DNA of 64,000 bases from an uncultured Chloroflexia bacterium. GTDB lineage: Bacteria > Chloroflexota > Anaerolineae > CG2-30-64-16. The DNA lies in the NCBI GenBank assembly GCA_963810095.1, contig CAWEMM010000006.1:1376001-1440000 (forward strand), written 5' to 3'. The first letter of the stretch is position 1. Every line of letters starts with the position of its first letter. A program made the translations under genes and the position numbers. Shown here in pieces: positions 1 through 64,000 of this stretch. The notes below the pieces were generated by a model, which saw nothing but the letters and a program-made list of their open reading frames with translations, did no database searches and was not told the origin of the DNA.

Positions 1-519
1 CATCACGCCGCCCGAAGTGGTGCAACTGGTTGCCTCAGGGATGGTCAAGGCGGGGTGGGCGCTGGACCTCGGGTGCGGCTCGGGGGTCACGAGCCGGTTT
101 CTCGCAGCCAACGGATTTCGCACGATCGGCTTGGATCTTTCACTTGCCGCCTTGCGCCGCGGCGCAGCGCGGGCGGCCGCCGAGGGGTTGTCGTGTGCGT
201 TCCTCCGGGCCAGCGTCGCCGACCTGGCCTTTCTGCAGGTCGACGTCACACTCGCAGTCGACGTCGGGTGTTTTCACAGCCTTTCGGCCCACGCCCGGCA
301 GACCTACATCCATTCGCTGGCAGATCGTGTCGTGAGAGGCGGCTATTACCTGCTGTACGGTTTTGTCTGCGCGTCCCCGGCCGGGGAGGACGGCGACGGT
401 CCCTGTCTCGCCTGCCTGCCGACATCGCCGCCTTTGCTCCCTGGTTTATCCTGCGCACGACGGCGCACGGAGGCGACCGGGGCCGTCCTTCGGCATGGTT
501 CCTCATGCAGCGCGCCTAA
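1..519 (+). CDS. Class I SAM-dependent methyltransferase, 5'-truncated by window edge, frameshift near 410
   Basis: ITPPEVV...ALDLGCGSG (motif I), DVGCFHSL. The C-terminus PADIAAFAPWF...SAWFLMQRA* is in another frame, ending at 519. Confidence 0.8.
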   Translation, partial: HHAARSGATGCLRDGQGGVGAGPRVRLGGHEPVSRSQRISHDRLGSFTCRLAPRRSAGGRRGVVVCVPPGQRRRPGLSAGRRHTRSRRRVFSQPFGPRPADLHPFAGRSCRERRLLPAVRFCLRVPGRGGRRRSLSRLPADIAAFAPWFILRTTAHGGDRGRPSAWFLMQRA

Positions 520-526
520 ACTGGTC

Positions 527-626
527 TGAAATGGGACACTGATTGAACGGATCGGACTGATGATTATGATCTTTGCCAAAGGACAGGGCAGATCAGTTCA
601 ATCAGTTGCATCAGCGTCCTATTTCA
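527..626. repeat. ~100-bp palindromic MITE-like element, copy 1
   Basis: Ends TGAAATGGGAC...GTCCTATTTCA. A near-identical inverted copy lies at 43149-43249. Confidence 0.85.
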
Positions 627-787
627 CATGAGATGAGTCGTCCTGCAAGCCTTGCTGCCTGCCTGCCTCGCATCGCCACACTCCGTCAAATGACTGAGTC
701 TGCTCGAAGGAACGTTGCCCGGCTTACTTACCCTTTCCAAACCCCTTGCTACAATACTTTAAGTTTCAATTCTCCGGAGGCCATTTT

Positions 788-1420
788 ATGCGTTTTGAGA
801 ATCCGCTTAAGCGGGTGGAGCGGCTGAAGCGGGTGCGCAACCTGCCGGGGCCGACTACCAACGACCGCGTGCCGCCAGGACAGTTTTTGACCGAGAAGTT
901 CCCTGTCCTGCATTACGGCTCGGTTCCGATCTATAAGAACCTCGACAATTGGGATTTCCGCGTCTTTGGCCTCGTCGAAGAACCGCTGCGTTTGACATGG
1001 GCAGAATTGCTCCGGCTGCCCAAGCAGGTTCAGACGGTGGACATCCATTGCGTCACCCGCTGGAGCAAGCTGGACATGAACTGGGCCGGCGTGCCGTGGC
1101 GCGAGTTTGCCAAGCTCGTGAAGATCAAGCCTGAAGCAACCCATGTCATGGCGCACTGCGAGTATGGGTTTACGGCGAACGTGGACCTGGAAGTACTCGA
1201 CGACGACGATACGATGCTGGCCTACGAGTACGACGGCCAGCCCTTAACCGCCGAACACGGCTATCCGCTCCGGCTTCTGGTGCCAAAGAAGTACTTCTGG
1301 AAGAGCGCAAAGTGGTTGCGCGGCATCGAGTTTATGGCCGGCGACAAGCCCGGCTTCTGGGAGCGCAACGGCTACCACATGGAAGGTGATCCCTGGCGGG
1401 AAGAGCGTTTCGGCTGGTAG
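788..1420 (+). CDS. Sulfite oxidase-like molybdopterin-dependent oxidoreductase
   Basis: [15 protein letters not shown] (Mo-ligand Cys), [37 protein letters not shown] precedes ATG 788. Confidence 0.92.
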
Positions 1421-1444
1421 CCGGCGCGCGGCCGCCTGCGATTT

Positions 1445-1481
1445 AGAAGCCAGGTTTCTGCCAGAAACCTGGTTTCTTTTT
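1445..1481 (+). terminator. Hairpin with T-tract (AGAAACC-GGTTTCT repeat family), likely terminator
   Basis: AGAAGCCAGGTTTCTGCCAGAAACCTGGTTTCTTTTT downstream of stop 1420. The same motif family occurs at 55708-55770. Confidence 0.6.
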
Positions 1482-1507
1482 CAATTCCGTGTAAAATAGA
1501 CGGCGTC

Positions 1508-3073
1508 ATGATCGGCTATCAACTGCGCCAACGCGAATACCTGCTGCAAATCAGCCGGGCGATGACGTCCCGGCTGGATCTCCCGTCCCTGCTGCGCCTG
1601 ATCTTGACCAGCGCGGCCGATCTCGTGCGCGCCGAGGCAGGCGTGATTGCCCTGCGCCGCGGCCGTTCCTCGACCCTGGTCATACACGCGTCGTATGGCG
1701 TGCCGGTGGCGCTGTTGCCCAGGTTTGCACCCTTGCTGACCGATTTCCCGCTCAAGCCCGAGGAATACCGGGTTCCCGACCTGGAGGCTCGGCTGAACAT
1801 GGTGGCCCGGGCCGTCCGCCTGCCGCTGAGCCAAGTCATCGCGCTCCCGCTCATCGTCCACGACGGCCTGTCCGGGGTGATCTACCTGTTCCGCAGCGGC
1901 AGCATTGCGTTCACCGAAAACGATCAGGCCGTGCTCTCCAGCTTCGCCGACCAGGCGGCCATCGCGGTCCGCAACGCGCAACTCTACCAGCAGGTGAGCG
2001 CGGAAAAGCGCCAGCTTGACGCGGTGATCCAGCACAGCGCGGACGGCGTGATGATTCTCGATCCCGACCTGCGCATCCAAGTCTTTAACCAGGCATTGAG
2101 CCGCCTTTTGGGGTGGCCGGCAGACCAGGCCGTCGGCCGGCCCTGCTACCAGGTGCTGGCGCTGGAAGAAGTCGTGGGGGACGACCTGTGCAGCGCAGCC
2201 GGTGGCGAGGCTGTTTTCGCCGGCGGCCAGCCCAGGACGGCCGACGGTGTCGTCGTGCGACCGGGTGGCTCGCGCGTCTCGGTGAGCGTCACCTATTCGC
2301 CGCTGTACGACGAGGACGGGCGGCTGACGAACGTGATTGCGAACGTGGTGGATGTGACCCGCTTTCGTGAGGCGGAGGAAATGAAGGCCTCGTTCGTCTC
2401 GGTCATTTCTCACGAACTGAAGACCCCTGTGGCTCTGATCAAGGGGTATGCGAGCACGCTCGCGCGCGAGGACGCCGAGTGGGACCGGGAGACGCTGCGC
2501 GAGGGACTCCAGGTGATCGGCGAGGAGAGCGACCGCCTAAACGCCCTGATCAACAACCTGTTGGACGCCTCACGCATCCAAGCGGGCGGCTTTACCGTCG
2601 AGCGGGCCGACCTGGACCTGGCCGGGCTGGCCGCGTCCGTCGTCGAGAACTGGCGCATTCAAACCGAGCGCCACCGTTTCATCCTTGATTTCCCCCCGGG
2701 CTTTCCCGACGTAGAGGGTGACGAAGAGCGCCTGCGGCAGGTGCTGAACAACCTGCTGAACAACGCGATCAAGTACTCGCCCGAGGGCGGCGAGGTGCGG
2801 GTGGGGGGCTGGCGCGAGGGCGACCACGTGACGACATACGTCGCGGACCAGGGCATCGGCATTCCAGAGGCCGAGCAGGCCAACCTGTTCCAGCGCTTTT
2901 ATCGCGTCGATTCGAGCCTGCGCCGCTCGACGCAGGGCGCGGGGCTTGGGCTCTTCCTGTGCCGCTCCATTATCGAGGCGCATGGCGGGCGGATTTGGCT
3001 GCGAAGTGAGCCGGGCAAGGGTACGACCGTCTTCTTCACCCTGCCGGTCGCAGGCTCCAACGCGGGACGCTGA
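1508..3073 (+). CDS. GAF/PAS sensor histidine kinase
   Basis: GAF (FADQAAIAVRNAQLY), PAS, H-box SHELKTP, N-box NLLNNAIKYS, DQGIGI, GAGLGL. Confidence 0.95.
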   Translation: MIGYQLRQREYLLQISRAMTSRLDLPSLLRLILTSAADLVRAEAGVIALRRGRSSTLVIHASYGVPVALLPRFAPLLTDFPLKPEEYRVPDLEARLNMVARAVRLPLSQVIALPLIVHDGLSGVIYLFRSGSIAFTENDQAVLSSFADQAAIAVRNAQLYQQVSAEKRQLDAVIQHSADGVMILDPDLRIQVFNQALSRLLGWPADQAVGRPCYQVLALEEVVGDDLCSAAGGEAVFAGGQPRTADGVVVRPGGSRVSVSVTYSPLYDEDGRLTNVIANVVDVTRFREAEEMKASFVSVISHELKTPVALIKGYASTLAREDAEWDRETLREGLQVIGEESDRLNALINNLLDASRIQAGGFTVERADLDLAGLAASVVENWRIQTERHRFILDFPPGFPDVEGDEERLRQVLNNLLNNAIKYSPEGGEVRVGGWREGDHVTTYVADQGIGIPEAEQANLFQRFYRVDSSLRRSTQGAGLGLFLCRSIIEAHGGRIWLRSEPGKGTTVFFTLPVAGSNAGR

Positions 3074-3107
3074 AGGTGCAGGAGCCAGCTGAGGATCCAG
3101 GAGCAAG

Positions 3108-3809
3108 ATGAAGAAACGCATCCTTGTCGTCGACGACGAGCCGCGCATGCGCCGCTTCGTGCGCATGAACCTGGACCTGGAAGGGTACGAGGTGCTGGAG
3201 GCGGACAATGGGCTGGTCGCACTGCAGAAGGTGCGCGACGACATGCCCGACCTGGTCCTGCTCGACGTGGCCATGCCCGAGATGGACGGGTTCGAGACGC
3301 TGGAGCGCATCCGCGAGGTCTCGGCCGTCCCCGTGATCATGCTCACCGTCAAGAGCGACGAGGACGACCGTATCCACGGGTTGGACTTGGGCGCGGACGA
3401 CTACGTGACCAAGCCCTTCAGCCCCCGGGAGTTGTCGAGCCGCATTCGGGCGGTGCTGCGCCGGGTGGAGCCGGCCAAGGGCAGTGTCGAAGAGCCGCTG
3501 GTGATCGACGAAGATCTGCAGATCGACTTCCCGCGGCGAACCGTCATCGCGCGGGGCGAGCCCGTCAAGCTGCGGCCCACCGAATACCGGCTGCTGCTAC
3601 ACCTGGTCGAGAACGCGGGCTGGATCGTGCCCCAGGAAACGCTGCTGTCGAAGGTGTGGGGACCGGAGTACCGGGACGACAACCAGCTGTTGCGCCTGTA
3701 TATTACCTACCTGCGGAAGAAGATCGAGCCGGACCCGGCCAACCCGAGGTACATCCTCACGGAGCGCGGCGTCGGTTACCAGTTCACGAACTACAAGAAG
3801 GCTGCCTGA
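3108..3809 (+). CDS. OmpR/PhoB-family response regulator
   Basis: [24 protein letters not shown], winged-helix [23 protein letters not shown]. Confidence 0.96.
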
Positions 3810-3879
3810 GCGAGGCGCCGGTCAGCGGCCCTGACCGGACCTCGCCGGCGGCGAGATAGCCTGGAACAGCATCCGCTCC

Positions 3880-3948
3880 GCGAAGACGGCGAAGGCGCCC
3901 GCATTTGCGGGCGCAGCGAAGACGCGAAGCGCGAAGGTCGCGAAGGCC
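3880..3948 (+). repeat. (GCGAAG)n-type intergenic repeat
   Basis: Repeated CGAAGACGGCGAAGG / GCGAAGCGCGAAGG units. Related tracts lie at 14005-14095 (+) and 30520-30570 (-). Confidence 0.55.
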
Positions 3949-4121
3949 GGCCCTCAGAGCTCCGCAAGCCGACGGGCGCGCCGCAGTCGAAGGGTGCCGA
4001 GCGTCGCGATCAACAGATTCAATGTGGTTGCACTTAGATTCCATCCGAGCCAGGCGGGGCACGGTGAGACACCGGCCCCAGCTAATTCTCGGATAGACAT
4101 TTGGATGAAGCGCGGTTGAGG

Positions 4122-5531
4122 CTACGCGAGCCGCACGGCCAGCGGAATGCGGCCCGACGCCGGCGGCTGCCAGGGGAGGGGGCCGACAACCGTCGCGCCC
4201 GGCCCGAGCATCGGCGCCGCAAACTGCGCAGCGCATTCCCAAGGGGCGGCATCGGCACGCCGGAAGCAGACTTCGCCGGTGATCCCGTAGAGATATGCAA
4301 GACCGGGATTCGTGACCCGGACGTAGAGCGCGTTTTCGTGCCCCACCTCGGCCGCCTGTGCCTGGCTCCCGCCATCGGGCCTCTGGCGCAGCCACACATC
4401 CGCGCTGCCTGTGATCAGGCCCCCCTCAGACTTGCCGTAGACCACTGGGTGCCCGGCTGGATTGCGGCGGGCTGAGAAGATCGTCGAGGCATACCGGCTG
4501 ACGTAGGCGTACGGGATGTAGCCGTAGCCGGGCTGCCAGACGCCGTCCCACGCCCACGGCTGCCATGAGTTGCGCAGCAGGAAGTAGCCGCCGCCGGGCG
4601 CCCGTGGGTCGTCCTGATACCCCACTATGGTCATCGCGTGCCCCTCGCGCATCGGCTCGCCGGCCAGGGGCAGCGTGATCTTGCCCCAGCGCGTCATAGC
4701 CGACGACTTGAACCAGCTGTCGAAGACGGGCAGGGAGAAGGCGATACTCCGCCCTTCGACCAGGCACGCTTTCATCCCGGCGATGTCGGTGCGGCTAAAC
4801 TCCTGCGCGGGCTGGATGGCAAAGCCGAGGTCGCCGCCCGCGGCCAGCGGCGGCGGTGCGGCGAGGTCAGAGCCGGTCGCAGGCTGTGGCACGTAAGGCC
4901 AGAGTGCTTCGAGCGGCGCGCCCGCCTCGCCAAGGCAGCGCATGCCCAGTGACAGGTAGGTGCCGCTTCGTCCGGGTAACCCATCCCGCTCCTTGCACCA
5001 CCAGTAGACGTACTCCTCGGAGAGGTCCAGGTCGTGGGGCGCGCCGGCGGCAAGTTCGAGCTGCTCTCGCAGGGCCAGGACGGCATGCGCCACGCAGGTC
5101 GGGCGCTTGCCCTGGCTGCGCAGTGGGGGAAGTTGGTCCAGGAGATGGTGGCTGATCGGAAGCGGGAGGCGGCTTTCGGCGACGTACGGCGGCAGCGCGG
5201 CCATGCGTGCAGCGGTGACGGCCGGATCTTCGAGGAGCGCGCCCAGGGGGTAATCGGCAGCCGCCGTTTCCATTTCAAGGGCGGCGTCGACGCCGCGGCG
5301 CGCGGGCAGGGTGAGCCGTTGTGCGGCGCTAACGATCGTGTCGAGGCGCGGCCGCTCCAGGCCGAGCATCGAAGCCAACCGAGTGCGGGTGGCCTCGTTC
5401 GTGCCGTAGATGCCGACCAGTTGTGGCGCACTGTCGATCCACAGATCGTTCAGTGTCTGCACCTGGCCGGCATCGAGGCCGGGCACGGCCGAAAGTGGGG
5501 CGGACGCGGGTATCAGATCAGGCGGAAACAC
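4122..5531 (-). CDS. C1 (papain-family) cysteine peptidase
   Basis: SQGKRPTCVAHA (Q/C), LSEEYVY, GHAMTIVGY (His), LLRNSW (Asn). Confidence 0.9.
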   Translation of the reverse strand: MFPPDLIPASAPLSAVPGLDAGQVQTLNDLWIDSAPQLVGIYGTNEATRTRLASMLGLERPRLDTIVSAAQRLTLPARRGVDAALEMETAAADYPLGALLEDPAVTAARMAALPPYVAESRLPLPISHHLLDQLPPLRSQGKRPTCVAHAVLALREQLELAAGAPHDLDLSEEYVYWWCKERDGLPGRSGTYLSLGMRCLGEAGAPLEALWPYVPQPATGSDLAAPPPLAAGGDLGFAIQPAQEFSRTDIAGMKACLVEGRSIAFSLPVFDSWFKSSAMTRWGKITLPLAGEPMREGHAMTIVGYQDDPRAPGGGYFLLRNSWQPWAWDGVWQPGYGYIPYAYVSRYASTIFSARRNPAGHPVVYGKSEGGLITGSADVWLRQRPDGGSQAQAAEVGHENALYVRVTNPGLAYLYGITGEVCFRRADAAPWECAAQFAAPMLGPGATVVGPLPWQPPASGRIPLAVRLA

Positions 5532-5540
5532 GCTCGTCCC

Positions 5541-6720
5541 TTAGATGACGCCCATCTCCTTGCCCACCTTCTCGAAGATCGCCAGCACGCGGTCCATCTG
5601 CTCGAAAGTGTGCGTCGCCATGTAGCTGGTGCGCAAGAGCTCGCGGCCGGGCTGGACCGCGGGAGCCAGTACCGGGTTCACAAACACGCCCTCGTCGAAC
5701 AGGCGCCGCCACATGAAGAGCGTGAGCATCTGCTCGCCAAGGATAACTGGAATGACGGCGGTTGTCGAGGTGCCGATGTTGAAGCCCAGCCGCCGGTAGC
5801 CGTCACGCATGTAGTCAGCGATCTTGCACAAGTGCTCGACCCGTTCCGGCTCCTCGCGCATGATCTTCAAGGATGCGAGGGCCGCCGCCGCGTTCGAGGG
5901 CGGGATGCTGGCGCTGAAGAGGAGCGACCGTGCGTGATGCTTGATGTAGTGCACCACGGGCTCGTCGCCGGCGATAAAGCCGCCCAGCGATGCGAACGAC
6001 TTGCTGAAGGTGGACATCACCAAGTCGATGTCGCGCGTCATGTGGAAGTGCTCGCCTGTGCCCCGCCCGCAACCCAATACGCCGATCGCGTGTGCATCGT
6101 CGACCAGCAGCCGGGCGCCGTACTTTCGGCACAGGGGGATCAACTCGGGCAGCGGCGCGATATCGCCTTCCATACTGTACAGCCCATCCACACACACCAA
6201 CTTGCCTTTGTCTTCGGGCAGCCGCTCCAGGATGCGCTCTAGCTCCGCCATGTCCTGGTGGGCGAACCGCTTGGTCTCGCCGTAGCTCAGCTTTGCGCCG
6301 TCGACCAGGCTGGCGTGATCCTCTTTGTCGAGGATGACGTAGTCTCCGCGGCCGATCAACGCGCTCGATGGCCCCGAGGTTAGCCTGCATGCCGGTGGAG
6401 AAGACGACGGCCGATTCCTTACCCACGAAATCCGCCAGCTCGTGCTCGAGCTGCTCGTGCATCTCCAGCGTCCCGTTGAGGAATCGCGAACCCGTGCAGC
6501 TGGTTCCGTAACGTTTGATCGCCTGGATGGCCGCCTCGCGGACCCGCGGATCGGTGGTCAGCCCGAGGTAGTTGTTGGAGCCGCACATGATGAGGCGGTG
6601 GCCCTTATAGACTGCCTCCGAGCCCTCGTTTTCGGTCAGCGGGATGAAGTAGGGATAATAGCCGGCCGCAATGGCCTCTTTGGCTTCGGTGAATTCGTGC
6701 GTTTTGGCGAAAAGATCCAT
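5541..6720 (-). CDS. spt: Serine palmitoyltransferase-like alpha-oxoamine synthase (PLP), frameshift near 6366
   Basis: [48 protein letters not shown]. ORFs 5815-6720 and 5541-6359 join as GAISALIG on removing one base. Confidence 0.8.
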
Positions 6721-6809
6721 GAGTGCTCCTTCAGCTAGGGGTCGAGTCCTATCCTGTGGCGTGCACGGGGGTGAATGCCGCCGTGTACGTCACAGATACA
6801 GACGTGACC

Positions 6810-7790
6810 TCAGGTAAGGTAACCGTGTTCCCGATACCAATGATACGCCCGTTCTGCCGCCTCGCGGAAAGGAAGAATGGGAAACCCGAGTTCGGTCACG
6901 GCTTTGCCTGAGTCAAAAAAGACATTGTGCGCGGAAAGTCGAAGCTGGTCACCACTGGCCATCGGGCGGGGGATAAACCGGTTAGCCAGGTCCAGCACAG
7001 TCGCCGCCGGCGGCAGCGCCCAGCCGGGAATGATCCAGGCAGGCGGGCGGGTGCCGACGATATCGGAAATGATAGCAGTAATCTGGCGATATGTCAGGTT
7101 TTCGCCCCCCAGGATGTATCGCTCGCCTACCCGGCCCAGTTCGGCGGCCGCGAGGTGCCCCGCGACGACCGCATCGATGTCGACCATGCACAGGCCCCCC
7201 GGCGGACAGCCGGGCAGGGGCCGCTTTGCCATTTCCACGATCAAGCTGCCTGAGATCAGGTTATGGTCGCCCGGGCCCATGACTGCGGCGGGGTTGACGA
7301 TCACGGCGGGCAGTCCCAGCTTGACCGCCCTGGCCACCTCCAATTCGGCGAGGTGCTTGCTGTGGGCGTAGGCGAAACCCTTCTCGCGCGCGTCGAAGGG
7401 CTGGCTTTCGTCCGACGGCCTTCCGTCGCGCCGCACGCCCACGGCCGCGGCGGACGAAGTATGCACGACGCGCGAAACGCCCGCCCGCAGGCACGCATCC
7501 ATGACGATCCGGGTGCCTTCGACGTTCACCCGGCGAACGGCTGCTTCGTTCGAGCGCCAATAGGATGAAACGGCCGCGACGTGGAAGACCCGGTCGCAGC
7601 CGTCGACGGCGGCCCTGACCGCACCGGCGTCGAGAATGTCGCCGTGGACATGCTCGACCGGGAGGCCGTCCAGCGCGATGGTGCTCGAGTTCTTCCGCCT
7701 TAAGATGCGGACGTCGTCTCCCCGGCGGACGAGCGCGGCGGCCAGTTGGCTGCCGACGAACCCTGTCGCGCCGGTGACCAGCACCTTCAC
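6810..7790 (-). CDS. Extended SDR / NAD-dependent epimerase-dehydratase (HpnA/DFR-like), candidate ceramide reductase
   Basis: VTGATGFVGS, HTSS, YAHSK, GERYILGG. GTG start overlaps the upstream TGA. Confidence 0.85.
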   Translation of the reverse strand: MKVLVTGATGFVGSQLAAALVRRGDDVRILRRKNSSTIALDGLPVEHVHGDILDAGAVRAAVDGCDRVFHVAAVSSYWRSNEAAVRRVNVEGTRIVMDACLRAGVSRVVHTSSAAAVGVRRDGRPSDESQPFDAREKGFAYAHSKHLAELEVARAVKLGLPAVIVNPAAVMGPGDHNLISGSLIVEMAKRPLPGCPPGGLCMVDIDAVVAGHLAAAELGRVGERYILGGENLTYRQITAIISDIVGTRPPAWIIPGWALPPAATVLDLANRFIPRPMASGDQLRLSAHNVFFDSGKAVTELGFPILPFREAAERAYHWYREHGYLT

Positions 7791-8920
7791 AGAGGCTTCT
7801 CGTAGATGCGGTAGGTCTTGTACTTACGGCCGCCCATGCGCTCGATGATCGTGTTCATCATCGTGTTGGTTTCCAGGATCCACGAGCCTTCGACGCGCTT
7901 GTAGCCGTGTTTGAGGGCTTCCTGGGCCGTCTCCAGGTAGAAGATGGCATCTACGCCGAGGCCGCGGTACTCCTCGATCATGCCCATGATCATCAAGCGG
8001 CACTGGTCGATGTGGCGCCGCGCGAGCAGGAACTTGGGCAGGCCGAGCGGCCACATGTGCCCTCCGCCCGAGCGCTTGAGCGCCTGGTGCAGGTCGGGCA
8101 TGGTGAGCGACACGCCCGCGGGCCTGCCGTCCGCAGTTTCGGCGATAAAGATGAGGTTGGGATCGACCATCGGCTTGAGGCTGCCGACTAGGTGGTCGAT
8201 CTCGTGGTCGGTAAGGGGCACGAAGCCCCAGTTCTTCTGCCACGCGCCGTTGTAGGCCGCCTTGATGAGCGCAATCTCCGAGTCCAGGTGCTTCATGTCG
8301 ATCTTGCGCACGCGCAGGCCGTGCCGCTCCATCGCCTTCTTGGAGACTCGGTACAGTTTCTGGGGCGCCTCGTCCAGAGCCTTCTGGATGTCGTAGATCC
8401 AGGCGAACAAGTCCATCGCCTTGACGTACCCGTGGCATTCGATCAAGGCGGGATAGTAACGCGGGTTGTGGGTAAGCATGAGCATCGGCGGAGTATCAAA
8501 ACCGTCGATCAGGGTGCCCACCTCGTCGTTCGTCGAGAAGTTCAGGGGGCCGCGGATGAGGTTCATCCCCTGCAAGCGGCACCAATCCTCTGCGGTCTGG
8601 AAGAGCGCGCCCGCAACTTCGGGGTCGTTGACCGATTCGAAGAAGCCCCAGCCGCCGGCCAGCTCGTTGTGCACCCGGTTATGGTTGTCGTTGACCACGC
8701 CGCCGATGGTCCCGACGATCTTCCCCGCCCGGCGAGCGACGAAAAGCTGGTAGCGCGAGTGCTCGTAGAAAGGGTTCTTTTTGGTGTCGAAGAATGCGAG
8801 TCGTTCCTCGATCAGGGGCGGCACCCAGCACGGGTCGTCCTGGTAGAGCTTGAAAGGAAACTGCACATACGCGGACAGCCCTTTGCGGCTATTGACGGCT
8901 TCGATGTCGATGTTGCTCAT
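7787..8920 (-). CDS. GNAT-fold N-acyltransferase, bacterial ceramide synthase (bCerS)-like
   Basis: DPCWVPPL, KNPFYEH, GFFESVND, GPLNFSTNDEVG, HNPRYY, NWGFVP, SWILETN. AGGAGG RBS precedes ATG 8920. Confidence 0.8.
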   Translation of the reverse strand: MSNIDIEAVNSRKGLSAYVQFPFKLYQDDPCWVPPLIEERLAFFDTKKNPFYEHSRYQLFVARRAGKIVGTIGGVVNDNHNRVHNELAGGWGFFESVNDPEVAGALFQTAEDWCRLQGMNLIRGPLNFSTNDEVGTLIDGFDTPPMLMLTHNPRYYPALIECHGYVKAMDLFAWIYDIQKALDEAPQKLYRVSKKAMERHGLRVRKIDMKHLDSEIALIKAAYNGAWQKNWGFVPLTDHEIDHLVGSLKPMVDPNLIFIAETADGRPAGVSLTMPDLHQALKRSGGGHMWPLGLPKFLLARRHIDQCRLMIMGMIEEYRGLGVDAIFYLETAQEALKHGYKRVEGSWILETNTMMNTIIERMGGRKYKTYRIYEKPL

Positions 8921-8936
8921 GGTGCCTCCTCTGACG

Positions 8937-9767
8937 TTATTCCTGTCGAGGCTCGTGCTTGCGACGGGCCCGCCCAATGAGTTGGTCGAGTACGGGGAAC
9001 TGCAGGTCGCCGAGCAGGCTGGCGGCCCGGGCCGCGGCGCTCATTTCCAGCCCGGGCACGATCGAATAGCGGTTGTGGCGTATGCCGTGGAGGATTTCGC
9101 GCGCGACGTACTCAGGCGAAACGACCGTGCCGCCGTAGACGTCGTGGGCCTCGGGAGGGCGGAGGGGGACTTCCCCTGTGAGCTGCGGTGTGTCGGTGTC
9201 TGGCGGATAGACTACGGCGACGTGGATGCCGTACGGCTTGAGCTCGATCCGCAGCACGTCGGACAGCCCCCGGAGCGCGCACTTGGACGCCGCGTACGCG
9301 GTGTAGCCATACGTCGGGAGCAAGGCTGCGCCTGAGGCAACATTGACGATAAAGCCCGCCCGCCGTTCGATCATGCCGGGCATCACGGCTTTAATCACGT
9401 GCAACGCACCGAAGTAGTTGACGTCCATCATCTCGTGAAAGACGTCAAGATCCAGGTCCGCGAAATAGCCGGGGTGGGTGACGCCGTGCGAGTTGACGAC
9501 GATGTGGGGGAGCCCCACCCGGCGCGTTACTTCGGCGACCGCGGCGGCGGCTTGTGCAGGGTCGGCCACGTCGGCCGCCGTCGCGCCGCACACCTGATCG
9601 GGCCGTGTGCAAGCGGCCTTGACTTCGTCCAGGGCCTGTGCCAGGCGTTCCCGGTTGCGGGCCACCAGCCAGACATGGGCTTCTTCGCGGGCAAAAGCGC
9701 GGGCAGCCGCCAGTCCGATGCCGCTGGAGCCGCCCGTGATGAGAATGACTTGGTTACGGAAGGTCAT
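8937..9767 (-). CDS. SDR oxidoreductase, 3-ketodihydrosphingosine reductase (KDSR/Tsc10)-like
   Basis: ITGGSSGIG, MDVNYFG, GYTAYAASKCALRGL, ELKPYGIHVAVVYPPDTDTP (PPDTDTP is the KDSR-type segment). Confidence 0.8.
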   Translation of the reverse strand: MTFRNQVILITGGSSGIGLAAARAFAREEAHVWLVARNRERLAQALDEVKAACTRPDQVCGATAADVADPAQAAAAVAEVTRRVGLPHIVVNSHGVTHPGYFADLDLDVFHEMMDVNYFGALHVIKAVMPGMIERRAGFIVNVASGAALLPTYGYTAYAASKCALRGLSDVLRIELKPYGIHVAVVYPPDTDTPQLTGEVPLRPPEAHDVYGGTVVSPEYVAREILHGIRHNRYSIVPGLEMSAAARAASLLGDLQFPVLDQLIGRARRKHEPRQE

Positions 9768-9819
9768 GAAATGAATGCTCGAGCGCGCGTGGGTACGTAC
9801 GCGAGGTAAGATTATGTGT

Positions 9820-9849
9820 ATTATATAACACCGGCGGGTCGCGATGCAA
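9820..9849 (-). promoter_or_regulatory. Sigma70-type promoter of the SDR-GNAT-epimerase-SPT operon
   Basis: Minus strand TTGCAT-18 nt-TATAAT about 50 bp upstream of ATG 9767. Confidence 0.5.
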
Positions 9850-9918
9850 GCGCCATGAACGAACGGACTGGGCCTTAAGGCCAGTCTACGTGGGCCGTCC
9901 CGGCCGTGCGCCGGAGAG

Positions 9919-12477
9919 TCAGGACTTTAAGCTGGCCCGCAGCAAGGCTTTGGTCAGTTCCTTCGTGTCCAGGGCGTAGTCATGCTCGAGCACCGGCCCC
10001 ACGCAGGCGGGACAGCCGTTGTCGCATGGGCAGTTCGTGACCAAATCGAGCGCCGCGGCCAGCACATCGGGCATCGATTGGAAAAGCTGCTCGGCGTAGC
10101 CGACTCCGCCGGGCGTGCGCTCGTAGATCGTAATGGCGGGGCCGCCCGTGTTCCGGTCTTCTGGCTCGGCCAGCACGCCGAGGTCGCGGCCGTCACACAT
10201 GAGGAAGAGCGGTGCGACGCCCTCGATCAAGGCCGCCGCGCCGCCGAGCCCCGACCGCGTCCGGATGCCGGACTCGGCCCGGTGGTGGCACGACTGGCAC
10301 AGCGTCACCAGGTTATCGTGGCGGTTTGCGACCTTCCAGGCGAGGGCAGCAGGCAGCCCTTCGCGCCGTGCTTCGTCGGCGACGAACGCACGGAAGGGGA
10401 CCTTGTGGTGCACGTCGTGCTGGCGGCCCGCCATCTCTAACGTGCCGCACCCCTGGCAGCGGTAACCGTCGCGCAGGCGCACGGCGTCGCGGGTGGCGGC
10501 CCATTCCGGTCCGTAGTCGTTCGGGTCAGATAGCCACGCGCCGGCGGCTTTGAGCGCCTCGACCGTACGTTCGGGAAAAGCCAGCCAGGCCGCCTGTGTG
10601 TCCAGGATCTGTTCGGGCAGGTCGATCTCCCCGTAGCCGAGCACCTCGTTCGAGCCGCGCTGCAGGATCTTGTAGCTTGTCGCCTGCGAGGTAACCCGCA
10701 CGTCGCCCCAGCCGAGCAAGTAGGGCGCGGCTTCGTCCTCCATTCTCCCGCGCGCTTGCAGCACGTCGATTCTTTCGCCTATGACGGGGCGAGTGTAGAA
10801 GGCGGCCTCGATGCCGCGAACGGCCGCGATCCCCGCTTCCCAGTCGAGCCGTTCGACCACGTACGACGCGCCTTCGTGGAGATAGATCGCGCCTTCGTAT
10901 AGCAGCAGTGGGACTCCTTCGCGATCCAACTCGCCGATGACGACGGGTTTTCCGTCTTCGCCGCGCGCCTGGATCAGCACCCGGTCGCTGCCTGCGCTCC
11001 GCAGGCTGACCGCTTGCGTCGGGCTGCCCTCGCCGGCCCAGAAGTAGCGCCCGCCTGATAAGTAGAGCTGTCCGGCCTCGACCATATCTGTAAGCAGCCC
11101 GGGCACCGCGGCTGAGCCAAACTTCTCTTCTTGCCCCAGCGGCAGCTCGGCTGCGGTGCAAGCCAGGTGACCGGCGAGGATCACCTCGTTGTCCGGGTTG
11201 ACACGAGCGTGCTCGGGCGACTGCTGGAGCAGCCAGCGCGGGTGGGTAATGACGTACTGGTCGAGCGGCCCGGCGCCGGCGACGAGCACTGCTACGGAAG
11301 CGCCTTGCCGCCGGCCGGCCCGCCCCATCTGCTGGCGGGCGCTGGCGATGGTTCCCGGATGGCCGGCGAGGATGGCTGCATCGAGGTCGCCGATGTCGAT
11401 GCCCAACTCAAGCGCGTTCGTCGCAACCACTCCCCGCACTGTTGCCTCTCGCAGCCCTTTTTCGATCTCCCGCCGGTCTGCCGGCAGGTAGCCACCCCGG
11501 TAGCCACGGACGGTGTGCCGCGCCTGGCGGGGCAATTCGTCGTGCAGGTGGGTCAGCATCAGCTCTGTGGCAAGCCGGGCGCGACCGAAGAGGATCGTCT
11601 GCACGTCGTGGCGGAGGAAGTGGGCCGCAAGCTCGGCGGATTCCTGAACGGTGCTGCGGCGGATGCCCAGGTCCGGGTCGACGACCGGCGGGTTGTAAAA
11701 GAGGATGTGCTTTTCGCCCTGGGGTGCGCCGTCCTGCTCCGGTCCGACAACGGTGACCGGGGCTTCGACCAGCCGCTCGGCCAACTCGCCCGGGTTGGCG
11801 ATCGTGGCAGAGGCGAGGACGAACTGGGGCCGGCTGCCGTAGAACGCGCAGAGACGGCGCAAGCGGCGCAAGACGTTCGCGACGTGCGAGCCGAACACGC
11901 CCCGGTAAACGTGCATTTCGTCCACAACCACGACGCGGAGGGAGGCGAAGAACGCGGCCCAGCGGGGGTGCTGGGGCAGGATGCCCATGTGCAGCATGTC
12001 GGGGTTCGAGAGGATGATGCGCGACGTATCGCGAATCCTGGTTCGCTGCGCCGACGCCGTGTCGCCGTCGTAGGCCGCAGGGAGCAGGGACAATTCTGCC
12101 AGGCGTGCGAGCGCGCTCACTTCGGCTAACTGGTCGTGCGCGAGCGCCTTCGTCGGGAACAGGTACAGGGCCCGAGCCCGAGGCTCGGATAGTAGCCGCT
12201 GGAGCACGGGGAGGTTGTAGCAGAACGTCTTGCCGCTGGCGGCCGGGGTCGCGACGGCAACGTTTTCGCCCCGCAGTGCGGCTTCGACTGCCGCGGCCTG
12301 GTGCTCGTAGAGTGCGTGGATGCCGCGCGACGCCAGTGCCGCCCCAATGCGAGCGTCGAGCCCGGCGGGAGCGGGTTGATAACGGGCGGGCCGGGCGGGC
12401 AGCCGTTCCCAGCGCACCACGTTGCTCATAAAGCGCGGGTCCAGGCGCAGCGCCTGAAGCGCGGATTCTACAGACAT
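9919..12477 (-). CDS. DEAH-box helicase with DUF1998 (MrfA/YprA/Hrq1 family) and inserted HNH nuclease domain
   Basis: TPAASGKT, FPTKALAHDQ, DEMH, SAT, TNALELGIDIG, QQMGRAGRR, C-terminal CPCDNGCPAC, HNH insert. Alternative start 12495. Confidence 0.93.
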   Translation of the reverse strand: MSVESALQALRLDPRFMSNVVRWERLPARPARYQPAPAGLDARIGAALASRGIHALYEHQAAAVEAALRGENVAVATPAASGKTFCYNLPVLQRLLSEPRARALYLFPTKALAHDQLAEVSALARLAELSLLPAAYDGDTASAQRTRIRDTSRIILSNPDMLHMGILPQHPRWAAFFASLRVVVVDEMHVYRGVFGSHVANVLRRLRRLCAFYGSRPQFVLASATIANPGELAERLVEAPVTVVGPEQDGAPQGEKHILFYNPPVVDPDLGIRRSTVQESAELAAHFLRHDVQTILFGRARLATELMLTHLHDELPRQARHTVRGYRGGYLPADRREIEKGLREATVRGVVATNALELGIDIGDLDAAILAGHPGTIASARQQMGRAGRRQGASVAVLVAGAGPLDQYVITHPRWLLQQSPEHARVNPDNEVILAGHLACTAAELPLGQEEKFGSAAVPGLLTDMVEAGQLYLSGGRYFWAGEGSPTQAVSLRSAGSDRVLIQARGEDGKPVVIGELDREGVPLLLYEGAIYLHEGASYVVERLDWEAGIAAVRGIEAAFYTRPVIGERIDVLQARGRMEDEAAPYLLGWGDVRVTSQATSYKILQRGSNEVLGYGEIDLPEQILDTQAAWLAFPERTVEALKAAGAWLSDPNDYGPEWAATRDAVRLRDGYRCQGCGTLEMAGRQHDVHHKVPFRAFVADEARREGLPAALAWKVANRHDNLVTLCQSCHHRAESGIRTRSGLGGAAALIEGVAPLFLMCDGRDLGVLAEPEDRNTGGPAITIYERTPGGVGYAEQLFQSMPDVLAAALDLVTNCPCDNGCPACVGPVLEHDYALDTKELTKALLRASLKS

Positions 12478-12532
12478 GGTTGGATTATAATCCATGCCCC
12501 CCGAACGCGCTGGCCTGGGTGGGCGGGCTGGG

Positions 12533-13861
12533 TTACTGGCCCCGCTGCAGGGTGTACTCGAACTCGCCGGCCCGGCCGGTGGTCGACAGGGAGGTGCTGC
12601 CGCAGGCGCTCACGGCACGCACGACATAGGTGTAGTTGTTGGTCGCGCTGCCCAGCACCGCATCTGTGTAACTTGTCCCTGCCACACTGGTGCAGCGTAG
12701 GGCGCCGGGGCTGCTGCAGCTCGCACCCGGCGTGAAGTACGGCTGGTTGGCCGCGGACCAGAGTTCGTAATGGTTGGCGCCCACCGCCGCGGGCCACGTC
12801 AGCTTCACCTGCGTCGCGTCGAGCCGGGCGATCGAAAGGCTGCTGACGTTCGCCGGCGTCCCACAGATGGGGTTGACGATGCTCACAGCCTGCATCGCCA
12901 TGCCCTCGTAGCTGCCGCCCCAGGCCATGCTGTAGGTGTTGTAGTCCCAGGTGTCGTGAAGATACACGGTGTTTCCCGAGTCGTTGTAGCCTATACCGAC
13001 GATCGAATGGCCGGCGAGGTTGATCATTACCGGGCGCCCGGCATCAATCTCAGCCTTGTACTTGGCATAGGTGAATCCGCCGCCGTTGTTGTCGGTCTTC
13101 TGATTGTAGCAGTCGGTGACGGTATAGCCGCGGGCCTCATAGAACAGTTTCCGGCCGTAGCTGCCGTCCTCGGTGATGTTGTTGGACAGCATATCTGCGC
13201 ACGTGAGCGCGGCCGAAGACGACGTCCAGGCATAGAAGCTGGTTGCGCCGTCGCTGTTCCCGTAGGCCGACTGGCTGGTCTTCATGTAGTCACCGATCGC
13301 GTCGCTCGGGGTATGCTGAGTCCAGCCGTTCGTGACGTAGGGGTCGTTGGCGGTGCTGCCGTAGGCGATCCAATAGTCGTTGAGTGAGCCGCGGCTGCTT
13401 CGCCCGTCCAGTCCGGAACGGGAGGCGGTCAGCGGGCATTGGCCGTAAGTGTCCCCGTTGCCGTCCGTCCACGGCCCCCACGTGCTGCTGTCCAGCGGCA
13501 TGAGGCCGCCGCCCGTCGGGCCGGTGTACATATTCGGCAGGCCGGACCGGTCGTAATAGGCGGCAATCATGGCGGCGGACGTCGCCGAGCATCCGAACGA
13601 CCAGTCATATGCGGGGACGGTCAACTGCTTGCTGCCGAGCAACTCGCCGGCTTCGCCCTGGGCGACGGGAGTGCGCTCGATGCCGGCAGGAGGGTGCGGC
13701 GGACCCGCAATTACCATCTTGTCCACCTCGGCGCCGAGCGCGGTTTCGATGCTGTTGACGCGAAAGTATGGCGGATGGTCGGGGGCTGCGAAAACGTGCA
13801 GAACGCCGGTCGTCAGGATCAGGATTGCGGCCAGGAGGGTGGGCAGCGCGTGCTGTTTCAT
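12533..13861 (-). CDS. Secreted papain-fold cysteine peptidase (C10/C39-like) with C-terminal FN3-like domain
   Basis: Signal peptide MKQHALPTLLAAILILTTG, VPAYDWSFGCSATSAAM (Cys), EIDAGRPV, GHSIVGIGY (His), HDTW. Confidence 0.75.
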   Translation of the reverse strand: MKQHALPTLLAAILILTTGVLHVFAAPDHPPYFRVNSIETALGAEVDKMVIAGPPHPPAGIERTPVAQGEAGELLGSKQLTVPAYDWSFGCSATSAAMIAAYYDRSGLPNMYTGPTGGGLMPLDSSTWGPWTDGNGDTYGQCPLTASRSGLDGRSSRGSLNDYWIAYGSTANDPYVTNGWTQHTPSDAIGDYMKTSQSAYGNSDGATSFYAWTSSSAALTCADMLSNNITEDGSYGRKLFYEARGYTVTDCYNQKTDNNGGGFTYAKYKAEIDAGRPVMINLAGHSIVGIGYNDSGNTVYLHDTWDYNTYSMAWGGSYEGMAMQAVSIVNPICGTPANVSSLSIARLDATQVKLTWPAAVGANHYELWSAANQPYFTPGASCSSPGALRCTSVAGTSYTDAVLGSATNNYTYVVRAVSACGSTSLSTTGRAGEFEYTLQRGQ

Positions 13862-14004
13862 CAGGGGATCGTCCTCGACTCTGAAGTGTTCAATGCGGTG
13901 CGATATGGGGCTGTAAGTCGGGGCCTGCGTAGCCCGGCCGTTGCCCGGATGAAGAGAGAATATCACCGTGCAGGCAGCGCGTCAAACACCCGAGGGAAGG
14001 GGCG

Positions 14005-14095
14005 CGGGAACGCGAAGGGCGCTGGAACGCGAAGGCGCGAAGGGTAACGAAGGGCGGGAAGCGCGAAGAGCGCGAAGAGCGAAGGGCGGCGCGGC
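14005..14095 (+). repeat. (GCGAAG)n-type intergenic repeat
   Basis: GGAACGCGAAGGGCGC, GAACGCGAAGGCGCGAAG, GCGCGAAGAGCGCGAAGAGCGAAG. Confidence 0.6.
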
Positions 14096-14172
14096 TTTGA
14101 CAGTGTCTGGTGGGTGGACTATGATGCCCCGGCTGTGCGTGTGTCCATGGCCAATCCTGCCGCCGAGGCTTC

Positions 14173-15197
14173 ATGTTCGATCCAACGCTACCCTTACCTG
14201 CGGGCAAACTGCCCCTGCCCTTGCTCGAACGGCTGCTGACGCGCTTCGCCCCGGATGACCCCCGCATCGTCGTGGGCCCGCGTGCGGGGGAGGACGCGGC
14301 GGTCTTCGACCTGGGCGACCGTTACCTCGTTGCCAAGACCGACCCGATTACGTTCGCAACGAGCGAAATCGGCTGGTATGCCGTCAACGTCAACGCCAAC
14401 GACGTGGCCGTCATGGGCGCCCAACCGCGTTGGTTTCTGGCCACCGTGCTGCTGCCCGCCGGCAAGGCGACCGGTGCGCTGGCCGAGGAAATTTTCCAGC
14501 AGATCTACAGCGCGTGCGCGACCCTGGGCGTGAGCCTGGCGGGGGGACACACCGAGTTGACGGTTAACCTCGACCGCCCCCTGATCAGCGGCACAATGCT
14601 CGGCGAGGTCGCACCCGATCGCTTGATTATGACGGCGGGCGCCCGGCCCGGGGATGCGATGCTGCTGGTGAAGGCGGCACCCATCGAGGGCACCGCGCTG
14701 ATTGCGCTGGAGCGGGAGGATACGCTGCGAAAGCGCGGGTATGCGGACGATTTTATCGCCGGTGCCAGCGCTACCTGCACGACCCCGGGATTAGCGTAGT
14801 GCGTCCCGCGTTGTTTGCGGCCGGCGTTGCAGAGGTGCACGCGATGCACGACCCGACCGAGGGCGGGGTTATGACCGGCCTGCTGGAGATGGGGCGGGGC
14901 GCCGGCGTGGGGTTGGAGATCGACCTGGATGCCATCCCGATTGCACCGGAGGGCGCCGTGCTTTGCCGGGAGTTCGGCCTGGACCCGTTGGGGACGATCG
15001 CGTCCGGTGCGGTGCTGATGGCCGTGGCAGGGCACGACGCGTCCCGCCTGGTCCGGCTGCTTGCCGAGCAAGGCTATCCGGCAACTGAAATCGGCCGGGT
15101 GACGGATGCGGCCGGCGGGCTGGTGGCGCGGCGCGGCGGCGAGCCCGTCGAGTGGCCGCAATTTGCGACCGACGAGATCACGAAGATTTTCGCGTAG
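14173..15197 (+). CDS. AIR synthase/HypE-related (PurM-like) protein, frameshift near 14760
   Basis: GKLP, GEDAAV, KTDPITF, NANDVAVMGA, GGHTE, then AMHDPTEGGV. Two ORFs join as QRYLHDPGISVVRP. Confidence 0.85.
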
Positions 15198-15892
15198 CTA
15201 CTCTTGTCCCTCTTGCGGCACCCCCGCCCGCCGCAGCAGCAACCGCAGAGCGTGCTCGCTAATCAGCGCCATCAGTGCGGGCCACACGATGACGACCAGG
15301 ACGGCGAGGACGACGCAGATGACCGTCAGCACCAGGGCGATGGCGAGCAGGACGATCGAGAAGAGCGGATTGGCAAATGCGGCCAGGGCCGACATGCGCA
15401 GTGCCCGCCACAGGCTTGGCTCCTCGAGCGCCATGTAAAACGGGTAGACGTAGAGCTGCATCCCACACCAGAACAGGATGAGGTAGATCCACAGGATGCT
15501 TAGCAGGCGGAGCGTTACGTTGGCCTGCAAGGTGTAGAAGATCAGGTTCAGCAGCAGCAGGCTCAGCACGACCATGCCCAGCGCGTTCAGTGCGAGGCCC
15601 GCCTTCCAGTTCGTCCTGAGCGCGTCCAGGTATTCGCGGCGGTCCGCGGCCCGGCCCCGAATCGTCTGCCGTGTAACCGATGCCAGCGCCAGGATCGCCG
15701 GCCCTGCCGGGATCGCAATGACGGTGTGATCCACCACGGTCCGCCCGCGGCAAACAGGAAGAACGCGAGGACGGCCGCGACCGCGAGGAAGATGCCACCC
15801 GTGACCCACCACAGCAAGCTCATGGCGGTGAAGACGAACAGGTCGTTGTAGAGGCTGAGCAGGGCCCTTCCCGCGGTGGCGAACGCTCTCAT
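15198..15892 (-). CDS. DUF624/YesL-like membrane protein, frameshift near 15725
   Basis: Hydrophobic helices MRAFATAGRALLSLYNDLFVF... and GPAILAL...LRTNWK...YVYPFY. ATGA overlap with the upstream gene. Confidence 0.65.
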
Positions 15893-16920
15893 GGCGCCAC
15901 GATCCCAAGCGCCGCCTTCTGAATGTCTGGATCGGCAAGCTGGTTGTTGTGGGCCACCGAAGGCAGGTGATCGTACAGCGAGCGGGCGGCGGCCTCGGCC
16001 GGCGAGGCGGGCGCGGTGGTCAAGGACATGCTGATGCTCTCTCCAGCCACGAAGGGATAGGGGGTGCACGCGGCGCCGGGTATCTCCCGAGCGCTGGCCG
16101 CGGGCACGAGGAGGTCGCCGAAGCTGACCGCATGATTGACGAGCGTCAGCCGGTTGGCCGTGATGCGGACGCTGTAGCGGATGTCGCCGTAGAAGGTGTA
16201 GCATTGGATGCCGGCGGGCAGCGTGCCGGGCCGGTTGAGTTCTGCCAGCACCGGGCTATCCGGATGCAATTGGGCGTAGACGGGCGAGTCGGTGAGCAGC
16301 ACCCGCGGCGTTGGGTACCCCGGTGCATCCAGGGTGGCAGCCCGCTGCTCCGCCTGTTGTTTGCGCAGCGCGTCGGCAAGTTGTTCGACCGCGCTGACCG
16401 GACGGGCCGGCGCCAGCCCCAGGCGCTCGAGCAGGCGAATGAGCCACCACATGATCGACCCCCGGGGCGCCAACTCGATCACCCGCGCGATCTCCACTCC
16501 CCGGTGCGGCGTGCCGATGGTGATCAGGCGGGCGACGTTGCCGCGGTAGAGGGTGCCCCAGTTGTCCGGCGTGGTCCGGCTCAGGTAATAGCGGCAGATG
16601 ATGCCGCCGAGGCTGTGAGCGATGAGCGTCACGCCGGGCGGCCCGCCGCGGGCAACGCTGTTGTCGCTCAACTGGTCCACACTGCACAGCAGGCGCTCTT
16701 CGGGCGACAGCGCGGCGCCACCCAGACGGCTCGCCACCTGGCGCAGGTCGCCGCGGTTGTTGTAGGTCCCGTCTTCCGCGGCGCCGTAATCGAAGGTGCG
16801 CACCAGGTTGGGGTCGAGGTCGCCGTCGACGATCAGCCGCTGGCGGAAGCCCGACTCGTTCCATGTGGAAGGCGAGCCGTCAAAGCCGTGAACCAGCATG
16901 ATGGGGATGAGCCTGGGCAT
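15889..16920 (-). CDS. Alpha/beta hydrolase (PGAP1/lipase-like)
   Basis: MLVHGFDG, IAHSLGG nucleophile elbow, ITIGTPHRG, GDLLVP, C-terminal His. Confidence 0.85.
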   Translation of the reverse strand: MPRLIPIMLVHGFDGSPSTWNESGFRQRLIVDGDLDPNLVRTFDYGAAEDGTYNNRGDLRQVASRLGGAALSPEERLLCSVDQLSDNSVARGGPPGVTLIAHSLGGIICRYYLSRTTPDNWGTLYRGNVARLITIGTPHRGVEIARVIELAPRGSIMWWLIRLLERLGLAPARPVSAVEQLADALRKQQAEQRAATLDAPGYPTPRVLLTDSPVYAQLHPDSPVLAELNRPGTLPAGIQCYTFYGDIRYSVRITANRLTLVNHAVSFGDLLVPAASAREIPGAACTPYPFVAGESISMSLTTAPASPAEAAARSLYDHLPSVAHNNQLADPDIQKAALGIVAP

Positions 16921-17013
16921 ACGTCTCCTCGAAGGGCGCTCCACCACGGCGTCACAAAGGCACAGGGCATCCGGAATCTTTCTGTCCCCGTGCCTGTGTG
17001 TTATCCAACCGAT

Positions 17014-18102
17014 TCAGGCGGCGAGGATGATCTCCTGCAGCAAGCGGGCCCCGTTGGCCATGTCCTCGATGGCGATGTGCTCGTCGGGCGTGTGCACGTC
17101 CGCCATGCCCGTGCTGATGATCGCACAGTAGATGCCGTGCTCTGCGTAGATGTTTGCGTCCGTGCCGCCGCCCGACGCCTTGATCATGGGCGTCCAGCCG
17201 AGCTTCTTCACCGCCGCGATGGCTGCCGCTACGACGGGGTGGTTGTCGGCCAGCTTGTAGGTCGTGTACATGCGCTTGATCTTGAACTCGACGCGCGCAG
17301 CGTTGTGTTCCGCCGCTTCCTGGAACGCCCCGGCCATCGCCGCGGTCTGAGCGGCCAGCTTCGTGTTGTCACGGCTGCGGGCCTCGCCCTTGACGAACAC
17401 GTAGTCGGGCACGATGTTGGTCGCCACGCCGCCCTGGATGACCCCGATGTTGGCCGTGGTCTCCGCGTCAATCCGTCCCAGCGGCATCGCAGCAATCGCC
17501 TCGCTTGCGACCCGGATAGCGTTCACCCCCTTTTCCGGCTCCGCGCCCGCATGCGCAGTCCGGCCGTGCACCTTGATCTCCAGGCTGTCCTGGCTGGGCG
17601 CGCTGGTAACGATGACGCCGCTGGGTCCGCCCGCGTCGAGCACGTACCCGCGGCGTGACTTAATCCGGCCCTTATCCAGCGCCCGCGCGCCGGCGAGGCC
17701 CATCTCCTCGCTCACCGAGATGACTGCTTCGAGGGGTGGATGCGGCGCGTTGTCTTCGTTAAGCGACTGGACGACCTCGAGGATGGCGGCCACGCCTGAC
17801 TTGTCGTCGCCGCCCAGGATGGTGGTGCCGTCCGAGTAGATAACGCCGTCGCGAATCTGCGGCTTGATCCCCCGATCCTTGCCCACGGTGTCCATGTGCG
17901 CGCTGAGCATGATGTAATCGCCGGGCCCCGTGCCCGGGAAGCGCGCGATGAGGTTGTGAACCTCGTCGCGCTCGATCTCTGTGGCGCCGAGTGCCTTGAA
18001 GCGCCGCTCGAGCTCGTCGCAGATGGCGGCTTCCTCGCCGGATGGGCTGTCGATGGCGACCAGCTCCAGGAAAGTCTGTACAAGGCGTTCTTCGTTGATC
18101 AA
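17014..18102 (-). CDS. M20 family metallopeptidase (peptidase T-like)
   Basis: SAHMDTV, TILGGDDKSG, SEEMGL, AHAGAEPEKGVNAI, SGGGTDAN, HTPDE. Confidence 0.93.
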   Translation of the reverse strand: MINEERLVQTFLELVAIDSPSGEEAAICDELERRFKALGATEIERDEVHNLIARFPGTGPGDYIMLSAHMDTVGKDRGIKPQIRDGVIYSDGTTILGGDDKSGVAAILEVVQSLNEDNAPHPPLEAVISVSEEMGLAGARALDKGRIKSRRGYVLDAGGPSGVIVTSAPSQDSLEIKVHGRTAHAGAEPEKGVNAIRVASEAIAAMPLGRIDAETTANIGVIQGGVATNIVPDYVFVKGEARSRDNTKLAAQTAAMAGAFQEAAEHNAARVEFKIKRMYTTYKLADNHPVVAAAIAAVKKLGWTPMIKASGGGTDANIYAEHGIYCAIISTGMADVHTPDEHIAIEDMANGARLLQEIILAA

Positions 18103-18188
18103 GGGTCACCTCTTCGATTCATTCGTGATGAGCTTTGGCAGCCGAGCCAAGTGGGGCGAGCCGCGCAGCGCCCAAGGCAGCGGTTTTC

Positions 18189-19304
18189 TCAGGTCAGCCA
18201 CCGCACGCGGCCCGTTTCTCCCGTTTCGTAGCCGCCCAGTGCCTCGATTGCGTCCTTGGCACCTTGCGTCGCAAGCCACCCGGCGAGCGCCCGCATCGGG
18301 GGTAGTTCCCACGACTCGGCCGGCACGACCAGGTCGTATGGCTCAGTGGCCAGGGGGACGAAGCCCAACCCGTAGCCGATCGCCGCGGTCTCGATACCGA
18401 GGCCGGCGCCGGCGGCGTCCTCGGCCACGGCCCGCGCAACTTCGGCATGCGTGCTTACTTCGTGATCATACCCCGCGATGGCCTCGACGTCTACTGCTGA
18501 CCGGCGCAACTGCGCATCAAGCCAGACGCGCGTGCCGGTCCCGCGTTGCCGGTTGACAAAGCGCACACCCGGTCGCACCAGGTCTCGCAGTCCGGCCAGG
18601 CCGAGCGGGTTGCTGCGCGCGACGATCAGGCCGAGCCGGCGGTGTGCGAGTGTCAGCAGCGCAACGCGGCGGCCGGGCAGGAGGCGGCGCACGAAGGGCT
18701 CGTTGTACGTGTCGGTCTCTTCATCCCACAGGTGACTGCCTGCCAGGTCGGCCTTGCCCTCTGCCAGCGCGATCAGCCCGCCCAGGCTGCCTGAATAGCT
18801 CACCTGCAGCGAACAGCCCGGGGCCTCGGCGCCGCAGAACTCGGCGAAGCGGGCCGCCAGAAGCGAAACGACCGGATCATTGCTGCCTGCGAAGCGGAGC
18901 ACGTCGCCCACAGCAGGCGGCGTTTCGGCTGCCAGGGCGCGCCAGCGGTCGAGGCTGACGCGAAAGGCGCTTTCGATCTCCGCCAGCGAGTAGCCCGCCG
19001 ACAGCATTTCCAGCAGGAAGGCTTCGGCCTGGTGCGTCACGGTGGCGCGGCGCAGGGGGACCGTGTCGAGCGCGCCCATGGGCGCCCCGCTGCCGATGTG
19101 GGTGCCCTGGCCCGGCCGGCTAACGGCGATGCCCTGCCGTGTCAACTCCTTGTAGGCCTGCTGAACGGTGCCGGGCGTGCATCGCCACTGCTCCGCCATC
19201 TCGCGGACGGTAGGCAGCGAGTCGCCCGGGCGCAGCCGGCCCTCCAGCAGGTCCTGCCGGACGGCTTCGGCGATCTGGAGATAGATCGGCCGCTTGTCTT
19301 TCAC
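18189..19304 (-). CDS. GntR-family regulator fused to a PBP (molybdate-binding-like) domain
   Basis: N-terminal PIYLQI...LPTVRE...TVQQAYKEL...RPGQGT. C-terminal GSLGGLIAL, DLAGSHL, FVNRQRGTGTR, EPYDLV. Confidence 0.88.
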   Translation of the reverse strand: MKDKRPIYLQIAEAVRQDLLEGRLRPGDSLPTVREMAEQWRCTPGTVQQAYKELTRQGIAVSRPGQGTHIGSGAPMGALDTVPLRRATVTHQAEAFLLEMLSAGYSLAEIESAFRVSLDRWRALAAETPPAVGDVLRFAGSNDPVVSLLAARFAEFCGAEAPGCSLQVSYSGSLGGLIALAEGKADLAGSHLWDEETDTYNEPFVRRLLPGRRVALLTLAHRRLGLIVARSNPLGLAGLRDLVRPGVRFVNRQRGTGTRVWLDAQLRRSAVDVEAIAGYDHEVSTHAEVARAVAEDAAGAGLGIETAAIGYGLGFVPLATEPYDLVVPAESWELPPMRALAGWLATQGAKDAIEALGGYETGETGRVRWLT

Positions 19305-19314
19305 CTCGTCCTCG

Positions 19315-20812
19315 TCATGCCGAGTCTCGGCCGGTGGAGCACATCGGATCGGTCACCTCGACCTCACCCACCTCCTGGGCAGTGTGGTCGAGCAGCCTCG
19401 CCGCAAAGCGGACGAACGCTGCGGCGTCGGCGAAGTTCGAGGCGATGCCCACGGAGATGCGGACCGCGCTCGACGTCGCGGCCGAAGTGCGCCTGCATCT
19501 CGCGGCGCAGCTCCTGAAACGAGAGCGCGGTCGACGAGACGAAGAACGAGCGCATGATCTCGGGGCCGAGGCCGTGGGCCACTTCGCCGGCGCCTGGGTT
19601 GCAGAAGCACCCGGTGCGCAGGGAGATGCCGCGGTGGTTCGCCAACTCCTCGATGCGGCGATCGTCGAGCGCCCGCCCGTTACAGTCGAAGAAGGTCATC
19701 GTAACGGTACCCCCGCGGGCATCCAGGGTGCGCGGACCGTGGATCTTGACGAGGGGCTGGCCGGACCGGTGGTGCAGCGAGCTCAGGTTTTCGATTAGCC
19801 AGCCGGTGAGCGCCATGACGCGGTCATGGATCATGTCGATCCCGACGGAAGCCAGGTGCCGCAGGCCGATCTCGACGGCCGGGATGTTGAGATAGTTGAC
19901 CGTGCCGTCCTCGAAACCCGCCTCGCCCGGCACAAGGTAATAGCCGTCGCCCTGCACCGACGAGATCGTGATCGTGCCGCCCGCGTACCACGGCCGCACT
20001 AACTTGTCGAGCGCAGACCGCCGCGCGAGCAGCGCGCCAACGCCCGAAGGATAACCAAACATCTTGTAGAACGACAGCGGGACAAAGTCGGGAAGCCAGG
20101 TCGACAGGTCCAGCCGGTTGCTCGGCGCGAATGCGGCAGCATCCACCAGCACGTCCCATCCCTTGGCGCGCGCGCTGGCGATCAACTCCAGGGGGTGCTG
20201 GACGCCCGAGAAGTTGGACTGGGCCGGAAAGGCAAAAAGGTTCCCGGCCCCTGGGGTGGCGCGGTCCAGTGCGGCGTCGAGCGCGGCCATGTCGATCCGG
20301 AGCTCGGGCGCGACGACGGGGACGTAGGTGAACGCCGCGCCCTTGCGCCTCGCAAACTCCCGTATACCGTTGACGGAGTTGTGGTTGTCGAAGGTCAGCA
20401 CGTAATGCCCACCCGGCGCAAAGGGGTAGGCTTCGCCCACGAGCTTGAGTGCGCCGCTGGCGTTGGGCGTGAAGATGACGACGTACTCGTCGGGCGGTGC
20501 ATTGAAATACTCGAGGACATAGCGCCGGGCGGCGTCGATCAGGCACGTCATTGCCTGCGAGGTCGGGTTGTTCGAGTGCGGGTTGCCGAACACGTTGCCG
20601 CTCAGCAGGTCGTGGTGTGCGCGGAGCTGGCCGGTCGCGTACAATCCGCCGCCGGTGTAGTCCAGGTAGACCTGGCCGGCCTGGTCCAGCCGGGCGTATT
20701 CACGATCGCGCAGCTCGTCAAGCGGGTCCGTCCGCCCGTAGGCGGGAAAGGCGCGCAGAAACGCTTCGTAAGCGGCGTCGTGCGTCGTTGTGTTAAGGAC
20801 GGGTTGGGTCAC
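19315..20812 (-). CDS. Class V aminotransferase, molybdenum-cofactor-sulfurase NifS-like domain, frameshift near 19471
   Basis: YLDYTGGG, FGNPHS, DNHNSVNGIRE, FPAQSNFSG, SFYKMFGYPSG, FEDGT, LRTGCFCNPGA. Removing one base gives SAVRISVGIASNF...RDSA* ending at 19315. Confidence 0.85.
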
Positions 20813-20842
20813 GGCGTCGTGTCCTCCTTGCGACGATGCTCT

Positions 20843-20880
20843 GACCCCGGTTTCGCCTCGGCCGAGACGGAACCGGGGTC
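20843..20880 (-). terminator. Strong hairpin downstream of pepF
   Basis: GACCCCGGTTTCG...CGGAACCGGGGTC inverted repeat. No clear U-tract. Confidence 0.4.
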
Positions 20881-20890
20881 TCCTATAGCC

Positions 20891-22693
<1,803 letters not shown>

Positions 22694-22775
22694 GATGTTT
22701 GGGCGCCCTTTCGGTCTGCAAGAGCGATGCCTTGCGGTGCACATGGGGTGCTTGCCCCATTTGCAAAGGAAGACT

Positions 22776-23663
22776 TCACTCGTTCTGGAAATGATACTCC
22801 ATCGAATCGCACACCGGACGATAGCCGATTCGTTGGTAGATGTCGTTTGAAGTTGGGTTGGCCAGGTCGGTGTACAGGGTGCAGAATGCCCACCCCGCAT
22901 CGAGAAGCTGCTGGCTGAGCGCTGCCACGCATGCCGACGCGTAGCCCCGGTTGCGCTGCTCGCGCGGCGTGTAGACCAGCGACACGGTCATCCCGTGGCT
23001 CGTCGGCCGCGCTTTCATAGCCATCGAGACGGGATGACCTTCGTTCTCCCAGACGAAGAGATCGCCCAGGCCAACCCGGCGCTCCGCCAGCCCCCAGGCT
23101 TCCAAGGGGTCCAAGGGCGGGAGATTGGCATCCAGGTTGAAGTTGGCCACCCACTCGGCGAGCGTAGCGAGGTCCGCAGAGCGCGCCTGCCTGAGGCAAC
23201 CGGGCACGCCTTCGGGCGGCGTGACCGTCCGGAGTTCGTAGATTCGCTGCCGCATCGCAACGGTGTACGGCCGGCCGGTGCGCTGCGACCAAAGCTCGGC
23301 CAGCGCAAGCGCCGCAGCGGCATGCCCGGTCACGCCCGGGAGTTGACCGTCCGGGCTATCGGGCGGGTTCTGTGCGGTAACGTCGACGAGGTCGTCCAGG
23401 ATCAGGCGCAGGGGTTCGGGATCGGCCCCCCGGCTGCTGTAGAGGATCACGTTGTGGGGTGGGGTTCGGACTGCGGCGGCCACCAGCGCGTCGCCCTCAT
23501 CCACGGTGGCCAGGTAGACGGCAGACTTGCCGTAGAAGTCGGGGCTTTCGGCCACTCGCATGGCGATGCCGACGATGAGGTTGTTGGCCGCCTCTTCCTG
23601 CTCGAGGGGCGCGCGCGCCCGCCGCAAAAACGCGGCCGGGTTCGCATAGCGTGTCAGTTGCAT
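22776..23663 (-). CDS. GNAT family N-acetyltransferase
   Basis: EAANNLIVG, VYTPREQRNRGYAS, LYTDLANPTSNDIYQRIGY. Confidence 0.9.
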   Translation of the reverse strand: MQLTRYANPAAFLRRARAPLEQEEAANNLIVGIAMRVAESPDFYGKSAVYLATVDEGDALVAAAVRTPPHNVILYSSRGADPEPLRLILDDLVDVTAQNPPDSPDGQLPGVTGHAAAALALAELWSQRTGRPYTVAMRQRIYELRTVTPPEGVPGCLRQARSADLATLAEWVANFNLDANLPPLDPLEAWGLAERRVGLGDLFVWENEGHPVSMAMKARPTSHGMTVSLVYTPREQRNRGYASACVAALSQQLLDAGWAFCTLYTDLANPTSNDIYQRIGYRPVCDSMEYHFQNE

Positions 23664-23714
23664 CGGGAACCTCCAGCCCCCACCGTGGAGCGGTGGAGGC
23701 GCTGCTGCTGTTTT

Positions 23715-23840
23715 GATGGGGGCCGGCCGGCCCCCGCCGCCGTCCTTCGGGCATTCTCGTTTGGCGAGGGCCGGCTGGCCCCCGCCGCCCCCGCCTCGGT
23801 GGCTTCGCCCCCGAGACCCCCAAAGGCAACGCTCTAAACG
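23715..23840. repeat. GC-rich composite palindromic repeat (CCCCCGCCGCCCCC...GCCCC...CCCCAAAGGC family)
   Basis: Shares CCCCCGCCGCCCCCG and ACCCCCAAAGGCAACGCT with 58430-58490. Related to 34260-34520 and 48140-48435. Confidence 0.6.
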
Positions 23841-23904
23841 TCTCTTGCGCCGCGCATCTGTCATGTCTCGACGGCACGGCGGCGCTAATGGTTGTGGTGC
23901 CCTG

Positions 23905-24478
23905 CTAATGGCTGGATCCGGCAAGTGTGCGCGCGTCGGGCCAGCAGTACGCCACGTCGATGAGTTGGGACGGGCCGATGGTGATGGCTTTTTCGCCAGA
24001 GAGCACGCCGTCCAGCGCTTCGTAGAAGGCACGGGCGGGCGCGTTCTTCTGCAGCGCCCAGATGACGATGGCGGCTCACACCCTGCTGCACAAGCCAGCC
24101 CGCGGCGACTGCCACCAACCGCCGCCCGATGCCCTGCCGTTGGTACTCGGGCGCGAGGTAGAGCGCGTACACCTCGCCGTCGTAGGCCACGCCGTCGACG
24201 ACCAGCCCTTCGCGCTCGGGGCCGCAGCTGGCAAAGCCGGCGATTGTGGACGGCTGGGGGCCGGTTAGCTCGGCGACGAACACCTGGCGGCCCTCGGCGG
24301 GCGCCTCGGCTAACCATTCGCGCCAGCGCGGCTCGCGCGCAACGGGGTCCAGCGCATCGAGGAAACTGTCGGCCACGATGCCCCGATACGCGGCCAGCCA
24401 GGACCGCACGTGCGCGCGGCTGATGCCCGGTGCGTCGGCGGGCGTCGCGTGCCGGATGCCCATGTCCATTTCCGTCAC
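23905..24478 (-). CDS. GNAT family N-acetyltransferase, frameshift near 24073
   Basis: IRHATPADA, SWLAAYRG, EVYALYLAPEYQRQGIGRRL. Shifted frame gives IWALQKNAPARAFYEALDG, stop at 23905. Confidence 0.88.
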
Positions 24479-24575
24479 CCCCGGCTTCCTCTCTGTCGGG
24501 CCGGTCTTCGCCCCGTGGAGTTTGGCCGCGACGGAAAATAATAGGATTTTGTGGTAGCCACTTTTATGACCACAG

Positions 24576-26375
24576 TCAGGATTTCGCAGCCTTCTGCCCC
24601 GCGACGTCCCCCAGCATCTCGGCCACGCTGGCCCGCCCGGCGTCCGTGTCCGCGCCCATCATGCGGGCCAGTTCCGCGACCTGGCCGTCGCCCTCCAGGC
24701 GTAGAACCTCGGTCGTCGTGCGGCCGGCGGCGACGTGCTTTGCGACGTGGTAGTGCAGGTCGCCATAAGCGGCAAGTTGTGGCAGGTGCGTGATGCACAG
24801 GACCTGGTGGCGCACACCCGCTGCTGCGGCCGCCGGTGCGCCGTTGCGCATGGTCAGCCCCCACAGCTTGAGCCCAACCGTGCCGCCCACCCGGCCGCCG
24901 ATGCCCTGGTCGATCTCGTCGAAGATGAGGGTCGGCGTCTCGTCGGCCCGACCGAGCACCGTCTTCAGCGCCAGCATGAGCCGAGACGTCTCGCCGCCAG
25001 ACGCAACCCTGGCCAAGGGCCGGAGCGGCTCGCCTGGGTTTGCGGAAACGAGGAAGCCGACCGTATCGAGCCCGTGGCCGTCGAAGGCATAGCGGCCGGG
25101 TTGGGCACTGCTTCGTATAGCCGAATCCGTCTCAACCACTGCACCGGACGGGTCAGCGGTCCATTGGATGTCGACGGCAAAATGTGCGCGGGCCATCTGC
25201 AGGTCGTCCAACTCGGCCTCGATCGCACGAGCCATGCGCTCGCCGGCTGCGCGGCGTGCGGCCGACAGTTCCGCGCCCTGCCGGCCCAACTCGACCAGGA
25301 ACCCTGCTTCCGCTGCCTCCAGCTCCTCGATGCGCTCGCCCGCATGGGTGATCGTTTCGAGCTCGGCGGCCGACCGCTGGCCGTACGCCAGCACCTCTTC
25401 GACGGTGTCCCCGTATTTGCGCTGCAGGCTGTGGATCACGTGCAGGCGCTCTTCCACCTGCTGCAGCCGCCGGGGGTTGAACTCCACGCCGTCGCGGTAG
25501 TGGCTCAGCTCGCGGCCGATGTCGTCGAGCAGCGCAGTCGCCTCGCCCAACTGGTCGAGCAGACCGGCCGCGGTGGGGTCGATGCGCGCAAGCCGGGTCA
25601 GTGCTTGTTCGGCCAAGCCCAGCGCGTCGAGGGCGCCTGGCGTGTCCGCATCGCTGCCCGAGATCAGCAGGCTGGCTTCGGTGCTCAGCTGCGACAACTG
25701 CTCGGCATTGGCGAGGCGCTTGCGCTCCGCGTCCAGTTCCTCTTCCTCGCCCACCTTGAGCTTAGCGGCCCGGATCTCCTCGACCTGGTAGCTGAGTAGG
25801 TCGATGCGACGGGCGCGTTCGCGCTCATCCTGGCGCAGCCCCTCCAACTCGCGGCGGATGGCCCGCACCCGGCGCACCAGGTCTGACACCCGGCCCACCT
25901 CTTCGCTCAGTCCTGCGTAGCGATCGAGCAAGCCGACGTGCTCGCGTTCGTGTAGCAACGAGAGGTGTTCGCCCTGGCCGTGCACGTCGACGAGCAGGTT
26001 GCCGACTTCGCCCAGCAGCGCCGTGGTGACCGCTCGACCGTTGACGCGCGCCACCGATCGCCCGTTCGCGCGCACCTCGCGTGCGAGCACGATTTCGTCG
26101 GCCTGGTCGCCCTCCAGCCCGTGCTCGGCCAGCAGGGGCGCCACGCGCGCTCCGACGGACGGGTTCAGCCGGAATGTGCCCTCGACCTCGGTCCGGTCGG
26201 CGCCGGCGCGCACGACTTCCTGCGATGCCCGGTCGCCCAGCAGCAGGTTGACAGCGTCGATGATGATGGACTTGCCCGCGCCGGTCTCGCCGGTCAGCAC
26301 ATTGAAGCCGGGTCCGAAGACGAGGTCAAGGCGGTCGATGATCGCGAGATCGCGTATCCGTAGTTCGGTCAGCAT
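24576..26375 (-). CDS. recN: DNA repair protein RecN
   Basis: LTGETGAGKSII, VHGQGEH, ASGGETSR, LIFDEIDQGIGG, ITHLPQLAA. Confidence 0.97.
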   Translation of the reverse strand: MLTELRIRDLAIIDRLDLVFGPGFNVLTGETGAGKSIIIDAVNLLLGDRASQEVVRAGADRTEVEGTFRLNPSVGARVAPLLAEHGLEGDQADEIVLAREVRANGRSVARVNGRAVTTALLGEVGNLLVDVHGQGEHLSLLHEREHVGLLDRYAGLSEEVGRVSDLVRRVRAIRRELEGLRQDERERARRIDLLSYQVEEIRAAKLKVGEEEELDAERKRLANAEQLSQLSTEASLLISGSDADTPGALDALGLAEQALTRLARIDPTAAGLLDQLGEATALLDDIGRELSHYRDGVEFNPRRLQQVEERLHVIHSLQRKYGDTVEEVLAYGQRSAAELETITHAGERIEELEAAEAGFLVELGRQGAELSAARRAAGERMARAIEAELDDLQMARAHFAVDIQWTADPSGAVVETDSAIRSSAQPGRYAFDGHGLDTVGFLVSANPGEPLRPLARVASGGETSRLMLALKTVLGRADETPTLIFDEIDQGIGGRVGGTVGLKLWGLTMRNGAPAAAAAGVRHQVLCITHLPQLAAYGDLHYHVAKHVAAGRTTTEVLRLEGDGQVAELARMMGADTDAGRASVAEMLGDVAGQKAAKS

Positions 26376-26385
26376 ACTTATATCT

Positions 26386-27616
26386 CTAGCTTCGCCGCAC
26401 CTGGGGGGCGAAGAGAATCAGGCCCAGCGCAAAGACCAGGGAAATGCCCGCTCCGAGAGCGATCGCGAGGCTTGCCCCGATCACCTGCGCCACGGCCCCG
26501 GCCAGCAGCGACCCGAACGGCGCGGTGCCGAAGAACATGAGCGAGTAGACGCTCGTGACGCGGCCGCGCAGTTCATCGGGCGCCAGGGTCTGGACCAGGG
26601 TATTGGCCTCGACATTTTGCATGACGAAGCCGAGACCGACGAGCACGAGCAGGAACAGCGCGACGTACAAGTTGCCGGTGAACGCCAGGCCGAGCAGCGC
26701 CAGCGGGAACAGCAGGCTTCCGACGGTCAGGATGCCTCCGCGGTTGCCCCGCCGGCTGAGGCTGGCGACCAAGAGCGAGCCAACGAGTGCGCCGACGCCG
26801 ACTGCTGCGTTCATCACCCCGTAGCCGGCCTCGTCCGTGTGCAGCACGTCCGTGGCGTAGGCCGGCAGCAGGACGGCATACGAAAAGCCGAAGAGCGCGG
26901 CCGCACCGACGAGGACGATGATGGGACGGATCACCTGGTGATGGGCGATGAAGCGGATGCCCTCGCCGATGTCGGCGAAGACGCGACGGCTGGACGGCCG
27001 GCCCACGTCGTTGGGCAGCACCAGGAGCAGGAGCGCGATGAGCACGGCGAGGAAGCTGAGGGCATTGAGCGCGAAACACCAGGCCGCGCCGGCCGTTGCC
27101 AGCACGAGGCCGCCGATGGCCGGCCCCACCACGCGCTGCCATGTTGAACATCATGGCATTGAGCGCGATGGCGTTCTGCATGTCCTCCCGGTCATCGACC
27201 AACTCTGGGACGATGGACATGCGGGCGGGCGCATCAAACGAGTTCGCCACGCCGAGCAGGAACGCCAGCACGCCAATCTGCCAAACCTGCAGCGTCCCGC
27301 TCCATGCAAGCCCGGCGAGGATGAACGCGAACACCATCATGCTGGCTTGCGTGATGATCAATAACTTGCGCTTGGACACGCGGTCGGCAACGACGCCGCC
27401 CGGAAGCATCAGGAACAGCGTGGGCAGGGTCCCGATGAATGCGATGGTGCCCAACGCGAATTTAGAGCCCGTGAGTTGATAGACCAGCCAGCCTTGCGCC
27501 ACGGACTGCATCCACGTGCCCATGAGCGAAAGGACCTGGCCGACGAACCACTTGCGGTAGTTCGGATGCCGCAATGCCGCAAACGTTGCGGGAATCCGGC
27601 CCGAAGCTCCTTGCAT
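26386..27616 (-). CDS. MFS transporter, frameshift near 27137
   Basis: ALRHPNYR..GQVLSLMGTWMQSVAQGWLV, NAIALN..FNMA/RVVGPAIGG, DELRGRV. Confidence 0.9.
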
Positions 27617-27647
27617 GTTTGCCTACCTATCTACGCCTTACACTTCG

Positions 27648-28160
27648 CTACAACAACCTCGCGTACAATGTGCTTGCTGCCAACCCGCCCAGGAGCAGCG
27701 CACTCCAAAACATGAACATACCCGGAAAGCCCACCAGGAAGAACCCGACGGCCAGGAAGCCTACAACAAAAGCTGCGGTTGCACCGATCTTGAGGCCGGC
27801 CGCACGTCGACGCCGGAGCACTCGCCGGATGACCTCGGCCACCGCGCCGCCGGCCGCGGGCCCGGCAAAAAATGCGATGATGAAGCCGATCCACGGGATG
27901 CGCCCGAGGAACAGGTACGACAATGCGCCCACGCCCAGGCCGAGCACTAACGCGATGACCGTGCCGATGGCGACGTCGGAGCTGGTGCCGTTGTAATACC
28001 TGGCCTGTGCAGCCTTGCGGCAGTCGGGACAGATCTGCCCGACCGGCGTCTTGAAGGCGCACTGGTAGCAGATGGGCTTGTCGCAGCGGTGGCAGCGCAG
28101 CCCGGTCTCGCGATCTGGATGGTTCACGCAGTAGATCGCCGGAACAACTGGTTCGGTCAT
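27648..28160 (-). CDS. B-box-like zinc-finger membrane protein
   Basis: YCVNHPDRETGLRCHRCDKPICYQC...TPVGQICPDC followed by hydrophobic helices. Confidence 0.8.
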   Translation of the reverse strand: MTEPVVPAIYCVNHPDRETGLRCHRCDKPICYQCAFKTPVGQICPDCRKAAQARYYNGTSSDVAIGTVIALVLGLGVGALSYLFLGRIPWIGFIIAFFAGPAAGGAVAEVIRRVLRRRRAAGLKIGATAAFVVGFLAVGFFLVGFPGMFMFWSALLLGGLAASTLYARLL

Positions 28161-28270
28161 AAGTCCTACTTTCTCTGTCTCGAGAAATCACGTTCCTTGC
28201 GCCGGCTTAGCCGGCGACGTAAACGGGATTTCCAGCCTATAACGCGTTGGAGAAACCAGTTCCTGGCCCT

Positions 28271-29119
28271 CTATCCTCGCCAACGGAGGCGCTCCATCAG
28301 CGTGCGGTAGAAGTACGCCCGGTCTTGCACGTGGACGAACTGCGCGACGTGCCGGCTTGCGCGCACCTCTACCCGGTCGCCTTCGGCCAGGGCGATCTCG
28401 AACTGTCCGTCGACGGTAAGGATGGGCGCGTAGTCGGCGTGCGCCTCGAGCGTGATCGTGGCGCCCTGGGCTAACACGATGGGCCGGTCCAGGCTGAGGT
28501 GCGCGCAGATCGGGATGACGAGGATGTTTTTGAGCTCTGGCGGCAGGATCGGGCCGCCAGCGGCCAGCGCGTACCCCGTGCAGCCGGTCGGCGTCGAGAC
28601 GATGACGCCGTCGGCCCGGAAGGTCGTCAGGTAGCTCTGATCGACCCAGGTGTTGACCGAGATGATGCGCGCCAGGCCACCCCGGCTGATGACGACGTCG
28701 TTGATGGCGAGGTAGGAGTGGTTGACCGATGGCTCGCCCTCGCGCGTCAGGGCCACGTCGAGCAGCATCCGCTCTTCGATCCAGTACCGGCCGCCCAGAA
28801 TTTCCTCCAGCGGCGGCTCCCATTCCTCGGGCGTGATTTCAGCCAGGAAGCTGACCTTGCCGAGCTTTACGCCGACGATGGGCACCTGGTCGCGGCTGGC
28901 CACGCGGGCGGCGCGCAGCATGGTGCCATCGCCGCCAAGCGTGACGAGCAGGTCGAGCCCGCGCACGTTTGCCAGCGCCTCGGGTTCGTCCCACGCCGAG
29001 CCGATCCAGACGGAGCAGCCGCGGGTTTGCAGGAACTCGGCCATTCGGTCCGCCAGGGGTGCGCTCTCAGGTTTCTTCGGATGAATGAGCAGTCCGACGC
29101 TGCGGGGCGCGTTGAGCAT
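28271..29119 (-). CDS. nadK: NAD(+) kinase
   Basis: TLGGDGTML, AINDVV, ADGVIVSTPTGCTGYALAAGGPI. Confidence 0.96.
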   Translation of the reverse strand: MLNAPRSVGLLIHPKKPESAPLADRMAEFLQTRGCSVWIGSAWDEPEALANVRGLDLLVTLGGDGTMLRAARVASRDQVPIVGVKLGKVSFLAEITPEEWEPPLEEILGGRYWIEERMLLDVALTREGEPSVNHSYLAINDVVISRGGLARIISVNTWVDQSYLTTFRADGVIVSTPTGCTGYALAAGGPILPPELKNILVIPICAHLSLDRPIVLAQGATITLEAHADYAPILTVDGQFEIALAEGDRVEVRASRHVAQFVHVQDRAYFYRTLMERLRWRG

Positions 29120-29132
29120 GGACGGGTCCCCC

Positions 29133-30399
29133 CTATGCCAAGCCCAGGTGGGCCCGCAGCCAGTTGACGATCTCGGCGCTGTTGACCGAAGTCTGCTGGC
29201 CGGTTGCCATCTCGCGCACGAGCACCGTATCCTGTGCCAGCTCTGACTCGCCGAGGATGATGGTGTAGGCGACGCTCGCCTTGTCCGCGCTCTTGAGCTG
29301 CGCTTTGAGGCTGCGGCTGCCGAAGGCTAGCAGCGCGCCGATCTCGGCCTCGCGCAGCTGGCGCACCAGCTTGATCCCGGCCGCCCGGGCCGCTTCGCCC
29401 AACGGAGAAACCTGCACGCGCGGGGCGGGCAGGGCCGGCGGCTGCACACCCTGCGCTTTCAGGCTGGCGATGACCCGCTCGATGCCCATCCCGAAGCCGA
29501 TGCCGGGGGTCGGCGGTCCGCCGAGCTCCTCGATGAGACGGTCGTAGCGGCCGCCACCGCACACGGCGGCCTGTGCACCGATGCCCTGTGCCCACACCTC
29601 GAACACCGTCTTCGTGTAATAGTCCAGGCCGCGCACGAGCCGGAAGTTGATCGTGTGGGGCATGTTGAGGCTGTCGAGGTAGCCGCGCAGGGTGGCGAGG
29701 TGCGTGGCGCACTCTTCGCAGAGATAGTCGACGCTGTGAGGCGCGTCGTTCAGCAGCGGCTGGGCGGCCTCCTCCTTCGAGTCGAGCAGGCGCAGCGGGT
29801 TGATCGACAGCCGGCGGCGGTCGGTCTCGTTCAGCCGGTCCTCGTACTGCTTGAAGTAGGTAATCAGGGCCTGGCGGTAGGCCGGGCGGCAGTTGGGACA
29901 GCCGGTCGAGTTGAGCTGGAAGCTCAGCCCGCGGTAGCCAAGGCGCGAGAGCAAGCGTCCAGGCGACCGACATGACTTCCAGGTCGACCGCGGGATCGAG
30001 CTCGCCGAGCATCTCGACGTTGAACTGGTGGTGCTGGCGGAAGCGGCCGGCCTGGGGGCGCTCGTAGCGGAAGATCGGGCCCATGGAGTAGAGCTTGACC
30101 GGCTGGGGCCGCACGTGCATGCCGTGCTGGATGTACGCGCGCATGACGCCCGCGGTCCATTCGGGGCGCAGCGTGATTTCATCGCCGCCCTTATCCTGGA
30201 AGGTGTACATCTCCTTGTCGACGATGTCGGTCCCTTCCCCAACCCCACGCACATACAGGCTGGTTGCCTCGAAGATGGGTGTGTCGATCTGCTGCAGGCC
30301 AAAGAGCGCAGCGACCTTGTGCATTTCTTCGGTCACGTAGCGCCAGTATGGCCGGTCCTCGGGCAGGATGTCCTGAGTGCCCTTCGGGGCCTGGTACAT
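29133..30399 (-). CDS. hisS: Histidine--tRNA ligase, frameshift near 29955
   Basis: PKGTQD, GTDIVDKEMY, LRPEWTA, FRYERPQAGRFRQ, then LVRGLDYYT and GGGRYD in the next frame. Confidence 0.96.
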
Positions 30400-30449
30400 G
30401 TTGATTGCCTCCGAATCCGATTTCCGCGCCGAGGCGCGACAACCTGCGA

Positions 30450-30478
30450 ATTATAGCGCAGTTGAAGCGCAGTGTCTA
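30450..30478 (-). promoter_or_regulatory. Putative sigma70 promoter for hisS operon
   Basis: Minus strand TAGACA-17 nt-TATAAT. Confidence 0.5.
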
Positions 30479-30519
30479 AGGAAGTGCAGGGCGCGCGGCC
30501 CCAACTCCGACGGCGCGGC

Positions 30520-30570
30520 GCCCTTCGCGCTTCGCATCCTTCATCCCCCTTCGCGTCTTCGCGTTCCAAA
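30520..30570 (-). repeat. (GCGAAG)n-type intergenic repeat, minus orientation
   Basis: CCCTTCGCGCTTCGC...CCTTCGCGTCTTCGCGTTCC, the reverse complement of the 14005 type. Confidence 0.55.
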
Positions 30571-30659
30571 CCGAACCCCCCGTTGACAGCCTTGTGTCGA
30601 ATATGGTACAAGCACCGACCAGAAGCGGGTGGCACCCGTCTTGCGGAGGTGTATGAAGC

Positions 30660-31236
30660 ATGGCTGATATCAGAGGCACGGCGAGGGAGGTGGCGCCTGA
30701 ACGACGCGCCGAACTGCTCGAAACATTGCGGGCTCGTTTCGAGAAACACATGGACCGCCACCCCGGGCTCGAGTGGAGCCAGGTGCAGGCCCGGCTGGAG
30801 GAGCACCCCGACAAATTGTGGTCGCTCGGCGAGATGGAACGGACCGGCGGCGAGCCGGACGTGACCGGCCGTGACGGGGAAACCGGCGCGTTCGTTTTCT
30901 GCGATTGCGCCGCGGAAAGCCCGCAGGGCCGTCGCAACCTGTGTTATGACCGGGCCGCGCTTGACGCGCGCAAGACGGCCAAGCCGGAGAACAGCGCGGT
31001 GGACCTGGCGGCCGCGATGGGCGTTGCGCTCCTGACAGAAGAGGAATACCGGGCGCTGCAGGAACGCGGCGAGTACGATCTGAAGACGTCAAGCTGGCTC
31101 GGCACGCCCCCCGAGGTCCGGAAACACGGGGGCGCCATCTTCGGCGACCGTCGTTTCGGCCGCGTCTTCATCTATCACAACGGCGCGGACTCGTATTACG
31201 GGGCAAGGGGCTTTCGAGGCGCTGCTGCGGGTGTGA
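30660..31236 (+). CDS. DUF4256 domain protein (probable extra base near 31223; ORF track ends 31262)
   Basis: RFEKHMDRH, EMERTGGEPDV, ESPQGRRNLCYD, DLKTSSW, GGAIFGDRR, YHNGADSYYGARGFRG. A ...LRV* end is restored by deleting one base. Confidence 0.85.
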
Positions 31237-31247
31237 AAAGGCGGGAA

Positions 31248-31342
31248 TTGGACGCAGATTGAACTGATGTGGACTGATGTACCTGATCGTTGTCCACGCG
31301 TATCAGGAAAATCAGTCTAGCACAGTTGAATCTGCGTCCTGT
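31248..31342. repeat. Palindromic intergenic element / bidirectional terminator (GGACGCAGATT...AATCTGCGTCC)
   Basis: Terminal inverted repeats between convergent genes. Internal ATTGAACTGAT and GGACTGAT motifs resemble the 527/43149 element. Confidence 0.6.
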
Positions 31343-32606
31343 TATTGCTTCGGCGGGTGCACGCTGAGGTATTGCAGCAGGAAGGGGAAGGTCTCGCCGA
31401 GCACCTCGTAGCTCTCCCAGCCGACCGAAGCGGCCGCGGCGAAGATGGCCGCACCGAGCACGTAGTCGTCCTGCATGAGGTGCGCGTCGTACCAGGCCAA
31501 TTGCTCGATGTAGTTGCCCGGCGTGTCGCTGCCCATCCCCAAGCCGGCCCAGTAACCCCCGAAGTCCTGCCAGCCCTTGCCTTGCGGGCCGGGGCGGTTC
31601 TGGAGCAGACCGTCGATACCCACCTCTGTCAGCAGGAGGGGGATGTTGAGCTTGTTCGGCTGGAGGTACTGGCGATACACCTTGCGGTAGCGCAGGGTGA
31701 TCCACCCTTCCTCGGCCGCGTTGATCGTCCACCCCAGGGGGTCTTGCGGGGTCCCGAACTGCATGGTCGGCGCGCTGTACTCGTGCAGCCCGAGATACCC
31801 CTTATGCTTGATGGCTGCCTCGAGCGCGGGCCGGAACTGGGGCCACCACTCGAGCGGCGGCATCCCCGCGCTGAAGTTGCCGACGCACGAGCGCACACCG
31901 GCCTTAGCGAAGATCTCCGTGCGGGCCGCCTCGAACTCGCCAAGGCGGGCCATCTCGTCCGGGTTGCCCGGCGTCGGCTCGTTGAACGACTCCCATGCGT
32001 CGATATTGGCCAGGCGGCGCGGCTCCGTCGCAATGGGCAACAGCTTGTCTGCGAACGCCTGCGCTTCGGCCTTCGGGTTGGACATGCCGCCAGGTTGACC
32101 TGGGGCACGTCCATGCGGCCGACGATCAGCGTCTTGGGCGAGATGGACTTGATTTCGGCCACCAAGTTCGGGTCATACTCCAGCGTCTTGATCAGCGTGA
32201 CGTTGCCCGTGCGCAAGAGATCGAAGATGCGGCCATCGTTCCGGCTGATAAACAGGCCCAACTTGCTCGCCGGGCCGGGCGGGAAGGCCGTGGCCGTCGG
32301 AGTGGGCGTGGGCGCGGGGGTTGGGGTGTCTGTAGGCAGCGGCGTGTCGGTGACGGTTGCGGTCGCCGTGGCAGTCGCCGCGGTGGTGGAGGTCGCAAGC
32401 GGGCTGAGCGGGTCGGTTGCGGTCGCCAGCGGGGTCGAGCCGGCCGATGGCGTGCCGGTCGGCGTACCGGCCCTGGGCGTGCGCGTCGGAGTTGGCGTTG
32501 GGCCGGGCGCGCGGGCGCCGCAGGCCGCCGAAACGGACATGGCTCCGACGGCTGCGAGCGTGCGCAGGAATGCACGGCGGTTGAGCCGCGGTTTGTTATT
32601 CGTCAT
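31342..32606 (-). CDS. Tat-exported lipoprotein with P/T linker and glycoside-hydrolase-like TIM barrel, frameshift near 32088
   Basis: LNRRAFLR twin-Arg, SAAC lipobox, PT repeats, WESFNEP, GLHEY, LLLTEVGID. Confidence 0.7.
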
Positions 32607-32615
32607 GCGAAACTT

Positions 32616-33392
32616 TCAGTTGATCCCGAGCCCCTGGTCTTTGGGCAGGATGACGATGGGTACCCCTTTGGGGTTCCACTTCGTAAACCAGCCGGCATCG
32701 TCCGGTGTGAGGCGTATGCAACCCTTGGAGGCCGGGTATGTGCCGAGCGCATCCAGGTCCTCATACACCTTCTGGCCGTCGACGAGCTTGTAGGGCGTGC
32801 TGTGAATCAGGATGTGGCCCGCGTCCTCGAACAGGTACCAGCCCTCGTCGGCATAGACGTTCCCGGCTTCGAATGTGCCCCAGTAGTTGCCCACCAGCCC
32901 GTACCAGGCCAGGGTCCGATACCCCCGCGACTCGTCGCCCGTGGAGACGGGCATGACCCGGGTGGTCTGGCCGGGATCCCATACCGTCATCGTCTGGCTG
33001 GCGAGGTCGACGACGATGAAGCGCCGGGACATGTCCATACCATAACGCTCGACAACGTCGATGAGATACGGTGTGAGCGGTTCGGCGGTGACGACGGGCG
33101 CGGGCAACGCAGCGACGGCCGCCGCTGTGGGCTGCGCCGTGGCCGTCGGGATGACGATGGCGAGGTCCACGGTGGCGGGCAGCGGGGTGGCCGTCACGGG
33201 CCGCGGCGTGCGGGTAGGCGTGGCGGTTGCGCCGGGCGCGGCCGCCTGGAGCCTGCCCGGCAAGCGCAGCATGGCGGCGCCGGAGGCGGCCCAGACGACC
33301 CCGGCCAGCCCGATCACGATAACTGAGGCCAGGATCAAGACAAACAGCGTGCGCCGCGATGTGCGCGCAAGAAGGTGGCGGTTGGGTGTCAT
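32616..33392 (-). CDS. L,D-transpeptidase (YkuD) family protein, membrane anchored
   Basis: TM helix, PT linker, IVVDLASQTM, PVSTG, ILIHSTPY...PASKGCIRL. Confidence 0.85.
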   Translation of the reverse strand: MTPNRHLLARTSRRTLFVLILASVIVIGLAGVVWAASGAAMLRLPGRLQAAAPGATATPTRTPRPVTATPLPATVDLAIVIPTATAQPTAAAVAALPAPVVTAEPLTPYLIDVVERYGMDMSRRFIVVDLASQTMTVWDPGQTTRVMPVSTGDESRGYRTLAWYGLVGNYWGTFEAGNVYADEGWYLFEDAGHILIHSTPYKLVDGQKVYEDLDALGTYPASKGCIRLTPDDAGWFTKWNPKGVPIVILPKDQGLGIN

Positions 33393-33490
33393 AGGCAATG
33401 GGGCAACAGCCGTCCCGTCCCAAACTCCCCCGGCTTGGCCGCAAGCACAGCTTGCGCCTTCCGTTGGGGTGTTCGGGGCAGAGCGCCTGT

Positions 33491-34123
33491 CTAGGCTGCT
33501 TTGTGCTGCTCGAAGGCCTGCATGGCGGCTTCGAGTTCTTCCTGGCGGACGGCGACGGTCAAATCGCCGCGGGTGCGTTCGAGGACGCCGCGCAGCATGT
33601 CAGTGGTGCGGCGGAGTCCACCGGTGAGAGCGTCGGGGAAGTCCATCGTGACGAGATGGATGTACACATCGTCCATGACGGCCAGGTAGGGCTCGCCTTC
33701 GCCCGTGCGGCCCAGGCGGATCAGGTCAAGGATGAAGCGGCGTAGCTCGCTGGCGGCCTCGGCCAGGCCGTTGAGGTAGGCGGCCGAAGGCACGTGCAGG
33801 TCAGCGGGGCCGGGCAGGGGCCGCTCGCGCACCATCGCATAGAGGGTGTGGGCTTCGACGAGCTCCTTGAGCGCATCCTGCGTGTATCCGGCCTCGTAAA
33901 GGTCGCGGTAGCGCTGAAGGTCGGCGGACATGACGGCGGCCGCTTGCTGTGCGGTGTTCAGCAAGTTCTCCGCCTCGTCCCACTCGTGGCGGTGGATGGC
34001 GCGGATGCTGAGCGCACAATAGCGGATCAGCTCGCGGCTACGGTTCAGCGTGGTATCGCGCACCGAGTTTTTCGCGGTGAACTCGGCTCGTATGTCTTCG
34101 ATGATCTGTGGCAGTTGTTGCAT
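33491..34123 (-). CDS. Translin/TRAX family protein
   Basis: SRELIRYCALSIRAIHR, ALKELVEA, YLNGLAEAASELRR, GLRRTTDMLRGVLERT. Confidence 0.85.
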   Translation of the reverse strand: MQQLPQIIEDIRAEFTAKNSVRDTTLNRSRELIRYCALSIRAIHRHEWDEAENLLNTAQQAAAVMSADLQRYRDLYEAGYTQDALKELVEAHTLYAMVRERPLPGPADLHVPSAAYLNGLAEAASELRRFILDLIRLGRTGEGEPYLAVMDDVYIHLVTMDFPDALTGGLRRTTDMLRGVLERTRGDLTVAVRQEELEAAMQAFEQHKAA

Positions 34124-34191
34124 AGCTAACGATTATAACGGCAGAACGGGGGTTTCCAAAACGGCCAGCCCCCCGGCCACCAGGTCGGCGC

Positions 34192-34630
34192 TGCTTCATT
34201 ATGTCGTCGGGGGCAGCTTGCCCCCGACACCCAAGGTTAGCTTTGCTTCATTGTGTCGTCGGGGGCAGCTTGCCCCCGACACCCCCGCTCCGGGGCTTCG
34301 CCCCCGGAACCCCCAAAGCCTTTCGACCTGGGTGACTTTCGCCCGAGAATGCTTGCGGCCTGCAGCCGGCGCGGGGGAGCCAGTCACGGGCTTCCGAAGA
34401 CCTTCGTTTTGTGCGGCTCGCGGCATCTACGTCGCCTGCGCCCGAAGACCTGGTTGTTTTTGGGGATGACCGCGCCAAGAGCCGAGCAATTGGGGGTCAA
34501 GGGGGCGAAGCCCCATTGGCGGGGGCAAGCGGCCCCCGCCAATGAGTCGGGTGGCAGGCAGCCCCTCGCCAATGAGTCGGGTGGCAGGCAACCCCTCGCC
34601 AATGAGTCGGGTGGCAGGCAACCCTTTGGG
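34192..34630. repeat. Composite repeat cluster: two 41-bp direct repeats, an inverted pair, and three 30-bp tandem units
   Basis: TGCTTCATT(A/G)TGTCGTCGGGGGCAGCTTGCCCCCGACACCC at 34192 and 34244. CGCCAATGAGTCGGGTGGCAGGCA at 34537, 34567 and 34597. Confidence 0.85.
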
Positions 34631-34827
34631 CGGCGGGGCCAGGGAACGAGCGAGCGGCCGCCTGCGTCGTGGAAGTAACGCCTTTTGGTCGAACCACGTT
34701 GTTATGTTATGATAGCTGACGTTATGCCCTCTGCTCCTAGGGTCGAGGGTCAACACATGGCCGCTGCCACAGTGTCCTGCACGAAACGACTGGCCTGTGT
34801 GCCGTCCACTACGAGGTATACGTCCCG

Positions 34828-35391
34828 ATGCAGTTTCCCCCTGAACTCTTGAATCAGATCGGCGTCGCGCTGGAGCTGATTGTCGCCGGCGTGACGGCGC
34901 TGACTGTCGCGTTTTGGATTGCGCTGGTGGTCTGGGTGCTTCGCGATATCCGCCTGCGCACCCGTGATATTTTCGCCTGGATCCTGGCGGCCGTGCTCGC
35001 GCTTGTGCTGGGCCCGATTGGTGTGATCCTGTACCTGTTCCTCCGGCCCAAGGAAACGCTGGCCGAGGTGTATGACCGGCAGTTGGAGGAGGAAGCCCTG
35101 CTGCGCGACATCTCGCTGCGCCGGGCGTGCCCGGGGTGCCAGGCGGTAACCGAGCCCGAGTGGCTGGTGTGCCCGCACTGCCGGACCGAGTTGCGGCGGC
35201 TGTGCGAGTCTTGCGGCCGGCCACAGGACCTGAACTGGGTCATCTGCCCCTACTGCTGCGCGGCGCCTACCATGCAGGGCTCCAGCCAGCCGGCAGTGAT
35301 CGCGGCGGCGGGCAGTGCCGGAGCGCCGGTTGCCGTTGCAAGCAAGCCTGAGCCGGCGCCTGCCGGCGATGCCTGGGGTGCGCAGGGCTAA
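34828..35391 (+). CDS. Membrane protein with double zinc ribbon
   Basis: TM helices, LYLFLRPKETL, CPGC..CPHC..CESC..CPYC. Confidence 0.85.
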   Translation: MQFPPELLNQIGVALELIVAGVTALTVAFWIALVVWVLRDIRLRTRDIFAWILAAVLALVLGPIGVILYLFLRPKETLAEVYDRQLEEEALLRDISLRRACPGCQAVTEPEWLVCPHCRTELRRLCESCGRPQDLNWVICPYCCAAPTMQGSSQPAVIAAAGSAGAPVAVASKPEPAPAGDAWGAQG

Positions 35392-35397
35392 CGCAGC

Positions 35398-35434
35398 CCA
35401 GACCCTCGGGGTTCGCGAAACCCCGAGGGTCTGG
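35398..35434. terminator. Bidirectional hairpin terminator / REP-like
   Basis: CCAGACCCTCGGGGTT-CGCGA-AACCCCGAGGGTCTGG between convergent stops. Confidence 0.7.
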
Positions 35435-35440
35435 TTATTT

Positions 35441-36760
35441 CTACCCGAACGCCCGCCCCCCCGCGACACGGGCTGCCAGCGCCGCGGCAACCTCTTCGAC
35501 CGTCCCCGTGATGCGCTGCACTGTGCCGCCGGCCTCGGTCAGCTGTTTCTCCGTATCGAGACTCACGTCCTCGTCCGCGCCGACGATCGTCACGCTGGCG
35601 GCCGACTGCGCCTCTGCGACGCTGAAGCCGAAGGTGGCCTTGAAAGCCAGGATGTAATCCAGGGCAAGCAGCAGCGACGCACGCGTGCGGGGCTTGTCGT
35701 AGGGGCCGAACAGGACGTAATGCTCGATCACCCGGCCCTGGGCAGGCGCGACGAGATCTGCCGTTGCGGCGTTGACGCCGTTCACGTTCAGCACCTCTGA
35801 CGCGACCTGCGTTCCTTGCAGGGCCACCCGGTACGCGCCCGCCTCGAGCCCCGTGAACTTGTAGGTCTCCTCCGCGGTGATCGCCTGCGTCGCAGTCTCC
35901 AGCGTGCCCTTTAGCAGGTAAACAGTGCGCCCCGCGCCCCCGCGCACCTTCCCCGAAATGACGCTCTGGCGCAGCACGAGCGTGAGCTCGAGCATCACCT
36001 GGTCGCGGCCATTCACCCGGGTCACGGCCGACTTGTAGTCGGTACCCTCGACCGCCACCACGTAATCTCCCGCGCCGAGGTTCGGGAAGCGGAATGTCTC
36101 GTCGGCGGCCAGCGACTTGCGCCCCGCTTCCTGCCCATTCTTAAGCAGGAGCGCGGTGCGACCCGACCCGCCGTGGATCACGCCGTAAATGACGCTGTCG
36201 GTGTAGATCTGCTCGGCCGCCTGTGCCTTCACGAATGTCAGGTGGAACGAGTGGTGGAACAATGTGTTCCCCGGCGCCTCGTCGGGGTGCCCGGTGTGCA
36301 GCCCGATGATGCGGTCGGACAGTAGTTCCTGGCCCGGCATGCCCAGGCACTCTGCCGCGCATACCTGCCATTTCCACATGGGGAAGTTGGTGCCCGCTTC
36401 GTTGGCCGGCTTGTCGATCGTGACGATCTGCTCGCCGCCATCCCACGTCACCCGCAGCTTCGCGCCGTCCAGGCGTTTGCCGTATTGTCCCGTCCCCGCA
36501 ATTCCATCGTAGACGTCCATGTATATATGGTGATTGCCGCCGTTTTCCGCGGGCGTTAAGTGATGGACGTGCACGGCTTGCCAGTAGACGGTCCCGGCAG
36601 GCAGGGTCGCAGGCTGGATTTGCACGCCATAGCCGGTCGCGTCGTTGACCACTTCGCGCGGCCCCGCGATCACATTCACCCCGACGGCTTCTTTTTCTTC
36701 CGCCTGTCCCTCGCGACGCAGCAGCCGGTCCAGCAGGTTGCCCCCCTTATTCGTCGTCAT
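35441..36760 (-). CDS. Carboxypeptidase-regulatory-like (Cna-B/prealbumin-fold) repeat protein with CWB2-like C-terminal domain
   Basis: ENGGNHHIY, NFPMWK, repeats FRFPNLGAGDY / YKFTGLEAGAY, C-terminal HYVLFG...VTIVG...VQRITG. Confidence 0.75.
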   Translation of the reverse strand: MTTNKGGNLLDRLLRREGQAEEKEAVGVNVIAGPREVVNDATGYGVQIQPATLPAGTVYWQAVHVHHLTPAENGGNHHIYMDVYDGIAGTGQYGKRLDGAKLRVTWDGGEQIVTIDKPANEAGTNFPMWKWQVCAAECLGMPGQELLSDRIIGLHTGHPDEAPGNTLFHHSFHLTFVKAQAAEQIYTDSVIYGVIHGGSGRTALLLKNGQEAGRKSLAADETFRFPNLGAGDYVVAVEGTDYKSAVTRVNGRDQVMLELTLVLRQSVISGKVRGGAGRTVYLLKGTLETATQAITAEETYKFTGLEAGAYRVALQGTQVASEVLNVNGVNAATADLVAPAQGRVIEHYVLFGPYDKPRTRASLLLALDYILAFKATFGFSVAEAQSAASVTIVGADEDVSLDTEKQLTEAGGTVQRITGTVEEVAAALAARVAGGRAFG

Positions 36761-36763
36761 CGC

Positions 36764-39700
36764 TCAACCCTCCGCGAAAAGATGCGCGAGCGCGTTTGCC
36801 AGTGTATAGCCGTCACCGTTCACCCGGGCCACCTGGCAGCCGGCGGCAGTGAGCGTGCTTTCGGCGCTGGCCGGCACCCGGTCGCCCACAATGGTCACCC
36901 GGGTCGCGGACTTCGCCTCCTCGAGGCCGAATCCGCCTGCAACGTCGCCGGCGAAGTAGTGGGCTGCAAGCCCGAGCAGGAGCCGAGCCTCCGCGCTGCC
37001 CGGCTGGCCCGCGGCCGGAGGCGGTGCGAACAAGACATAATGTGCTAACACTTTCGGTGGTCCGCCCGGCACCGTCACATCGCGGACGACCGTCGCATCG
37101 TCGCTGACGACGACGTCGCGAGCGATGGGTTCGCCGTCACCCACAGAGATCGCGTAGCTTCCGGCCCCCAGCCCGGCGAACCGGAAAACGCCCTTGGCGT
37201 CCGACTCGACGCGCTGGACTTCGGCCGTGCCCTTGAGCAGGCGAACGAGGGTGTAGGGACGGGGGGTGCCGTTTGCATTGAGGACGCGACCCTGTAGCAC
37301 GCCGGCGGGGCCTTGACTCGGCCAAAGCACGTCGGCCACGGCCTCCCGCTCGCCGTCCAGCATGACGTTGCTTGCCACGACGCCCAGACCGGCGACTTCC
37401 ACGTTGTACCGGCCCGCGGGGAGGTTGGCGAAGCGATAAGTGCCGTCCGCTGCCGTCTTCGTCTCCGCGATCGTCACGGTTTCGCGCTTCAGGGTCACCA
37501 CCCGGTCCGGCTTCGGCTGCCCGGCCGCGTCGGCCACCCGGCCCCGGATCACGCTGCGGCGGCCGGCGGACAGGTCGACGGGGACGAGCGGAAGCGAGTT
37601 CTCGCCGGTCAGCGCGAGGTCGGCGAGTACCTGGCCGCCCACCTCCAGCCGGTACCGGCCGGCGGGCAGGTTCTCGAAGGCGAAGTTGCCGTCGGGCGAG
37701 AGCGGGGTTTGCCGCGTCCAGCCCCAGGCTGCGGGCGCATAAAGCACGGCCACCAGGCCCTCGGGCGGTCCGATGACCTTGCCGGTCAGCTTGCTGCGCA
37801 GGGCCAGCAGAACCTTGAACAGGTCTCCGGACGCGATGACGATGTCACGGGCAATCAAGCCACGCCCTCCAGCGAGACCTGGTAGGCGCCGGGAGCAGCG
37901 TTCGCAAACGCGAACGCGCCGTTCGCAGCCAGCACGGTCTGACGGGCGGGTGCGGTGTTACCCGAACCGGGCAGCGGCTCCAACGTCACCTTCTTGCCCG
38001 CCTGGCCGCCATTGATGACGCCGTCCACCTGGCTGGGGCCGCCGACCGGCTGAAGCCGGAAGTTGACCTCGTACGTGACGGCCTGGCCCTCGCGGCCGGG
38101 CACGTTTGCGGTCTCCAGCCCTTCGGCTGCATCGCCCGGCCAGTCGCCCTGGACGATCCTGATGGCGAACGTGCCGGGCGTATGGACAAACTCGAAGTAA
38201 CCGGCCGGCTTGAACGGATCGCTGCCGGTGACCTTGACGGGGAAATTGGTGTCGGGCGAGGCGCCGCTCCACGACATCTGCACCTTGATCCCGTTCAGCG
38301 GCGCGCCCAGCGCGTCGCTTACCAGGCCGTAGAAGACGCGGCGGTTGTTGGTTTCTTCTGCCGGCAGCAGTCGCTTCTGGCCGACGGCATATTTGTAGCC
38401 CGGCGCGACGCCCGTGGTGAGCTTCAAGCTCTTGGACTGCCAGCCGTCCAGCGCGATGCCGTCGATCGTGATGCCGGGGATCGACAGCCGGTAGCTGCCC
38501 AGGGTGAGTTTTTCGAACCGGAATGCGCCGTCTGCCGCGCTCGTAACCTGGCCGAAGGGTTGGCCGTCGCGCTTCAGCGTGACGGTGATGCCCGTCACGG
38601 CAGCACCACTTGCATTCTGCACGGCCCCGGAAAGGACGCTCGAGCGGCCGCCTGTAAGCCGGATCACGACCGGCTGGCCCCCACCTTCGACCGCATTGAC
38701 GCCCTTGCGAACGACGCCGTAACCGTCGATGGCGATGTCGTACACGCCGGCGGCCAGAGTCGCGAAGCTGAACGCGCCATCGGCGGCTGTCTGTGCCTTG
38801 CCGACCTGTATCGCTCCGCTCAACAACTCGACGGCAAGGCCCGCGAGCGGCTCGCCGGTATCCGAGCGCAAAACCTTGCCGTTGATGGCACCCTTGCCCT
38901 GGCTTCCGCTGCCCACGTCCACAGTGGGGATCGCCTTGAGGGCCGCTACGGCGGGCACTTCCCCTTGAATGCCAAACTCGTTGCTCCACCAGTCAGAGTA
39001 CCACGACTGGCTTTCCCAGCCGGGGGCCAGGTAGCCGAGACGGTAGTTCGCGATCAGCCAGTGGCACATGGCGAAGTAGTTGCCCGGACAGTTCTCACCG
39101 TGAATCGGGCGGGTGCCCTGCATGTACTCGGTGATGCCTGACGCCCGGTCCCGGTGCAGGTTGGGCGTGACCCGGGGATACCGGCGGTCTTCCTTCCAGC
39201 CGATAACCGGGCCGCCTTCTGTGCTGATGATCGGCACGGCGAAGCCGAGGGCGGCCCGGGCCTGCTGGTCGGCCAACTGGAAGCCCAGGAAGCAGGAGGG
39301 ATCGTCGGCGATGGTGTCGCCGGGATTCTTGTCGGAGGCACGCCACTGGTTGATCTGATCGCGCGGCACGTTCTCCCACGCCCAGGGCCCGAGCGCGTCG
39401 TATTCCTCCTGGCTGACGGGCTGGCCTTCCTGATTGACCGGATCGTACGGATAGTCGAGCGGGTGGTTAATCAGGTAGTTGTGGACGGCGATCCACGCAC
39501 CCTTCTCAAACAGATCGGCGCGACCGCGCTTGACGACCCGGTCGACGAGGTTCGTCTTGTTGCCCACGGCCAAGGCCGGCAGCGCGGGGAGCCCGCCCAG
39601 GCCGATGACCTTGTCCGCGTCGACGATAAAATTGTCGACGACGATGTCGAGCCAGTTCGAAGGCACCTGGTTGCCCTTCCACTCGACACCCAGGTCGGGC

Positions 39701-40023
39701 TCGTTGTTGGTTTCGAAGTAGCGCGCGCCCGCAGCCACCAGGCGGCGGATCGTGTCTTCTTCGCGGCCGCCGATGGCGCCGGGGTTTGGCTCCATGCGGT
39801 ACAGGCGCACGACGGGCATGATGTCGATGGCGAGGAGGCGCTGCACCAACTCGAGGGAGGAGCCGCCGCTGTCGTCGAGCACCTTGACCCACTTGATCTT
39901 CATGGCTTGCAGCTCGGCGAGCCAGAAGTCGAGCGCGGAGCCGACGGGGTGATAGACCGAGGCGGACCAGTGGATGCCGCGGCGATTGTCGCCCTTGGGC
40001 CGGGGGAACTCGTCAATGCGCAT
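36764..40023 (-). CDS. Large protein: N-terminal GH-like TIM barrel, multiple carboxypeptidase-regulatory-like repeats and CWB2-like C-terminus; probably one gene split near 37859
   Basis: RGIHW, KWVKVL, YFETNNEPD, AVHNY, ISTEGG. YQVSLEGV(G)LIARDIV matches sibling repeats (YNVEVAGLGVVASNV) if one G is restored. Confidence 0.75.
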
Positions 40024-40214
40024 GAAGCCCTCCGATACAATGAACGTCGGGGTAGCGGTCCGGCTGCCATTCGTGAGCCTGGACCGGGAAAGACTTGCAG
40101 ATCAAGCCGAGTATAGCACAGGCCACCAGGAAAAGCAAGTATGTTTTTCTGGATGATGACGCCGGGTTGCCGTTCCTGCGGGTTCGTGGCATGATGCGGG
40201 CTCGGGAGAGAGCC

Positions 40215-42035
40215 ATGCGAGCCGTCATCCTTCTTCTCACGGCAGTTCTGTTCGCCCCCTGGTTTCCCGCTCCACAGTCTCCGGGGATCGCGCTGACCAT
40301 CTCACAAATCCAGGGCCCCGGCGCAACGTCGCCGTTCGCCGGGCAGGCGCTCGCGCGGCCGCTCCGCGGGTGCGTGACGGGCGTCACGGCAGAAGGCTTT
40401 TTCCTTCAAGACCCAAAGGGGGACGGCGATCCGGCGACGTCTGACGGCATCTACGTTTACCGCTACAGCTCGTGGAAGAACCCGCGGGAACTGAAGCCGG
40501 GCGACCTGGTCGAGCTGTCGAAGTACAAGGTCGCCGAGTTTTACGGCCAGACCGAGCTAACGGGGCTGCCGAACGATAAGAATGCGGCTTACCGGGTGGT
40601 GGGCAAGTGCCCGCTGCCGGCACCCGTGCCCATTGTACCCCCGATCCCCATGAACAAGCCGCCGTCCGAGCAGTACGAGCCGCTCGAGGGCCAGCGCATC
40701 ACGATCGACTTTGACGCTTCGGTTGTCGGGCCCACCCAGCGCTACGAATCGCGATTTCCCGCCGGCGATCCTGAGATCACGCTTGCGCCCTTGGGCAGCC
40801 CTTTGTGGAACCGGCGCATCCCGGCCACGCTGCTGCCGGTCGACACCGGGACGATCGCGCTTACAGGGGGTCTCGGCGTCGACCTGCCCGCAGTAAACAC
40901 CTTCGACCACGTGGCGGCCGCCGGCCTGACCGCGATCCTCGCCTACCAGTTCGGGCGCTATGTGTTCCTCGTCGAGAACCCCACGGCGTTGCGCGTGACC
41001 CCCGGCGAGTTGAGCCCCGCATCGGTCCCGCCCGCCGGCCCGGATGAGTGGACCGCCTGCACGTTCAACGCGGAGAACCTGTTCGACGCGGTGGACGACC
41101 ACGACGGCGACATGGGGACCTGGGCGCCGGCCACCGGCGCGATCTACCGGGCCAACGTGGCGGGGCGGGCTGCGCTGATCCGTGAGCGGCTGGCCGGCTG
41201 CACGGTGCTGGCGGTGCAGGAGGTCGAGGGCAAGGACGCCGTGTGGGCCGACCTGGCCGCCGCGCTCGGTCCGAGCTACCGTTTCGATTACCGGGAGAGC
41301 GCCGACGTCCGGGACATTACTGTGGGGCTGATCTACGACGGGGCGCGCGTCGAGCTGCGGCGGGGTGTTGGGGTACAGGCCTGCAGCGCGGTGGATTACG
41401 GGGTCGACTATGGGGCGGCGCGGGGACCGCGGAGCGATCTCGAACCGTGTCCCGGGGGATCGTATCCGCTCTACGACCGCGCGCCGTATATGGCCGACGT
41501 CGTCGTTTCGAGCGCGGGGCAAGACCGCCGGACGGAGATCCGGCTGATCGTCGTGCATCTCAAGTCGAAGCGGGGCGACGAGGAAGCCAACGCAGCCCGC
41601 CGGGCGCAGCAGGCGCGGCATGTCTCGACCCTGCTGGCCGAGGCGAGGTCGCAGGCGCCGCTGGCCATCGCGCTGGGCGACTTCAACGACGACCTGGGCT
41701 CGGCGCCCATCGGCGAGCTGCGGGACTTTGTCAACCTGTACGAGCGGCATGTCGGCCCGGCCGACCGGTACAGCTACATCTACAACGGCCGCACGCAAGC
41801 GATGGACTACGTCATCATGACGCAGCCCCTGGACGCGTACTACCTGAGCGGCGGCCCGGTGCATGTGAACGCCGACTACGCGGAACCCCTGCCGGGCACG
41901 AGCGGGCGCACGTCCGATCATGACCCGCTGGTCGTCCGCTTCCGGTTCGAGCCAACGGGGATCAGTGCGGCGTTACTGGGCGCGGCCGGAGGGGTGCTCG
42001 GCGCGGGCTACCACCAGCCGATCTTCTTGAAGTAG
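40215..42035 (+). CDS. Extracellular EEP-family nuclease (ExeM/NucH-like) with OB-fold
   Basis: Signal peptide, TISQIQGPG, GFFLQD..DGDPATSDGIYV, FNAENLFD, VQEVE, HLKSK, LGDFND, SDHDP. Confidence 0.9.
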   Translation: MRAVILLLTAVLFAPWFPAPQSPGIALTISQIQGPGATSPFAGQALARPLRGCVTGVTAEGFFLQDPKGDGDPATSDGIYVYRYSSWKNPRELKPGDLVELSKYKVAEFYGQTELTGLPNDKNAAYRVVGKCPLPAPVPIVPPIPMNKPPSEQYEPLEGQRITIDFDASVVGPTQRYESRFPAGDPEITLAPLGSPLWNRRIPATLLPVDTGTIALTGGLGVDLPAVNTFDHVAAAGLTAILAYQFGRYVFLVENPTALRVTPGELSPASVPPAGPDEWTACTFNAENLFDAVDDHDGDMGTWAPATGAIYRANVAGRAALIRERLAGCTVLAVQEVEGKDAVWADLAAALGPSYRFDYRESADVRDITVGLIYDGARVELRRGVGVQACSAVDYGVDYGAARGPRSDLEPCPGGSYPLYDRAPYMADVVVSSAGQDRRTEIRLIVVHLKSKRGDEEANAARRAQQARHVSTLLAEARSQAPLAIALGDFNDDLGSAPIGELRDFVNLYERHVGPADRYSYIYNGRTQAMDYVIMTQPLDAYYLSGGPVHVNADYAEPLPGTSGRTSDHDPLVVRFRFEPTGISAALLGAAGGVLGAGYHQPIFLK

Positions 42036-43055
42036 GTTGCCAGGCCGCCGCCGACGGCAAGGATGAGGAAGAGGGCCCAGAGGCTGCCGATGCCCCAGCG
42101 CAGCTCGGGCATGTTGGCGAAGTTCATGCCGTAGAAGCCCGTGACCAGGCTGGCGGCCATCAGGATGATGGATGCAATGGTCAGCACCTTGACGATCTGG
42201 TTCAGGTGGTTCGACTGGAGCGACAGGTAGGAATCCGAGCGCGCTGGACAACAGATCGCGATAAGTGTCGATGTTGTCGGTCACGCGCACGATGTGGTCG
42301 TACACGTCCTGCATGTAGGCCACGTCCTCGGGTGTGAAGATGGGCAGCTCGCGGCGCAGCAGCACGTTCAGCACGTCGCGCTCGGGGGCAACGATCCGGC
42401 GCATGGAGAGCAGGTCCTTCTTCAAGCCGAAGATGCTCTGAATTGCGGCCTCGTTGAAGCGCTCGAAGATCGTGTCTTCCAGTTCCTCCACCCGGTCGGC
42501 GACGTGGTCCATGAGCGGGAAGTAGTCGTCCACGATTGCGTCGAGAAACGAGTGGACGAGCGCGCCGACGCTGCTGCCAAGGGGGCTGTCGGGCGCCTTC
42601 CAGCGGGCGAGCGTAGCCTGCACAGTGTGGGTTGGTCCCTGGTGCACGGTGACCAGGTAGTTTGGGCCCACGAACATGTTAATGGCTTCGGCCGTCACGT
42701 GGCCGTGCTGCGGGTCGAACTCAGCCTCGTAGAAAACGATGAAATAGTAGGCCTGGCGGCCCGGTTGTTCGTTGTTAGCGGGCTGGGCGATCTGCTCGTC
42801 GTCGGGGGCCAGCGGGTGCCGCAAGACCGCGTGCTGGTAGGCGTCCACCTTGGGCCGCTCGTGCGTCCGGGTGGCGTCCTCGACGGCGAGGGGATGGAAC
42901 CCGAACTCCTCGCGCAGCAGGTGGATGTCCTGCTCGTTCGGCGCCTCGATGTCGAGCCAGACTACGTTCTCGCCCGACTCCAGCACGTCGCTGATGTCCT
43001 CTGGCGCAATGTCGCTGGAGAAGGTGCGGTCCCGGCAAACGGTCAGCGTCCTCAT
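42008..43055 (-). CDS. corA: Magnesium/cobalt transporter CorA, frameshift near 42235
   Basis: VWLDI, FGFHPLAVED, ERPKVD, DAIVDDYFP, DVYDH. Shifted frame gives GFYGMNFANMPEL...FKKIGWW*. Confidence 0.92.
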
Positions 43056-43148
43056 GCTTCGTTCCTCTTGTCAAGTATCTATCCCGCGTGCTCTGGCTCG
43101 GTCGGAGACCAGCCAGAGCGAGCGTCCCATTTCAGATCGGGCCTGATT

Positions 43149-43249
43149 TGAAATGGGACGCCGATGCAACTGATTGAACTGATGTACACCGTCCTTTGGG
43201 TAAGAATCGTGATAATCAGTCCGATCCGTTCAATCAGTGTCCCATTTCA
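43149..43249. repeat. ~100-bp palindromic MITE-like element, copy 2 (inverted relative to copy 1)
   Basis: TGAAATGGGAC...GTCCCATTTCA. Its reverse complement aligns with 527-626. An extra terminus GCGTCCCATTTCA lies at 43122. Confidence 0.85.
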
Positions 43250-43394
43250 TCCCTCGTTGTCCAACAGCGCCGGGTGAAGGTCTTAACTGCTTCCGGGGTG
43301 ACACCGGCGCCCGAGACCTCGGAGCTCGGCCAGGCTTGGAAAGGTGTAACCGGCTTTGACCCGCTTACTGACATAAACTATACTGCGCTTTCGC

Positions 43395-44776
43395 ATGATG
43401 CACCAACCTACGCGCGACCCCCGGCCGCGTAAGTCCGATCCCACGCTCTTGCTGGCGTTCCTGCTGCCTGTTTTCGCCTGGGCCCCGCTGACCTACCCCG
43501 GCTATTTTGTGTTCCGCAGCGGCTTCCTCCCCATCTTCAACCTGGCCGACCGGCTCGCGCAATTGGGCAATTTCGCCTGGTTGCCCGCCATCGGGACGGG
43601 CTACCACCTGCTGAGCGGGGACGGCGGACTGCCCTACCTGCTGGCGGCGGTGCCGGGCGCGTTGGGCGCGAGCCCGGCGAACGCCGTGAAGCTGCTCTTC
43701 GGGCTGGCGTTCGTGGCAGGCAGCGTGGGAGCTTATGCATGGACCCGGCGGCTGCTGCCCGACGCATGGGCTGCGCTCGTCGCCGCCGCGGCGTACGTGT
43801 TCAGTCCGATCTGGCTGCCCCTCGTGTACGTGCAGGGGGCCCTTGCCGAGGCGGTTTTGCTCGCCCTGCTGCCGTGGGTGTTGTGGGCGGCGGATTGGGC
43901 CGCCGAGGGCCAGCGAGCACGCGTCCTGATTCTCGCGCTGCTTGCAGCGGCGTGCTTGTGGACGCAAAGCGCACTGGCATTGGCGTTCCTGGTCACCGTG
44001 TTCGTCTATTTGCTCGTCCTGCTCGCTGCCCGACAGATTGCGCGGCAGGGGTTGGTGGCAGCTGCAAGCGGCCTGCTGCTGGGCCTGCTGCTCGGTGCGG
44101 TGGGGTGGCTGCCCGTCCTGATTCAACACGGACTGGGTAGGGCCGAGCCATTCGAAGGCTGGCAGTGGGCGGTGCTCCTGGCGCCGTGGGTCGGGCTCCT
44201 GGCCGGCTGGGTTGCGCTGAGGCTCGTCGCGATGCTGCCCCCGGATGCGCCGGGCGTGCGCGGCGCTGCTGCCGAGCGGGCGTCTGCGGAGCGCCACAGC
44301 CTGTTCGCCGCCCTGATCGGACTCCTGCTGTTGAGCATGGCCGGCAACCTGCAGCCTGTCGCGGGCGCTGGCCCGGTCGCGACTGCGCCGCTCGCCGTTT
44401 TCGGCGCGAACGAGATCGCGCTGTTGAGCGTCGAAACGGAAGGGACGCCCGGACCCGGCGGGACCGTCGCGCTCGACGTTGAGTGGCAGGCGCTGAAGCC
44501 GCTGGATCGCGATTACACCGTCTTCTTTCATGTGCTCGCCGCGGACGATCAGCGATACGGGCAGTTGGACACGATGCCGCAGGCGGGCAAGCTCCCCACG
44601 TCGCAGTGGCAGCCGGGCGAGGTGATCCGCGACCGTTACCAGGTGGAAATGGACCCGAAAGCGCCCATCCGCAGCGATTACAGCTACTGGCTCGGCTGGT
44701 ACCTGGGTGAGACGGGGAACGCCTGCCCGCGGTGCAGGCGGGCTCGACCGGCGATAAATTCGTGGTGAAACCGTGA
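43395..44776 (+). CDS. PTPS-related / GT-C-fold membrane protein with C-terminal DUF4832-like beta domain, frameshift near 44716
   Basis: APLTYPGYF, YVQGALAEA, many TM helices, DYTVFFHV, PTSQWQPGEVIRD. A restored G gives GETGERLP...KP*. Confidence 0.75.
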
Positions 44777-44782
44777 TAGGCT

Positions 44783-46716
44783 ATGGTCCCGATGAGCACT
44801 GATTCGATGGCCCGGGCCGGGCGGCGTGCGGAGTGGGTCTATGCGGGCCTCGTACTGCTGTTTGGCTTGGTCGTGATCGCGCCGCTGTTGCAGCCCGGTT
44901 ACTTCTGGGGCGCGCACGACGCACGGCACGACGTCTACTTTATCCAGCAGTACGGCCTCTCGTTCAAAGAAGGCATCCTCTGGCCGCGCTGGTCGCCCGA
45001 CTGGACGTTCGGCTACGGCTATCCGTTCTTCACCATCTACGCGCCCTTGTCCACTTTCGCGGGCGTGTTGTTCAACCAGGTGGCGGGCCTCGGATACGAG
45101 GCAAGCGTCAAGGCGGTGCTGGCGCTCTCGGTGCTCGGCTCCGGGCTGGCGATGTACGGCTTCGTGCGCTCGTGGCTGGGCCGGCGTGCCGGGCTGGTCG
45201 CCGCAGTCGCCTATATGGCGGTGCCGTATCACCTCGTCAACCTGTTTGTGCGGGCGGCCCTGGCCGAGTCGGTGGCGCTCGCCTTCCTGCCGCTGGCCCT
45301 CTGGGCCTTCAGAGAGGCAGTCGTCCGCCCCCGAATCCGGTCCGTCGTCGCGGCGGGGTTGACGTTTGGCGCAATCATGTGGACCAGCAACCTCGTGGCG
45401 CTGGTCTTCACCCCCGGGTTGGCCGCGTACGTCCTCGTGCTGATCTTGCTGGAGGCGCGCGGGCGCCAGGCAGAAGGCCGGAGTTTTCTGCGCAGCCTGT
45501 GGACGCCCGACACGCTGCGCAGCGTCCTGGCGCCCGGGCTTGCGCTCGCGCTGGGGCTCGGCCTCAGCGCGGCCTTCTTCGTCCCCGCGCTGGTCGAGCA
45601 AGGGTCGTACATCAACAAGACGCAGTGGTTCGGCGATTACTACAATCCCGAGCAGCACTTTGTCTACTTCAACCAGTTGTTCGATCCGCGTTGGGGCTTC
45701 GGCATCAGCCAGGCCGGACCGGACGATGCCGCACAGGGCAGCCTGAGCTACCAGTTGGGCGCGGCCGCGACGTTGTTCTCGATTATCGCGCTGGCGCTGA
45801 GCGGGCGCTTTCGGCCGCGCGTGCGGGCCGAGCTGCGCTTCTGGGGCCTCTGGCTGGTCGTTGCGGTCTTCCTGATGCTGCCCGTTTCGGTGCTGGCCTG
45901 GCGCTACGTGCCCATCGTCCCGTACGCGCAGTTCCCATGGCGCTACCTGATGCTGGCGATCCTCCCCCTGAGCATCCTGCCGGGCGCACTGATTGCGCTG
46001 CCCGGGGCTGCCGACCGGCGTCCTTCGACTGCGCTCCCTTCGGTCGCTCCGCTCAGGATGCCGGAGGGTGCGGGTGGCGCGCTGGGGGCGTCTTCCCCGC
46101 CTTCGTGTTGAGCCTTGTGCTGCTGCTCTCCAGCGCGCCCTACCTCCAGGTTGAGATTCGCGAGCCGACGGCCGAGCAAGGCCCGGTGTCGATGGCCGCC
46201 CTGATGCGCTTCCAGCGCACGAGCGACGAGATGACCGGAGTCACCGCCTGGGTGGACCCGGCCCAGCGGCCCATTTGGTCGACGATGGCCGACCTGTGGG
46301 TGCAGGGGCAGGCAGTCACCAGCCGGGTGGACTACTCGCAGGTGCCGCAGAACGAGACGCTGGCGATCAACACGGAAGACGTGGGGACCGCCCACGAACA
46401 GATCTTCTTCTATGCCAAGGACCCCGGCAAGTCGATCACGTTCAATCGCTTCTGGTATCCCGGCTGGACGGCGTGGCTGCTGGATGGGAAGAACGGCCGG
46501 CCGGTGCGCAAGTTGGATTTGCAGCGTGAGGACGGGCCGCTTGCACGCATCGTGGTGCCCATCCCCCAGGGTGAGGGCTACATTTTGCTGCGCTTTGAGG
46601 ATACACCACTGCGGCGGGTGTCCAAGCTGGTGACGCTGGCATTCGTAATTGGCCTGTTGGCAATACTGGCGGTCGCGTACGTGCTGAGGCGCCGCCGGTC
46701 AGGGAGGAGTGCATGA
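44783..46716 (+). CDS. 6-pyruvoyl-tetrahydropterin-synthase-related membrane protein (GT-C-like glycosyltransferase), frameshift near 46080
   Basis: PGYFWGAHDARH, WPRWSPDWTFGYGYPFFTIYAPL, RAALAE, QFPWRYL, FWYPGW. Confidence 0.8.
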
Positions 46717-47285
46717 TCTCAGATAATTTGTGGACCGGTCCCAACCTGCGTCTGACCGGCCTGGAGCGATTCGATGCCCGGGCCTTCTCCATGTGGCACA
46801 ACGATGCGGGCTTTTTGCGGCTGCTCGATGCGGAATATGCGCGCCCCCGCAGCGAGGACGAGTGCGTCAAGTGGTTCGAGGATTGGCAGCGAGACGCGAA
46901 GATGATTGCCTTTGCCGTGCGCCCGCTGGCCGCCGACGACCTGGTTGGCGTCGTGATGCTGGAAAGCATCCTCTTCCAGCACGGGGTCGCATGGTTGGGC
47001 ATGGGCTTTGGCAATCGCGAGCAGTGGGGCAAGGGGTACGGCCGCGAAGCGATGTCGCTCATCCTCCGGTATGCCTTCAGCGAGCTGAATTTCCACCGGG
47101 TGCAAGCCAGCGTGTTCGAATACAACACGCTTTCCATCGGGATGTGCGAGCGGGCGGGGTTCCGGCGTGAGGGTGTGTTTCGAGAGTTCCTGCTGCGCGA
47201 CGGCCGGCGCTACGACATGTACCTTTACGGCGTATTACGTGCAGAGTGGGCGGCCCTGAACGGCGGAGGAGAAGACATTGGCTGA
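46713..47285 (+). CDS. RimJ/RimL-family GNAT acetyltransferase
   Basis: WGKGYGREAM, YAFSELNFHRV, YNTLSI, GFRREGVFRE. Confidence 0.92.
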   Translation: MISDNLWTGPNLRLTGLERFDARAFSMWHNDAGFLRLLDAEYARPRSEDECVKWFEDWQRDAKMIAFAVRPLAADDLVGVVMLESILFQHGVAWLGMGFGNREQWGKGYGREAMSLILRYAFSELNFHRVQASVFEYNTLSIGMCERAGFRREGVFREFLLRDGRRYDMYLYGVLRAEWAALNGGGEDIG

Positions 47286-48090
47286 CGAACGGCCGTTGAT
47301 CCTGTTGACCAACGACGACGGGATTGCTTCGCCCGGGTTGCTGGCGGCAGCGGAGGCGGTGTGCGACCTGGGCGAACTGCTAATTGTCGCGCCCGCCACC
47401 CAACAGACAGGGATGGGTCGCGGCACGCCGCCGATCCTAAACGGGGCGCTGACGGTCGAGACGCTGCGGGTCGGGTGCGAGGACGTCCGTGTGTATGCAT
47501 TGAACGGCTCGCCCGCGCAGACGGTCGTGATTGCGGTGCTTGGCATCGCGGAGCGGCGGCCGGCGCTGGTGGTCTCAGGCATCAACCACGGCGAGAACCT
47601 GGGCACGGCGGTGACCGGGTCGGGCACGGTTGGGGCGGCGCTGCAGGCGGCCGAAATGGGGATTCCGGGCTTGGCCGTATCGCTCGAGGTCGAGAAGGTC
47701 TACCACTACAACCACGCCGAAGACTTGCACTGGAGCGCGGCCGCGCACTTTACGCGCTATTTTGCACAGCGCATGCTGGCCCAGACCATGCCGTTCGACG
47801 TCGACGTGCTCAAGGTGGACGTGCCGGCCGAGGCGACTGCCGAGACGCCCTGGCGTATCACAAGACAGGCGCGGCAGTCGTATTACAAGGTCTATCCGCC
47901 AAAGATGCGTCTGGCGCCCGGGCCGCTGGCAGAGCTCGACTATGGGATCGAGATCGATTGGGATGACCTGCCGCAGGACACGGACGTCTACGTCTTTGCG
48001 CGCGAGCGGGTGGTGTCGGTGACGCCGTTGAGCCAGGATCTGACGTCACGTACGGACGTTGCCGGCCTGGAGCGCCTGCTGCGGGGCTAG
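47278..48090 (+). CDS. surE: 5'/3'-nucleotidase SurE
   Basis: ILLTNDDGI, VAPATQQTG, GSPA, VSGINHGENLG, SGTVGAA, VSVTPL. Confidence 0.95.
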   Translation: MADERPLILLTNDDGIASPGLLAAAEAVCDLGELLIVAPATQQTGMGRGTPPILNGALTVETLRVGCEDVRVYALNGSPAQTVVIAVLGIAERRPALVVSGINHGENLGTAVTGSGTVGAALQAAEMGIPGLAVSLEVEKVYHYNHAEDLHWSAAAHFTRYFAQRMLAQTMPFDVDVLKVDVPAEATAETPWRITRQARQSYYKVYPPKMRLAPGPLAELDYGIEIDWDDLPQDTDVYVFARERVVSVTPLSQDLTSRTDVAGLERLLRG

Positions 48091-48139
48091 TGTTTGGTGG
48101 GCGACCGGCCAGAGCATGACGGGGCAAATGGTGATGTTT

Positions 48140-48435
48140 GTTGGGGGCCGTCTGGCCCCCAACGCCCCCGACGGGGGGCTGCGCCCCCTCGTCCCCCAAA
48201 GGTTAAGGGGACGCGTGGCTTCCGCCAATTGGCCCATTTGAGCGTCCACATGGCGGGGCCAGACGGAAGCGGCTTGCGGGAAACCGGCATTTTGTGGAAG
48301 CACGGTTCTGATGCCGACTGCCGTGAGCGAGTCCGGCTGCTGCCCGCTGTCAACACGGCCGGGGGCGTTGACCTTGGGGGTTTCGGGGGCAAGGCCCCCG
48401 AGGCGGGGGCGGCGGGGCAAGCCTGCCCCCGCCAA
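48140..48435. repeat. Inverted pair of GC-rich repeat units flanking a unique core (REPIN-like)
   Basis: GGGGCTGCGCCCC..CCCCCAAAGGTTAA and the inverted TTGACCTTGGGGG..GGGGGCAAGGCCCCC. Confidence 0.6.
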
Positions 48436-48493
48436 GACAAGATGTAGCAAGGGCGGCGGGGCAAGCCGGCCACAACAGTGAGGTTAATTGACA

Positions 48494-50170
48494 ATGTCGA
48501 AACGTCTGCTTGCATTATTCCTGATTCTTCTAGTCAGCCTGGTCCTGGCTGCGTGCGGCGGGCCGGCCACCCAGCCGCTGAGCTACCGCCCCGCGCCGTG
48601 GCAGAGCGGGGAGGTCAGCCGGTACGACCTGGTGGACCGCGGCGGCGCCACCGTTGGCACGGCCGAGTGGACGTGGCAGCGCGCCGGCGATCAGTGGCGC
48701 CAAGGCTACACCGTGACCGTCAACGGCGTGCCAGACACGGGCGAGGTCGTGCTCGACAACAGCTTGAAGTCGTTGAGCTCGTGGCGCGAGGTGGGCGGCA
48801 AGCGCTTCGATACCACGTACGGCGCGAAGACCATCGAGGTCAAGACGACGGCCGCGGACGGCACGGTCACGACGAAGAGCCTGCCCGCACCGGCCGACGC
48901 AATCGACAACGACGTCTCGCTGCAGATTCAGCGGGCAATGCCGCTGGCGGCGGGCTATGCGACCCGCTACACCGACATTATCCCGACCACGGGCGGCGCG
49001 GCGCCCATCGTTCTGAGCGTCACCGGCGCCGAAACGATCACGGTTCCCGCGGGCACGTTCCCGACGTGGAAGGTCAAGATGGCGGTGGGGTCGACCGCGC
49101 ACGAGGCGTGGTACGCGCAGCAAGCGCCCTACGCGATGGTGAAATACCTCAACTCGGGCTCGGGTGCGCAGTTCGTGCTGACCGGCCTGGCAGGTGCCGC
49201 ATCTGCGACGGCGTCACAGCCGGCGGCCACCCCGGTTCCGGGCGCGGCTGCAGTTGCTGGCGAACCGGGGGCCATGGCGCCCATCAACTGGCTCTACCTC
49301 GCGCTTGTCGTGTTCATCCAATTGCCCTTCCTGCTTGGCTTGCCGATCGTCTTGGGCTGGTGGATCAAGCGGCGGTATGGCATCGGCTGGGGGGTGTTCG
49401 GGTGGGGCGCACTCTCGTTCATCCTGTCGCAGGTCGTCCATATCCCGCTCAACATGGCGCTGGGCCTGATCGGCGCGCCGCCCCGGGGCGTGGCCCTGGC
49501 GTCCCCCTTCGTGCTCGGCCTGGTCGCCGGCCTGAGCGCGGCGGTGTGCGAGGAAGGTATGCGGCTGCTCGTGATCACCGTCTTCGCTAAGAAGATTCGC
49601 GGCTGGCGCCCCAGTTTGCAGTTCGGCGCGGGGCACGGCGGCGCGGAGAGCATCATTCTCGGCCTGCTGGTGGCCGTGAATCTGATCGGCATCCTGGCCT
49701 CGCGCAACCTCGGCGCGATTGGACAAGTGCTGCCCCCCGAGGCAGCCGCACAACTGCAGGCCGCGCAGGCCGCATTCTGGGGCCAGAGCCCCTGGATTCC
49801 ATTCGTCAGCGTGATCGAGCGCATTTCGGCTCTCGCCTTGCAGGTGTCGCTGGCCGTGCTCGTAGTGGCTTCCGTTACGCGGCGCCGGCCGCTCTACTTC
49901 GTCGCCGCGCTTGCGCTGCACACCGTGGTCGATGGTTGGACGATCTGGGCGCAGCCGCTCGGTGTGGCTGCGATCGAAGCCGGGGTGGCGCTGGCGGGAC
50001 TCCTGGCCCTGTGGATTATCTGGCGGCTGCGTGAGCAACCCGCTGCCCTCCAACCCGTATTAACAGGTGAAGCGGGCAGCAGCCCGGTTCCGAACGCAGC
50101 CGACCTGTCCGAGCAGGCGCTTTCACCTGATGAGCTGGCCCGGCGGGCCGAGCGGTCGCGGTACGAGTAA
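48494..50170 (+). CDS. Lipoprotein beta-domain fused to YhfC-family intramembrane protease
   Basis: LAAC lipobox, ETITVPAGTF (DUF3108-like), then AVCEEGMR, GAGHGGAES, IERISA, LHTVVD. Confidence 0.8.
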   Translation: MSKRLLALFLILLVSLVLAACGGPATQPLSYRPAPWQSGEVSRYDLVDRGGATVGTAEWTWQRAGDQWRQGYTVTVNGVPDTGEVVLDNSLKSLSSWREVGGKRFDTTYGAKTIEVKTTAADGTVTTKSLPAPADAIDNDVSLQIQRAMPLAAGYATRYTDIIPTTGGAAPIVLSVTGAETITVPAGTFPTWKVKMAVGSTAHEAWYAQQAPYAMVKYLNSGSGAQFVLTGLAGAASATASQPAATPVPGAAAVAGEPGAMAPINWLYLALVVFIQLPFLLGLPIVLGWWIKRRYGIGWGVFGWGALSFILSQVVHIPLNMALGLIGAPPRGVALASPFVLGLVAGLSAAVCEEGMRLLVITVFAKKIRGWRPSLQFGAGHGGAESIILGLLVAVNLIGILASRNLGAIGQVLPPEAAAQLQAAQAAFWGQSPWIPFVSVIERISALALQVSLAVLVVASVTRRRPLYFVAALALHTVVDGWTIWAQPLGVAAIEAGVALAGLLALWIIWRLREQPAALQPVLTGEAGSSPVPNAADLSEQALSPDELARRAERSRYE

Positions 50171-50181
50171 GCGAGGATTCG

Positions 50182-51150
50182 ATGATTCGCACAGAGGCAT
50201 TATCAAAACACTTCGAGAGCGACGGCCGAACAATCAAGGCCGTCGACGGGCTGGACCTCCAGGTGCAGGAAGGGGAGGTGTTCGGCTTTCTCGGCCCCAA
50301 TGGCGCGGGAAAGACGACCAGCGTCCGCCTGCTGACCAGCCTGATTGCGCCAACGGGCGGCCGCGCCTGGGTCAACGGCCTGCAGTTGGGCGAGGACGAC
50401 GCGAAGATCCGGGCCAGCGTCGGCATTCTGACCGAGTCGCCCGGGCTGTACGAGCGGCTGAGCGCGTTCTATAACCTGCAGATTTTCGGCGAGCTGTACG
50501 GGTGCAAGGACCCGAAGGGGCAGGCCGAGAAGTACCTGCGGCTGCTGGAGTTGTGGGACCGCAAGGACACCGAGGCCGGAACGTTCTCGAAAGGCATGAA
50601 GCAGAAGCTGGCCATCGCGCGGGCGTTGCTCCACGAGCCGCCGGTCGTGTTTCTTGACGAGCCGACCTCGGCGCTTGACCCTGAGTCGGCCAAGACCGTG
50701 CGCGAGTTTATCGAGACGCTGCGCGGACAAGGGCGCACCATCTTCCTCTGCACCCATAACCTGGACGAGGCGGAGCGACTCTGCGACCGGATCGGCGTGT
50801 TCAAGCAGCGGTTGATCGCCGTGGACACGCCCGACGCGCTACGCAAGAAACTCTTTGGCCGCCAGACCGTGATCCACCTGGCGCCGGGCAGCGAAGCGGG
50901 GCGGCTGGCGGGGGCTGTCGAGTGCTTGCCGGGCATCAAGCACGTGGAGACGCTGCCTGCGGCCGACGGCGAATCGCCCAAGCTGGTGATCAGCCTGAAT
51001 GAGCCGGCCCAGCAGAACCCTGCCATCGTGCGCGCCCTTATCGAGCAGGGTGCGGCCATCCAGTTCGTGAATGAGCTTCGGCATTCGTTGGAAGATGTGT
51101 ACCTGAGCCTGATCCACAGCGGTCCGACCGGAGAAGGGGGCGCCAAGTGA
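50182..51150 (+). CDS. ABC transporter ATP-binding protein
   Basis: GPNGAGKTT, FSKGMKQKLAIA, FLDEPT, THNLDEAE. Confidence 0.96.
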   Translation: MIRTEALSKHFESDGRTIKAVDGLDLQVQEGEVFGFLGPNGAGKTTSVRLLTSLIAPTGGRAWVNGLQLGEDDAKIRASVGILTESPGLYERLSAFYNLQIFGELYGCKDPKGQAEKYLRLLELWDRKDTEAGTFSKGMKQKLAIARALLHEPPVVFLDEPTSALDPESAKTVREFIETLRGQGRTIFLCTHNLDEAERLCDRIGVFKQRLIAVDTPDALRKKLFGRQTVIHLAPGSEAGRLAGAVECLPGIKHVETLPAADGESPKLVISLNEPAQQNPAIVRALIEQGAAIQFVNELRHSLEDVYLSLIHSGPTGEGGAK

Positions 51151-51938
51151 GCGCGATAGGCACAGTGGTTAAGAAAGAGTGGATGGAGGTCCGCCGGAAC
51201 AAGCTGGTGCTGTCCGTCGTGCTTTTCATCCCACTGCTGATGACGGCGATTCCGCTCGTGATGATGGGGATTATGGGCCGGGTCGGCGCGAGTGCGAGCG
51301 ATATGGAAGAAATGAGCATGATGCTCAAGAACCCCATCTTCCAGGGCATGAGCCCCAACGAAGCCATCCAGGCAACGTTGGCGTCGAACTTCCTTGTGCT
51401 CTTCCTGATGATGCCGCTAATGGTGCCGGTGACGATCGCTGCCTACAGCATCGTGGGCGAGAAGGTTACTCGCTCGCTCGAACCGCTGCTTGCGACGCCC
51501 ATCAGCACCACCCGGTTGCTGCTGGCAAAGGGGATTGCCGCGGCCGTGCCGGGCATCCTGGGCGCGTGGATCGCCTACGTGGTTTTCCTGATAGGCGCTC
51601 GCTTCCTGGCCGTCAGCGACCAGGTGTTTGCGATCTTTCTGAACCCGATGTGGTTGGTCGCTATGCTGGTGCTGGCGCCCCTGCTGACGATCATGGCGGT
51701 CAACGTTGGCATTATCGTCAGCAGCCGCACGTCAGACCCGCGCGCCGCAGAGCAGCTCGGCAGCCTGATCATCCTGCCGCTGATGGTGCTGTTTCTCGGC
51801 CCGCTGGCCGGCTTCATCCAGCTCAACGTGACCACCTTCATGGTTGCGGCGCTGATTGCCCTGGCGGCCGACGTCGTACTGGTGTATCTGGGCGTGAAGC
51901 TGTTCCAGCGTGAGACGATCCTGACCCGCTGGAAGTAG
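51147..51938 (+). CDS. ABC-2 type transporter permease
   Basis: SIVGEKVTRSLEPLLATPIS, TM helices, KLFQRETIL. Confidence 0.92.
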   Translation: MSAIGTVVKKEWMEVRRNKLVLSVVLFIPLLMTAIPLVMMGIMGRVGASASDMEEMSMMLKNPIFQGMSPNEAIQATLASNFLVLFLMMPLMVPVTIAAYSIVGEKVTRSLEPLLATPISTTRLLLAKGIAAAVPGILGAWIAYVVFLIGARFLAVSDQVFAIFLNPMWLVAMLVLAPLLTIMAVNVGIIVSSRTSDPRAAEQLGSLIILPLMVLFLGPLAGFIQLNVTTFMVAALIALAADVVLVYLGVKLFQRETILTRWK

Positions 51939-51980
51939 GGGCATCGCGCACCCGGCCGCGCATCTCGGCAGTCGATTGAA

Positions 51981-52058
51981 ACACCAAGAACCGAAGAACC
52001 AAAGGTGCACGAAGCCCAAGAGGCTTTGCGGACCTTAGGCTTCTTCGGTTCTTCGTGT
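51981..52058. repeat. Intergenic inverted repeat / terminator
   Basis: ACACCAAGAACCGAAGAA...TTCTTCGGTTCTTCGTGT. Confidence 0.55.
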
Positions 52059-52173
52059 GAACGGCCGTCCGCACAGGGGTCTTGCCCGTGTTGACGATCT
52101 CGGCGAGGGAACTTATGCTTGAGTTCCCTCGTTTTGTTGGCGGGGTTTTTTCCCATTCAGAGGAGGCGGCGTA

Positions 52174-54339
52174 ATGAGCCGTGGCCGTCGGACTTATCTC
52201 TACAGCGTGGCCTTGTTTGGCCTCGTGGCTTCGCTGGTCAGCCTGGTATCCTTCTTGTGGCGGTTTTTCGCCGCCCGCGCCGTGGACCTGCTCGGGGCGT
52301 CGCCCCTGACCGGGGTGCTGGACTCGCCCGCGCTGCCCTGGCTGATACTCTTCCTGCTGACCCTCGCCACGTGGCTCTATCACATCATCGCCGCAAACCG
52401 GGCGGCCCGCCCGCTGACCATGGCCGGGGCCGCCGAACGTGCCGCGCCCGAACGCAAGATGTACCTCTACATGGGGCGGCTGGCTGTTGTGGCGGTCCTG
52501 GCCGGACAGGCCTGGCTGCTGATCCGCCACGTGGCCGTTGCATTTCTCGACAACGGCGTTGCCGGCTTACGGGCGGGCAGCGGGTGGACCTTGGCGCTGG
52601 CCGCGGGGATCGTCGTCGCCCTGGGTTACTACGTCTACCTGCGCGTCGAGGCGAGCCGCGATGGTGACTTGGGTCAGGAGCGGGGCAAGGCGGTGCTTTG
52701 GCGGAGGGCGTACACGTACGCGGCCGCGCTGGCCGGCGCGCTGCTGACATTCCTCGGCGGCGGCGAGTTGATCCGTGCGGGGATCCGGGTCTTGATGACG
52801 CCGCTGAGCCGCGACGTGACGTGGCATGGTCCTGCCGCGGCTGCGCTTGGGGCGCTCGTCGTCGGCTTGCCGCTAAGTGCAGCGGCCTGGGGCGCGGCGA
52901 ACCGGGCCGCGACCATGAACGCGCCCTCGGAGACGAACGCGCTCAGCCGGGTGCTGCTGCGCTACGGCGGCGTGCTGGTGGCGACGCTCGTCACCCTCGT
53001 GGCGTTGGGCTACCTGGTCGAGCAGATCATCCTGACTGCCATCAGCCGGCCGGTCGGAAATGCAGGCCGGGCCTTATTCGGCATGTTCGACTGGACCTGG
53101 GCGCTGGCCTACCTGCCCGTGGCCGCGCTGATGTGGATCAGTTTTTCGGGCGGCGCGCGGACGGATGCGCTCTGGGGTGGTGAGAAGCCGCGCACGGGCG
53201 GCATCCGCCGGGTTGTCCGCTACCTGCTGACGGCGATCTCGCTGGTCGCCTTCTGGTACGGCTTGACGGAGTTCACGCGGCTGATTCTCCAGGTGTTCCT
53301 GGGCGCAGACTCGGCCACGGGCAGCGCGGCCGAATGGGTCCAGCGCTTCGCGACCTCGGCGGCGTTCCTTCTGATTGGCGCGCCGGCGTGGTGGGGTCAC
53401 TGGTGGTCGCAGCAGATGCGCGTGCGTTCGGAGAACTACGAGAGCCGCGGCACAGCCGTGAGCGAACGGGGCTCGCGGGTGCGGCGTGTCTACCTGTGGG
53501 GGGTTCTGCTGGTGGCTGCCGTGGTGGTCGTCGCCGCGTTTGGGTTCGCCGTGGTGCTGGCGTTGAACTGGCGGTCGGCCGGCAACCTCGGCGGGGTGCG
53601 GGCTGCGGTGGCGGGCGCCGTGGCCGCGGCAGTTGTTGCCGCGTTCTGGGCACTCGTCCACGGCCTGGTGTTGAGGAGTGACATGCGTTATCTGTCGCGG
53701 GGCCAAGCCGCCGGCGCTGCGGAGCCCGTCATCGTCGCACCGCTCGTGCCGGCGGCTGCGGCTGCTCCGGCCGGCATCGGGCCTGTCGCAGCGGCCGCGG
53801 CCGTCGCCGGTGTAAGCCGGGCGGCGCCGGGCGGGACGCAGCCCCAGCCCCTTGCCGAGAGCCGCGAGTATCGCCGGGAAGACCTGGCGCCGCTGGCCGC
53901 GCAGGCGGGTTTGGACGTCGTGGCAGGAGGGGCAACACCCGCCCTGGTCATCCTGGACGGTGCCGATGGCGCGCTGGGCGCGCAGCTGACAGCAGCGCTT
54001 CGTTCCGCATTCCCGACCGCAGCGCTCTGGCCGGTGGGGTTGAACGAGGTGGCGCACATGGCTATGCTGGGCGCGCTGGGCCAGGAGCCGCCCGTCCTGC
54101 CCGACGATGCCTTCGACCGGGCCGCGGGCATCCTTGCGCCGTCGGACGTGCTGATCCCCGGTGCGTTGGATGGGCAGGTCACTGCCGAACTGGTCGAGGC
54201 GCTCGCGCGGACCACCGCCCGGATCATGCTGCTGCCCCCGCACGACGCCCGGCTGCGCTGGGTGGCCGCGCCGAATTGGCCGGTGGAGCGCTGGGTGGAA
54301 AACGCGGTGATCGAAGCGGGAAACGTGCTTGGGGCGTAA
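52174..54339 (+). CDS. Multi-pass membrane protein with repeated DUF5671-like units
   Basis: Repeating RRxYLY...W.GHW units, and a C-terminal soluble domain. Confidence 0.75.
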   Translation: MSRGRRTYLYSVALFGLVASLVSLVSFLWRFFAARAVDLLGASPLTGVLDSPALPWLILFLLTLATWLYHIIAANRAARPLTMAGAAERAAPERKMYLYMGRLAVVAVLAGQAWLLIRHVAVAFLDNGVAGLRAGSGWTLALAAGIVVALGYYVYLRVEASRDGDLGQERGKAVLWRRAYTYAAALAGALLTFLGGGELIRAGIRVLMTPLSRDVTWHGPAAAALGALVVGLPLSAAAWGAANRAATMNAPSETNALSRVLLRYGGVLVATLVTLVALGYLVEQIILTAISRPVGNAGRALFGMFDWTWALAYLPVAALMWISFSGGARTDALWGGEKPRTGGIRRVVRYLLTAISLVAFWYGLTEFTRLILQVFLGADSATGSAAEWVQRFATSAAFLLIGAPAWWGHWWSQQMRVRSENYESRGTAVSERGSRVRRVYLWGVLLVAAVVVVAAFGFAVVLALNWRSAGNLGGVRAAVAGAVAAAVVAAFWALVHGLVLRSDMRYLSRGQAAGAAEPVIVAPLVPAAAAAPAGIGPVAAAAAVAGVSRAAPGGTQPQPLAESREYRREDLAPLAAQAGLDVVAGGATPALVILDGADGALGAQLTAALRSAFPTAALWPVGLNEVAHMAMLGALGQEPPVLPDDAFDRAAGILAPSDVLIPGALDGQVTAELVEALARTTARIMLLPPHDARLRWVAAPNWPVERWVENAVIEAGNVLGA

Positions 54340-54407
54340 CGAGAAATGACAAGGGCGAGGCATTGCGGCCTGCACTGCTCGCAGCGCAGGCCGCAATGCC
54401 TACGCCC

Positions 54408-55667
54408 CTACTCCTGCAGGCACTTGAGACAGTAATCCACTTCTTCGCGTGTGTTGTAGTGCGCCAGGCCCGCGCGCACTACGCCGCCGCTTTCTTCGAT
54501 CCCCAGGCGCTCGGTGACGGCCAGCGCATAGAAGTTGCCCGACCATACATACACGCCGCGGCGAGCCAGGTGCTCGGCCACCTCGTCCGGATGCTTGCCC
54601 GCGAGCCGGAACGCGGCCGTCGGGGTGCGCCGGTCGAACTGGCTTGGATCGGCGATGCCGTAGAAGGTCAGGCCGGGGATGGCCCGCAGGCCCTGGGCGA
54701 AGTGCGCGAACAGGTCCCGCTCATACGCCTTGATGGCGGCCATCGCCTGCTTCAACGCCAGCCGGCTGCCTGTGAAGCCCGGGAATTGGCCCTCAAACTC
54801 GCCTCCGCACATGCTCCCGAGCTCGGCCAGATACTCGACCGCGGCCAGAACGCCCGCCTGCGCCTCGTGGGCCTGGGTGCCCGTCTCGAACTTGTCGGGC
54901 GACGCGTTGCCGGCCGGACGCACCTTGTAGGCCCGCAGCTGCTCCAGAAGCTCGTGCCGGCCCCACAGCGTGCCCGAGTGCGGGCCGAAAAACTTGTAAG
55001 GCGAGCAGATCAGGAAGTCGCAGCCGAGCGCCTGCACGTCGACCGGACCGTGCGGGACGTAGTGCACCGCATCGACCCATAACCATGCGCCGGCCGCGTG
55101 AACCAGGCGGGCAATCTCGGGGATCGGATTGACCGTCCCGACCGCGTTCGAGGCGTAGCCGACCGCTACGAGCTTGGTCTTGGGGCCGAGCTTGCTCTGC
55201 AGGTCGTCGAGGCGCAGCGTGCAGTCTGCCGGGTCGAAGTCGACCTCCTTGACCACAACCCCCTTTTCGGCCAGCGCAAGCCAGGGTGCGCGATTTGCGT
55301 CGTGGTCGAGCTTCGTGATGAGCACCTCGTCGCCGGGGGCCAGCTCGCGGCCGATGGCCCGGCTGACGGCAAACGTGAGCGTGGTCATGTTGGCGCCGAA
55401 GACGATCTCGGCGGGCGAGGCCGCGTTGAGCAGATCGGCCATGGCCTCATGCGCGGCGTGCAGCACTGCGTCGCTCTCGCGGGAGGTGCGGAACGCGCCC
55501 CCATGGTTGGCGTTCGATCGGATGAGGTAATGCGCCATCGCATCGATCACGCGCTGGGGCACCTGGGTGCCGCCGGGTCCGTCGAAGTAGACGGCCGGCC
55601 GGCCCGCGTCGACCAGGGCGAGCGCGGGGAACTGGGAACGGACGAAGGAAAGGTCTAGCTGAGACAT
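54408..55667 (-). CDS. Cysteine desulfurase-like class V aminotransferase
   Basis: VRSQFPAL, YFDGPGGTQVP, LDHDAN, VDAVHY, CSPYKFFGPH, FETGT. Confidence 0.92.
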   Translation of the reverse strand: MSQLDLSFVRSQFPALALVDAGRPAVYFDGPGGTQVPQRVIDAMAHYLIRSNANHGGAFRTSRESDAVLHAAHEAMADLLNAASPAEIVFGANMTTLTFAVSRAIGRELAPGDEVLITKLDHDANRAPWLALAEKGVVVKEVDFDPADCTLRLDDLQSKLGPKTKLVAVGYASNAVGTVNPIPEIARLVHAAGAWLWVDAVHYVPHGPVDVQALGCDFLICSPYKFFGPHSGTLWGRHELLEQLRAYKVRPAGNASPDKFETGTQAHEAQAGVLAAVEYLAELGSMCGGEFEGQFPGFTGSRLALKQAMAAIKAYERDLFAHFAQGLRAIPGLTFYGIADPSQFDRRTPTAAFRLAGKHPDEVAEHLARRGVYVWSGNFYALAVTERLGIEESGGVVRAGLAHYNTREEVDYCLKCLQE

Positions 55668-55707
55668 GGTTTGCTCCTGAAGGGATAGACCGTCGCATCT
55701 TACCCAA

Positions 55708-55770
55708 GAAACCCGCTTTCTGCCAGAACCACCTTTAGGAAACCAGGTTTCTCCGAGAAACCGGGTTTCT
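55708..55770. repeat. AGAAACCGGGTTTCT-type palindrome cluster
   Basis: AGAAACCCGCTTTCT, GGAAACCAGGTTTCT, AGAAACCGGGTTTCT. Confidence 0.65.
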
Positions 55771-55827
55771 GCTCTCGCATGCTATAATGGCCCGGTCAGA
55801 CGATTCTCCTGCAAAGAGGTTAACCTC

Positions 55828-56415
55828 GTGGCTACTCAAGTTCGCCTGTTCGTCAGCGCGGGACCGGCTGAAGAGGGGGCGAGGGAACACCTGGGCCGGG
55901 CGCTTGCGGAGCTGCCCATCAGCGTGGGCTGGGTGATCAAGCGCACACCCGACGTCGACTCCGTGGCCGAATGCCACCTGTTCGCGGTGCTACTTGGCCG
56001 CGATATCGCCGCGCCGGTGGGGCTCGAGCTATGGTGGGCGCGGCGCACGGAGAAGCCGGTGCTGGCCTATACGGCCGAAGGGCTGCGCACGCCGGCCTGC
56101 CAGGTGTTCTTCCAGGACAACTTCTACCTCGACTGGCACCCATTTCCCGATGCGGTGAGTTTGCGGCGCCTGTTCCTGCTCGACATCTGCCGCTTTCTCC
56201 TCGCCCACGACGAGCGGTATGGCGTGACCGTGGTCGAGACGGAGGCGCTGCGCGGCTTCATGGCGCGATTGGAAAAGCCCGCAGCGGTCGTCCCCGGCCG
56301 CGCTCCGGCACGGGAAGGCCCCCTGGCCAGGCCCCAAGGCGCAGGGGGCGGGGGCGTGATCCTCGCGCCGGGCAAGGACACCCCGCGCGGTGCACGCATC
56401 ATTGGCGAGGAGTGA
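55828..56415 (+). CDS. Hypothetical protein (DUF4062/TIR-like start)
   Basis: GTG start, VRLFVSA, CHLFAVLLGRDIAAPVGLE. TATAAT upstream. Confidence 0.65.
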   Translation: MATQVRLFVSAGPAEEGAREHLGRALAELPISVGWVIKRTPDVDSVAECHLFAVLLGRDIAAPVGLELWWARRTEKPVLAYTAEGLRTPACQVFFQDNFYLDWHPFPDAVSLRRLFLLDICRFLLAHDERYGVTVVETEALRGFMARLEKPAAVVPGRAPAREGPLARPQGAGGGGVILAPGKDTPRGARIIGEE

Positions 56416-56428
56416 GCCCGCGCAGCCC

Positions 56429-58288
56429 ATGAACCTGTCTCCCAGCGTCCCTGCCCCGCGCCCTGCGCCCCTCGCACGAGTTACAGCCTGGCTGCGTCGC
56501 GATGTGCACCTGTGGTTGGCCCTACTCCTGGTCGTCCCTGCAATGCTGCCGCTCTTCGCGCCGGGCTACTTCGTGAAAGCCCACGACGCGCGGCACAGCA
56601 TCTTCTTCCTGGTCGAGTTCGACCGCAGTTTCAGCGAGGGCGCCTTGTGGCCCGTGTGGGGGCCCGACCATGCCGTCGGATTCGGCTATCCGACGTTCTT
56701 GTTGTACGCACCGCTCGCGTTTTACGTGGGCGAGGCATTCCACCTGCTGGGTCTTGGCTTCGCCGCGGCGACGAAGGCGACCTGGGCGCTCGGCTTCCTG
56801 CTGGGCGCGGCGGGCACCTACCGCCTTAGCCGGCGCTGGTTCACCCCCGCAGTTGCGCTGGTTGCGAGCCTCGCTTTCACGTACGCGCCGTATCACCTGG
56901 GGCAGATCTACGTGCGCGCCGCCCTTGCCGAGTTCATGGCGCTTGCCTGGTTGCCCTGGGCCGTGCTGGCCTTCTTACGACTGTGGGACGAGCCGGGACC
57001 GCGCCGGGCGGCGCTGGCCGGGCTGGCGTTGGCGGCGTTGTTGCTGTTTCACACAGTCTCGACGTTGACCTTCGCGCCGCTGATCGGCGCGCTGCTGGCG
57101 CTGCTCCTCGTGCGGGACGCGGTGAAGGCGCGCTCGCTCGTGCGGGCGGTGCGCTCGCCGCAGGCCGGCTGGACGTTCGTGGCGCTGGTCGTGGCGGGCC
57201 TGCTCTCCTGCATCTTCTTCGTGCCCATGCTCCTGGAGCGCGGCGGCGTGGCACAGTGGCAGTGGGTCAAGGAGACGTACAGCTACCGGCTGCACTTCGT
57301 CTATCCGGGTCAATTCCTGCTTCCCACCTGGGGCTATGGCTACTCCGTGGCAGGCCCGAACGATGGCATGAGTTTTCAGGTCGGCATCCCGATCTTCCTG
57401 CTGGCGGTGCTGGGCGCCGGCGTGGCGCTGCTGAGGCGCGCGCGTCCTGAGCCGACCGCCTTCCAGCTGGAAGGGGTGGAGGCGCCGGTCGCGCCTCCGG
57501 CGGGCGGGCGATTAATGGTCCTGTTCCTCACGGCCGTCACGCTGGTGACCCTGTTCCTGATGACGCCGGCGGCGCAGGGCATCTGGGATGTGCTGCCCCT
57601 GGTGGAGTTAATCCAATTTCCGTGGCGTTTGCTGGCGGTGGTCGTGTTTGCGCTGGCGCTGCTCGCAGGTTGGGGCGCATGGCTGCTCAACTCGCGTGCC
57701 TTGCGCCGGGGACCGCAAGGCGTCAGCCCCTTCGTCTACGTTGCCGGGTTGGCGCTCATCGTGAGCAGCCTGCCGTTCACGCGGCCCGAGATCGTCCCGC
57801 TCAGGCCGCAGGATGAGAGCCCGCTCGCGGTGCTCGACTTCGAGATGGCCTTCCCCGACATGCGCGGGTTGACCGCGTGGGCCGAGCGGCCGCCCGCGGA
57901 CGCCGACTCGCCGCTGATTGCCCAGTACCTGGCCGGGCAGCCGCTGCAAAAGGCGGCGATTGCGTCGGGCTCGGGCACGATTCTCGAGCAGTCGTCCGGT
58001 GCGCTGTCGGCGCGGGCGAGCGTGCGCGCGACCGGCCCGTTGTCTCTGCGCTTCTACACGTATTACTTCCCCGGCTGGCGTGCGACGGTCGACGGGCGGC
58101 CTGCTGAGTTGCGGGCTGAGGGCCCGAACGGGCTGATGACGGTGGACGTGCCGGCCGGCGAGCACGAAGTGCGGGTTACGTTTGGGCAGACCCCGGCGAG
58201 GATGGCCGGCCGGTTGCTGGCCGCCCTGGGTGCGCTTCTATGCGTGTTTTTGCTGGTAAAGGGCAAGCGCAAGGCAATTATCGGCTGA
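56429..58288 (+). CDS. 6-pyruvoyl-tetrahydropterin-synthase-related membrane protein (GT-C-like), paralog of 44783
   Basis: PGYFVKAHDARH, WPVWGPDHAVGFGYP, YAPL, RAALAE, QFPWRLL, YYFPGWRATVDG. Confidence 0.82.
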   Translation: MNLSPSVPAPRPAPLARVTAWLRRDVHLWLALLLVVPAMLPLFAPGYFVKAHDARHSIFFLVEFDRSFSEGALWPVWGPDHAVGFGYPTFLLYAPLAFYVGEAFHLLGLGFAAATKATWALGFLLGAAGTYRLSRRWFTPAVALVASLAFTYAPYHLGQIYVRAALAEFMALAWLPWAVLAFLRLWDEPGPRRAALAGLALAALLLFHTVSTLTFAPLIGALLALLLVRDAVKARSLVRAVRSPQAGWTFVALVVAGLLSCIFFVPMLLERGGVAQWQWVKETYSYRLHFVYPGQFLLPTWGYGYSVAGPNDGMSFQVGIPIFLLAVLGAGVALLRRARPEPTAFQLEGVEAPVAPPAGGRLMVLFLTAVTLVTLFLMTPAAQGIWDVLPLVELIQFPWRLLAVVVFALALLAGWGAWLLNSRALRRGPQGVSPFVYVAGLALIVSSLPFTRPEIVPLRPQDESPLAVLDFEMAFPDMRGLTAWAERPPADADSPLIAQYLAGQPLQKAAIASGSGTILEQSSGALSARASVRATGPLSLRFYTYYFPGWRATVDGRPAELRAEGPNGLMTVDVPAGEHEVRVTFGQTPARMAGRLLAALGALLCVFLLVKGKRKAIIG

Positions 58289-58304
58289 CGCCTGATGACT
58301 ATTT

Positions 58305-58645
58305 TGCGGGGGCGCTCTTGCCCCCGCCGCCCCGACGCGAGTGGCTGCCCACGACCGACTCATTGGCGGGGAGCGCTCTCGCCCCCGACGCGAGGGGTTG
58401 CCACGACCGACTCATTGGCGGGAGCGCTCTTGCCCCCGCCGCCCCCGACCAGGGGCTGCGCCCCTTGGAACCCCAAAGGCAGCGCTGTAGGTACACGTTC
58501 GCCTGGATAAGTCACTGTACGGGGGATGAGCCAGGGCGGCAGGAACCATGCGTGTGGTTACAACGCCTAACGGGCCACACGGCTGATGAAGGCAGCCGGC
58601 CCGCCGTAAGCGTTGCCTTCGGAGGTTCTGGGGGCGGCGGCGGCA
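58305..58645. repeat. Composite repeat: tandem CGACTCATTGGCGGG units plus an inverted pair
   Basis: ACGACCGACTCATTGGCGGGAGCGCTCT twice (core is the reverse complement of the 34537 unit). GAACCCCAAAGGCAGCGCT is inverted to AGCGTTGCCTTCGGAGGTTC. Confidence 0.75.
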
Positions 58646-58674
58646 TGACATTGGTCGTATCTGCCTGGGCAAAC

Positions 58675-58703
58675 TTGCGTTTGTTCGTGCAGATTATTAT
58701 AAT
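58675..58703 (+). promoter_or_regulatory. Putative sigma70 promoter, near-leaderless
   Basis: TTGCGT-17 nt-TATAAT, 10 nt before ATG 58714. Confidence 0.5.
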
Positions 58704-58713
58704 CGGTTAACCT

Positions 58714-59865
58714 ATGAGCCAACCGGATACACCTCGGCCGTCCTACGGCCAACTGCGCACTTGTCCCAGCTGCGGGACACGGGTCGCTCAGAAAGCTGAA
58801 ACCTGTTTCTTCTGCGGCGCCGCGCTCGATTCAGAGCCACGCCGCCGGCTGCGATTGCCCTGGGCCGACCTTGTCCTTTTCGCTGCGATCGCCGCGGTGC
58901 TCGCCGTGTGGTGGCTGCGCGCCCCCGACGCACCGGAGACGCGCGGACCGGGCACGGTCGAAGCCGTCTTGAGCGCGCAGCGGGCCGCCGCGTCGCCCAC
59001 TGCTGCGATCGTCGCTGCTTTGCAGCTGGACGACCCGACGAACACCCCGATGCCAACCCGAACGCCGCTTCCCACGTCGACAGTCGCTCCCACTGCTACG
59101 CCTGAAGCGGCCTCACCCACTCCGGCGGCGGGTCCGACCCGTCACAAGGTGCAAGCGGGCGATTCCGTAGCGGCTATTGCTGCCAAATATGGCTCGACGA
59201 TCAAGGATATTATCTCGGCCAACAACCTGAGCGCGGACGGCCGCCTGAGCATCGGACAAGAGCTGCTGATCCCGGTTGCCGGGCCTATGGGTGGCCCGGG
59301 ACCGACGGCGACCCCCGGCACCACGGGCCTGATGTACAACACGCGGGCCGGCGACACGATCAGCGGCATCGCGACCCGTTTCAAGTCGCAGGTCGACTGG
59401 ATCATGAAGGCCAATAATATCAAGCCGGGCGACACGCTGCGCATCGGCCAGCCGCTCCTGGTCCCGCTGGTGCCGGCCACCCCCACCCCCATACCGACCG
59501 ATCCGATCACGCCCCTGCCGCCGACGCCCACGGAAATCCCGGGCTTGTCTGCGCCCCAGCTGTTGACGCCGGCGGACGGCGCAACGATTGCGGGACAAGA
59601 CACGCTCCTTCTGAGTTGGACGTCGGTGGGTGTGTTGGCTCCGGAAGAGTACTACGTGGTGACATTGAAGTCGCCCGAGAAGGAAACCGCTGTCGCAACG
59701 TGGTGGACCAAGAGCACGTCGTGGCGGCTGCCGGTCGATTACCGGCCCACCGGCAGCGCAGGGCTGGATTACGTCTGGCGGGTGCAGGTGCGGCGGGGCG
59801 GGCAAGACAAGCCGGGCGAGGCCACCAGTCCCACCAGCGAACAGCGGCGTTTCACCTGGCGTTAA
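58714..59865 (+). CDS. LysM-domain membrane protein with N-terminal zinc ribbon
   Basis: CPSCG..CFFCG, TM helix, PT linker, two LysM domains (HKVQAGDSVAAIAAKYG; RAGDTISGIATRF). Confidence 0.9.
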   Translation: MSQPDTPRPSYGQLRTCPSCGTRVAQKAETCFFCGAALDSEPRRRLRLPWADLVLFAAIAAVLAVWWLRAPDAPETRGPGTVEAVLSAQRAAASPTAAIVAALQLDDPTNTPMPTRTPLPTSTVAPTATPEAASPTPAAGPTRHKVQAGDSVAAIAAKYGSTIKDIISANNLSADGRLSIGQELLIPVAGPMGGPGPTATPGTTGLMYNTRAGDTISGIATRFKSQVDWIMKANNIKPGDTLRIGQPLLVPLVPATPTPIPTDPITPLPPTPTEIPGLSAPQLLTPADGATIAGQDTLLLSWTSVGVLAPEEYYVVTLKSPEKETAVATWWTKSTSWRLPVDYRPTGSAGLDYVWRVQVRRGGQDKPGEATSPTSEQRRFTWR

Positions 59866-59885
59866 CGGGCGACCCCAGTGACTGC

Positions 59886-59918
59886 AAGTGCCGGGCACCT
59901 TCAAGGTGCCCGGCACTT
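59886..59918. terminator. Bidirectional hairpin terminator
   Basis: AAGTGCCGGGCACCT-TCA-AGGTGCCCGGCACTT between convergent genes. Confidence 0.7.
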
Positions 59919-59919
59919 T

Positions 59920-60661
59920 TCAGTTTGCGGTGGGAAGATGCAGCACGGCGTATAGGTTCAGATTGCCTTCGTGGCCGTCGGAGAAAAAGGTCTCCTGCGC
60001 CCCAAGGCCCGCCGCGGCCGCCATTTCTTTGAGCTCCGCCTCGTCGATGTACGCGCAATAGCGGGCCCCCGGCGATCCTTCCCCCCACCCCACCAGGTAG
60101 TCGTTGCGCTCGACCTCGGCCAGATCGATCCCGACAGAATCCCAGGAGGCGATGCGCTTTCTGAGCCGGTCGGAGGCCATGAACTGCCAGGTGGACACGA
60201 TCAGGGGCGCGCCGGGCGGCAGCAGGGCTGCGCTCCGCCGCGAGAAACTCGATGCGGTGACTGCGGCCGGGGATGTGGTGCAGGACCGCCAGGCAGACCG
60301 CTGCGTCAAACGGGCCCGCTTGAGACAAGGCGCCGGGCCAGTCGGGCGCGAAGAGGTCGGCCTCGACGAGCGCGGACGGGATGCGCGGGCGCTGCGCAGC
60401 CGTGGCGGCTGCATCTGCCAGCAGGTTCGTGCTGCTGTCCAGCCCCGTGTAGCGGCCGGTCCAGCCGCTGTCGTCGAGGAAGACGAGGAACCGGGCGTTG
60501 CCGCAGCCCAGGTCGAGGACGTTGAACCCGTTTTCCAGATAGGGTAGAATGCGGCTGAAGCCGGGGGGCCACGAGCGCCGGGTGCGCGAGAACTCGCCGG
60601 CGAAGCGCGCATAGAACTGCCTGTTGAGCGCGAGGAGCGCGGCGACCGTCTGGGGTTGCAT
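59920..60661 (-). CDS. Trm9/ALKBH8-like class I SAM methyltransferase, frameshift near 60238
   Basis: FYARFAGEFSRTRRSWPPG, VLDLGCGNARF, FDAAVCLAVLHHIP..HR, LIVSTW. Alternative start 60712. Confidence 0.8.
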
Positions 60662-60710
60662 TTGATCTTGCGGTTGGCTTTGATCTTGAGGTTGCATGTG
60701 TTGAGGTTGC

Positions 60711-62447
<1,737 letters not shown>

Positions 62448-62632
62448 GGAGAGCTCTCGACTCGCGTGCGCCCACGGCTCCGCATCCTTCGATTACGCTG
62501 CGCTCCGCTCGGCCTGTTTTTTCGTTGCGGCCGTGCGGCGTGAGCTGTTTTTGTCCCGCGGTTGTTCATGCTATACTTGCGCCACTTAGAGAGGCTTGAG
62601 GACGGGTTTCCACGCAGACAAGGAGCGCGCAG

Positions 62633-62854
62633 ATGGATTTCGGCAAGTTCTTGCTGGGGTTGTTGGTGGGTGCGGCCAGTGGCGCCGCTGCCGCGTTGAT
62701 GCTGACGCCTCAGTCAGGCGAGGCGACGCAGAACTCGATTCGCGAGCGCGTGCAGCTCGTCATGGACGAGGGGAAGCGCGCGGCTGCCGAGCGGCGGGCC
62801 GAACTCGAAGCCCAATTTGCGCAAGCGCGGCAGACGCCTCGGCTAGAGGGCTGA
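62633..62854 (+). CDS. YtxH domain protein
   Basis: FLLGLLVGAASGAAAALMLTPQSG. AAGGAG RBS. Confidence 0.88.
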   Translation: MDFGKFLLGLLVGAASGAAAALMLTPQSGEATQNSIRERVQLVMDEGKRAAAERRAELEAQFAQARQTPRLEG

Positions 62855-62889
62855 CCGAGCGGCGCCGGCATTGTCGAGAGGGGGCTCAG

Positions 62890-63645
62890 GTGCTGACCAG
62901 CAAGCTCGAGGCCGCGCAGACCCGTCTCCGCGAACGCTCGTATCCCCATTTTGCCTGGCTGATCAACAAGGAGATCCCCTGGACCGCCCCCACGCGCCCG
63001 CTGCGCGAGTCTTCGGTGGCGCTGCTCAGCACCTGCGGACTGTACTGCCTGGATAGCCAAGTGCCGTTTGATGCCTGGAACGACGCCGGCGACCCGTCGT
63101 TTCGCGAGATTCATATCGACACTCCGGTCGACCGGCTGGCGATCTCGCATTCGCATTACGATCATGAGCAGGTCAGGTCCGATCTGAACGTGGCCCTGCC
63201 CTTGGCCCGCTTCCGGCAGCTCGTCGAGGAGGGGGTGGTCGGGACGCTGCATCCCTGGGCCTACAGCTTCATGGGCTACCTCCCCGAAGCGTTTCAACTG
63301 ATCAGAAAGACGGCGCCCCAGGTGGCAAAGCGGCTGGCGGGGAGTGGGGTGCACGCGGCCTTCCTGACCCCCTGCTGACCGATCTGCCAACAGTCCGTTG
63401 GACTGATCGCACGGGCCATCGAAGCGGAGGGCATCCCGACCGTTTGCGTCGTGATGAATCGCGACATTGCGGAGAACGTGGGCATTCCGCGAGCCTTGCA
63501 CGTGCATTTTCCGTACGGCGCGCCGCTGGGGCCGGCCGCGCACGTGGAGACGCAAATGGCCGTGATCCGGGAGGCGCTCGGCCTGCTTGCCACGGCGACT
63601 GGCCCGGGGCAGATTCTGGAATCCACGGTCGAGTGGCCGGAGTGA
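62890..63645 (+). CDS. Selenoprotein, glycine/sarcosine/betaine/D-proline reductase protein B (GrdB/PrdB) family; Sec at TGA 63376-63378
   Basis: VALLSTCG, GDPSFREI, HYDH, DLNVALP, YSFMG, FLTPC-U-PICQQSVGLIARAIEAEGIPT continues in frame to PYGAPLG...WPE*. Confidence 0.88.
63379..63410 (+). promoter_or_regulatory. Putative bacterial SECIS element
   Basis: CAGTCC-GTT-GGACTG stem-loop 12 nt after the in-frame TGA, extended by CGATC/GATCG. Confidence 0.65.
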
Positions 63646-63681
63646 CCGGCTTTTCTCAGTGATTCTTCAGGAGGAAGACTC

Positions 63682-63945
63682 GTGCGCGTCAGCATCGAAT
63701 TCTGCGTAGCCTGAAACTACACGCCGCGGGCCGCCAGTTTGGCGGAAACTTTGGTCAACACCTTCAAGCCTTTCGTGGGCGGGAAACATCCCATCGAGTC
63801 CATCACCCTGATCCCCTCGGGCAATGGCCGCTACGAGGTCACGCTTGACGACGAGCTGGTCTACTCAAAGGCCGCAACGGGCAAACACACGACAAACGAG
63901 TTTATCGTCGACCAGGTGCGAGCAAGACTGAAACTGCAACACTAG
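63682..63945 (+). CDS. SelW/SelT/SelH (Rdx) family selenoprotein; Sec at TGA 63712-63714
   Basis: GGAGG RBS, GTG, MRVSIEFCVA-U-NYTPRAASLA...LIPSGNGRYEV...VYSK. Confidence 0.92.
63715..63746 (+). promoter_or_regulatory. Putative bacterial SECIS element
   Basis: CCGCCA-GTT-TGGCGG stem-loop 16 nt after the in-frame TGA. Confidence 0.65.
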
Positions 63946-63955
63946 CCAACAATCT

Positions 63956-64000
63956 ATGATCGACATCTCGCTGATCATCACCATCGGCGCCATCTTTCTT
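63956..64000 (+). CDS. Start of a probable membrane/secreted protein, truncated by window end
   Basis: ATG 10 nt after the Rdx stop, MIDISLIITIGAIF. Confidence 0.45.
   Translation, partial: MIDISLIITIGAIFL

Follow-up and report, generated by a model that had tools for sequence, protein, structure and literature searches.

Could a member of the Chloroflexota make ceramides from one compact set of genes? The window, the whole stretch of 64,000 nucleotides that we analysed, comes from a soil or sediment bacterium of this phylum, of the Anaerolineales (Anaerolineae), and positions 5541-9767 hold four minus-strand genes, all in the same orientation. Along the direction of transcription, they encode a classical SDR, a GNAT, an extended SDR and an alpha-oxoamine synthase. 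An earlier note, made from the letters of the DNA, had read these as a packed, co-oriented ceramide operon behind one promoter; the open reading frames and their translations confirm the layout and contain all of the motifs it quoted for the SDR, the GNAT and the synthase. We suggest that the four genes likely form an operon with which this bacterium would make a (dihydro)ceramide-type lipid de novo. This predicted function, which rests on homology and synteny, is well supported, being backed by profile scores and trees, by synteny seen in other phyla and by co-occurrence. We computed the family assignments, the gene order, its conservation in relatives and the co-occurrence, and found an intact allele in a metagenome contig; we infer substrates, step order, cofactors, product and envelope location. 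The features are as follows.

9820-9849, minus strand: putative promoter, TTGCAT at 9849-9844, an 18-nt spacer and TATAAT at 9825-9820 (direct reading of the sequence)
8937-9767, minus strand: classical SDR of the KDSR family, 276 aa (Pfam adh_short and KDSR homology)
7787-8920, minus strand: tandem-GNAT N-acyltransferase of the bCerS/YghO family, 377 aa (AlphaFold2 model and homology)
6810-7790, minus strand: HpnA-like extended SDR with the NAD-dependent epimerase/3-beta-HSD fold, 326 aa (Pfam Epimerase, NCBIfam HpnA)
5541-6720, minus strand: SPT-type alpha-oxoamine synthase, 392 aa without base 6366 (NCBIfam SerpalmtaseCFB, PDB matches, tree)
6366, minus strand: extra base that breaks the SPT frame (orthologue alignment and a metagenome contig)
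4122-5531, minus strand: co-oriented 469-aa open reading frame of no known family, starting 10 nt past the SPT stop

The SDR and GNAT genes lie 16 nt apart, the GNAT and extended SDR genes overlap by 4 nt, and 89 nt separate the extended SDR from the synthase. The overlapping stop and start codons and the short gaps are thus compatible with one transcript. The promoter-like element, seen in the letters only, precedes the start codon of the SDR gene by about 52 nt. A consensus promoter scan omitted it because its -35 hexamer matches just three of six positions; of the promoter that the earlier note had proposed, the presence of TTGCAT/TATAAT stands, and an excess over chance was not demonstrated. 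Whether the 469-aa open reading frame belongs to the operon is uncertain. It matched no Pfam family at E <= 0.001, and an orthologue lies downstream of SPT in four of five loci of close relatives (L119, L103, L104 and L105, absent from L041).

The synthase is a PLP-dependent fold-type I enzyme (Pfam Aminotran_1_2, 144.1 bits) whose translation contains the active-site lysine motif TFSKS as well as DDAH and EDHAS. NCBIfam SerpalmtaseCFB is the top model for both of the pieces into which the assembly splits the gene (147.5 and 344.6 bits), ahead of bioF, Kbl and ALAS; together the pieces sum to about 495 bits and do not reach the NCBIfam SPT equivalog cut-off of 640. The best PDB matches are to Sphingobacterium SPT (3a2b/8guh, 280.9 bits), compared with 169.7 and 155 bits for cysteate acyltransferases, 162 for Kbl and 144 for BioF among the other solved alpha-oxoamine synthases. 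In a tree of 48 of the 94 rows extracted, with BioF, Kbl and Spt but not HemA as references, the synthase groups with Sphingomonas parapaucimobilis Spt in a clade of 42 rows supported at SH-aLRT 96, which leaves out BioF and Kbl of E. coli as well as the second alpha-oxoamine synthase of the host genome. Judged by profile, structure matches and tree, the synthase belongs to the SPT clade and not with BioF or Kbl, and it is predicted to condense L-serine with a long-chain acyl thioester. The expectation that automated annotation would miss the cluster was also borne out, since homologous annotated loci carry generic names only and the synthase scores below the NCBIfam SPT cut-offs.

That same low score, and the fact that sequence by itself does not fix the amino acid, leave room for a synthase that takes cysteate, alanine, glycine or another amino acid; the same three steps would then lead to a sulfonolipid, a 1-deoxy lipid or a different N-acyl amino-alcohol lipid. 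Capnine synthesis uses an alpha-oxoamine synthase, a KDSR-like SDR and an N-acyltransferase, as described in PMC11211663, and 1-deoxy- and lysine-ceramides are among the lipids reported from the Black Sea (PMC11334938). Nevertheless, we consider a substrate other than serine quite unlikely, given how far the match to solved SPTs exceeds those to the two solved cysteate acyltransferases, and the nesting of the synthase within the clade of Sphingomonas Spt.

The assembly divides the synthase gene into frames 5815-6720 and 5541-6359, with one surplus base at 6366 (C on the plus strand) right after ...NLGAI, where aligned orthologues carry NLGTISALVGRGDYV in a single frame across the break point. 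Deleting base 6366 restores one open frame. A metagenome contig spanning 6023-6447 has one base fewer at 6366 and no other differing letter, being otherwise identical over 424 nt, and the SPT-clade orthologues extracted have an intact frame, except for a split copy in G395. Since a matching contig does not have the base and the gene is intact in close relatives, the frameshift is probably an error of the assembly, and we disfavour it as a feature of the organism itself. If it were real in the strain, SPT would be dead, no sphingoid lipid would be made and the locus would be a decaying remnant. The extra base is in the assembly and is not inside a homopolymer run, and the evidence against it comes down to a single contig with a depth of 3.5, taken from runs that may be the source sample, with the site uncovered in three of the four metagenome runs examined. 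Against such decay, the base is missing from the contig exactly where the orthologue alignment predicts, both halves of the synthase lack any further stop and match intact orthologues at 83-90% identity, and the SDR, GNAT and extended SDR genes are all intact. A remnant is thus unlikely, and we treat the synthase as a candidate functional SPT.

The classical SDR (Pfam adh_short, 165.8 bits) has TGGSSGIG, Arg37, Ser145-Tyr158-Lys162, YAASK and YPPDTDTP, and G12-G18, S145, Y158 and K162 are invariant in the SDR alignment. The YPPDTDTP motif is typical of human KDSR; it is preserved in 13 of 13 aligned SPT-adjacent SDR orthologues, and it aligns between our SDR and the eukaryotic sequences. The SDR is 39% identical over 261 aa (E 2e-53) to an Acanthamoeba protein named '3-ketodihydrosphingosine reductase' (P0275), and the best 150 of 146,854 hits include eukaryotic KDSR orthologues; the FabG-type SDRs of the PDB reach only about 86 bits. 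The SDR thus stands nearer to eukaryotic KDSR than to SDRs at large. The 276-aa protein begins at the Rossmann fold and stops short of the eukaryotic C-terminal extension; in the alignment it has neither the N- nor the C-terminal extension that serve eukaryotic KDSR as membrane-anchoring segments. Co-occurrence with SPT is observed in the sampled Anaerolineae. In a sample of 401 genomes of the phylum, a tier-1 SPT also occurs in 17 of 18 other genomes that carry an SDR orthologue of at least 40% identity, family f2 divides into 7 of 24 genomes with both and 17 of 24 with neither, and the SDR orthologue directly adjoins SPT in 10 sampled genomes. The identity to the amoebal enzyme, the shared motif and the co-occurrence bear out the KDSR-type assignment, and the SDR is predicted to reduce 3-ketosphinganine with NADPH, its linkage to SPT being circumstantial evidence.

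The GNAT lies in an open reading frame of 7787-8977, and translation probably begins at the ATG at 8920, which follows a GGAGG, giving 377 aa. WVPPL, GFFE, GPLNFSTN, NPRYY and WGFVP in its translation are conserved columns across the family. Pfam is marginal (Acetyltransf_6, 21.4 bits against a cut-off of 22), and the AlphaFold2 model (pLDDT 90.5) finds its matches among tandem-GNAT amine N-acyltransferases, with TM 0.6-0.7 and a probability of 1.0, so the modelled tandem-GNAT fold is confident. Full-length identity is 35-41% to the spt-cluster GNATs of Rubrobacter, Streptomyces, E. coli (yghO), Sphingomonas and Roseomonas, and 35-37% to the homologues beside LptF/LptG paralogues in Sphingomonas and Roseomonas. 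These positional counterparts are the basis on which likeness to the Caulobacter protein (CCNA_01212/CC_1154) was judged, and cerS (CC_1154) is likewise beside LptF/LptG paralogues in the Caulobacter layout given in the Fig. 4 legend of PMC11324152. SPT is within 3 kb of the GNAT in 47 of 80 relatives, from 17 named phyla, and in 46 of the 61 relatives outside Chloroflexota. Fold, spt-cluster homology and this proximity in other phyla together bear out the reading of the GNAT as bCerS-type.

Within Chloroflexota, the GNAT is beside SPT in just one of 19 loci and lacks it in the other 18, and Herpetosiphon-type genomes have a 45%-identical GNAT and no tier-1 SPT found with the host synthase as query. 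The GNAT family is therefore not strictly tied to SPT. The host GNAT shares its operon with spt, and the four-gene order with an intact SPT recurs in G338, in metagenome locus L104 and in an Anaerolineales MAG (L119). This operon with two reductases is confined to one Anaerolineales family and is new here. The flanking helicase and the downstream 469-aa open reading frame are also syntenic in close relatives, which makes part of the conservation a matter of kinship. From these observations it could be argued that the genes are neighbours by descent only, with the GNAT and the HpnA-like SDR acting on something unrelated to the SPT product. We regard this as very improbable. The adjacency of SPT, GNAT and epimerase recurs across many unrelated phyla, the packing of the genes fits a single transcript, and HpnA-like orthologues of at least 46% identity are found solely in SPT-bearing class-mates (G338, G346, G121 and G031).

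The extended SDR (Pfam Epimerase, 112.5 bits), whose GTG start overlaps the GNAT stop, sits between GNAT and SPT, the position of CerR in other clusters, and the earlier note had taken it for a CerR-type reductase. An extended SDR beside bCerS and spt stands; orthology to the CerR-position proteins does not. Identity to such proteins of other spt clusters is 25-38%, and tblastn gave no match to the E. coli cluster epimerase at E <= 1e-8. The protein reaches 314.1 bits on HpnA (TIGR03466), compared with 92-149 bits for seven CerR-position proteins elsewhere, the exception being its own G338 orthologue at 326 bits; the top PDB match is 3wj7 (218.6 bits). The low identity and the far higher HpnA score rule out a close CerR orthologue. 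HpnA proper was also rejected, as the score is below the curated cut-off of 367.65 and squalene-hopene cyclase had no match in the 88.5%-complete host genome, which gave no sign of a hopanoid context. Distant from the CerR-position proteins and HpnA-like, the extended SDR is a putative oxidoreductase of the pathway.

In the pathway that we propose, the SPT-type synthase would join serine and a fatty acyl thioester to form 3-ketosphinganine, the KDSR-family SDR would use NADPH to reduce the 3-keto group to give sphinganine, and the bCerS-family enzyme would N-acylate the long-chain base. The HpnA-like SDR would most likely reduce 3-oxo-ceramide, if acylation comes first, or carry out a further lipid oxidoreduction. 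An acylate-first route has been proposed for Caulobacter. The operon encodes two reductases for one keto group, an observation that counts against its reading as a ceramide operon. It is possible, though we hold this tentatively and find it doubtful, that Anaerolineae make the sphingoid base in a eukaryote-like order, from Spt to a true KDSR-family reductase to N-acylation, and that in one family a bCerS-type GNAT and an HpnA-like oxidoreductase were recruited into the operon, the latter performing a second, undescribed redox step on ceramide, such as C3 re-oxidation or epimerisation, or keto-acyl reduction. If that is true, the bacterial KDSR linked to spt would be the first counterpart of the eukaryotic enzyme in bacteria that is both natural and genetically anchored.

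A potential for sphingolipids in Chloroflexota is not itself new, and the novelty that the earlier note claimed for it was overstated, since work published in 2024-2025 had reported Spt-like genes and a ceramide correlation. Spt-like proteins were reported in 218 Chloroflexota MAGs, with Anaerolineae correlating with Cer, Gly-Cer and Lys-Cer (PMC11334938; repeated in PMC12619533). These Black Sea MAGs share with our host the phylum, the class and a sphingolipid potential inferred from a Spt-clade synthase. In contrast to our analysis, those studies appear to have searched for Spt, bCerS and CerR only, and are not known to mention a KDSR-type reductase.

The Caulobacter crescentus pathway, as set out in PMC11087976 and PMC11324152, comprises Spt, bCerS/CerS (CC_1154) and CerR (CC_1164), and thus, like our locus, an SPT-type synthase, a GNAT-family N-acyltransferase and an extended-SDR reductase encoded together. 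Unlike Caulobacter, the Anaerolineae host has no dedicated ACP, acyl-ACP synthetase or LptF/G paralogues at the cluster, carries an extra KDSR-family classical SDR, has an extended SDR that is HpnA-like, and gave no match to LpxC or Omp85, markers of LPS and of the outer membrane, in its 88.5%-complete genome. The spt-GNAT-epimerase clusters of Actinomycetota, Gemmatimonadota, Myxococcota and others have the same three families, tight and co-oriented. Rubrobacter radiotolerans plasmid 1 and Streptomyces sp. NBC_01001 provide examples, and some of the hosts are Gram-positive. Their order is SPT-GNAT-epimerase, whereas ours is SDR-GNAT-epimerase-SPT, and a KDSR-type SDR is present in none of the 79 loci other than L119.

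With eukaryotic KDSR/Tsc10 and the Bacteroides 3-ketosphinganine reductase BT_0972 (PMC9278070), our SDR shares the classical SDR family, the Gly-rich NADPH site and the Ser-Tyr-Lys triad, but it is shorter than eukaryotic KDSR, at 276 aa without the terminal extensions. BT_0972 and the Bacteroidota KCRs reportedly share only about 16-30% identity with the eukaryotic enzymes and are described as unclustered with the synthase (PMC9278070, PMC11211663), whereas the KDSR-type gene of our host directly adjoins spt. What is new here is this spt-linked KDSR-type reductase, together with an HpnA-like enzyme in the CerR position.

The gene cluster at 5541-9767 is best read as a complete de novo dihydroceramide operon, as the earlier note had proposed. 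Family membership, gene order and co-occurrence are demonstrated; from them we infer what the enzymes act on, their cofactors, the step order and the product. An ORF listing with translations places four minus-strand ORFs in this interval, the synthase in two frames, with a fifth co-oriented ORF beyond them:

8937-9767, minus strand: classical SDR (reductase/dehydrogenase family), 276 aa; Pfam adh_short, 165.8 bits
7787-8977, minus strand: ORF for a GNAT-type protein; Pfam Acetyltransf_6, 21.4 bits, marginal (cut-off 22)
6810-7790, minus strand: extended SDR, 326 aa; Pfam Epimerase, 112.5 bits
5815-6720 and 5541-6359, minus strand: alpha-oxoamine synthase (AOS) in two frames; Pfam Aminotran_1_2, 144.1 and 29.4 bits
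4122-5531, minus strand: fifth ORF, 469 aa, beginning 10 nt past the synthase stop

All motifs cited in the earlier note are present in the translations of the four genes. The GNAT probably starts at the ATG at 8920, with GGAGG ahead, which gives 377 aa, the modal length in its family; its stop is overlapped by the GTG start of the extended SDR. As for the TTGCAT/TATAAT promoter that had been proposed, the hexamers exist at 9849-9820, 18 nt apart, but they are absent from the list of a promoter and terminator consensus scan, in which the operon yielded no signal exceeding chance. An Rfam search across the window gave no match. ORF 4122-5531 matched no Pfam family and is syntenic in four of five close relatives; by eye, it carries putative papain-like Cys, His and Asn-Ser-Trp segments. 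About 1.7 kb past it, translations show a pair comprising a sensor histidine kinase and an OmpR-type response regulator (1508-3809, plus strand). Immediately upstream of the operon lies an MrfA-type DEAD-box helicase with an MZB zinc-binding domain (9919-12495, minus strand), which is syntenic in the fetched loci L041, L104 and L119.

By its sequence, the synthase is of the serine palmitoyltransferase (SPT) type. SerpalmtaseCFB is the best NCBIfam model for both pieces (147.5 and 344.6 bits, a sum under the cut-off of 640), with the BioF, Kbl and ALAS models scoring below it. Compared with PDB sequences, the C-terminal piece scored 280.9 bits against the Sphingobacterium SPT, 208-215 bits against Sphingomonas SPTs, 169.7 and 155 bits against cysteate acyltransferases, 162 bits against Kbl and 144 bits against BioF. 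The expectation that the gene would group with SPT and not with BioF or Kbl is borne out by a quick maximum-likelihood tree, built without a HemA reference from 48 AOS sequences out of 94 extracted, the other 46 being dropped for speed. The window synthase falls in a 42-row clade (SH-aLRT 96) with the Spt of Sphingomonas parapaucimobilis, the AOS of the E. coli yghO locus, and Rubrobacter, Streptomyces and Myxococcus sequences. Outside this clade lie the BioF and Kbl of E. coli and the second AOS of the window's genome.

The two synthase frames join after ...NLGAI, a stretch that reads NLGTISALVGRGDYV in a single frame in the orthologues. The break is due to one surplus base, the plus-strand C at 6366, whose omission gives one 392-codon frame, and the gene is intact in every close relative (G338, L103, L104, L105 and L119). 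A single study contributed four freshwater-sediment metagenome runs (X1-X4) that contain 27-44% of the window's sampled words and may represent the source sample; no RNA dataset was listed as containing the window, which has no bearing on whether it is expressed. The site is spanned by a contig in X4 alone, X1-X3 having no coverage there: X4 record 27 (424 nt, depth 3.5) matches 6023-6447 letter for letter except for one base missing at 6366. Although this depth is low, the contig differs from the window only by a gap exactly where one was predicted, so that an assembly error is the likeliest cause of the frame break. An SPT-type gene in another sampled genome (G395; L094, 8966-9783) was matched as two overlapping pieces, and this may be a further frameshift or assembly error.

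The classical SDR belongs to the 3-ketodihydrosphingosine reductase (KDSR) family. PDB and NCBIfam searches did not separate it from other SDRs; in the PDB, Tsc10 (8jat) scored 83.9 bits and FabG-type entries 86. Scanning all 1.84 billion representatives returned 146,854 matches, and ten of the best 150 were picked for longer N-termini. One of the ten is a cluster holding an Acanthamoeba castellanii protein named 3-ketodihydrosphingosine reductase, two come from eukaryotic transcriptome sets, and one was named 3-dehydrosphinganine reductase by JGI. Aligned pairwise, the SDR and the amoebal protein are 39% identical over 261 aa (E 2e-53), and YPPDTDTP and the catalytic residues align, in support of the KDSR-type assignment first suggested by the PPDTDTP segment. 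All 13 SPT-adjacent Anaerolineae SDR orthologues retain the motif P-[PS]-DT-[DQ]-TP, and among the 150 best representatives of the 146,854 matches, 99 have a looser form. The Atlas automatically names the nearest clusters '3-dehydrosphinganine reductase family', which we treat as no more than a lead. The window SDR differs from eukaryotic KDSR-type sequences in lacking their terminal extensions. A FastTree phylogeny of 144 KDSR-type sequences was poorly resolved (24 of 141 branches starred) and offers no basis for placing the Anaerolineae SDR as sister of the eukaryotic enzymes; we make no claim about its origin.

The extended SDR is HpnA-like. On TIGR03466, the model for the hopanoid-associated sugar epimerase HpnA, it scored 314.1 bits (cut-off 367.65) and its orthologue in G338 scored 325.7. 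The earlier note had seen in this gene a CerR-type reductase, after the ceramide reductase of the Caulobacter pathway. Broad fold and position are indeed in common, but the gene is not a close CerR orthologue: on the same model, the proteins in the CerR position scored 92-149 bits in Streptomyces, E. coli, Rubrobacter and three Chloroflexota genomes (G007, G292 and G122). The extended SDR is the best HpnA match within the window's genome; we reject its identity as HpnA proper because its score is under the cut-off and a search of this 88.5%-complete genome found no squalene-hopene cyclase.

The GNAT belongs to the bCerS/YghO family, bCerS being the bacterial ceramide synthase. It had no NCBIfam or PDB sequence match, and the nearest named among its more than 6,000 database relatives are called 'Chloroflexi' or 'Anaerolineae bacterium'. 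Its AlphaFold2 model (pLDDT 90.5, pTM 0.88) matches tandem-GNAT amine N-acyltransferases (probability 1.0, TM 0.6-0.7), including glucosamine N-acetyltransferase, the clavulanate tandem GNAT and mycothiol synthase. A tblastn search of plasmid-labelled records found genes in named organisms with 35-41% full-length identity. In Rubrobacter radiotolerans and Streptomyces, the homologue sits within an aminotransferase-GNAT-epimerase operon, and in E. coli it is yghO, near a fatty acyl-AMP ligase, an epimerase, an ACP, an aminotransferase and lptF/lptG paralogues. The homologues of Sphingomonas parapaucimobilis and Roseomonas adjoin LptF/LptG paralogues, matching in position Caulobacter cerS (CC_1154), which adjoins lptG2 and lptF2 according to the Fig. 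4 legend of PMC11324152. The yghO cluster, including an SPT-clade aminotransferase, occupies 4525-10122 of L006 (NZ_MG591698.1, an E. coli entry catalogued as a plasmid); the E. coli yghO locus is a sphingolipid-type cluster carrying generic annotation.

We scanned the neighbourhoods of the best 80 of at least 594 GNAT relatives, taking one genome per species. An SPT-type gene lies within 3 kb of the GNAT in 47 of these 80 (46 of the 61 outside Chloroflexota versus 1 of the 19 inside), and an extended SDR within 4 kb in 38. Among the GNATs placed in a tree, those of E. coli, Sphingomonas, Roseomonas and Nonomuraea have an SPT that was more than 3 kb off, absent from the fetched stretch, matched in pieces, or under the 45% identity filter. 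Some genomes of the phylum sample carry a GNAT near-identical to that of Herpetosiphon geysericola, which identifies the phylum as Chloroflexota. Herpetosiphon-type genomes of genus g59 (G048, G060, G099, G144, G189 and G223; L043-L045, L183 and L184) have a main-clade bCerS-like GNAT 44-46% identical to the window's, with no AOS match listed at E <= 1e-60 and no SPT within 10 kb of the GNAT; theirs is an orphan bCerS-like acyltransferase. The window's genome has a second GNAT paralogue (G000:C9:612331-613425, L060), 32% identical and on a long branch in a divergent clade. In G076 and G148 (L067, 11667-12788; L068), a divergent-clade GNAT lies ~1.3-1.7 kb from an SPT, and may therefore be an alternative N-acyltransferase of an SDR-SPT module.

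Across a sample of 401 Chloroflexota genomes, including the window's own (G000), the queries matched 72 genomes for the GNAT (E <= 1e-20), 96 for the AOS (E <= 1e-60), 30 for the KDSR-type SDR (E <= 1e-40) and 74 for the HpnA-like SDR (E <= 1e-45). Closer matches were found in 37 other genomes for the AOS (tier 1, >=46% identity; the set includes the unpublished G227), plus a split copy in G395, in 18 others for the KDSR-type SDR (>=40%), and in four others for the HpnA-like SDR (>=46%; G338, G346, G121 and G031). The closer KDSR-type SDR is accompanied by a tier-1 SPT in 17 of its 18 genomes, all except G015. Both genes occur in 7 of the 24 genomes of family f2, with neither in the remaining 17, and in 8 of the 9 of family f4; since kin are not independent, this co-occurrence is a pattern, not a statistic. 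Wherever a close HpnA-like orthologue occurs (four genomes), a tier-1 SPT is present too, and three of the four (G346, G121 and G031) are without a KDSR-type SDR.

Among 34 fetched SPT-centred regions, the SDR directly adjoins the SPT in nine, an extended SDR lies within 3 kb in nine, and a divergent GNAT is near in two; G007 and G292 have the order SPT-GNAT-epimerase. The synteny comparison suggested in the earlier note finds the full order SDR-GNAT-extended SDR-SPT only in G000, G338, the metagenome locus L104 and the Anaerolineales MAG L119, with partial contigs L103 and L105 consistent. The carriers of the four-gene order make up one Anaerolineales lineage. On this distribution, the operon looks like an SDR-SPT module joined to a GNAT-reductase module. 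Among named relatives, L119 (uncultured Anaerolineales bacterium) is the best, with 61-87% identity over the four proteins. A different arrangement, SPT followed after a 1.1-1.3 kb gap by an epimerase-type SDR, was seen in other Chloroflexota families, at L082, L083, L085, L086, L088, L090-L092 and L094. Only L082 (G122; 5453-11118) was annotated; it has, in this order, an MFS transporter, SPT, a GT28/MGDG-synthase-like glycosyltransferase and the epimerase, a possible glycosyl-ceramide cluster.

An LPS outer membrane is generally absent from Chloroflexota. Searches of the 88.5%-complete genome for the LpxC and Omp85 families gave no match, with controls positive in the expected diderms, and this lack of LPS and outer-membrane markers raises the question of what role ceramides would have in such an envelope.

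The earlier note had regarded ceramide synthesis as not established in Chloroflexota; it has in fact already been predicted for the phylum. PMC11334938 reports 218 Chloroflexota MAGs with Spt-like proteins, finds that Cer, Gly-Cer and Lys-Cer correlate with Anaerolineae, and states that the phylum was not earlier identified as a producer; PMC12619533 restates these results and asks for culture work. New variants of the trait are a KDSR-family gene linked to spt and an operon with two reductases. A search of the main texts in a limited library found no paper joining Chloroflexota with KDSR, ketosphinganine or 3-dehydrosphinganine reductase; the supplements of PMC11334938 may list Chloroflexota neighbourhoods that bear on novelty. 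Lipidomic surveys ascribe ceramides of anoxic waters and sediments to Anaerolineae, and the operon offers concrete genes for making them.

Bacterial sphingolipid synthesis is known in outline, and the order of reduction versus acylation is disputed, as described in PMC11087976 and PMC11324152. Two reductases for one keto group may serve both possible orders; alternatively, the HpnA-like enzyme may perform something further. With all four gene types in one operon, both step orders can be tested side by side in a heterologous host. The sole characterised bacterial 3-ketosphinganine reductases are described in PMC9278070 and PMC11211663 as weakly KDSR-like and unlinked to spt. Here, one small operon unites an SPT and a bCerS-type acyltransferase with two reductases, one clearly KDSR-like and the other in the CerR position, and the spt-linked KDSR gene and two-reductase arrangement make the disputed step directly testable.
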